DNA of 63,583 nt, filler included, from Octopus bimaculoides (Eukaryota): assembly GCF_001194135.2 (NCBI RefSeq). It is 4 parts of 4 records of this genome, joined end to end, with 100 filler letters (N's around TTAATTAATTAA, not from the genome) between each part and the next. Parts side by side here need not be neighbours in the genome. Positions count along the whole stretch, not along the records: positions 1 to 24,721 come from NC_068988.1; 3 more parts are not named here. The stretch is one strand, 5' to 3'. The translations under genes were made by a program, and so were the position numbers. This document shows positions 1-63,583 of this stretch, in pieces. Below the pieces are notes generated by a model, which worked only from the letters and a program-made list of their open reading frames with translations, searched no databases and was not told the DNA's origin. Numbering within the stretch: position 1 is the stretch's first letter; each line of letters begins with the position of its first letter.

Positions 1-710
1 AACAGGGTGGACGCACTGATCAGGGTGAAAAGGGCGTGGCTGGAGGAACCGGAGGAAGCAAGGAAAGGGATAGCGGCAGTGTGTCGGCTGGGTGACTCCA
101 AACTGAAGGAGCTACATGCTATGCACCACTTGGGGGTGGATAGGACCCTGTATCTGGCGAAAATGGTTGATGCTAACGTCACTAAGAGAAACGTTAAGAA
201 AGTGGTCGCAAAATGTGACAGATGCCAGTCCATTGACTCCGCCCCGGGTGGGCATGAGCAGGGGAACCTCTCAGTAGAGGGCAACTGGAGGAGACTGGCT
301 GTGGATGTGATGCACTACCGTCAGGAAATGTATCTCAGCATGGTTGACTGTGGGCCAGGCCGTCTGGCCATTTGGAGGGAGCTGAGGACAGGCATTGCCG
401 ATGAGATTGCCCGCATTCTGAACGGGATATTCTTGGAGAAGGGTCCTGTGGAAGAACTGCTAATGGACAACGGGGCGGCATTTCGTTCGGAAGCGTTGGG
501 AGAGATGCTTGACCTGTGGAAGGTGCGACGATTATTTAGAGCGGCGCATAGGCCGAGTGGCAATGGAATCGTTGAGAGGCACCATCGACGATCAAGGCCA
601 TGGCTGAAAGGGGGCACATTTCGCCCCTGGAAGCGGTCTACTGGTACAACATGTCTCCCCGAACCGGACAAGCGGAAGAGTCTGTGCCGCACAGAGCGGT
701 GTTCAAATAT
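1..710 (+). mobile_element. Ty3/Gypsy-type LTR retrotransposon pol remnant (integrase), frameshifted, runs into an N gap
   Basis: GC-rich island. Translation shows a zinc-binding HHCC region (LHAMHHLG...CDRC) and a DDE core (LAVDV...LLMDNGAAF...NGIVERHH). A 1-bp frameshift near 588 joins ORF 7 to ORF 600 (intact reading would be ...HHRTIKAMAERGHISPLEAVYWYN). Confidence 0.88.
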
Positions 711-1257
711 NNNNNNNNNNNNNNNNNNNNNNNNNNNNNNNNNNNNNNNNNNNNNNNNNNNNNNNNNNNNNNNNNNNNNNNNNNNNNNNNNNNNNNNNNN
801 NNNNNNNNNNNNNNNNNNNNNNNNNNNNNNNNNNNNNNNNNNNNNNNNNNNNNNNNNNNNNNNNNNNNNNNNNNNNNNNNNNNNNNNNNNNNNNNNNNNN
901 NNNNNNNNNNNNNNNNNNNNNNNNNNNNNNNNNNNNNNNNNNNNNNNNNNNNNNNNNNNNNNNNNNNNNNNNNNNNNNNNNNNNNNNNNNNNNNNNNNNN
1001 NNNNNNNNNNNNNNNNNNNNNNNNNNNNNNNNNNNNNNNNNNNNNNNNNNNNNNNNNNNNNNNNNNNNNNNNNNNNNNNNNNNNNNNNNNNNNNNNNNNN
1101 NNNNNNNNNNNNNNNNNNNNNNNNNNNNNNNNNNNNNNNNNNNNNNNNNNNNNNNNNNNNNNNNNNNNNNNNNNNNNNNNNNNNNNNNNNNNNNNNNNNN
1201 NNNNNNNNNNNNNNNNNNNNNNNNNNNNNNNNNNNNNNNNNNNNATTGGAGTAGGGG

Positions 1258-1550
1258 TGAACGTGATCTTTAAGATCAGGGTGGCGTGTGGTATGACGTC
1301 AGTGTCTGGGGAGGCTGACCGGAAGGGGAAAAAGGGCAGAGGGAGCCTCGATCGGGATTCGTGCCCTTTTCGAACGGGGTTGTGGTCAGGACAAGACGTG
1401 TTAAGCGACAGTCTAGGTTTGGGAGAAGCAGCTGCTATTCCTGGTGTACTTTGGGTCGGGGCAAGCTTCAAGGATTGGATACCGCAAGACAGACTCGCAG
1501 TCGAGGAAAGGAAAACCGAGGTAAGGCGATTACATCTACTCGTACGCACA
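1258..1550 (+). mobile_element. Possible 3' LTR of the Gypsy element
   Basis: GC-rich non-coding block after the gap, preceded by purine tract GGAGTAGGGG (PPT-like), starting TG and ending near CA. No second LTR or TSD visible; right end approximate. Confidence 0.4.
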
Positions 1551-2660
1551 CACCACATGAAACATCCCCATTGATACTGGTGACATGATAAAATGCACCA
1601 ATTACACTTTGTTAAGGGCATCCAAAAACCAATGCAAAAATGAAATCTGCAAGTGAAATTTGATCTTTTGACCTTCCTAAAAAGTTGTAACTTTGATTAC
1701 AAATCAAATTTATTCAGTCTAGTATACTTGGAAAATGAACAAGCAACAACAATAATGATGATGAAAATTGTGTGTCTGTGTTTGTGTGTGTATACATAAA
1801 AGAAGAACACCAGTGGGAAATGGGATTCAAAATTCACAACAGCTATTTTGGCAGCATTTTTTGATACATTCTTAGATGATATCAAGACAAAAATCTGCCA
1901 TCTTCAGGTGATTTCAAACAAATAAACAGGTAAGACAGAAAATACGAGATGACTTGCTCACCAAGCTACATGGTGGGAAGAATCCTGCAACTGAACATTA
2001 TTTGTATATATATAATTTCATATTTGCTTTTAAGTCATTAATCATCATTTTTCATCTTCTGTAACATATTCCTGCATGGCAACAGATGTGCATAAGAGGA
2101 CAATATAGATAACAGACCCTTTTTTCCTTAAATACTAATACTCAGTTTTCAGGTTCTTTCTCAGTATATCTGCTTCCCCCTTGTTGATATGACCTGTTTC
2201 TCTACATTTGTCTCCATATTATTTATATTATTTTCAATGTATCTCAAGCTTTTGTGACCAACCCACCTGAAATTGCCTCTGGTTCCATGATACAAAACTT
2301 CCCTTTTTAAAATATTCATATTTTAAGATATTCCATCAAAAATTTATGAGAATTTTTTTATCAATTTATGTTCCAAACATCAGATTAATGAAAAATCTCA
2401 TTTTTATTAAATTCTTTCAAATTCTTGATTATTTTCAGATCTAATTAAAATGCATATGTTGTGCATTTCACTAAAAATATGGTCACAAAGTATTAAATGC
2501 ACATATACACACACTCACACATACACAGACATACACATGCATGAATGCACATGTATATGTGTACACTTACATACACATACATACACACAAAGTATTTCTT
2601 GTCAATAATTTCTAATCCTGACTCATTCTAAGCTTTGGTCAACTACCTTCTTTCAAACAG

Positions 2661-2804
2661 GATCCAAACATTCTGGGGTACTTGACTTTCTGCGTGGCAG
2701 TACTTCAAAAGAAAGGAGCCCCAAACTGACTCACAAGTTTGATCTCATAGATATAGTTCGCTACAATCCAAAACTGGATGCTGACAGTGTAGAAAGTGGA
2801 ATGG
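2661..2804 (+). CDS. PIKFYVE: PIKfyve exon (phase 1-1): xSKHSGVLDFLRGSTSKERSPKLTHKFDLIDIVRYNPKLDADSVESGM
   Basis: tttcaaacag|GATCC...ATGG|gtatgg, 144 nt. SGVLDFLRG resembles vertebrate SGMLSFFRG just upstream of the kinase domain. Confidence 0.8.
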
Positions 2805-3963
2805 GTATGGACTTGTTACTTGTAGTTGTGTTGTTCCTGATTTTCAATCTTGAACTTCTGCACGGCTGTCATTCACCCTCACTGGAGGATTGCTGATGTG
2901 TACAATATGCTTTATCTTGACTATTTCCTCACAAATAACTACCGTTGATTAATTATAATAATTCATCATCTAAATGTCATTTTTCTGCCATCATTTTTGT
3001 TTCATCTCCTACCTAGCACCATTTGATGTGATTTAGAAAGTTGTATAAAATGTAACCATTTAGAAAATTATATATACATGCAGGTGTCCCAAATAATCTA
3101 GTGGTTAGGATTCCACACTCTCACCGCAGCAGCCAAGGTTCAGTTCTCTGTTTGGAAAGAATGCTTTTGACTTTGGGTTTCTTGTGGAAAGATGGTGTAA
3201 TTTATCTTTTAGATTCCAATGTGGTTGTGTAGTAAGAAGTTTGCTTCCTGACCACATGGTTCCAAGTTCAGTCCACTGCATGGTACCTTGGGGAAGTAAC
3301 TCAGTCTGAAGTAACTCACCTTGGTCTGACCAAATCCTTGTGAGTGGATTTGGTAGATAAAAACTGAAAGATGCCCATTGCAATATATAAATGTGTGTGT
3401 GTCCCATTGCAACTTGACAACTGATGTTGGTTTGTTTACATCCCCATAAGTTTGGCAAATGAGACTGATAGAATGAGTACCTGACTTTAAAAGAAGTACT
3501 AGAGTTGATTCATTCAGCTAAAGATGCTTCGCAAGGTGATGCCCCAGTATGGCCACAGTGAAAAGACTGAAATGAGTAAAAAATAAAAGATACATATACA
3601 TACTTATTTAAGCTCTTCCATCCCACCAAAGCATAGGCCATTGGTGACAACTATTCTCCATTATTCTCGACTCTGAGCTACCTTCTCTCTTCCTCTCCCA
3701 GGTCCTGTTGGTTTTCGATTGCAATGGATGCTTTTCTAACTTTGATTTTATCTAAATAGGGAAGCTGGCCCTACACAAACCCATTTTTATATCTGAGAAG
3801 AGGTAATCCATATTAGTCGGGTCTATATCCCTTGACCTGTCTGTCTAGCATGGGAAACACTAGGAACTTGCACTCCGTTAGCATAGATCTCAAAGGTCAT
3901 CGAGGCATGCAAGCTACCATCCTGCAACAAGAACTGGACCTTGTGGTGGGTATTTATATACAC

Positions 3964-4019
<56 letters not shown>

Positions 4020-6536
4020 CATACATGTATATATGTATAAATGCTGGTGGCATATAAAAAGCACCCAGCACACTCTGTTTGGGTGGTTGGTGTTAGGAAT
4101 GGCATCCAGCCACAGAAACCATGTCACAACAGACAATTGGAATTTGGACAGCTTTCAGCTGGCCAGTTCCATGTCAAACTGTCCAGCCCATGCCATGAAA
4201 AGTGGACATTAAATGGTAATGATGATATACACACACACACACACACACACATATATTTGGTTGGCAAGATAGTAATTTTGTTTTTCGCAAATAGACAGAG
4301 TTAGGATATTTTTGAATGACTTTTGTCAATGTTATGATTTTTACCTTTTGACATTTGTTAGCCATTACTGTTAGCTTACTTTTGAAGCAAATTGTGCAAA
4401 TTTTTGTTTCCAGCTGTTAGTTCAGTGTCAATTTTAACATGGAGTGCAAAAATGAACCTTTTTGCCATATTTTGTGTTTTTATTTCCATAAATGCAAGAC
4501 AGCTACTGAGGCTCACAAAGAGATATTTGAAGTTTATGGTACTGATTGCTTAACAGAACGCACATGTCAGAAATAGTTTGAAAAATTCCATTCTGGAGAT
4601 TTTTCACTCAAAGATGACCAACGTTCTGGTCGACCTACTGAAATTGATGATGACCGAATCAAAGCCATAATTGAATCTGATTGTCATATAACTATGCGAG
4701 AGATTGCAGAGGGGTTAAATGTATCACACACAACAATTGGAAATCACTTAAAATGTCTTGGACTAGTTAAGAAGCTCGATATTTGGGTTCCACATAAATT
4801 GAAAGAGATTCACTTAACACAACAAATCAGTATTTGCGATGTGCATCCCAAACACAATGAAATCGACCTTTTTTTATGAAACGAATCATCACTGGTGATG
4901 AAAAATGGATTGTCTAAAATAGCATCAATCGAAAACAATCATGGTCCAAGCATAATGAACCAGCACAAACCACATCGAATGCTGAATTGCATAAAAAAAG
5001 GTCATGCTGTCAGTTTGGTGGGATTACAAAGGTGTTGTGTATTTTGAGCTGCTTCCAAGGAACAAAACAATCAATTCAGATGTTTGTTGTCAACAACTAC
5101 TGAAACTGGGAGAAACAATATGAAATGTGTCCTTTTTTTAAGACAGCAGTGTGTGATTTGAGAGAGGTTTGACTGCTATTTCTAATAAGCTAATTGACCA
5201 TTTAGAGACGACATTGTTGGTTCATATTGTCTAGAAAGTTGTGAATGGTAGAAGATTACAACTAATACAGGAAGTATGACTCAATCTTAGTGACAAACCT
5301 TGTTTAGATGAATTAAGAAGATAACGTGTTTTAATTCTTGAAAGCTATTTTATTTCAATAAAGACAGCATCAAGAGGGATTACTTTTGCAGGCTCATAAA
5401 TGACAAGATGAACCAATATCATAGAGGTGGCATTTTTGTACACTTTCCAGTTTCGAAGTACAAATGCCCAAAAGCCAAATTTAAACCAGTTTCACAGTAG
5501 CAATGTTATAAAGATTAGGACAGGGTCATCATTACCAATTAGCAGTTCAATGAAAATATTACCCTTGATAATTAGTATATAGTCATTGTTAATATGTTAA
5601 TGTAGAGTAGACATGTGATGAGATCAGTGGGAAGATATGTTGGCAAAGAAATAGATGGTTGACACAAAATAAGTTTGGTTATGTTGCAAAGGAAGAAATA
5701 GAACAGCATGATAAAAGTGGTGATGAGGATGATGTTAATGATAAAGATGATGATGGTGAGAATTTTACTTTGTACAGCAAAAAATATCACTAGAATGCTT
5801 GTGGTGGCAGTTGATATTATGATTGTAATAAACAAGATGTTGTTTGTCTTGTAATGCATGTAATTATGATGAATACACTGTTTGTTGCACATGTATGCTT
5901 TGTAATCTTAGTGTTTGCTTTGCATGTTAACATTTTATGAATTGTATGCTATTTCATAAAGCCATTTACTAATGTGTCTTGTCCAGTAGTTCAGCTAGCT
6001 GCAATAATACATGTCTTGTGTTCATGGTGTTTTGGTATTTTTTTTTTCTTTTAATCAACTGAAATTTATATTGTACAGTTTCCTCAGACTTTTGAAAGTT
6101 CAATTATTAGCTGTTTTTAACTAAAAAATGTTCTTAATTTTCCAGCAGCTTTTGTAATTTGAAAAATTTTTTTAGCCATTTCTCAATGTTTGGGTAATTG
6201 GAAAAATTTTGTTAAGATTGATGTGATTTTATGCCTGTCCTGTATATGTAATATAATGTGTAGCTAGCATCATGTCATAGTGATTCTGTCCACAGTTATT
6301 ATTAACTTGAAACATTTTCATTTTCCACATATATGCAATATGTGATTATACACTCGTCTACAGATGCAGATAGCATATTCACTTTTACAGAATCAGAGCA
6401 ATAATAATTATACAGTCTATGTAGTTACATTTACTAATATAAAGTTTTGCATACATATATTCCTTGAGTGTTTGTTGAGATGGTGTTACCAATACAATTT
6501 CTACACTTTGTCTTTTTCAGTTTTCTACAATATATT

Positions 6537-6591
<55 letters not shown>

Positions 6592-6667
6592 CTTATAAAC
6601 TTGTAATGTACTTGGTAATATATAATGGTTGCAAAATGATATATGGTGTCCCTACCTGCAGTTACTA

Positions 6668-6717
<50 letters not shown>

Positions 6718-9700
6718 TTGTGTGAGTGTATACATAGAAACTTAATAAATATACTACTTATTTTGGTAGACTTGTACATTTTCTAGGGGGAAAAAAATGA
6801 AGATAAGAGTGATTAAAAATTAAACTCCTTAACTTAATCAAAAGATTAGTTTGATACAAATTCAACCCTTTTTAATATAAATATTATGTTTTTTCCCCCA
6901 TTTGATATTAAATAGAACTTACAGCCTCCTTGGTAAATTATGTTCAGAAAAGCAGTTGATATTATATGTCTCTTAAATTGAAAAAAAAGAAGCATTATAT
7001 TTGTCAAATGAAAATATCTATTTAAGAGATTTGATGCCACATGTAGGTATGACATGTATTGAATGTAATGTATTGGATGTGTAATGTGGAATTGCTTAAA
7101 AGCAGTGTGCAAGTGAGCTGAGAGAGCATATGGGCATTAAAGACATCAGCTGAAATCTGCAAGAGAGATGATTGCACTGGCAAAGATGACATATGATGTG
7201 GATAGATAATGAGTGTCAGTTGAAAACAGTAATTCTGGCTATGGGCAGTGGAAGAGGATGATCAAATATGGTTACAGAAAGATGTGATAAAGTCAAATCT
7301 GAAGATGTTGGACCTGCCCCAGATGACATAACAAAAGATTGAGTTGAGTGGTGATACAATATTGCTGACTTATATTATCAGTTGGATGGGTCTTATTGTT
7401 CAAGCAGACCTGTGGCACAGAAGTTACTGATCAAAAAAGTATGGAAGTGACCTATGGGTCCACTGGTAACTAGTCAATATTGTATTTCACTCGGGGATTG
7501 TACCGTGTCATAAAATGTGTGGTTGAGTGGGATGCAGGCCTGGACATGTTCAATTTTTTTTTTTACTTGTCTAATCTGTTTTTGATTCTGTTGAGACTGG
7601 GCAAAATTTGAACTCCAATATTCTATTTTCTTGAGACAAACAATCATTGTACATCAATGTGCTTGTTATAAATGTGTACATATCATTATTCCTCAATATT
7701 TTCCTCCAGATGTTAATGACGGAACTAGTTCAATTCCTGTTGATGGGGAGAAGAGCAAACCCTGCAAGGTGGCCATTAACCCACATATTGACATCCGTAA
7801 GTCCTCCATCATATTTTGTTTCTAATTCAACATTTCCTCCTACTTTATTCTTTTCTTCATTTTCCATCTTTCAAATCATTTTTTGTTTTCATCTTCTTTT
7901 TCTTATTACTTCTTCCTCTTGCTATTTCATTATCTTCATAATTTTTGCTGCACTTTTTTTGTTCACTTCATCTTTTTCTTCATTCTCATTTTCCCCTAGC
8001 TTCTTTATTGTCAGTGGTACCTACCCACCCTGCTGTCTTTACTGTTATACTTCCTTTGTTCATAAATCAATGCTTCAAAAGAACATTTATTACCGAGTAA
8101 CGTAACAAGCAAAATAATATAATCACTACCTTATAACTCCTGTAAATAGAATGTTTTCTGGTATCTGTTTCTCTTGATATCATTAGACAGATAAGTCAAT
8201 CTATCTGATTTCATCAGCACCAGAGAAAAACTCAATCCAATTTGAAGAAAGATGAGTCTAAAAGATTGTGATTTAATTAACAAAACATTTTTTTCTTAAT
8301 TATTGTAGCTTTAATTTGTTTTCCATTTTCTAGAGTTTTCCGATTCCTCATCTCGTTTCTATTGCCGTGTACATTTCGCTGAACATTTCAGACAACTGCG
8401 CTCTTTGGTATTTCCTGCCGGAGAAGACGTGTAAGTAACTGTAACAATCTAGTTTTTGTTGCAACGAGGGATTTGAGTTCAGATTTGACACCTCACACCT
8501 GTAATATCTTCATTCAAATTTTTGCATATGTAGGAAAATAAATTTTCGTTTTTAAGTCTTGAAGTCTCATGTGGGAATAAGATATTATTGTCAGGAAGTT
8601 GGCACAAGCAAATCCCAAAACCTAGTTTTCAGTGATGAAGTAATGCTAACAACAGCAGCAACAACAATAATGATGATAATAATAAATAATCCTTTCTACT
8701 AAAGACACAAGGCCTGAAATTTTGTAGGGGGGGTGACTAGTTAATTACATCAACCCTAGTGCTTAACTGGTACTTATTTTATCAACCCCAAGAGGATGAA
8801 AGGCAAAGTTGATCTTGACAGAATGTGAATCAAAATACTACTGAGCATCTTTCCCGGCATGCTAATGATTCTGCCAGCTCACTGCCTTAATAATGATAAG
8901 AACAACAATAATAATGATGATAATTGTCATTTCAAATTTGACACTTGGTCAGCTGTTTCAGGGAGAAGAGTTTAGTCAATATCATTGACCCCAGTACTTG
9001 ACTAGTACCCTAATTTATTGACCCCACCAAAAGGATGAAAGGCAAAGTTACATTTTTAGATGAGGAATTCAGCTGCTGCGGAAAGATGTTTTCTAGTTAC
9101 ATCAGGCTTAGAATTCACCAAGGGAAGGTGTGTCAGAAGAAGGTGATTCAACAGTGTGGGTGGAAAAACCAGAAGATGTGTGACCAGAACCTCCTGGAAA
9201 GAAACCATAGCAAGGGTCATTCAACAGTCGAATTGGAACAGCCAGGAAAAGAGATAGGCGTGAAGAAGCCAAAGGTTAAGTGACTGAAGGCAAATGATGC
9301 AGCTAGCTATAAGAAATTTGATGACAAGGTAGCAAGAATGACCACCAAATTCAAAGGGGATGATGATTTAAAGGGAAATTTGGCAGGGTGGTCATTCACC
9401 TGCTGACATTGGTTGATGCTGCATCGAAGAAACCAAAGAACAAAAAATGGCCAAAGGAAAAAGAAAAAAATACACTCAACACCAGAGCTAAAGACACCCT
9501 TGAAAAGAGGGTGAGGGTGCCACGTCAAAATCGGTAGAGGAGTAGGGGCTGAAACCGGATGTGGTTCCTCCTAATAATGTCCTTAGCCATTGAATCCTAT
9601 AAAGAAGCTGTTGAAGTAGTGAATCACGAAATGTGGTTGGAATTCCTCAGGCAGAATTTGAACTCAGAGCATAATGAGTCAAAAGAAATGCTGCTAAGCA

Positions 9701-12700
9701 TCTTCTGTGCTAAAATTTCTGGCTGCTCACCACCATAATAATAATAATAATGATCTATAACATAAGCAGATAACCACACAAACTTTGGAAGGGAGAACAG
9801 TTGATTAGATCAGCTTCTGTACTTATCTAATACTTATTTTTTGTTATTCTAGAAGGAGGAAAAGTAAAGTCACTGCTAGTAAAATTTGAACAAGATATTA
9901 TAAGGCCTTTCTGCTGACTCTACCATACTAGTAATCTAAAAATACACTTTCTTTTAATAAGTTAGTCAGAGGAGAATGACTGTACCTAAGATCCTTGTAT
10001 ACTCTCCCAGATTGACAAATTTTTTGTGGCCATTGCCCAATCTGTAGGTCAATGTCTACAGGTAAAATGTGAAGTGAGAGGGAATCAGGATTCTTGTCCA
10101 AATGCTTGTGAGTAAACTCTGTTAAAGGCATCCAAAAGCCAGTGTTTGACCTCAGAACATCATCATCATCATCGTTTAACGTTCACTTTCCATGCTGGCA
10201 TGGGTTGGATGTTTTGACCGAGGACTGGTGAGCCAGATGGCTACACCAGGCTCCAATCTGATCTGGCAGAGTTTCTACAGCTGGATGCCCTTCCTAATGC
10301 CAACCACTCCGAGAATGTAGTGGGTGCTTTTATGTGCCACCGGCACAAGGGCCAGTCAGGCGGTACTGGCAACAGCCACACTCAAATGGTATTTTTATGT
10401 GTCACCTGCACAGGAGCCACTCCAGCAGCACTGGCAACACCCTTACTCAAATGTTGAATAGCCATGATTGAATAAAGCTATGATAATTAGAAGTATCCCA
10501 ACCATGATCATTTCATCTTCTATTTTGGTATTCTGGGTTTTTTTTCTTCCAGATATAGTGTATCTATGACCAGGCCTGTCACCAGACTTTGATGCCTGGA
10601 GGGTGCTTCAGAATATTTAAATTTGTATTGTGGGAAGATTTTTGTAAAGTGTATTTTCTAAATCTGAGGGTGCACCATTGAATAGTGAGGGAGTAGTGCT
10701 GTCCAGTGTGCCTCCTTAGCAATGGGCATGTCTAGCACTGAGCTGGATTAAGACCCATAAAGACCGTAAGCACTTAAAAGATTTTGGCGGCCTCATATAT
10801 GTATGCAATTCAAAATATAAACAATTATAAACCATAAAATAAATTTCTAATTTTCAAAATGAAACAAAACTAACAGTAAAGATGGAAAATAATGTTTATT
10901 TTTGTATACTACCACTTTATATTTGAAAAGTTTTCTCCTACTTTTTTTAATTGCAAAGTCTTTGTAATTAACTATGACACCATGACTACTTTGAAATTAT
11001 AGTTCCAATCATATAAACCACTTTCAATACTATTTTAGCAAGTTTAAAGTGATTTCTTTTGTGCTGTAAACTATTTACCATTTCTGTGCTGCCTCACTTC
11101 CCTTGATGGTAATCCCTTCACTTGATAGTAATAACGGTGCCATTTTTTGTCATTTTGGAATATGACCATATTATTCATGTCATGTTTCAGTTTTATTCGC
11201 TCAATGAATCACTGTCAACATTGGTCGGCTAAAGGTGGAAAATCAAGATCAGCTTTTTCAAAGACCTGTGGTAAGTATACATATTTCTGTAGACTTGGCC
11301 TTTTAAATCATAGCTCTAAAAAAATATCTGTTTGGTGTAAATCATGAATGCAAAACAACACACATATATGCATACATACATATACATGTCTGTATGCATA
11401 CACACACATATATTATATATCTGAGTGGTTGGCGTTAGGAAGGGCATCCAGCTGTAGAAACTCTGCCAAATCAGACTGGAGCCTGGTGTTGCCATCCGGT
11501 TTCACCAGTCCTCAGTCAAATCGTCCAACCCATGCTAGCATGGAAAGCGGACGTTAAACGATGATGATGATGATGATGATGATGAGGTGTGGAAGCTGAC
11601 CATTATAAGTTGACATTGATTGTTCTGTTCAGACTTCTCTGAACAAAATGCCCTTGGACTGTAAGTAATGCTGTTGGCATCATCCACTGCCACCAGACTG
11701 CTTCTCTGGGCCTCTACACCAAGTGGTGTACAAGAGTGCAGGCTGCTCACAGTAGCAACTCACTTGCTGGTTGACATCCAACTGTTGTCTGGTGGTACAG
11801 ACATTTTATTTGATCACAATAACCATCAAACAGTTGGTCTATGACTCCTCTGCCTTATCAGTTATCCAATGTCCTGCTGTCAACAGACAGAAGGGGTGAC
11901 TTACTCTTCCTTTTATGGCCTGCCACTGATGTGGGTGCCATACTGCGTATGTATGTATGTATATATANNNNNNNNNNNNNNNNNNNNNNNNNNNNNNNNN
12001 NNNNNNNNNNNNNNNNNNNNNNNNNNNNNNNNNNNNNNNNNNNNNNNNNNNNNNNNNNNNNNNNNNNNNNNNNNNNNNNNNNNNNNNNNNNNNNNNNNNN
12101 NNNNNNNNNNNNNNNNNNNNNNNNNNNNNNNNNNNNNNNNNNNNNNNNNNNNNNNNNNNNNNNNNNNNNNNNNNNNNNNNNNNNNNNNNNNNNNNNNNNN
12201 NNNNNNNNNNNNNNNNNNNNNNNNNNNNNNNNNNNNNNNNNNNNNNNNNNNNNNNNNNNNNNNNNNNNNNNNNNNNNNNNNNNNNNNNNNNNTATATATA
12301 TATAAATCTTTCCAAAAGATTTGAGACATTCCGTTTTTCAAAAAAAATATTTTAAAATAGTTAATAATGTTTAAGAAAATCTTTCTTTAAATATTATGAT
12401 TGAATCAAGTATTTTTTGCAGAAACTTTTAAATACACACACACACACATAAATACATATGTATCATTATCATCATCACCACCATCATCATCATCATCAAC
12501 ATTTAATGTCTATTTTCCATGCTGGTTTGACAGGATCTGGCAATCCGTAAGGCTGTGTCAAGCTCCAATGTCAGCTTTGGTATGGTTTCTATGGCTGGAT
12601 GCCAGCCTCTGTACTCATTTTATGATTCTTAAAAAGAGAATTTTTAGAATTGGATAATAAAATAAATTACTGACACTTGCAACCAACTTGTTTGTGCAAT

Positions 12701-15700
12701 TGCTGCCTTTTGAAAGTTCCCTATAATGGACACCAGTAGGATGATAGGGGTCATCAGAGAGAATGCATACCTGAGCCTATTACTGATGTGATCCCTTTGC
12801 CCCCACTGGATCAGCTGACTAGTATTTAACCATCAACATTCAGTCTTAAGTCCTTTCATCTCAGGAGATCAACACCATTCAAACTGTGGAGTCATGCTGG
12901 TTTGACTTGCCTACAGGCAAACATTATTAACCTGCCTCACACCTATACATCATTTCTCTAACTAGGTTCCATCATCCCTTTGCATCCATTTCCAGTGACT
13001 GGATTTTTTTTTCAAGATGACATAAGTTTGATGATGATGACTCAGGCTGATTAATGACAGCCATCTTCTAAGCATTTTGTAAAGCATGTAGTTTGGTTCT
13101 TTGTTGTTTTCTTCTATTCCACTCCCTCAGTCTTATTGAGAATATTGTTTCTTTGATGTTAAATCCATAATAAATATTGCATACACTTTCTTTTTAAATA
13201 TTAACAAAAGTTTTTTGTTTAATAGTTGTTTACTTACATTCTTAAGGCAACAGATAAAAGCCAAACATTAACTTTAAGAAGTTACAGATGTTTGAGCATC
13301 ATTTAATACCAAAATGCTTGAATAAATATATTTCTTTCAGAGGCACTGGAAAAGATTAAAATTTTGTTTGTGTATATATTGCTTTTTTTATACCATTATT
13401 TGTTATTTTTGTTGAATTTTACAGATAATCGTTTCATCCTGAAACAGATGTCTAATGCAGAAGCAGTTTCTTTCCAAGTGTTCGCACCCAACTATTTCCA
13501 ATACATTACCAAAGCTTACCTAGAACAAGTAAGTCCCTTAATGTTCTGGTTTATAATCCTGGTCATACATTTTACTTCATAAACAATTGCTTTCAGTGAT
13601 CAGACCTGTGATCAAAAGCAGTCCAGCTATGACTATCCAGTTTTATCTTTAGATTACATTGTTCAAATTGTTTTTTTTCTTTTTCTTTTGTAAGATTGAA
13701 TGAGGTTTGGCTGCTACTTCCAGCAGGTTGAGTGGTCATCTAACTGTGCCTTTGTTGGTTCTTGAATGGCCTTTGACATTATTATGAATTAAAGTGAGGA
13801 AGAAAATATATTCTTTGTTGTCATTTGGTACCAGTTATGTCTTAAGCAAGCAAGTCTTTGTAGCATGCAGCTATTCATGTAGCATGGCGCCAATTCATAA
13901 CAGCCGGCAATATGACGTAATGTCGTATTGCCGAGGAAATATAATTGTCGTCTTCCCATTGGTTGAAATAACTGCTCATAGAAATATTCTTTTACTAATT
14001 TTCAGAATTCAAATATGAGTAGTTATTTCAACCAATGGGAAAACAACAATCATATTTCCTCGGCAATACGACATTACGTCATATTGCTGGCTGTTATGAA
14101 TTGGTACCACGTTACATGAATGGCTGCATGCTACACCTTCAATGAAGCCATCAGTGTCCTGTCTTCTTCCCCTCAGACAAAATGTATCTAGGACTACATT
14201 ATACAATCTCTAAGGTGTTTTTTAGATGGTAGAATATGATTTGGAAGAGATTCAGTTGCTAATTTTAACCATTTGAGTGACCACATACAGACTTTCTCAG
14301 AAGTGATTTAGAAAGTAGAGACTAAAATCCTTGATGCTACTGCATTTTAAGATTTCCAGTTTTTCTGCTTTTGTCACCTTTTCATGTCCAGTTTTAAAGG
14401 AACAGCTGCACGATAAAGTGAAGTTGTTCTGATCAGGAAGATAATTTGGATGATATAACATCACATCTCATACTGCTCACACAGCAACAATAATAATTAT
14501 AATTTCCAGGTGATTATTTAATTTGTGATGCACTTTTGCATAGATATGAAGATTTTTAATGTTTTTGTTTTGGTTGTTAATATTTCAGAAACCAACAGTT
14601 CTTGCAAAGATTCTAGGAGTTTATACCATAGGTTTTCGTAACAATCAGACCAGCACAGTAATGAAGCAGGACTTGTTGGTGATGGAGAACTTGTTATACA
14701 ATCGAAAAGTCTCTCAGGTAAACAGCACACTCTTATCTTTGTGTTCTAAATCTGTGTTACTTAATATTGCTATATTCTTCCTTTTTATATCGTGTGTGTG
14801 TGTTTGTGCACCCTTGTCTAGACATCATGTGATGTTTATAAATGAGCATCAACATACAAGCAAGGTTGTTTGTTTCCCGTCTTCCTTGAAAAAATATGTC
14901 TAATTATGGGAAAATATTACCTTGCTTGGAAACAGGTGAAGGTTGGCAACAAAGCCTGTACTCTAATTAAGTAAATTAGTTTAGCTTTGATTCTGACTAG
15001 TTTCTGCTCTCTCACTCTAGATTTAAACCATTCTCATGAGATAGTTTTTCTTTTATTACCATACTGAAAAACAGGACTATGTGAACCAATGGGGTGGCCT
15101 TTACATGGTTAATGATCTTGTAAAAACAGTAGTCAAATATTCCTCAATCACATCCTGTCATCTTAGAAAAGAACATGTTGGATAATATAGGCTTCAGTAC
15201 ACTTGTCTAGAAATAATTGCAATTAATGACAAAGACAAGATTAAAATAATGAACTTCTTACTATTTCCAATCTTTGCTGTGGTATTTGTTTTGTGTGTAA
15301 CAGGCAAGTATATTACATACATGCAATTAGATGCCACTTTCACTGCATTACAATTTCATCATCATCATCGTCATTTAACGTCCGCTTTCCATGCTGGCTT
15401 TCCATGGGTTGGATAGTTTGACAGAGGACTGGCAAGCCAGAAGGCTGCACCAGGCTCAATCTGATCTGGTTTCTACAGTTGGATGCCCTTCCTAACGCCA
15501 ACCACTCTGAGAATGTAGTGGATGCTTTTACGTGCCACTGGCATATGGGCCAGTCAGGCAGTTCTGGCAACAACACACTCAAAAGGTGTTTTTTACGTGC
15601 TACTTGCATGGAAGCCAGTCCAGCGGCACTGGCAACAACCACGCCCAAATGTTGTTTTTCACGTGCCGGTAAGGTAATGCTGGCAACGATCATGCTTGAA

Positions 15701-17324
15701 TGGTGCCTTTAATGTGCCACCAGCACGGGAGCCAATCTGTGGCCCTGGCAATGATCATGCTCGGATGTGCTTTTAATGTTCCACTGACACCAGTGCCAAT
15801 CAGGCAGTACTGTCAGCGGCCACATCAGCAATTTTGATTTGATTTCTTTATATGTAAATATTCCAAATTGGTAGAACCATCCAATTATGCCGTTGTGAAT
15901 ATAAACGACAAACAACTGTATGTTTGATGTTTCTGTTTTATTACACTTTATTAAATTTTTGTCAAAATATTTTCTATTTATAGACGTTTGACTTGAAAGG
16001 ATCTGTTCGAAATCGATTGGTCAATTTATCTGGGAAACAGGAAGAAGAAGTGCTGTTAGATCAGAATTTTCTTCAAGGTGAGTTTTCAGAAATATCAGGA
16101 AATAATTGGTTAAAATTGGGAATTATTGGTTAAAAAACCATTATAGTAGCTTAGCAAAAGGCAACATTCTAATGATTTGTTTTCGGTCTTCTAATAAAGC
16201 ATTTTGATGAGGAACAACAATCTCATTAGGATTGATGTTAATTTTACTGCTGCTGCTTCTGTTATTGTGTATGTGAAGTTTGGGAATCCAGGATTATTGT
16301 TTGCGAGAGACTAGAAAATATTCTAAAAGATTAAAAGCAATGTTAATACAATTTTTAGCAAGTTTCTGGAAGTAGTGGCATGAAGAACTCCTGTCACTAA
16401 ATGTTGTTTGAATCCCTTAGAGCCATATGGTCTTTTTACCATGCAATCTGTCTATGTCCATAGGTTGTAGGGACCGTTACAGTAGAGACAGGCTGAGCAG
16501 ATGCAGTTAGGGCATGACAGATTGAATTATTTGGCATTCATTGGAAGTGATTGTAATTGACATATAATATCATGATCATTTATTTACTATAACAAATACC
16601 AAGATAAAACATGGTAACTTTATATTTCACTGTTGTTTATCTCTGTGTGTTTCTCTCTCTCCCTCTTTCAGTCAGTGTTGACTCTCCTCTCTACATCAGA
16701 CCTCACTCCAAAGCTGTTCTAGCTCAAGCTATCGACAGTGATTCCAAATTTCTAGCCAGCAACTTCATCATGGACTATTCTTTGTTGGTTGGACAGGACG
16801 ATCAAATGAAAGAATTAGTGGTTGGTATTATAGGTAAGTGGATTTTTTTTAATCTATTTTTTTTTCTTGTTTATGCAGTCTGCAATCCTGTCATCCTTAG
16901 GTTCATTCTCACGGTGTGTCTCGTTGGTTGGTGTCTTTACAAAAGCATTTAGTTAACCCAAGATTTGTAAGTCGATTAGCTACATAGAAACTATGTGAAA
17001 GTCTTTTGGATGATTGAACCTGTTCTTGGGTGGCTGTCTTGACTCTTTGCCTCATTTCACACCACCACCTGGCACTTTGGGGCCATTTAATGGACTTCAC
17101 TCTGCTTGAAACAATTGGAACCAGGCCATCAGCGCAAGAATAACTTCTTTCTTTTCTTCCCAATAATTTTAGTTAGGTTTGATGGAAATAGTTTGCAAAC
17201 AAAAGGGAAAGTTTTTGTATGCAAACATGAAAACATTGGGAAGAGATAATTAAAAGAAAATAAAGAGAAAATGCATGAAAAATAAACATGAGTGAATCTG
17301 CTAGCCAGAAACTGTGTGGAAGCT

Positions 17325-17363
<39 letters not shown>

Positions 17364-18124
17364 CATCGCTTCCATGAATGCTTGACAACTGATGTTGATT
17401 TCTTTATGTCCCTGTAACTTAGCAGTTTGGCAAGGGAGACCAATCAAATAACTACTGGGGTAGAATTGTTAACCTAAGCCCTTCAAGGTGGTGCTCCAGT
17501 ATGGTCATAAGTCCAATAGCTGAGACAAGTAACACATAAATAAATCATAACCGACCATCTTAAAAAAGAAGAACATTTTGGACAATGAAATCCTAGATTC
17601 ACTACCTGAAATAAAGATGAGATGGTCCTGGCTGGAATGCCTTAGCTCATAGTTTTGCTCATTTAGAACTAACCTGGAGTTAAATAACGACAACTACACC
17701 ACTGTACTGCAATAACTTTTGAAATGCATCAAAAACACTTCCATTCATGTCTCTTTTAATTGCTACATTTTCTTTATTTCAGATTACATTCGAACATTCA
17801 CATGGGACAAAAAGCTTGAGATGGTTGTAAAAGCCACAGGATTTCTGGGTGGTGCCTGTAAGTTTTATTACATTTCAAGAGTTGTTTCAAATTCTGTTAC
17901 ATAATTTTTACAACTCAGATGTACTTTCATTTAATGAAATTTATAATCTGTTTCTTTTTAACCTTTCTTTTTAATATCATTTTCCTTTTTATATTATTAC
18001 AGCTAAAATGCCAACAGTTGTGTTTCCTGAATTGTACAAGAGTCGGTTCTTAGAAGCCATGGATCGATATTTTCCTCCTGTCCCTGACAGATGGAGTGGG
18101 CTTGGCTATGGACTCGATTATTGA
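2661..18124 (+). CDS. PIKFYVE: PIKfyve/Fab1 1-phosphatidylinositol 3-phosphate 5-kinase, 3' part (last 10 coding exons, complete PIPK kinase domain)
   Basis: Exons 2661-2804, 7710-7796, 8334-8430, 11191-11270, 13425-13528, 14589-14717, 15984-16077, 16672-16833, 17783-17857 and 18003-18124 all have AG/GT boundaries and compatible phases (1094 nt). Family motifs: GGKS, RFILKQ, LAKILGVY, DLLVMENL, FDLKGS.RNR, PLYIRPHSKAVL, MDYSLLVG, GIIDYIRTFTWDKKLEMVVK, PTVV.PELY. Upstream exons lie outside the window or in the gap. Confidence 0.97.
3087..3158 (+). pseudogene. Degenerate tRNA-Glu(CTC) pseudogene or SINE head
   Basis: TCCCAAATAATCTAGTGGTTAGGATTCCACACTCTCACCGCAGCAGCCAAGGTTCAGTTCTCTGTTTGGAAA is collinear with eukaryotic tRNA-Glu-CTC (72 nt, anticodon CTC at 3120-3122). 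T-arm/B-box and stems are damaged. Confidence 0.6.
3215..3590 (+). mobile_element. tRNA-derived SINE (window family D), degenerate
   Basis: Head GTGTAGTAAGAAGTTTGCTTCC..CACATGGTTCCAAGTTCAGTCC, CORE-like CCTTGGG.AAGT, and a body shared with copies near 17320, 19670, 35700 and 61300. Ends approximate. Confidence 0.7.
4075..4226 (+). mobile_element. Retroposon 3' tail (window family B), degenerate, ending in (GAT)n
   Basis: Similar to 11423-11585 (GGTTGG.GTTAGGAA.GGCATCCAG...CATG...GGAC.TTAAA.GATGAT). Confidence 0.7.
4256..5123 (+). mobile_element. Mariner DNA transposon, 3'-truncated, transposase pseudogene
   Basis: TA then TIR-like TTTGGTTGGCAAGATAGTAAT. ATG at 4439 gives MECKNEPFCHILCFYF...SGRP...WVPHKL...IITGDEKW...KVMLSVWWD, with stops and frameshifts. 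Confidence 0.93.
7710..7796 (+). CDS. PIKFYVE: PIKfyve exon: DVNDGTSSIPVDGEKSKPCKVAINPHIDI
   Basis: ttcctccag|AT...ATCC|gtaagt, 87 nt. INPHIDI(Q) corresponds to INPHVELQ. Confidence 0.92.
8334..8430 (+). CDS. PIKFYVE: PIKfyve exon: QFSDSSSRFYCRVHFAEHFRQLRSLVFPAGED
   Basis: ttttctag|AG...GACGT|gtaagt, 97 nt. QFSD..FYCR motif. Confidence 0.95.
8695..8890 (-). mobile_element. tRNA-derived SINE (window family A), CpG-decayed copy
   Basis: Reverse complement matches family A copies at 33852 and 48220 (A-box-like AGCTGGCAGAA, B-box-like GTTCAAATTCC); nearly all CpGs converted to TG/CA. Confidence 0.8.
9065..9480 (+). mobile_element. N-terminal fragment of an RLE-type (HERO/R2/NeSL-like) non-LTR retrotransposon
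   Basis: Frame reads FSCCGKMFSSYIRLRIHQGKVC (C2H2-like finger) then KKPKVK*LKANDAASYKKFDDKV, resembling the KPxIKWPKAN segment of HERO-like elements. Assigned from recall, not a search. Confidence 0.5.
10158..10445 (-). mobile_element. Retroposon 3' region (family B)
   Basis: (CAT)n CGTTTAACG..CTTTCCATGC...GGATGCCCTTCCTAA.GCCAACCACTC, the reverse complement of 11423-11585. Confidence 0.85.
11191..11270 (+). CDS. PIKFYVE: PIKfyve exon (glycine-rich loop): VFIRSMNHCQHWSAKGGKSRSAFSKTC
   Basis: gtttcag|TTTT...TGTG|gtaagt, 80 nt. FIRS...W...GGKS motif. Confidence 0.95.
11423..11585 (+). mobile_element. Retroposon 3' tail (family B), young copy
   Basis: GAGTGGTTGGCGTTAGGAAGGGCATCCAGCTGTAGAAAC...GGAAAGCGGACGTTAAACGATGATG; CpGs retained. 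Confidence 0.85.
12470..12615 (-). mobile_element. Family B tail, degenerate
   Basis: (CAT)n ..TTTAATGTC..TTTTCCATGCTGG...TTTCTA.GGCTGGATGCC. Confidence 0.6.
13425..13528 (+). CDS. PIKFYVE: PIKfyve exon: DNRFILKQMSNAEAVSFQVFAPNYFQYITKAYLEQ
   Basis: ttttacag|ATAAT...GAACAA|gtaagt, 104 nt. Contains the ATP-binding Lys of RFILKQ. Confidence 0.96.
13859..14135. mobile_element. Foldback MITE (277 bp) with 122-bp terminal inverted repeats and TGT...ACA ends
   Basis: Arms 13859-13980 and 14014-14135 are reverse complements with about 10 mismatches, all transitions; 33-nt spacer; flanks TCTT/CCTT (3 of 4 match). Confidence 0.8.
14589..14717 (+). CDS. PIKFYVE: PIKfyve exon: KPTVLAKILGVYTIGFRNNQTSTVMKQDLLVMENLLYNRKVSQ
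   Basis: tatttcag|AAACC...TCTCAG|gtaaac, 129 nt, phase 0-0. Confidence 0.96.
15355..15830 (-). mobile_element. Family B retroposon copy with internal ~65-bp tandem subrepeats
   Basis: Same tail as 10158, followed by about 5 degenerate units of GCCAGTC..GC..TGGCAAC.A.CA.GCTC.AA.G.TG.TTTT.A.GTGC. Confidence 0.8.
15984..16077 (+). CDS. PIKFYVE: PIKfyve exon: TFDLKGSVRNRLVNLSGKQEEEVLLDQNFLQ
   Basis: tatttatag|ACG...CAAG|gtgagt, 94 nt. DLKGS catalytic motif. Confidence 0.96.
16672..16833 (+). CDS. PIKFYVE: PIKfyve exon: VSVDSPLYIRPHSKAVLAQAIDSDSKFLASNFIMDYSLLVGQDDQMKELVVGII
   Basis: ctctttcag|TC...ATAG|gtaagt, 162 nt. MDYSLLVG motif. Confidence 0.97.
17320..17535 (+). mobile_element. Family D SINE 3' half
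   Basis: (TG)n then CTTGACAACTGATGTTG...TAACTTAGCAGTTTGGCAA...GGTGGTGCTCCAGTATGG, as in 3400-3590. Confidence 0.65.
17783..17857 (+). CDS. PIKFYVE: PIKfyve exon (activation loop): DYIRTFTWDKKLEMVVKATGFLGGA
   Basis: tttatttcag|ATTAC...GCCT|gtaagt, 75 nt. Confidence 0.97.
18003..18124 (+). CDS. PIKFYVE: PIKfyve terminal coding exon: SKMPTVVFPELYKSRFLEAMDRYFPPVPDRWSGLGYGLDY*
   Basis: attacag|CTAAA...TATTGA; TGA at 18122-18124. Matches the PIKfyve C-terminus. Confidence 0.96.
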
Positions 18125-19669
18125 GAAGAAACAAAATTTTTATTGGATATACTGACTTTTCTATTACTGGAATTCATTTGAGGCTGTATATCACCTGAAT
18201 GAATTTTAAAATTGGTTGAGACAGTTTAAGACAACTGTAAATAATCTTAATATATATGCATATATATATATACATATATGTACATATATATGTTTGTGCA
18301 TATATATATGTATACACATGCACATATGTATATATACACACACACACATGTACATATTTATAACTTATTTGGAAGATATTGCACCGTTTTGTGTGCAGTT
18401 GCCAACCAGCAGTCAGAAAGGCCATCACCACCAAGAAGTGGTGAATTGCATTCCATATCTTTGAAGCAGAAAAAATGTGTAACAGTGCAGGTGAAGTTAG
18501 GAAAAAAAAATGATCAATCTATTTCTTCAGTTAACAGTAACCATATTTTTATGCACTTTCTTCTATAAGAAGAAAATTTTTGTCATTACCAAAGACTTGA
18601 TAATGAGAATAACTGTTTTAAAATTAAGACATAGGTTGTTGAAATTGTTAATTTTTGTTATAATGTCCATTTTTTAGTTAATGGGTTTTGGAGAAACTGT
18701 TCATGGCAACATGTAACTTTGGGTAATCAATGATCAATATGGATTTTAGTTAATATCAGGTTGTATTATAAATTTTTAGTAACCATGAGAATTAAGATAG
18801 ATTTTAATTAAAAGCATTTTGTATTACAAACTTTCTTACATAGCCAACATGGATTTTACTTAACAATAGGTTGTATCATGCAGTTTAGTTAATACATGTT
18901 GCATATAGTAATACAATATAGCAACAGGCTGTTTTATAAATTTTAGTTGTTGCCATGTTCTAATAGAACCTATTGTAACATGATATACATTTGAGGCAAC
19001 CACATGTTTTAGTGAAACATTTAAGATAACTGCATTTTTACTTTAAAAAACTGGTCACTATTTGTTAGAATACAACATACAATTTTTTGCGAATGATTAT
19101 ATGTTGTACTGCCAGATTTGTGGCAAAAACTATAGATAACCAAAGATTCTACTATTAACAAATGTTATGACATCGTAGAGAAATATAAATTATTATACAT
19201 AAACACTTGTTACACTGCAACTTTCATGTAATACTCAATGTAACAATATCAAAAAGGAAAGGGTGATACTGTAAGAGAGAGACAACAAGTAACCATTGGT
19301 GATAATATCTTGTACCTCAATTACCTTTTATAATATGTTGTCGGCAGTGAGGTGATATCTAAGATATAACAGCTGACCACTCAATCATATTTGCTGAAAG
19401 GGCTTATGACCTACTTACAGGATCCCAGAAACTTTTCCTCATTGTTTTTTGGCTGTTGTTCCTTCAACTTTTGAACTTTCATTATTTAAATTTTGTGAAG
19501 GAACATCAGCACACTGAGAATATAATTACTGTAATGTAACTATTGTCTCAAATATATTTTTTTTATATCACATTTTATCCATTGTTCGATGTCTTTAATT
19601 TTTATGTTGTGTGATTCTGATATAAGTAAATCAGTTTTGATTTATATAAATCATCATTATCATCATCAT

Positions 19670-20075
19670 CAAGGCATAGGTATGGCTGTTAAAAAACTTG
19701 CTCCTCAACTACATAGTAGCATTATGTGACAACCTTGGGCAAGTGTCTTCTATTAAAGCTACAGGCTAACAAAAGCCTTGTGAGTGGAGTCGGTTGAGGG
19801 GAAAGTGAAAGAAGCCTGTTGTGTGTTTGTGTGAGTGTGTGTTCTTGTCTTGACATTGTGTGATAGGTGTAATGAGTGTCACTGAAATACAAGGAGTGTC
19901 AATCATTTCCAGTATTCTGCAAATTCATGTTTGGCCTTGGTGAAACATTATCTTGATTTGAAACAAGTGAGGGTTAGTGATGGGTAGGGTATCTAACTAT
20001 AGAAAATCTGTTTCAATAAACTCTGTCTAATCCATCCAAGCATGGGAAAGGGGATGTTGAAACGATGATGATGAT
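19670..20075 (+). mobile_element. Family D SINE head/CORE joined to a family B tail
   Basis: GGCATAGGTATGGCTG...CCTTGGGCAAGTGTCTTCTA...GCCTTGTGAGTGGA...(TG)n...CATGGGAAAGGGGATGTTGAAACGATGATG. Confidence 0.7.
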
Positions 20076-20085
20076 GCTATATATA

Positions 20086-21352
20086 TTGGGTCATCCCATA
20101 AATGATGCAGTTTTTTTATACATCTTTTATTTTTCAAAATTAAGATAAAGTTCTTCTTTAATCTAAAATATACCCCCATTCATTTTCTACAATGCTCTCC
20201 CATCTATCTGGTAGTCTTTCAAGGCCCCTCTTCCAAAGTTCACTTGTCTGTGATGAAAAATACTCCTCCAGTACTGTTCTGACCTCATCTACAGAATTCA
20301 TATTTATTCCGTCCAAATGATTTTGAAGACTGTGGAATAAATGATAATCAGATGGGGCAATGTCTGGCGAATATGGTGGGTGGGGCATCGTTTCCCATTC
20401 AAACTATTCCAGTCTTTGGAATGTCATCCTTGTATGTGGCTGAGCATTATCCTGAATGAAGGACACCTTTCATCTTGAAAGCAAAGATGGTTCTTTTTCT
20501 TCTAGCACTGGCTTGTGTTGCTCAAGCTGCTCATGGTAGATCTCCTTTGTTATTGTTTGGTTTGGGTCTAAAAGTTCAAAGTGGACTAAACCTTTCATAT
20601 CCCACCAAACAGATAACAACACCTTACGGGGGTGTTTAGCCTGGGGTGCCAGTGTTTCTCCTTTTTCTATCCACTGTCTTTGGTGTTTGACATTTTTATA
20701 GAGACCCTATTTCTCGTTACTATTCACTATTCTGTCCAAAAAAGGTTCATTCATGGGACGTGACAGCAAAGAAAAGTACACATTCACTTTCTGCATGCAA
20801 TTAGACTTGGAAAATTTGTGACGAACCCATTGACCCAATTTGCTGACTTTTCTGATGGCACACAGGTGTCAATGAATGGTTAAATGACCAAATCCTAGCT
20901 TCTCTGCTAGTTCCTCAGCAGTTACTATAAAATTTACTTCCACCAAGGTTTGCAGGATGTCCTCGTCGAGCTGAACAGATTTTCGACAACAAGGCACATC
21001 TACGTTGTAGTTTACGGCTCAGAATTTCTGGAAACGCCGTTGTCATTGGCTTACACTTATTGTCCGATCCCCATATACTGCATTAATATTCCTCCACTTT
21101 CCATTGCATTGTTGCCTTTATTGAACTCATAAAGTAAAATATGCTGAATATGCTCCTTTGTCACTTTCATTATAGCTTTGAAAAAATAACTGTTAAAATC
21201 GAACTGCACTCTTTAAAACTTGCACTAAAAATAAGGACAAGGTAAAATTACTACCTGTTTTTATAGCAAGTTGATGCAGGTAGTTTATCCTGTCCCCCTC
21301 CAACTTTTAATTCATGCAATTGAAAAAATGCATTATTTATGGGATGATCCAA
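20086..21352 (-). mobile_element. Full-length mariner transposon (1267 bp) with decayed transposase
   Basis: TIRs TTGGGTCATCCCATAAATGATGCAG (20086) and its near-complement ending at 21352, both flanked by TA. Transposase 21170->20158: MKVTKEHIQHILLYEFNKG...QDNAQPH...HPPYSPDIAPSDYHLF, with several stops and frameshifts. Confidence 0.95.
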
Positions 21353-22279
21353 TATATATATATTTGTGTGTACTCATGTTGTCCAGTTACTTAGCATGGA
21401 GAAAAGCTGAAAGGTGTGTGCCAATGATCTGCTATGAATGGATCAGAGGAATGAGATGTGTCACCGTTAATCAAGATGCAATTGGAGGAACATGTTTGGA
21501 ATGAAAGTGATGCACTGAGAGAAACAGGACATCTATTTTTCTATGTTAGCATGTTGGGTTACAACAGCATGTTCTCTATTATTTACCATTGAACCATGAA
21601 CTTTTCCATGTAGCCATAATCAACAATACTTAAGCCCTCTGCTTGCTGTGGAGCATAAGCTATTGATGATATTTCTCCACTGATCTCCACTCTGAGCTGT
21701 CTTTTCTGCTTCTTTGCAGTTGGATCTGTTTTTTCACCTCCAGCTATTTTTAGAGCATCCTCTCTTCTTCCTGCCTCATTGCCTGACAGATCACACAGGA
21801 TGTTGGTTTCCTTAACGTGTTCCTTATCCATCCCCACTTGCATTTCTGGATCTGTTCTAGCACTTGCCCCACTTCAATTGCAGTTCTGTGTTTTTATTGT
21901 ATACAGCTAGCTAATTTGAAGTATATGTCTCTGACAGTCATTCATGAAGGTCTGTATATATCTTTTGCAGAATCAAACAGAATTATGGTATGAAGACAGT
22001 TGGCTGAACTGCTTACATTCCAGTGTATCGTATTTTACAACTGAAAATAATTTTTTACCAATTGGTTTTGGTGAACCCGAGTCAGAATGATAATTATTAA
22101 TGACCCATAAGACATTGTTTTCAGTTTATACCTACACAACTTCCCATATCTCTACACACAGTCATCTTTATATATAGATGACATCAACATCTCACCATTC
22201 TTCAGGCAACACTGCACGAAAGTAGCACTTACCAAATCCACTTTCTCCTTTTTTGCTAGTAAAACCACTTACTCAGTCA

Positions 22280-22620
22280 TGCCCTCGCTTGATGGGGCCG
22301 GGGTCTTCCCAAGTTAATGATTCCAGATGCATCATTGTGAGTAGAGCCAACCAGGTCCACCAGTGTCCTCCAATGCTGGCGGTCTGGTACCAGCCCCTCT
22401 GCATCCTCCAAGATGATGTTGAGTTTCTGGAGATCTTCCTTAATCACATCCAGCTATCTAGTGTGGGGCCTGCCACAGGTCCTCTTCCAGCCCACAGCTG
22501 TTACACTGAACAAGAGTAAGGTTCTGGTAGGATAATGTGGAAGGAAGCAAAGGACATGTCTGTACCGGCACGTGGCGGATGGATATGAGGACATAAAATA
22601 CAACCAGCTCTCATACTCAA
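22280..22620 (-). mobile_element. RTE-clade LINE ORF2 C-terminal fragment
   Basis: Minus frame: RHVLCFLPHYPTRTLL...GWKRTCGRPHTR*LDVIKEDLQKLNIILEDAEGLVPDRQHWRTLV, the typical RTE WKRxxGRPxxRW...DRxxWR ending. Confidence 0.8.
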
Positions 22621-23761
22621 CAACATATACAGAAGACAAAAATATCTGGAGTTACATATAACTCTTCCAGAATATTCATAACTTATTTAGAAGATACAGT
22701 AATGAAAACAAAATGATGTGCAAACATACTTAGAGAAATCACAGGTACCATGTCCAACCAAGTGAAAGAAACGAAAACAGTGATGTATATGCAATACATT
22801 AGATCCATTATGGACAAGACCTGTCTGGCCTCGGTTACCAATCTCTTCACAACAAACAATGAAAGACATCACACTACACATCATAATAAGTTGTGCTCAG
22901 GTCACCTTCACAACAAAACGAAAATACTAAATGTGAAAGATCTGTGAAGGATATATTGTCATCCAGGTGTGCAAATGTTTACAGTATATATATATATACC
23001 ATAAAAATTTGCACACCTGTGTAATTTACGCAGGTGATTTTCTGGATAAAAATTGTTAAAAAAAAGCTTCTACTTGTGTAAAATTCGGACCTAAAAGTTT
23101 TCAGGATTGCTGATATGGCTAGGGGGAAAAGATTTTCAGTTTAGTTGTATTTAACATAATTTCACTGACTTATGACTAGATTTTATTAAATTTTCATTAA
23201 ATAAAAATAATTTCTGTTCAACACTTATCACATTCAGAGCTATTAAATTATGAAGTGTTTGTGGTGTTCATAATAAACTTTATTTTACATTTCTTGCCCA
23301 CAAGAGATTATGTCCGATCTTTAGCATACTTCTGTATGTCTTCTCAAAATCACGATCGCAGGAGAAGTCGATAATTCTTATCAACAAAACAAAGCTGATA
23401 AATGTGCACAAGTGCTTGGATGACACTTTACTCAACCGACAAAGGAAGGTGACCGATCAAACTGATTATGTAAACAGAATTCCGACTGGTCGAAGGTGTC
23501 TTCTTGTCTCAAGCTCTGATTTTCTACCTATTCTTGTCGGAACCTTTGATATGGAGTATCGAAATTTCAATCCCTTTCACACTTCTAAAATGTCAAGCAA
23601 ACTTTAAAATTTGTCATTTGGAGGTGAGATTGAAGAGGAATACCAGTATGTAGAGAAGACGGGTAAGGTGATGGATATAGGAATGGCTCAAGAATGGGAA
23701 GAAATGAGAAAGCAGTGGGATGATGTACAAGTTGTAGGAGCAGAAAGTGAGGAGATATATA

Positions 23762-23965
23762 GGTACACGGCCTGAAATTTTGGGGGAGGGGAAGCAGTTG
23801 ATCAGATCGACTCCAGTACATAACTAGTACTTAATTTATTGACCCCCAAAAGAATGAAAGGCAAAGTCGACCTTGGCGGAATTTGAACTCAGATTGTAAA
23901 GACAGACAAAATACTGCTAAGCATTTTGCCCTGCATGCTAATGTTTCTGTCAGCTCACCGCCTTA
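23762..23965 (-). mobile_element. Family A SINE, near full length
   Basis: Collinear with the 33852 and 48220 copies; partial CpG loss. Confidence 0.88.
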
Positions 23966-24342
23966 ATATAGAGGTACATAAGTGGGGCATGATGATAGAT
24001 ATGAGAGGACATTGAAAATAATAGCAGATGAAAGAAGTGTTAAGAATGGAGTAAAGTAGAGGAAAGAGAGCAGTGGCTGAAGGGACAGCAAGGGGGTGAT
24101 TGGTAGAAATAGAGTTGGCAGGGATGACAATGAAGAATGGAAGTGGTTCCTGTGAACAGAGTGGGGAGAGATGAGATAACCAGAAAGGAAGGGGTGTAAT
24201 ATGAGTGATTCTACTCTCAGGTAATTACAGCAGCTGAGTAGTACCATAAGATAGGGGAGTGATAACTGTTAGGGGATGAGAATTTGGGGAAATACTTGAT
24301 AGGACTGAGAGAGAGAGATAAGTAAGAAAATGGATCAGTTGA

Positions 24343-24437
24343 CTTGTTGTTGGCACTCCGTCGCTTACGGTGTCGAGGGTTCCAGTTGATCCGATCAATG
24401 GAACAGCCTGCTCGTGAAATTAACGTGCAAGTGGCTG
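24343..24437 (-). mobile_element. Family C SINE 3' end, interrupted
   Basis: Reverse complement of 36400-36490 (GGCACTCCGTCGCTTACG..GTCGAGGGTTCCAGTTGATCCGATC). Broken at ~24437 by a sequence starting CAAGGGCCCGGG that contains a 10-bp hairpin (24454-24482). Confidence 0.8.
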
Positions 24438-24721
24438 CAAGGGCCCGGGAACAGGGGGTGCAAGATCAAAATTTGCACCCCCTACATAATCTTACCAGTT
24501 GCAGAAAAAAAGTGTCTAAAATCTATCGGTATAAAATGCTGAAGTTCAATCTCGTTTCAAAACAAAGAAAAAAATAAATATATAAATAAATAAAAATGAT
24601 GAAGCTAGCATAAAATTCCCTAGGGAGTTCTGAAGGCAAGTAGTGTCAAAATACAAAAAAGTAAGTGACAATAACAACAACAAAACCAGCATGTATGGTT
24701 AATTTTGAACATATAGCATTA

Positions 24722-24821
24722 NNNNNNNNNNNNNNNNNNNNNNNNNNNNNNNNNNNNNNNNNNNNTTAATTAATTAANNNNNNNNNNNNNNNNNNNNNNN
24801 NNNNNNNNNNNNNNNNNNNNN
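24722..24821. other. Scaffold-join gap with artificial TTAATTAATTAA linker
   Basis: 44 N + TTAATTAATTAA (24766-24777) + 44 N = 100 bp; the same construct recurs at 49477 and 58067. Confidence 0.95.
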
Positions 24822-24862
<41 letters not shown>

Positions 24863-25724
24863 ATGTGTGCATGTATGCATGCGTGTGTATGAGTGTAAGT
24901 GTGTTTCATTAGTAGTAAGGTCTTGCGTTATTGTTCTTCTGAATACCATCTGATGTAATCTTATACACAACGGCTTCAGAAAAGCCGAATTTCCTTAACA
25001 AACAAGTGATTCGTTTTCGGCAATTGCAGACGGAGATGGATTATATTTAATCCCCACACGCAGAATCGAACCTTTATCCTAAATATTACTACGTAATTCC
25101 TATCTCTTGGAAGTCGCCACTTTCTGACTATACACAAATACCCGAAATTTTTCAATGCACCAATTGTTAAGATTAGCACCGGCTCCTCCTCCTGAAACAA
25201 TCTGCCTATAATGGCTGAGTGGGATTTATTTGTTCGGTGAGAATTTGCTGATTTTGTACAGCATTATACTCATTTTACGAGATGAGTTCCAGGAATATGC
25301 TATACTAGAATGAACACTAAGTGTTGAAAGGGATACTGTAAACAACATCTGTACTCTTTTATGTGACGGAGAAGGTTAAATACCTTTGTACTTACCTGTT
25401 TTACTTGAAAATTAAGGCCATAGGCATGATTATTACACTATAATTAGGAACATTGTCCGACAGATATTGGAATTGATCCACCTCTGAAAAAGAAAAATGT
25501 ATATCATGAAGCTGTTCACAATCTTTCTTCACGAGAAATCCGACTTAACGCCGAATTGAAGTCTTTTCGTTATGTTTCAACTGATATTCTCGAAACAAAA
25601 CAAAACAAGAAAACAAAATCAGAAAAAAATGGAAGAAAGCGAATATTAGATTCATGATTCAAGAAGGCAACAGACATACAAATACGCGCACACACGCGCG
25701 CATCACAAAAATAAGCAAACAAAC

Positions 25725-25797
<73 letters not shown>

Positions 25798-25962
25798 CGC
25801 CAGAAGCTCCGACATTTCCTCCAGGAAAAGCATAATGTATTTTTGTTCTCTATTCGTCTTTAAATGAATTTCATGACGTTTAAACGATATACTTGTGGTA
25901 CTAAATGCTGAACACGTAAAAAAATTGAAATCAAATTAATTTCAATTAATTTTCCCATAACA

Positions 25963-26450
25963 GGGAAACACATCAACTGGAGAAGCGTGGATAAATCTAT
26001 GCTATACGTAAATGGATCTAACAGACGAAACTTATGCGTAGCTGAAAGATCACACATTCTCTCTAGTTCCTACAACTCCACCACACTACTTACTTCCAGA
26101 TCTGGCATCTTCAGCAAATGCAAGCATACGGGCAAATTCCTTTTGTCGAACTGGAGGAGATCATCCTGTCCGGACTGATGAGCTGTCTCTCGCAGACTCT
26201 CCGTTGTTTTATTCCACACCAGCTTGTTTAATTATGTTTTCTACGCCCTAAGTTGACGTACCTCTAATTTCTTTCTTTTCTTTCCTTTCTTTTCCCGTTA
26301 ATGTTTATCCTTTGTCTTCTCATTCCACTTTTTGCATCAACCATTTTCTTGTTTCTACTTTTTTCTTGTGGTTTCTGATGTACCAGTGTTCTGTTTTTCA
26401 AATAGAACTTATCATGTCCGTAGAACCCGAAAATTGCTTGGAGTTACATG
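25963..26450 (+). mobile_element. Penelope-like element remnant: GIY-YIG endonuclease C-terminus and downstream pseudo-LTR-like sequence
   Basis: GKHINWRSVDKSMLYVNGSNRRNLCVAERSHIL...LLTSRSGIFSKCKHTGKFLLSNW* fits the PLE pattern INWxI...C.LC..E...I...LLN.R.E..SKC.H..KFLL. The stop codon overlaps CTGATGA. Right end approximate. Confidence 0.7.
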
Positions 26451-26748
26451 GTAAGTTGTTAAAATATGCCTAAACACGGGTCTTAATGGCAAGAAACTAT
26501 TTGTAGTTCTTATTTGTATACAGTGTGCACACACACGCGCGCACACACATACACACATAGAGGTTTACAAATGTTTGTAAACATATGAAAATACAAATAT
26601 ATAAACATTTTGACATGTACACACGTACACGCACACGTATATAGCACACATGTATTTATGTATGTTTGTATGCATGTATGCATGTATGTATTTATTTATA
26701 CATATAAATAAGTATATATATGTACATACATATTCACATGCATACCCC

Positions 26749-26800
<52 letters not shown>

Positions 26801-29504
26801 ATGCACACACACTCGTATACATACACACAAGTAAGAATTTAAACCTGTGTATATTTCTTCATCTCTGCGACCACATGTCGACGTAACCGCAAAATGTAGA
26901 CCAGTATCCACGCACCTTACAGCAACATAACTGACTAAATTTCGCTTCTCTTTACACACGCGTGTATATGTTTGTGCAAGCATAAGTATGTTTATGTGTG
27001 TATGCGTGTGAGTCTGTGGGGAGATGTGAGGAGTTTTAAAATGCACAGAAAGATAAAGACGAGAACGAAAATCAACATTTGCGATAGGAAAGATAAAACG
27101 CTGAGAATTGGCTTGAATGGGGTTGATCTAACTGGAGATAACTGCCAAAATACCCTCTTTACTCAGCTTGTCTTGTAATCTGATTAGCATAATCAGTTCG
27201 GGAATTGGAAAAAGAGAAGAGGAGCGCTGTAGCGTATGCATGTATATGTAACGGTGCATATGACTGCGTCATGTCTGTTGGTGTATGTGTGTTGAAAGGA
27301 AACACTTGCCAAATGTCTTACGTTTGATGAGGTTACTACAGGTAAGACGTAAAGTAATATTGCTGGCGGTTATTGATGCTTGTTGTTGTTGTTGCTGCTG
27401 CTGCTGCTGGTGTTGTTGTTGTTGTTGTTGTTGTTGTACTGGTTATGGTGATAGAGGTGGTGTAAGTGGTAGGATTTCTGGTGTTAGTTGGGTGCAGGTG
27501 GTATTGGCGGGAATCTAAGTGGTTGTTGATTTGTTCGTTTGATGGTTTGTACTGTGATGGTGGTGGTAGTGCTGGTGACGACGACAACAATGGCAGTGGC
27601 GGTGGAGGTAGCAGTGGTGGCGACGGTGTTGACAAAAAAAAAGTTTAAAAAGAAAGTAAAACAAAAAAAAAAGGAAGATCAAAATTATAGGAAACTTGTT
27701 GAAAGAACTGTGATATTATATATACGTTGTTTATCGGGTTCCCGCATGAATAAATAATATCGCTGCCGTATCGTATCGGTGTATAGGTTTATCTCTACAC
27801 TGTGAATGGCACTGCAAGCATCAACTGATATTGCGTCTCATGACATACAGACACACATACACATTCACACAGAATAACATACACTAGAGACACAGAGACA
27901 CAGAGACACGTATAGAGATAATGACGCCGTACACATTGCACGTATTGACTCACAAACTCGTTTCAACAGAACTACACAAACATAAACACAGAGCTAAGAG
28001 CTTACACAAAAATGCATACATAAAGATACATATCAATGCAGCATATGTGATATATGTGTGTGTGACTGTATACAATATATAAGATATATGCATGTGTATA
28101 TATAATGTGTGTGTTTAATATACGTGTACGAGCTTGTAGATGCGTGTGTGTGTGTGTGTGTGTTAGTATGGCTTTGTGCAGGCATCACAGATACACGCAT
28201 TACAAAAACATAACGTACAAGTAGTACCAATAAATGACTACGGAGAAACAAGCAAGAGTATGAACTCTGCCAATAATCACAGAAGTGGTCACACACACAC
28301 ACACAGTGCGTGAGTGTACGCGTGTATGTGTGTATATAAGCGCGTGTGTTTGTTTGCTTGTGTGTCTGTATATATATTAGTGTGTGTTTGTATGGATGTA
28401 TGTATGTATGTATGTAGGTTTGTTTGCGCGCGTGTGTATGTGTACACTGCCTTTTAGAAACAGGTGAAAAGTACTACAAGTTGTTAGACATAGCTAACTT
28501 TACTTTCAGTTTTTGTTGTTCCTCATTACATACATGCACACACACACACACACACACACGTGTGTGTATCTATTTATGTATGAGTGCTAGTATGTGTTTA
28601 ATACCATATGTATACACATTATTGTGCATAAAACCACGCAAAAGTAGGCAGACAACATCACTAATATGTTTTTCTCTCTTCACTAACACACACACATACA
28701 CACATACACACACACACACACACATGGTATTAAGCAGAAACTATCTACAGAACGAGCGGGAGAAATTTTCGGAGGAAGACCTCCAGCTAAGAACATGTTC
28801 CTGTCCGTTAGATCCTGACACTCTTAGAAAGCTGAGCCTACCTATGTCTGACTCCTAGGTGTCCTCCTGCTGTGATTTTTTTCTGTTTTAATGTCACCTT
28901 CACTGGGGATTAAACTCAGTACCCTCGGCTTAACTTACTTCCCACAACTGTAGTATACATCGCTCGGTCACGAAGACCACCGCAAGAACTTGTAGGAGGA
29001 TCTATCTCACACTGGGTTTCCCTCCTATGTTTAACGGCTTGCCGTATTCCTGTATCTATTTATAGATATAAGAATACTTACATGCATGCGTACACAAACA
29101 TACACACATTCTGTGTGTATATATGCGTGTGTGTGTGTGTGCGTGTGTTGTATGTACGTGTGTCTGTGTGTCTGTCTGTATTGCAATACTTTTATATATA
29201 TATATATTCTACGAAACCTAGCTGTAAGTGGTGTATGTGTGTGCNNNNNNNNNNNNNNNNNNNNNNNNNNNNNNNNNNNNNNNNNNNNNNNNNNNNNNNN
29301 NNNNNNNNNNNNNNNNNNNNNNNNNNNNNNNACGTGTGTCTGTGTGTCTGTCTGTATTGCAATACTTTTATATATATATATATTCTACGAAACCTAGCTG
29401 TAAGTGGTGTATGTGTGTGCGTTGAACATTCGCAGGGTAATTTTGCTAGCACAACGCTAGGCACACGTTATATTATTACTCTTCTTTTGAATATATGAAT
29501 CAAC

Positions 29505-29766
29505 TAAGACGGTGAGCTGACAGAATCGTTAGCAGACCGGGCAAAATGCTTAGCGGTATTTCGTCTGTCTTTACGTTCTAATCGACTGCCCCCTCTCCAA
29601 AATTTCGGGCCTTGTACCTAGAGTAGAAAAGAAAAGAATCGTTAGCACGCTGGAGAAACTTCTTAGTGACATTTCGCCTTTACTTTGTGAGTTAAGATTC
29701 TGCCGAGATCGACTTTACCTTTCATCTATTCGTGGTTCATGAAATAAGTACTAATTTAAGCACTGT
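29505..29766 (+). mobile_element. Two family A SINE pieces (internally deleted copy plus a copy interrupted by another SINE)
   Basis: AAGACGGTGAGCTGACAGAATCGTTAGC...; the second copy resumes at 30098-30160 after the nested insertion. Confidence 0.8.
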
Positions 29767-29768
29767 GT

Positions 29769-30092
29769 AAAGGCGCGTAGCTTAGTGGTTAGGGTATACG
29801 GCTCACGATCGTAAGGTCGTGAGTTCAATACCTATCGACGCACTCTGACCTTGAACAAGACACTTTATTTTACGTTGCTCCAGTCTACTCACATGGCAAA
29901 AACGAGTTATATCTGTATTTCAAAGAGACCAGCTTTGTCACATTCTGTGTCATGCTGAATCTCCCTGAGAACTATGTTAAGGGTACACGTGTCTGTGGAG
30001 TGTTCAGCCACATGCACTTTAATTTCAGGAACAGGCTGCCCCGTTGATCGGATCGACTGGAACCCTCGTCGTCGTAACCAACAGAGTGCCAA
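29769..30092 (+). mobile_element. tRNA-derived SINE (family C 3' half with a different head), nested in a family A copy
   Basis: GGCGCGTAGCTTAGTGG A-box, GAGTTCAATACC B-box, CCTTGAACAAGACACTT core; 3' half matches 36310-36480; AAGCACT direct repeat on both sides. Confidence 0.85.
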
Positions 30093-30428
30093 GCACTAGT
30101 AATCGACTAGTTCCTTCCTTCAAAATTTCTGGCCTTATGCCTATAACCGAAAGGATTACAAAAGATAAACAAGGTAACAGATTAACTAATAAATATTTCA
30201 TCAATCAGTTGGTTTACCAGAATAGTTTTCTGAATCTGCTGCCATTTTAATGTTGTGCTATCCACTGCTAGTTTTCTTTCACGGACGGCCCATACTGTAG
30301 TCTCCCAAAAAATTTGCCATTTATGACATTATATGCTTGTGCACACGCAAAAATGCTCGGACATACACAAGTACACATGCACGCATACATACACACAAGT
30401 ACACACACACAAACACGCTGTCTGTCTG

Positions 30429-30470
<42 letters not shown>

Positions 30471-30734
30471 TCTCATACACACACACGCACAGACTCACAC
30501 ACCATTAAACCACCGTCATTTAAGATCCCAGACTGCGAACAAGAGATTTTGAAGAACTGATTGATAGATTGATTAAACGGTTGATCAAATTTCTGATTAA
30601 TTAATTAGTTAGTTAAAATAATCAAATGGTAATAAGATAAAAAGCACAAGTGCATGTGTTTTTTTATTAACAAAATAACACTTTCCCAACATTTAAAATA
30701 CGTTATATATGATTATATTTTTGCGCGCCTCTGT

Positions 30735-31028
30735 GTGTGAGTGGTTTTACTGTGTTAACATATTTTTACTAGTTCAGCATATACTCTCCACTTGAAGCCT
30801 ATCAAATGGCACATTCAAGAGACCTGTACCAAAGACTGTTATATCACACGTGCGGATGACCTCTACTGAACTCTCATTTCCGACGACTCGACTCTACCGA
30901 ACTCGACGTCTAGTCTACCGACGGCTCCATCTCGCTCTTCCGCTCTCCCGCTCTGCTCGACGCTTTTCGTCTAGCTATTTATACGTATTGGACTAGCCTA
31001 CTTATCGCCTGTGGCCGTCTACACAACA
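30735..31028 (-). mobile_element. Possible solo LTR
   Basis: CpG-rich ~300-bp island; the minus strand starts TGT, contains TATAAATAG and ends ACA. No TSD found. Confidence 0.33.
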
Positions 31029-32323
31029 AAGACAAAAACCAAAACTCTATGTAAATCAAGAAAGGTTCGATCGCGTCAAGTTGCTCTCTTTATTCGAAAG
31101 TATATGGGCAAATGTCAGTTCTGTAGCACTCATAAGTATACACATCTGCAGTTGTCCGGATAATTGCTCTGATTCGGATAATAAACACTGCTTTATTAAT
31201 GTTGTTGTTGCTTCTGCTTCTGCTGTTGTTGTAGCTGCTTTTACTGTTATTCGTCCCGTTTAGCTGCTCTCTATCAGAATTATAAGCGAATGTGTTGATG
31301 CAGTAACCATCCAGCCTTCCAGTTTCTAGACATAATGTGATTAGTACTACATCGTCCATGTTCTTCAAACGAGTCAACCGATAATGTATGGCGTACATCG
31401 TTTACTAAAATTCTCAGAGACTGCTATTATTTAACTTAAATTCAGCCCTAAACGAGCAAACCCCTATTCAAACAAGCTGCATCTGCTACACATCCCAGTT
31501 CATTTTCTTTCAATGCATCTCTTTTGAAATTAACTAATGTGTCTTCATTTTCATGGCTATATGAAGAAAATTTAGCTGCTATTTCCTGCAATTCACTAGA
31601 GCAAACGAATCATCTCTCGTTGGCCGGTGTAATTCAATTGTTTTTATACCACTGTAATCAAAAACATCTAATTAATCCGAGAATGTTATTAGCTAGCGTA
31701 TAACTGAATAAATATATCAAACGGCAAAATTTAAAGTTTTCGAATTCAAGAACTGTTTATTTGTTATTTTCCACTACAAAGTGGCAAAACAATATTAAAT
31801 AGATGAAGTGAAATTGTTATCCATTCAAGATCTGCCAGCAATACCTGCTTGCACGTGATATAATTAAATTTATCTCATTACAACTATTTCAAAATATATT
31901 TATGAAGCTGCCCGCAGGGAAATAAAAAGGCACTTGCCTAGGCTACCCTTCGGTAAAGTAAACAAGTAAACTTGCAGAAACAGAAGTAAATAATTAATTA
32001 ATTATATAAATAAATACGGCTTGGTGAAAAGATTCAACGGAAGAATATGAACAATATATACAAATATATATGTATGCATGCGTATGTGCGTATATATATA
32101 TATATATATATACATGTATGCGTGGATATACATACATGCATGGATGTATGTGTGCATATGTGCGTGTGTGTATATATTCACGTAGATGTACATGCACATG
32201 CATACATGTGGGTTTGTGTATAGGATGTATGTATTTATATATGCATACTCCTTTGTCTCTCTGTTTCTCTGTCTCTCTGTCTCTCTGTGTCTCTCTCTCT
32301 CTCTCTCTCTCTCNNNNNNNNNN

Positions 32324-32363
<40 letters not shown>

Positions 32364-32620
32364 ATGTGTGTGTGTGTGTGTAGAGAGAGAGAGAGTGTGT
32401 TTTTTTATCCGCGCGCGCGTGTAGTCGATCTGTGCGCATGTGTAGGCTTTCGGCCGTAGGGTAGCGTCTCTTTCAAACACAATTACTCTATGCAATTAGA
32501 AATGATCTGCCCCGCGGGTTTAAAAATACAAAAACAAAACAGAAAACAATGAGTTATATTCATAACACCATTACTTAGTAGTTGCAGTAGTAGTAATAGA
32601 ATCGGTAGTAGTAAGGTTAC

Positions 32621-32677
<57 letters not shown>

Positions 32678-33004
32678 TAGTAGTAGAATTACTAGTAGTA
32701 CTATTGGCAGCAGCAGAAGCAGTAGTGGTAGTAGTGTGTAGCAGTCATATCGCTACTACCATGGCGACGACCCTCGCCATCACCAGTGCCGCCGCCGACA
32801 CCAGGGACGCCAGTCCTCAATCCCTACTACCACGATCCTTGATATCCCCCTCCTCTTCATCCTCCTTCTCATCATCATCATCGTCAACAACAACAACAAC
32901 AACAGCAACACACAAATATGAGGAAGAACTGCATCGTCAATATATGAATTATCAACAGCGAAATGATTCTTTAATGTTCTGTTGTATATAATAATAATTC
33001 TTTC

Positions 33005-33212
33005 TATTATAGGCACAAGACCTGAAATTTTGGGGGTGTGGGGAGCTAAGTCGACTATATCGACCCCAGTACTCAGCTGGTACTTAAATTATCGACCCCG
33101 AAAGTATAAAAGTCAAAATCGACCTCGGCGGAATTTGAACTCAGAACGTAGCGAAGGCGAAATACCGCTATGCATTTCGGCCAGCGTGCTAACGATTCTA
33201 TCAGCTCGCCTT
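33005..33212 (-). mobile_element. Family A SINE
   Basis: Collinear with the family consensus; followed by (AAT)n. Confidence 0.88.
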
Positions 33213-33213
33213 G

Positions 33214-33296
<83 letters not shown>

Positions 33297-33658
33297 NNNN
33301 NNNNNNNNNNNNNNNNNNNNNNNNNNNNNNNNNNNNNNNNNNNNNNNNNNNNNNNNNNNNNNNNNNNNNNNNNNNNNNNNNNNNNNNNNNNNNNNNNNNN
33401 NNNNNNNNNNNNNNNNNNNNNNNNNNNNNNNNNNNNNNNNNNNNNNNNNNNNNNNNNNNNNNNNNNNNNNNNNNNNNNNNNNNNNNNNNNNNNNNNNNNN
33501 NNNNNNNNNNNNNNNNNNNNNNNNNNNNNNNNNNNNNNNNNNNNNNNNNNNNNNNNNNNNNNNNNNNNNNNNNNNNNNNNNNNNNNNNNNNNNNNNNNNN
33601 NNNNNNNNNNNNNNNNNNNNNNNNNNNNNNNNNNNNNNNNNNNNNNNNNNNNNNNNNN

Positions 33659-33778
<120 letters not shown>

Positions 33779-33789
33779 CCTTATATTCC

Positions 33790-34652
33790 AAGGTGGTGAG
33801 CTGGCCGAATCATTAGCACGTTGGAGAAAACGTCAATATAATAGATAAGGTAAGGCGGCGAGCTGGCAGAAACGTTAGTGCTCCGGGCGAAATGCTTAGC
33901 GGTATTTCGTCTGCTGTTACGTTCTGAGTTCAAATTCCGCCGAGGTCGACTTTGTCTTTCATCCTCTCGGGGTCGATAAATTAAGTACCAGTTACGTACT
34001 TGGGTCGATGTAATCGACTTAATCCCTTTGTCTGTTCTTGTTTGTCCCCTCTATGTTTAGCCCCTTGTGGGCAATAGGGAAATAAGAAACGTTAGTGATA
34101 TTTCGTCTGTCATTACGTTCTGAGTTCAAACTCCACCGAAGTCGACTTTGCCTTTCATCCTTCCGGGGTCGATAAATTAAGTACCAGTTGCGTACTGTGG
34201 TCGATCTAATCGACTAGCCCCACTCTCCAAAATTTTGGGCCTTGTGCCTAGAGTAGAAAATAATATAATAGATACGGTGAGCTCAAACTTCACCGAAGTT
34301 GACTTTGCCTTTCATCCTTCCGGGGTCGATAAATTAAGTACCTGTTGCGTACTGGGGTCGATCTAATCGACTAGCCCCACTCTCCAAAATTTTGGGCCTT
34401 GTGCCTAGAGTAGAAAAGAATATAATAGATAAGGTGGAGAGCTGGCAGAAACGTTAGCATGCTGGGCAAAATACATAGCGGCAGTTTGTCCGCCTTTACG
34501 TTCTGAGTTCAAGTTCCGTCGCGGTCGACTTTCATTTTCATCTTTTTCTGAAAATTTGATTTTCATCATTTTCTAAAGCAAGTACCAATTGTACCCTGGG
34601 ATCGATGTAATCGACTTTCCTCACATCTGAAATTGCTGGCCTTGTGCCATAG
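33790..34652 (+). mobile_element. Head-to-tail cluster of family A SINEs (head fragment plus 4 copies)
   Basis: Copies at about 33852-34088, 34089-34262, 34274-34422 and 34430-34652, with two tail types. Confidence 0.9.
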
Positions 34653-35694
34653 TACATACACACAAACACACACCTATATTTATATATATATACGGAAGAA
34701 AGCTAGGGCAGGGACAAAACCAAACCCTGGGGAACATGAGAACTGATTGAGAGTAGGGTAGAAAAAGGAGCGTCGTCAGCATAAGCAACTGCAGTACGGT
34801 TATTTAGTAAGGTAACGATCCAAGAGAAGAGAGATAAATGGTAGGCATAACTGGGAAGTTTTGATCGGACATATGTGTGCCAGACATGATTTAAGGTTTG
34901 TAGTTATACAAAATACATTTCTTTCATCGATATTCTCCGATATGTGTAGGTAATGGTTTCTGCGTTAGTACAATTCCTATATAGTAAATAAGTTGCAAAT
35001 CTCCAGTGAAATAATGGAGATGCAGCAGTTATTGTTGCTTAGTTCCATGTCCTCTGTGTTAACCAGGTTATCTGTGATCAAAGGCATTCCAGTTCTGTAC
35101 ATGATGTGCTTTATTCGCATACTCTACCAAGGATCACATGATGCAATATGATCGACCCTTTTCTAAATACTAACATATGATTTGAACGGTATTTGGTAGC
35201 AGTTTGCTCCATCACGTCGGTGTTTTTTGTTCGCTCTTCTATGTTAGAAGGGTAAGCTTGTACTTCCATCTATAAAATCGCTGCACAGTCTAGTTATAAA
35301 ACAAAAGGCAATCATTGAAATGTACAATTGATTTCTCAGAAATGTTTTCCACGTTTATCCTTACTGTTCTTCTCTGTGTGACAAGTGGCGAATGCCCTGA
35401 GTCATTTGCATTGACTGTTGAACCTACCAGATTGCGTATGTTTTATCTTTCCTCGTCTTTCATTCATTAGACTGCGGCCATATAGCAGCACCACCTTAAT
35501 TAATTTTGGTTGCGCTAATCGATTTCAGTACATAATTTTTAAAAGCCTGGTATATATTCTAGTGATTGCTTTTGCCGAACACCGACAGCATTTGTTAGAT
35601 AGTAGTGGGGGTCATAAACACACACACACGTGCGTGCGTATACGACATGTTTTTCAGTTTTTCTTTACTAAAAACCACTCAAAAGATCTCGTTC

Positions 35695-35810
35695 GGCCCG
35701 AGGCTGTTGTATAAAACACTTGCCCAAGATGCTACATGCTAAGAATGAGCCCGGAGCCATGTGGTTGAGAAGCAAGCTTCTTACTATATATCCACGTCTT
35801 CGCCTATATG
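35695..35810 (-). mobile_element. Family D SINE head
   Basis: Reverse complement ATAGGCGAAGACGTGG...AAGAAGCTTGCTTCTCAACCACATGG...CTTGGGCAAGTG...GCCTCGGGCCGA. Confidence 0.75.
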
Positions 35811-36101
35811 TGCAACGTCTTAATCTCCTTAAAGAGTTAAACGATTAGGGAGAGTTAAACGATTAACATTTTTAGAAAAGGAAGACCTATTATATAAAGA
35901 TAGTATCACATACGACATTCGGGAAAAACCAATAAACATTGGCTGATTACTTCTGATATACCATTTATCATGAAACTATTGGACCAGAGTTAAAACTACA
36001 TCAGATATCACTATGTAAGGAAATAACCTCAATGCAGTCAGCTAGTATGCAAGAAACAGCAGTGAAACATGCTGAAAACAACATACTATTGTCTTTCAAA
36101 G

Positions 36102-36495
36102 TGGAGGCGCAATGGTTCAGTGGTTAGGGCAGCAGACTCAGGGTCATAGGATTGCGGTTTCAATTCCCAGACCGGGCGTTGTGAGTGTTTATTGAGCGAA
36201 AACACCTAAAGCTCCACGAGGCTCCGGCAGGGGATGGTGGCGAACCCTGTTGTACTCTTTCAGCACAACTTTCTCTCACTCTTACTTCCTGTTTCTGTTG
36301 TGCCTGTAATTCAAAGGGTCAGCCTTGTCACACTCTGTGTCATGCTGAATATCCCCGAGAACTACGTTAAGGGTACACGTGTCTGTGGAGTGCTCAGCCA
36401 CTTGCACGTCAATTTCACGAGCAGGCTGTTCCGTTGATCGGATCAACTGGAACCCTCGACGTCGTAAGCGACGGAGTGCCAACAACAACAACAAC
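36102..36495 (+). mobile_element. Full-length tRNA-derived SINE (family C) with TSD
   Basis: A-box TGGTTCAGTGG, B-box GGTTTCAATTCC, (CAA)n tail; TGTCTTTCAAA duplicated at 36090-36100 and 36496-36506. Confidence 0.92.
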
Positions 36496-49745: not shown

Positions 49746-52700
49746 GTGTGCGTGTGTGCGTGCGTGCATGTGTGTGTGTGTGCGTGTTTGCGCGTGTGCT
49801 TGTGTGCCCGTACGTGCGCTTGTGTGTGTGTGCATGTGTGTCTATCTATGTAAATATTATAATCGTGATTAGCCGTATTTTTACCCAAGATAGTTATGCC
49901 GTTCTCAGAAATCTTGCTGCCAACATTGAATCGAAAATCCAAACCGGTTTGGAAACCTGTTTCAGCATCCATGTATGTCTCATCAAATTTGAATTTGCTT
50001 TAGCTTTCTACAAAGACAAGTATTTACTAATGATGCATATAATCACTTAAATCATCAACGATGTATTAGCTACAGTTCCCTTAAAAGCGGAAAAATAATT
50101 GAAACTCGAACCAAGTCTGCGATCGAATTTTACAGGAAACATAATTATAATGCATTCATTACGTCGTAGTCTATTTCCTACCAATTTGTCGTCAACAATG
50201 ATATAGAATATCAATATTCCGTTTCTTGCTTTGACTAACAGAAAAGTAAATGTTTGAATATATTCGACCTCAATAAATTAGTGATGTGTATTATCACAAA
50301 CTCGGAGAGCCGAAGTTGTAAGACGGGCTTGGCAAATGTGAACTACAGAATGATAATGAATGTTATTAAACAAAGAAAAGAATTCATTTTACTTTGGACG
50401 TTTCAGCGCAGCCCTAAATTGATCGATGTCTCCTCCAATTCATATCACCATTGAATCAGACATTTTTCATATTAACTCAATGTTAATACCGAAGTGTAGA
50501 GCCCTGCTGTGACAGCTGTACTAGTGGAAGCGGACACGCGATCAACATAAAGCTATAAAGTGGTTGCGATTTTTGATGAAAATCATCTATATTCTCAAGT
50601 AGAACTTGTCTGAGCATGCGACACAATCACTTTGTTTCATCATTTTTATAAAATATAAGACTTTTGGGGCCATTTAAAAATTAATTATATGTTACAAATA
50701 TGCTATGTCATCGTCTGTATCATGTTTTATAATGAAGTTCTGACGAGCCGTCTATAATATTTCACAAATCAAACAGTAATTCCTTCTTTTGGCAATGAGT
50801 AGGATACAGGAATTGCGAGTAAAAATATTATGTCTCTGTTTTATGAGTTCAAACTCTCAATTAATTTGGAAATACTTCTAAAAAAAAGTATGTTGCGAAC
50901 AAAAATTGAATGTAATTACCACCTCTGTCTACTGCCTTAATTTATCTGCATTTAGATGAGACTTATAGTGAAAAAGAATATTAAATCTAATTGACTGGGA
51001 GTAATGATATGTTTTACTGCTTTGATCTAATATATTTTGTCAATTTGTTTTAAAAGTAAGCAGAAAATATCGCTTCGAATCATGTTTCAGTGTTTTTGCA
51101 GAAGCTGTACTAAAAGAATAGCAGAGTTCCTTTCCTGCATTCACTATTCCTAAGTGAATTAGCTAGGAAATATCTGTTAGATAAAAAAGTAAATATTTTT
51201 TTTTTATCGTACACCAGACAGATACGATTTATATCAGATAGTTGTCATGATAAGATATATCCATTAATGTATAAATATATAAAAAGGTTTACTTTTTATG
51301 TTTGGAAAAACAAAAAATAGAAGCAGTTATGGAAATAGTGAGACTATGTAATTAGTAGAAATTGTAATGCAGTATAGCTACCAGATATCATTTTATCGAG
51401 AGGTTGGTGTCTTTAAACGAAAAATGAAGAGAACTATTTCTAAACCCATTATCTTCATTAAATGAAACCTTGGTCAAAATGCCAACATTCGCTCCGCAAC
51501 AAATTATGTGTGATTAGTTATGTACGCACACACATACATACATATATGCATAAATACATGCACATACACACCCACACGCACAAAATTAAGCATATCTATT
51601 TATACTCTAGAATACTAGTGCTGATGAAAAGGCGTGTTTGATGCGAAGAGAAAATATGTTATCAGTGATTGACAAATATTTCAGATTGATAACCTTTCTA
51701 TTCCATTATAGTTGGTTAAACCAGTCATTTCTTTCATGTCGAATAGCGTTTATAATTAGGTTATATAATTATCATATTCATATACGAGTGTTTGAGCTAA
51801 ATCTAAACCCACTTTCGTCCTTAGCTATTGTAACAGTATAAAGCAGAAGGAATATTTGTTTATTTAAGCAGTCTTTCAATCTATTTTATTAAAGCAGGGT
51901 TGAAGTGAATGTTAGCCTAATTGCCTGAGTCCTTACCGCTTCTTTTCTTCTTTATCTTTTGTATTTATGTTGGTTGTTATGACTGTACCTCTTTGTTCAT
52001 AATGAAAACTTTACCAATAATAGCATATTACTTTCATTTTCATACTAAATGCGACCTGCAATTACTGACTTTGATGTTTAAGCGCTCATTTGTGATTTGC
52101 GATGTTTTACAATTATAATATCAAGAGGTTGATTGGTTTTTCCCTGTATCAAACCGAAAACAAGTGCATGGAAAATTATATATATATGAATGTTATAGAT
52201 TTCGAAAAGCTTTAACACTGGTAAAATTTCGACAGCCTGTAGTACTCATTATCAAGAATTATTTTGGTGTCATATCGGCCAGTGAGATATCGCTTACTCT
52301 CCTCAGATCTTCATAATAGCACAGTAGCGCAATACTTTTATCCAAAACATACAGATCTATAACAAATCACCAGAATATGATATTATAAACACTGCACCCC
52401 TACCACCACTCAGTTCAATCAAATATAAAATTACACAGAATAACAAGACAATCGATAATGTCTTTAGCCTAAACATTGTGCTGTCCTGCCTTCCTCTGCT
52501 GCAAAGTATAAAGGGAAATCAACACCCAAGCCTGATTTTGCTCTCTTCTGCTGTGACACATCCGGAATTTAGAAACTAACAAAATTAGATAGGAATTCAA
52601 AGAGTGGACAGCATTATACGATTAACTCCATATCGGAACGTGAAATAGGGTCCGTATGCACAAATGGAAGTTGAACAAATATGCAGCTTTCTGCAAACCC

Positions 52701-53106
52701 ATAATCGTGACATAATTTTCCATAACTAAAATTGATAAAAATTGACATAGTAGATTTGGTCCTATGAGCTTCTGTTTTACTTGACAAACCGTCGTTTCCA
52801 TAGAATATGAATAGATCCATCCTAGTATTCAGCTCTATGTTTTACAACTAATACTGCAATCTTTCGATAATTTTCACACAACTTCACTTACACCCAAATA
52901 TTTGTGGAGTGCCGAATTATTCGACTCCATCATTATCTACGTTATCCATAGTGTTTAATATCATTTTCTCTCCGTCTCTCTGTCTCTATTTAATTGTTCT
53001 TTTGCATTTCTGCAATTAGTTTGAATAGGTAAATCCCAGATGATTGTGGCCTAGTTGTTATCATAGTTCTTGTTTGGCACATGTTGGTACCATTTCTTGT
53101 TAGTTA

Positions 53107-53206
<100 letters not shown>

Positions 53207-53605
53207 TTATGTTTGACTTTTGTTTTGCATTTGTACNNNNNNNNNNNNNNNNNNNNNNNNNNNNNNNNNNNNNNNNNNNNNNNNNNNNNNNNNNNNNNNN
53301 NNNNNNNNNNNNNNNNNNNNNNNNNNNNNNNNNNNNNNNNNNNNNNNNNNNNNNNNNNNNNNNNNNNNNNNNNNNNNNNNNNNNNNNNNNNNNNNNNNNN
53401 NNNNNNNNNNNNNNNNNNNNNNNNNNNNNNNNNNNNNNNNNNNNNNNNNNNNNNNNNNNNNNNNNNNNNNNNNNNNNNNNNNNNNNNNNNNNNNNNNNNN
53501 NNNNNNNNNNNNNNNNNNNNNNNNNNNNNNNNNNNNNNNNNNNNNNNNNNNNNNNNNNNNNNNNNNNNNNNNNNNNNNNNNNNNNNNNNNNNNNNNNNNN
53601 NNNNN

Positions 53606-53700
<95 letters not shown>

Positions 53701-54195
53701 TTGACACAGGCTTTGTTGGAGCTCTTGGAGTTTTGTATGCGTTGCGGGCTTGCTACCTCCAGCCTGCGGTACCATTCCGTCCGTTCTTTTCAGCTATCTA
53801 GTACTATCCTGATTATTCTGGCCGTACCAAGGAAGCAAACCTTTTGTAACAGTTCCACTAGAAACCCTATTGCAATTTCCTTTATATTCTTGATGTCTAC
53901 TGATATTTTTCTCAAGGACCCAACAATAATTGGCACTATCTTCACCGTTTTCAATTTCATAACCGGGATATTTCGTACTTATTTATTTATCTTTTCACCT
54001 TCTTTCTTGAAGATTCATTGGTCAAACGGGCATGCAACATCAACAATACATAATATGTGGTGTATCTTGCACACCACCACTAAGTCCGGTCTGTTATACT
54101 TTAGTACATTATCTGTTTGGTTTGGTAAATCCCTGAGGACTTTGCTCGTCTCCGATTCCACCACTCTCTGCGATTTGAGATCATTGTTATAATTA
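53701..54195 (-). mobile_element. R4/Dong-like (RLE) LINE 3' fragment ending in (TAA)n
   Basis: VVESETSKVLRDLPNQTDNVLKYNRPDLVVV...IVDVACPFD...EKINKY...VPIIVGSL...CFLGTARIIRIVL*: restriction-like endonuclease RPD..D motif, 3' UTR, then the (TAA)n array at 53606-53700. Confidence 0.85.
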
Positions 54196-55060
54196 TTCCT
54201 TCGTAACACAGTGTATGTAAAAATGCACCGGAATTTTTAGTCATCTGTCAAGTCACAACAAGGACCTCAAGCAGATAATACTTTCCTTAAGATGTGCGCT
54301 GTGCCTAATAAGGCTGCATTTCGCAAGACATTAGTCTTGCATGGGATTTCCAGTTGCCTTAAGAAGTATTGAAGTTTCAATCGGATTGAGCCCAGCGCAC
54401 CGATCACCACTGGTCTCACTTTTACATTACCATCACGCATTCTTTACAGTCTTGCCATTTCCACTTTCAATTCAGAGTACTTTGTGGTTTTTTTCAACAT
54501 CTTTACTCACAGCATTCATGTCATTTGATATGGCTACGTCAATGATCTGACAGTATTTGTTTCTCTTATTCAATATGACAATATCCGGTAACGGTGTTCA
54601 ATTACACGATCCGTCTGAAAATCACAGTCCCAGAGTATCGTTACTTTTCCATCTTCCTGCATAACTTTACTTGGTACATGCTCATACCAGTTCTCTGTTA
54701 CTTCATATTGGTATTTACGGCATAAGGGCCAATGAAGACATACATGCACTTTATCGTGGTGGCGCTTGTACTCTTTTTGTGCAAGGCTCTCACACCCACT
54801 TACCAAATGGGTCACATTTTCCACACTCTTTCCACAGAGTCTGCATTTCTGGGTGTCAGAAGTGTTATAGATGTTTATACTTCACTGATTTGGTAGCGAG
54901 AGCCTGGTTTTGTGCAGCAATGATCAGGCTTTCGGTGGTACGCTTTAAATCATCTCACTCAAGCCATGCCCACGATGGTATATTATCCTTAACGTCTTGT
55001 GTATTCCTTTCAATATTTTTTTAGAATTCTTACAGACGGAAATTTTTTGCAAGTTGTCAT
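54196..55060 (-). mobile_element. Second R4/Dong-like LINE fragment (CCHC knuckle plus RLE domain)
   Basis: LKRTTESLIIAAQNQALAT...ENVTHLVSGCESLAQKEYKRHHDKV...HWPLC...WYEH...ILWDCDFQTD...PVVIGALG...ALLGTAHILRKVL, with frameshifts. Confidence 0.88.
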
Positions 55061-55399
55061 AACGTGACCTTCCAATATCTTTCAGCGTCTTAGGTAGTGG
55101 TCAGATGTTGTGCTAAGTGCACCAATTACCACAGGTACAATTTTTACCTAGTATTTTGCAACTTATTCATCTCTTGCTGATTAAATCCTATCTTCCCATT
55201 TTGTCAGTTTATATGATATCCACTCGACTACTGTATGGTATTGCAATGTTTATGATCTTACACTTTTCTTTTTCTCTTCAACGAATATATCTCATCTGCT
55301 AATTCAAATATATTGCCAATATTTATGGAAAAAATGCCATAAAATCCTTAAAATATAATGCACCATGAAAGCACCAGTTTCGTTACGTCACACTCACAA

Positions 55400-55990
55400 A
55401 TTTCAAATAACGGAATTTGTGTCAAATTGTTCTTGTCCAATGGCTTCATTTATCGACACAATTATGCCAACGTTTATACTCTGTTCTAGCTTATTGTGCT
55501 CCCGTAGAAGGTAGCTAATTTTTTTTACCCCTTTCCCACACATTCTGTGTTTGCTGTCTGACTTTGATTTTTTCAAATCGTTGCCTTTATCAAATTCGTT
55601 ATAGTGGCTTTGTTCCTTCACGGCTATAATTAATGATTTATTTTTTTATTTTAGATTCAAGTTATTCTCTCAGCCATATCAAGCATTTTTCATTTCAAGC
55701 ATCCTTCGTTTGTTACATGAATTGGCTATACGGTCCCTTCTTTTATAGTTATTTATCATTTTGTTCTTTCTTTTCCTAAAATATCTTGTTCTTTCTTTCA
55801 ATGACTTTTTCGATGCTTCTAGCTACAGATAATAGTCTTTCCACGCGATGCACAAAATTGTTATTCAAACCCAAAACTGCAATATTGATGTTGTCTTCGG
55901 CATTTTGCAAATCTCTGCCAACTTCTGTTCTTAACAAATAGAGCCTGTCGATATTACTTTTAGGGTAATGTGCATTATGCATTATGAGCA
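55400..55990 (-). mobile_element. Older R4/Dong-like LINE fragment (post-RT region)
   Basis: MHNAHYPKSNIDRLYLLRTEVGRDL resembles the HPKSDVDRLYxxRxxGGRGL motif; heavily decayed downstream. Confidence 0.7.
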
Positions 55991-57547
55991 GCTTCTAATT
56001 CATTTATTTTTGTTGTTATTATTGCTATCAACATTATTATGTGTGCAATATCTAGTTTCAGACATACAAACAGTAAAACGTGTATAGATACACAGATACA
56101 ATGTAAATAACAACATATTAATATATAAATTGGTTACAAGAAAGTAATAAACAAGCTAAAACAGAGTTATGCTACCCTAAGTTCAGATAACCACGCTTAT
56201 ACATGGATTGATATGAGTGTAGCCGCGTGTGGTTTTCTATAACAATGCATAAATATAACGAAAGAGTAAATATCGTGGTTGTGCGTGAGTTTATGTGTGC
56301 GAGTGTTAAAGGTGTGTGTGTGTGTATTTGCATGTGTGTGTGTTTGCATGTGTGTGTGTGTGTGAGTGTGTGTGTTATTAAGCCAAAAGAGCAAGACGCA
56401 AGGAGATACAGAGAGCAAAAATAACACAGTCAATAGTTAGTTTTATTTTCTCCAGATATATATCTCTTCTTAAATATAAATTTATTACACATTTTGTTCT
56501 ACTTTCTGCTACAATTGAGATCAGTAATAAGTCAAATCAATCTGATGGAAATACGAAATCTTTCACAGAGAATTTATGTTTAGAGAGAAAAAAAATAACT
56601 ATTTAAATCTTAAAGAGACTTTTGTCAGATAAATGTTATTTATTTACTTGAGGAGAAGTTTCAAACAGCCATTTTAGATTCACAAATTATGACGGTTCAC
56701 AGAATAAAATTGATTTTATATTAATATCTTTCAACTTCTAACTATCCTTTTGTACAACATTCGACATTTCCACTGGCTTTATTAAGTTTATTTACTTGCT
56801 GTTTTTTAGTCCATGGATGAACAACATAAGTACTGATTCCTTTTAAGTAGTTTTCTTTTCGTTTTTGATTCTTTGATGTTAGAGTAGAAGAGAGTCAGCC
56901 ATAGTTGTTTCGATTAGAGAATATTGCTTTGACCAAGGAAGAGAAAAACATGTTTTCACTTCATAGGAAAAAAAGTTATATTAATCTTTCTTAATTTGTA
57001 AAACAAAATATATTCCCTTTCCTCTGTCGTTTGATCAAATTGTAATGCATGGACATACATTATAAAAAGCCACCATAATTATTGGGGAGATTTTCCAGTG
57101 AATATAACAATTATGATTTATCCTATAAATTATTGTAATGGAACCTGCCATCTTTAGGAACACTAACCAGTTCTTAACTGTGCAAAAATATTTTATTACA
57201 ATAGTCTAAATCTTACAAGTTAAAATTTGCTTTGTATTTCTATAAGCTAATATGCTGTTGGAAATTGTTTACGAGAGTTATCATGTATTTAAAAATCTGG
57301 CCCTGTTTAACGACTACCTGATAAGATTAGCGCAGTACTCATCGAATAATGAATACTAGTTTATAATAGTTTGCGACGAAGACACTCAATAAATTGTTTT
57401 TATTGTTTTAAGAGAGAGTAAATAAGCATTTCGAATATTCATACACGTTTTACAAAGTAATTTGAAAGTAAATGATATTAACTTACTGTAATTTCAAAAG
57501 GACGCTTGATACCGGTGTCTGCAAATGCACACTCAACAGCCAGTTAC

Positions 57548-57581
<34 letters not shown>

Positions 57582-57653
57582 CTCTGTGGACAGCTGACAC
57601 CTTCTATCATACCAAGAAAAATAAGCTGTGAGTTTTCATCACATAATAAAAGC

Positions 57654-57709
<56 letters not shown>

Positions 57710-57720
57710 TAATAATAATA

Positions 57721-58066
57721 GATGACAATGTTTCTCTAAAAGAAATGGAGAAACTTTCAAAATACAAAGACCTGGAAATAGAGGTAACTCGAATGTGGAG
57801 TCTAAAAACAGAAACAATTCCTATCATAGGCGCATTAGGTTTGATAAAAAAAAATATTCAGACAAATAATTAACAAAAACACCAGGACTCACAAATATAT
57901 ATAACATACAGAAAATTGCACTACTGGGCACTGCACACATCCTACGCAAAACACTTTCAATACAGTAACCATAAGAACATCGCAGCAAACCACAGCACAT
58001 ACCCAAGGCACACAGAGCTGCGCTCGGTAGTGAAGTGAAAGCACGCTATAAAAAAAACAAAACTAC
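57721..58066 (+). mobile_element. R4/Dong-like LINE 3' fragment inserted at an (AAT)n array
   Basis: DDNVSLKEMEKLSKYKDLEIEVTRMWSLKTETIPIIGALG...QKIALLGTAHILRKTLSIQ*, directly after (AAT)n at 57653-57720; runs into a gap. Confidence 0.88.
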
Positions 58067-58166
58067 NNNNNNNNNNNNNNNNNNNNNNNNNNNNNNNNNN
58101 NNNNNNNNNNTTAATTAATTAANNNNNNNNNNNNNNNNNNNNNNNNNNNNNNNNNNNNNNNNNNNN
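58067..58166. other. Scaffold-join gap with TTAATTAATTAA linker
   Basis: 44 N + 12-mer (58111-58122) + 44 N. Confidence 0.95.
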
Positions 58167-59295
58167 ATCTGTCTTAGTTTCGGCTTGTCTACACTACCTA
58201 ACTTCCTCTCTAACTCCAATCTCTCTGTCTCTTTCACATTGTACATTACGTATATATGCATACACTGACACACACACCAACACACTCACACATGCACACA
58301 CTCACACATACACACACACACACGCACACACACACACACACACACACGCACACACGCGCACACATACATATATGTAGCTTCCTTTCTCTTCCGCTACTTC
58401 ATTATCTTTCTCCCTCATTTTTCAGAGGCCATGTTGTGTGATGAATGAAGGCAATAAATTTTCTCTGATAATCAAACGCCTTTCAAACTTTTAATAACTT
58501 CTTTTTATGATACAAATTAGCCCCCATACACTGCGAAAACAAGCAACTATGAACATCATAAAACAAATTGCAAATGAGAAATTTCAGAACGCTGAAACGC
58601 ACTTATCTCATTGCTACCCGCCACACAAAAATATTAACAAAACAAACATAGAAATATAATAGAAATCCAAAAAAGCCCCTCCAAGAACGACCAAAATTTT
58701 CTGCTAATTTATTTTTATTTTTGTATTTTTCAGTCTTTTCCATTTTTGTTTTTATATAACCTTTGATGTTAAGTTATTTATTCGGCTAACAGTGTTGTAA
58801 TTACTTAGGCTATTTCAGTATTAAAGTATTCAAATAAAGTGTACCACTAAAACATTGTATGTAGCCTTTTCTGGAACACCACTTATAAAAATCTGTGTGT
58901 TTGTTGCTGTAGAAATGACTGGTGTTGTGGTTTCAGATATTGGCTTTTGGCTGCATGTAAAGCATTATAAATGTGTTTATGTACATACATAGAAGCACAC
59001 AAATTTATTGATGGAGATAACTGTAACTTCGAAGTTCGAAAAGCCAATTTCACCTTTCTTTAGTAACTAAATTAGAAATACCTCGCTATTTTTAGCACTT
59101 ATTAATGATTCCAGTAATTATTTTTACGCTTTTAATTATTTAATCGTAAATACATTTATAAACGACTATGCCGAAATCTGCATATGCTCGTATATGAATG
59201 TATGTATGTATGTATGTATGGTTGTATGGTTGCATGTATGTATGTATATATATGCATGTATATATGTATGTATGAAAATATACGTACATACATGC

Positions 59296-59328
<33 letters not shown>

Positions 59329-60296
59329 CACTCACACCCACACATATCTATAGGCACCCTACAACGAATCTTCTGTAGCTCTGCGTTGGCAAGACTTGAA
59401 GAAATATAGAAAAAAAAGTGAAAGGGGTACAGTAAACTTGTATATGTATACATATATATATANNNNNNNNNNNNNNNNNNNNNNNNNNNNNNNNNNNNNN
59501 NNNNNNNNNNNNNNNNNNNNNNNNNNNNNNNNNNNNNNNNNNNNNNNNNNNNNNNNNNNNNNNNNNNNNNNNNNNNNNNNNNNNNNNNNNNNNNNNNNNN
59601 NNNNNNNNNNNNNNNNNNNNNNNNNNNNNNNNNNNNNNNNNNNNNNNNNNNNNNNNNNNNNNNNNNNNNNNNNNNNNNNNNNNNNNNNNNNNNNNNNNNN
59701 NNNNNNNNNNNNNNNNNNNNNNNNNNNNNNNNNNNNNNNNNNNNNNNNNNNNNNNNNNNNNNNNNNNNNNNNNNNNNNNNNNNNNNNNNNNNNNNNNNNN
59801 NNNNNNNNNNNNNNNNNNNNNNNNNNNNNNNNNNNNNNNNNNNNNNNNNNNNNNNNNNNNNNNNNNNNNNNNNNNNNNNNNNNNNNNNNNNNNNNNNNNN
59901 NNNNNNNNNNNNNNNNNNNNNNNNNNNNNNNNNNNNNNNNNNNNNNNNNNNNNNNNNNNNNNNNNNNNNNNNNNNNNNNNNNNNNNNNNNNNNNNNNNNN
60001 NNNNNNNNNNNNNNNNNNNNNNNNNNNNNNNNNNNNNNNNNNNNNNNNNNNNNNNNNNNNNNNNNNNNNNNNNNNNNNNNNNNNNNNNNNNNNNNNNNNN
60101 NNNNNNNNNNNNNNNNNNNNNNNNNNNNNNNNNNNNNNNNNNNNNNNNNNNNNNNNNNNNNNNNNNNNNNNNNNNNNNNNNNNNNNNNNNNNNNNNNNNN
60201 NNNNNNNNNNNNNNNNNNNNNNNNNNNNNTATGTATATATCTACTCTCATATTTACTTATATATACGTATGTATGTTTGTATGTATGTATGTATGC

Positions 60297-60510
60297 TATT
60301 TCTTTACTACGCACAAGGGGCTACACACGGAGGGGACAAACAAGGACAAACAGATTAAGTCGATTACATCGACCCCAGTGCATAACTGGTACTTATTTAA
60401 TCGACCCCGAAAGGATGAAAGGCAAAGTCGACCTCAGTGGAATTTGAACTCAGAACGTAGCAGCAGACGAAATACCGCTAAGCATTTCGCCCGGCGTGCT
60501 AACGTTTCTG
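60297..60510 (-). mobile_element. Family A SINE with the alternative (type 2) tail
   Basis: Body matches family A; the tail reverse complement TTGTTTGTCCCCTC.GTGTGTAGCCCCTTGTG matches 34035-34070. Confidence 0.88.
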
Positions 60511-60970
60511 CATGTATATACGCATGCATGCATATAGTGAGGGGTAAATTCAACCGAATTTCATAGCACACTGTAACTTCCTTGTAGTTTAATAGTAAAG
60601 GTTCGCTTTTCACCTTATTTAAAATGATTTCCTCAAACTCGATACTACCGAACACCTAAAATACTGAACTGCCANNNNNNNNNNTCTTGATGCCGTTATC
60701 TCAAAAAACGGTGTGTGTTTTTTCCCAAGGTCTCACATTATAAACATTTGAAGAAACCTTGGCTCCATTCATCCCGTTTTATGGAATCACTATGGGAAGT
60801 TTCGAGCAGTGCTAATGGCGACATGTTTATGTCTTGAACAGTGGGTGGTGTTCTGGTTTCAACTAGTTAAGGTTTTCAGAAACAGAAGGGATTAAAATTT
60901 TTCTTTCTTTCATTTTTATGACATATTGCTGAGGTTACAATTTTCTCGGTACGTTTGTGTGTGTCTGTGT

Positions 60971-61023
<53 letters not shown>

Positions 61024-61070
61024 TGCAGCAGCAACAGCAGTAATTGTAGTAGTGGTAGTAGTAGTAGTAA

Positions 61071-61109
<39 letters not shown>

Positions 61110-61141
61110 CAGCAGCAGCAGTAGTAGTAGTAGTAGTAGTA

Positions 61142-61235
61142 GAACTCAAGACAACAGAGAGCCCGGTCCGGGAATCGAACTCATTGCTTCATGATTGGCA
61201 ATCCGACGGTTTAACTACTGAGCCATGCGCCTATT
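61142..61235 (-). mobile_element. tRNA-like SINE head (family C-like), truncated at (AGT)n
   Basis: Reverse complement GGCGCATGGCTCAGTAGTTAA...GAGTTCGATTCCCGGACCGGG: A- and B-boxes, but no complete cloverleaf. Confidence 0.65.
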
Positions 61236-61955
61236 CAAACAGAAGAAATATGATGTAATGGGTGACACAAACAGATCCTTCAATGATAGGTGCCATTCTT
61301 TGTAAGGGCTTCCATGCTGTTTCCGCTTACACAATTTCGGCTCACAGAGCTCGTGAAGACATGAGGCTATGGTCACTGATAAATACTCGTGATGACTCGC
61401 AGTGAGATCGAATTCGAGAACTCGTTATTCAGAAACGAAATTTTAAATCATTTTCTCATCCTGGGCCCATACCACACGACTGGCAATTCACATTTTGTCG
61501 GCTGATAAAAGACGTCAGATTTTAACATTTAAAACTGCAATAAATAACACAGAAAATAAATAAATAAATAAATAGACGAAATATTACAAATTACCATAAT
61601 TAAAAGCTACGAATGAAACTCTGAAATACTAAATAAGAGTCATTAATAAAATTCAAGTCAAGTCCTCGGGGAGTAACAAATGTGATCTGAAGTCGGAAAT
61701 ATAGGGATTTGTGGGGGGACTTAGCGAATTCCGTCTGTCTAGTGGGATCTCTGAGTCACTGAAGCTTGAAAATATGAAATTGCTCAGACTTAAAAACAAA
61801 ACGCACTTCTTACATTAATGCAAATTCGAATTAATTGTCAGTTAAATATATGTGTGGGTATTAAATATTTTCCTAATGGGGAGGAGGTGCTGCTACTGCC
61901 ACTACTGCTGCTGCTGCTGCTGCTATTACGACTACTACTGCTGCTGCTGCTGCCA

Positions 61956-62027
<72 letters not shown>

Positions 62028-62140
62028 TCATTAAGGTGTTTTGCACGTGTTTCTGTTGTTTGGCTGCTACCATCATGTTATTATTATTATTATTATCATT
62101 ATTATTATTATCATTATTATTATTATTATGATTATTATTA

Positions 62141-62350
62141 AGGTGGCGACCCGGGTACAATTGTTAGTACGCCGGGCGAAATGCTTAGCGGTATTCCGTC
62201 TGTCTTCTCGTTCTAAGTGCAAAATTCGCCGATGTCGACTTTATCTAGCATCCTTTCGAATTCCATAAAGTACGTACCAGTTGAGTACTGGCGTCGATGT
62301 AATCGACTTACTCCTGCCGCCCTACTAGCTATTCTTGTGCCAAAAATTGA
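62141..62350 (+). mobile_element. Family A SINE, degenerate
   Basis: AAGGTGGCG...GTTAGTACGCCGGGCGAAATGCTTAGCGGTATT...GATGTAATCGACT...TTGTGCC. Confidence 0.8.
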
Positions 62351-63583
62351 AACCATTAATATTATGAAAAAGAAATCTTTTAATGTACAGACGAAACTCT
62401 AAGCTGAAGAATAAACTACGGTAATTAAATATTCGATTTTCTCTTTTAAAATTCACTAAATTTACGAATGAAAATGTATTTCCCAGCATTTCCGAATATT
62501 AACAGAATATTTCATAAGTAACACTAGCATCACCAAGAGGTCTACAACCACATTGTGCAACATGGCGACTTAACTGGGGAAAAAAACAATGAATAAAATA
62601 TATAGAGTATAATAATGTGTAATGGCTGAATATTGGGGGTCTATATTCTATTAGGCGCCAAATCAGCTAAAAGTTGTCGAAGCATTTAGAAGGGAGACTG
62701 GATGCGTAACGGAATTATTCCATATCTGAAGGTTTCATGCTGATGGCTTCAAGAGAAATTTAACTAGTCAACCGAGAATAGCGGATTTGTGGTATGGTCT
62801 GAAGAAGGAATTATAAATTAGTATGCGTGGAGTATGTAATCCAAAGATATTCCGAGAGACTACAATATGTGTGTGTGTATATACATATATATATATATAN
62901 NNNNNNNNNATTATAAATTAGTATGCGTGGAGTATGTAATCCAAAGATATTCCGAGAGACTACAATATGTGTGTGTGTATACATACATGTATATATAAAG
63001 CACGCAGGTGCATACAAATTAACCAGTGTACATTCATGCACACGCACATTAGAAAACATGTATAAGTGCGTGTATGGTTATATGTGTGCGTGTGTGTGAG
63101 TGTGTACATACGTCAAAAATATATACATATACGTGTTTATGTTTGTGTCTGCACGCGTGTGGGAGTTCGAGAGAGTGTACGCATACATAGATACATACAT
63201 ACACACACATACATACACGTACATACATACATACATGCATACACATGCATACGCATGCATACACATACACACATACATACATACATACACATACACACAC
63301 ATACACACACATGCACACATACACGCATACATACATGCATACATACATATACACATACATACAGTGCATTAAATATAAAGTGAACTGTACTTCCATTTGG
63401 CTTAACCTTAACGCTTCTAGTGTAAGTAACCGTAAACAAAGGCAAATTATTAGTTTTATCAACCAGATTAAAAATATAGGCAAACCATATTTTTAAAAAT
63501 TATTATCCAATAAAACCTTTATAGTGCATCATTAATTAATTATTTCATTACCTAATGAGCATACATAAAAATAAATGCATGCA

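What the first reader, a model, noticed from the sequence alone, without database searches (positions are those of the whole stretch)
11234..11251. PIKfyve glycine-rich loop is genomically GGKS-R-S: candidate restorative A-to-I recoding site (A11246, AGA>GGA)
Seen: codons GGT GGA AAA TCA AGA TCA (11234-11251) encode GGKSRS. Established, from recalled sequences: human (GGKSGA), Drosophila and yeast Fab1 (GGKSGS) have Gly here in the ATP-binding loop; coleoid cephalopods recode mRNAs extensively by ADAR; Arg(AGA)>Gly(GGA) is a single A-to-I event. A11246 has an A 5' and a G 3', a context ADAR favours. Inference: the gene may depend on editing to produce the canonical loop, making editing level a tunable control on PI(3,5)P2 synthesis. 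Caveats: plant FAB1 has Asn at this position, so Gly is not invariant; I could not find a local editing-complementary sequence by eye.
Basis: partly seen in the sequence, partly recalled or inferred. Interest (0 to 1): 0.75.

Follow-up and report, generated by a model that had tools for sequence, protein, structure and literature searches.

The report
Octopus PIKfyve ATP-loop arginine substitution
The octopus gene for the lipid kinase PIKfyve does encode arginine where most species have glycine in its ATP-binding loop, but the same change is fixed in organisms that do little or no RNA editing, so it is most likely an ordinary tolerated substitution and not a site that depends on editing.

Summary
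Bases 11234-11251 read GGT GGA AAA TCA AGA TCA (GGKSRS), inside an 80-nt exon (11191-11270) of the Octopus bimaculoides PIKfyve/Fab1 kinase domain. The Arg is R1827 of XP_014788859.1. A11246 has A on its 5' side and G on its 3' side. Arg is genomic in O. bimaculoides, O. sinensis and O. vulgaris, so it is not an assembly error or SNP. Non-cephalopod molluscs have Gly; the closest mollusc-like transcript uses GGA. The site is therefore formally a "potential restorative" A-to-G site.

Nothing I could test supports actual editing or dependence on it.
- The position is not invariant: among 131 other Fab1/PIKfyve kinase domains it is G 113, K 13, R 3, N 1, A 1.
- The identical GGKSRS occurs in a starfish and in ADAR-less gut fungi. 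Filamentous ascomycetes have Lys.
- A11246 is predicted unpaired in pre-mRNA and mRNA folds, and no complementary partner beats shuffled controls.
- Only 2.3-3.4% of potential restorative sites are edited in octopuses, at a median level below 2.5%.
- The one PIKfyve site in the accessible published list is a 1.2% "diversifying" site.

Matched DNA/RNA reads were not available, so editing is not excluded. Best reading: an ordinary lineage-specific G-loop substitution.

The parts
11246..11246 (+). The adenosine in question: first base of the AGA codon for Arg1827 of O. bimaculoides PIKfyve. A-to-G would give GGA (Gly).
   Evidence: The closest mollusc-like transcript (L001/P0168) has GGA at this codon.
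11234..11251 (+). G-loop codons GGT GGA AAA TCA AGA TCA = GGKSRS
   Evidence: It aligns to GGKSGA of human PIKfyve 7k2v_P.
11191..11270 (+). 80-nt PIKfyve exon encoding (V)FIRSMNHCQHWSAKGGKSRSAFSKTC(D), bounded by AG and GTAAGT
   Evidence: The spliced product is identical to XP_014788859.1.
2661..2804 (+). Upstream PIKfyve exon (GSKHSGVLDFLRGS...SVESGM)
   Evidence: The peptide is present in P0310/P0160.
7710..7796 (+). Upstream PIKfyve exon (DVNDGTSSIPVDGEKSKPCKVAINPHIDI). The Thr marks the window as O. bimaculoides.
8334..8430 (+). PIKfyve exon at the start of the PIPK domain (QFSDSSSRFYCRVHFAEHFRQLRSLVFPAGEDV)
13425..13528 (+). PIKfyve exon (DNRFILKQMSNAEAVSFQVFAPNYFQYITKAYLEQ). It holds the FILK lysine that corresponds to the ATP-binding Lys of PIPKs; that correspondence is from my own knowledge.
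14589..14717 (+). PIKfyve exon (KPTVLAKILGVYTIGFRNNQ...NRKVSQ)
15984..16077 (+). PIKfyve exon (TFDLKGSVRNRLVNLSGKQEEEVLLDQNFLQ)
16672..16833 (+). PIKfyve exon (SVDSPLYIRPHSK...MDYSLLVGQDDQMKELVVGII)
   Evidence: It was the query that retrieved the Octopus proteins.
17783..17857 (+). PIKfyve exon (DYIRTFTWDKKLEMVVKATGFLGGA)
18003..18124 (+). Last PIKfyve coding exon (SKMPTVVFPELYKSRF...GLGYGLDY, then the stop codon)
10158..10312 (+). Upstream arm of an inverted SINE-like repeat pair in the intron before the G-loop exon
11420..11575 (-). Downstream arm of the same inverted pair, starting 150 nt after the exon. 147 of 155 nt pair, with duplex energy -280 kcal/mol. The site lies in the loop between the arms, not in the duplex.

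Best explanation
This is the glycine-rich ATP-binding loop of Octopus bimaculoides PIKfyve (Fab1, type III PIP kinase). An ancestral Gly codon (GGA in the nearest mollusc-like transcript) became AGA (Arg1827) through one G-to-A transition that is now fixed in the genus Octopus. The Arg enzyme is the working enzyme. A basic residue at this loop position has been fixed independently in several other Fab1/PIKfyve lineages, so it is compatible with PI(3,5)P2 synthesis. At most it shifts ATP handling (Km or kcat), as natural G-loop differences do in the related PI5P4K isoforms. A-to-I editing at A11246 is absent or at the low, promiscuous level typical of coleoid coding A's, and the gene does not depend on it.

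Shown here: the exon and gene identity, the fixation of genomic Arg in three Octopus species, recurrence of Arg/Lys elsewhere, and the lack of predicted dsRNA. Inferred: catalytic competence of the Arg form, and absence or low level of editing.
For: - Identity: the exon model reproduces the annotated protein exactly. It hits PF01504 and 7k2v_P.
- Genomic fixation: GGKSRS is present in O. bimaculoides XP_014788859.1, O. sinensis X1/X2/X3 and O. vulgaris CAI9727079.1.
- Tolerance of a basic residue: the column composition in 131 non-octopus kinase domains is G113 K13 R3 N1 A1. The identical GGKSRS occurs in Acanthaster planci XP_022098381.1 and in a 90%-identity cluster that includes a Piromyces sp. 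E2 protein. GGKTKS occurs in Trichophyton and Colletotrichum Fab1.
- Departing from consensus is not special in this protein. Octopus also differs at columns that are 95-97% conserved (M37, L129, Q163), and no A-to-G change could repair those.
- No ADAR substrate is predicted. A11246 is unpaired in 7 of 8 pre-mRNA folds. It sits in a hairpin loop with P(paired) 0.01-0.13 in spliced mRNA folds. The best complementary duplex within 12 kb of pre-mRNA is no better than 25 of 40 shuffled queries.
- Base rate: only 2.26% (bimac) to 3.44% (octopus) of potential restorative sites are edited, with a median level below 2.5% (Jiang & Zhang 2019, PMC6881472).
- From established knowledge: PIKfyve is broadly expressed and essential in the animals where it has been tested, while high-level coleoid editing is mostly neural. 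The unedited Arg form must therefore work in non-neural tissues.
Against: - No matched RNA and DNA reads could be examined, so editing at 11246 is untested.
- All non-cephalopod molluscs sampled have Gly (Mactra, Physella, Magallana, Batillaria, and the Logan transcript P0168). The change is exactly the GGA-to-AGA type that the harm-permitting model predicts.
- The nearest-neighbour context (5' A, 3' G) is ADAR-friendly.
- PIKfyve mRNA is edited somewhere in O. bimaculoides neural tissue: FYV1-6548, 1.2%, more than 400 reads. The transcript is therefore exposed to ADAR, and I could not map that coordinate.
- G-loop differences can change PIPK activity 100- to 2000-fold (Clarke & Irvine 2013, PMC3749867), so R versus G could matter functionally.
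- A 155-bp intronic dsRNA lies 150 nt from the exon and could recruit ADAR.
- RNA structure prediction is a weak predictor of editing.
Confidence: 0.8

Rival explanations
1. Restorative (harm-permitting) A-to-I recoding. ADAR converts A11246 to inosine in a sizeable fraction of transcripts, mainly neural ones. This re-creates the canonical GGKSGS loop, so that the editing level sets the amount of fully active PIKfyve.
For: - The ancestral-type codon GGA differs from AGA only at this base.
- Gly is present in all sampled non-cephalopod molluscs and in 86% of homologues.
- The 5' A and 3' G context is favourable.
- Restorative sites are enriched and more highly edited than synonymous sites in coleoids (PMC6881472 and PMC8382921).
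- PIKfyve (FYV1) transcripts carry at least one editing site in bimac.
- A long intronic dsRNA next to the exon could recruit ADAR.
Against: - Arg or Lys at this position is fixed in a starfish and in fungi that lack ADAR, so Gly is not required.
- The site is predicted single-stranded, and no editing-complementary sequence beats chance.
- The base rate of any editing at such sites is 2-3%, and only about 13% of edited restorative sites exceed a 20% level; that figure is for squid.
- The site does not appear among the FYV1 entries in the stored part of the bimac list, though that list is cut and limited to sites with more than 400 reads.
- Editing is mostly neural, whereas PIKfyve is needed in all cells (established knowledge).
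Confidence: 0.05
2. Low-level, functionally neutral editing. A11246 is deaminated in a few percent of transcripts, like tens of thousands of other coleoid coding A's, with no consequence for PI(3,5)P2 control. This is compatible with the best explanation for the protein.
For: - About 1-3.5% of coding A's per class are detectably edited in octopus neural tissue, with a median level below 2.5%.
- The ADAR neighbour context is favourable.
- Another FYV1 site is edited at 1.2%.
Against: - The site is predicted unpaired.
- It is not seen in the accessible part of the published list.
- There is no direct data.
Confidence: 0.1
3. Artefact: an assembly or sequencing error, or a private SNP, in this scaffold. 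On this reading the real octopus gene encodes Gly.
For: The window comes from a gapped draft assembly, with N runs at 711-1244 and 11968-12292.
Against: The same GGKSRS is found in independently assembled and annotated genomes of O. sinensis and O. vulgaris, as well as in the O. bimaculoides RefSeq protein.
Confidence: 0.01

Closest known systems
PIKfyve/Fab1 orthologues that naturally carry a basic residue at this loop position: Acanthaster planci XP_022098381.1 (GGKSRS), the protein cluster that includes Piromyces sp. E2 (GGKSRS), filamentous ascomycete Fab1 (GGKTKS), and plant-type FAB1 (GGKSN)
   Same: Same gene family and the same alignment column in the glycine-rich loop. The starfish and the gut-fungus cluster have the same hexapeptide.
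   Different: These are independent substitutions in distant lineages. Their codons and any editing status were not examined. None of these variants has been compared biochemically with the Gly form, as far as I could find.
Restorative / harm-permitting A-to-I recoding sites of coleoid cephalopods (Jiang & Zhang 2019, PMC6881472; Shoshan et al. 2021, PMC8382921)
   Same: It is a genomic A in a coleoid coding sequence. A-to-G gives the amino acid found in outgroup molluscs, and the GGA-to-AGA history fits a G-to-A substitution. By those papers' definition it is probably a 'potential restorative site', although the cephalopod ancestral nodes they use were not sampled here.
   Different: Membership requires observed editing, which has not been shown. 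No dsRNA context is predicted. The ancestral states within cephalopods (squid, cuttlefish, Nautilus) could not be obtained.
Natural G-loop variation among PI5P4K alpha/beta/gamma isoforms (Clarke & Irvine 2013, PMC3749867)
   Same: Same PIPK superfamily and the same structural element. Isoform-specific G-loop sequences change Km(ATP) from about 4 to about 94 uM and kcat by up to about 2000-fold, yet all isoforms are kept by evolution.
   Different: This is a different subfamily (type II versus type III). The exact residue correspondence rests on a gapped HMMER alignment and on my recollection of the alpha and beta sequences. There is no measurement for PIKfyve.

Membership tests
PIKfyve / Fab1 (type III PIP kinase) catalytic domain | PIPK catalytic domain (Pfam PF01504) above the curated threshold | tested here: met
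   150.2 bits against a cut-off of 27, E=9.3e-44.
PIKfyve / Fab1 (type III PIP kinase) catalytic domain | Orthology to characterised PIKfyve rather than to type I/II PIPKs | tested here: met
   Human PIKfyve 7k2v_P scores E=4.8e-102, against about 1e-16 for PI5P4Ks. The sequence is identical to RefSeq '1-phosphatidylinositol 3-phosphate 5-kinase' of Octopus. The full-length protein P0160 begins with a Cys-rich segment that I recognise as FYVE-like. The related transcript product P0168 carries DEP, Cpn60_TCP1 and PIP5K hits.
PIKfyve / Fab1 (type III PIP kinase) catalytic domain | Canonical G-loop GGKSG(S/A) | tested here: not met
   The loop is GGKSRS. This variant also occurs in other bona fide orthologues (starfish, gut fungi), so it does not argue against membership.
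PIKfyve / Fab1 (type III PIP kinase) catalytic domain | Other catalytic and activation-loop motifs (FILKQM Lys, MDYSLLVG, IIDYIRTFTWDKKLE) | tested here: met
   All are present in the spliced product and align to 7k2v_P.
ADAR A-to-I recoding site (restorative class) | A in genomic DNA, with G in a fraction of cDNA reads from the same animal | not testable with these tools
   No read data were available. No octopus transcript-derived protein covers the kinase domain in the searchable collections.
ADAR A-to-I recoding site (restorative class) | The edited codon restores an ancestral amino acid | tested here: inconclusive
   Gly is present in all sampled non-cephalopod molluscs, with GGA in the nearest transcript. 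Squid, cuttlefish and Nautilus sequences, which define the ancestral nodes used in the literature, could not be obtained.
ADAR A-to-I recoding site (restorative class) | ADAR-compatible nearest neighbours (5' not G; 3' G favoured) | tested here: met
   The context is 5' A, 3' G. It is shared by 13% of A's in this CDS.
ADAR A-to-I recoding site (restorative class) | Target adenosine embedded in a double-stranded RNA structure or paired to an editing-complementary sequence | tested here: not met
   The site is unpaired in 7 of 8 pre-mRNA folds and lies in a hairpin loop in mRNA folds with P(paired) at most 0.13. The best long-range duplex is within the shuffle distribution. The nearby 155-bp SINE duplex does not include the site. 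These are predictions only.
ADAR A-to-I recoding site (restorative class) | Listed in published coleoid editomes | tested here: inconclusive
   The only entry found is FYV1-6548 (bimac, 'diversifying', 1.2%), in a truncated list given in transcript coordinates. There were no hits in the other held supplements. The main site tables (Liscovitch-Brauer 2017, Birk 2023) are not held.

The most novel reading that the evidence does not exclude
Arg1827 of octopus PIKfyve is re-coded to Gly by ADAR at an appreciable level that depends on tissue or temperature. Neurons would then carry two forms of the only PI(3,5)P2-synthesising kinase, with different ATP-loop chemistry. This would be a restorative edit inside a catalytic loop that couples editing activity to endolysosomal phosphoinositide output.
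Probability: 0.04. Interest if true: 0.55.

Novelty: already known. Interest (0 to 1): 0.15.

Why it matters
If the site were edited, it would be a concrete and assayable example of restorative recoding inside an enzyme's catalytic loop. That bears on the open debate over whether coleoid recoding is adaptive or merely harm-permitting, and it would link RNA editing to lysosomal lipid signalling.

As the evidence stands, the finding is a lineage-specific amino-acid substitution in an annotated gene. It shows that "non-consensus residue plus an A-to-G fix" is a weak predictor of editing: about 97-98% of such sites in octopus are not edited, and here the "abnormal" residue recurs in organisms that do not rely on editing.

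One small by-product may be useful. A basic residue at this G-loop position has arisen repeatedly in Fab1/PIKfyve (octopus, starfish, gut fungi, filamentous ascomycetes). A biochemist interested in ATP handling by PIKfyve could exploit this.

Tried and rejected
- The search for homologous proteins with the spliced kinase domain and with a shorter loop-centred query returned no cephalopod sequence. Its lists held only short proteins, so it could not give squid, cuttlefish or Nautilus states.
Re-run with a single-exon translation, it found the Octopus cluster.
- The look-up of encoding contigs for O. sinensis P0160 found nothing on record. I therefore made no DNA-level comparison between species of synonymous or flanking conservation around the site.
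- The closest non-octopus transcript (P0168, Logan SRR12008146) could not be assigned to a species. It is no closer to octopus than bivalves are (69% versus 65-68% in the kinase domain), so I treat it only as 'mollusc-like'.
- Literature. No paper combines PIKfyve with cephalopod editing. Supplements of Shoshan 2021, Alon 2015, Zhang 2023 and Vallecillo-Viejo 2020 hold no FYV1/PIKfyve entry. Liscovitch-Brauer 2017 and Birk 2023 are not held. The one hit, FYV1-6548, is in Trinity-contig coordinates and cannot be mapped to the window.
- I considered whether the flanking inverted SINE pair is the editing-complementary structure. I rejected this for the site itself, because 11246 lies in the 1.1-kb loop between the arms. 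It could still act as an ADAR-recruiting element.
- The artefact/SNP explanation is rejected by agreement among three species.
- Rfam and tRNA scans of the window found nothing.
- I did not run structure prediction. The tool reports no side-chain geometry, so it could not discriminate R from G.
Full report
**Observation**

Window 11234-11251 reads GGT GGA AAA TCA AGA TCA, which translates to GGKSRS. A11246 is the first base of the AGA codon, flanked by A (11245) and G (11247). The hexapeptide lies in an 80-nt exon, 11191-11270, with an AG acceptor and a GTAAGT donor. Using tblastn with homologues and inspection of splice sites, I built a ten-exon model on the + strand: 2661-2804, 7710-7796, 8334-8430, 11191-11270, 13425-13528, 14589-14717, 15984-16077, 16672-16833, 17783-17857 and 18003-18124, the last ending at the stop codon. 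The 286-aa product of the last eight exons hits Pfam PF01504 (PIP5K) at E=9e-44. It also hits the human PIKfyve kinase domain of cryo-EM entry 7k2v at E=5e-102, where the aligned loop is GGKSGA.

**Gene and organism**

An exhaustive search with the translation of exon 16674-16832 found a 2068-aa protein whose C-terminal 286 residues are identical to my exon model. Its 90%-identity cluster contains PIKfyve of three species: Octopus sinensis (XP_036361555.1 and two further isoforms), O. vulgaris (CAI9727079.1) and O. bimaculoides (XP_014788859.1). Only the O. bimaculoides protein contains the window's exon peptide DVNDGTSSIP; the others have Ser in place of Thr. The window is therefore O. bimaculoides, and the residue is Arg1827. 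All five full-length Octopus proteins read GGKSRS.

**Conservation of the Gly**

Non-cephalopod molluscs all have GGKSGS: Mactra, Physella, Magallana, Batillaria, and an unidentified Logan transcript that is the best non-octopus match. That transcript uses GGA for the Gly, so octopus AGA is one G-to-A transition away, and an A-to-I event would restore it exactly. In the terms of Jiang & Zhang (2019) this is probably a "potential restorative site", although I could not sample the cephalopod ancestral nodes they use.

The column is not invariant, however. In a MAFFT alignment of 131 non-octopus Fab1/PIKfyve kinase domains it is G 113, K 13, R 3, N 1, A 1.
- The identical hexapeptide GGKSRS occurs in the crown-of-thorns starfish Acanthaster planci (XP_022098381.1).
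- It also occurs in a 90%-identity cluster that includes a Piromyces sp. E2 protein (anaerobic gut fungi).
- The Lys group is GGKTKS of filamentous ascomycetes, for example Trichophyton and Colletotrichum.

Fungi have no ADAR, and echinoderms are not known for extensive recoding; both statements are established knowledge. A basic side chain here is therefore compatible with a working Fab1/PIKfyve.

Departing from consensus is also not special in this protein. Octopus differs from columns conserved at 85% or more at five places: M37, R51, L129, Q163 and I200. Three of these, at 95-97% conserved columns, cannot be repaired by any A-to-G change.

**Tests for an ADAR substrate**

ADARs deaminate adenosines that lie within double-stranded RNA.
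- In pre-mRNA folds of eight window sizes (±40 to ±750 nt), A11246 is unpaired in seven. Its pairing probability ranges from 0 to 0.54, with inconsistent partners.
- In folds of the spliced mRNA it sits in the apical loop of a small hairpin, with pairing probability 0.01-0.13.
- A duplex search of the 51 nt around the site against 12 kb of the pre-mRNA gave a best energy of -34.0 kcal/mol. Shuffled queries gave -35.4 ± 2.4, and 25 of 40 shuffles did as well or better.
- The only strong dsRNA nearby is an inverted pair of SINE-like repeats that brackets the exon: 10158-10312 and 11420-11575, with 147 of 155 nt paired and duplex energy -280 kcal/mol. The site lies in the 1.1-kb loop between the arms, not in the duplex. 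That duplex is a plausible target for intronic hyper-editing and could recruit ADAR to the region, but it is not an editing-complementary sequence for 11246.
- The 5' A / 3' G context is favourable but common: 31 of 245 A's in this stretch of CDS have 5' A/U and 3' G.

Structure prediction is weak evidence, but none of it points toward editing.

**Literature and base rates**

Restorative or "harm-permitting" editing in coleoids is an established concept and is debated (Jiang & Zhang 2019, PMC6881472; Shoshan et al. 2021, PMC8382921). Their source data give the fraction of potential restorative sites that are edited at all: 0.0344 in O. vulgaris, 0.0226 in O. bimaculoides, 0.026 in squid and 0.0355 in cuttlefish. 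Median levels are below 2.5%. In squid, only 13% of edited restorative sites exceed a 20% level. The prior that a given such site is edited is therefore a few percent, and well under 1% that it is highly edited.

No held paper links PIKfyve to cephalopod editing. The stored part of Jiang & Zhang's bimac list is truncated and limited to sites with more than 400 reads. It contains one PIKfyve site, FYV1-6548, classed as diversifying and edited at 1.2%. Its coordinate refers to a Trinity contig, and I could not map it. This shows that the transcript is seen by ADAR at low level. It says nothing decisive about 11246. The other supplements I could read hold no entry, and the primary site tables are not held.

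**Functional reasoning**

In the related PI5P4K isoforms, natural G-loop differences account for much of a 100- to 2000-fold spread in lipid-kinase activity. They also shift Km(ATP) between about 4 and 94 uM (Clarke & Irvine 2013, PMC3749867). R versus G could therefore well alter PIKfyve kinetics. That paper also shows, however, that non-canonical G-loops are maintained in functional enzymes.

PIKfyve is the only source of PI(3,5)P2 and is needed in essentially all cell types in the animals where it has been tested, while high-level coleoid editing is mainly neural; both statements are established knowledge. An enzyme that needed editing would fail in non-neural tissue. The Arg form must therefore be catalytically competent. 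This last step is inference.

**Verdict**

The proposal that the gene depends on restorative editing is not supported by any test I could run, and two of those tests count against it: recurrence of Arg/Lys in non-editing lineages, and the lack of any predicted duplex. The most likely explanation is an ordinary, fixed, lineage-specific G-loop substitution (confidence 0.8). I put low-level incidental editing at about 0.1 and functionally meaningful restorative editing at about 0.05.

The decisive test is a pile-up of matched DNA and RNA reads at this base. Two further tests are an alignment of squid, cuttlefish and Nautilus PIKfyve, and R-versus-G kinase assays. None of these could be done with the tools available here.

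Noticed in passing
window 10158-10312 (+) and 11420-11575 (-): An inverted pair of SINE-like repeats brackets the G-loop exon. It is about 155 nt long and 92-93% complementary, with predicted duplex energy -280 kcal/mol. It probably forms an intronic dsRNA that could be hyper-edited or could affect splicing or back-splicing of the 80-nt exon. Further copies lie at 15357-15654 (+), with fragments at 12485-12525 and 20026-20076.
   Followed up: partly
window 16767 (ATC codon, Ile in ...SNFIMDYSLL...): This is the only other residue in the kinase domain that departs from a column conserved at 85% or more (Val) and could be 'restored' by one A-to-G change (ATC to GTC). Its neighbours are C and T, a less ADAR-friendly context. 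Ile also occurs in 15 of the aligned homologues.
   Followed up: partly
Jiang & Zhang 2019 source data (PMC6881472), entry FYV1-6548: A published low-level (1.2%) 'diversifying' editing site in O. bimaculoides PIKfyve mRNA with more than 400 reads. For it to be coding, the contig must carry at least about 360 nt before the start codon. That would place it at or downstream of the G-loop codon, possibly inside this window. The coordinate could not be mapped.
   Followed up: partly
window 20161-21212 (- strand): A degenerate Mos1/mariner-type transposase broken over several frames (PF01359 at E=1.4e-22; HTH_48 at E=9e-6), downstream of the PIKfyve stop codon.
   Followed up: partly
window 4577-4876 (+ strand): A 100-aa open frame with weak transposase-type helix-turn-helix matches (HTH_32, HTH_Tnp_Tc3_2, all below Pfam thresholds). 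It lies inside a PIKfyve intron and is probably a decayed Tc1/mariner element.
   Followed up: partly
window 1-710: A long open frame running off the 5' edge with a weak integrase-core (rve) match (E=0.0066, below threshold). It ends at an assembly gap and is probably a retroelement remnant in an intron.
   Followed up: partly
window 711-1244 and 11968-12292: Two runs of N (534 and 325 bases), which are assembly gaps. The second lies in the intron about 700 nt downstream of the G-loop exon, so part of the sequence that could pair with the exon is missing from the analysis.
   Followed up: no
window 13469-13471 (Val in ...AEAVSFQVF..., residue 73 of the 286-aa model): The O. vulgaris protein CAI9727079.1 has Gly here. 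It is the only difference from the window in the last 286 residues. Val to Gly is a T-to-G change, so it is not editing-like.
   Followed up: no
window 3970-4015, 4230-4251, 6541-6588, 6677-6712, 17327-17358: Long dinucleotide microsatellites, (TA)n, (CA)n and (TG)n, in PIKfyve introns.
   Followed up: no
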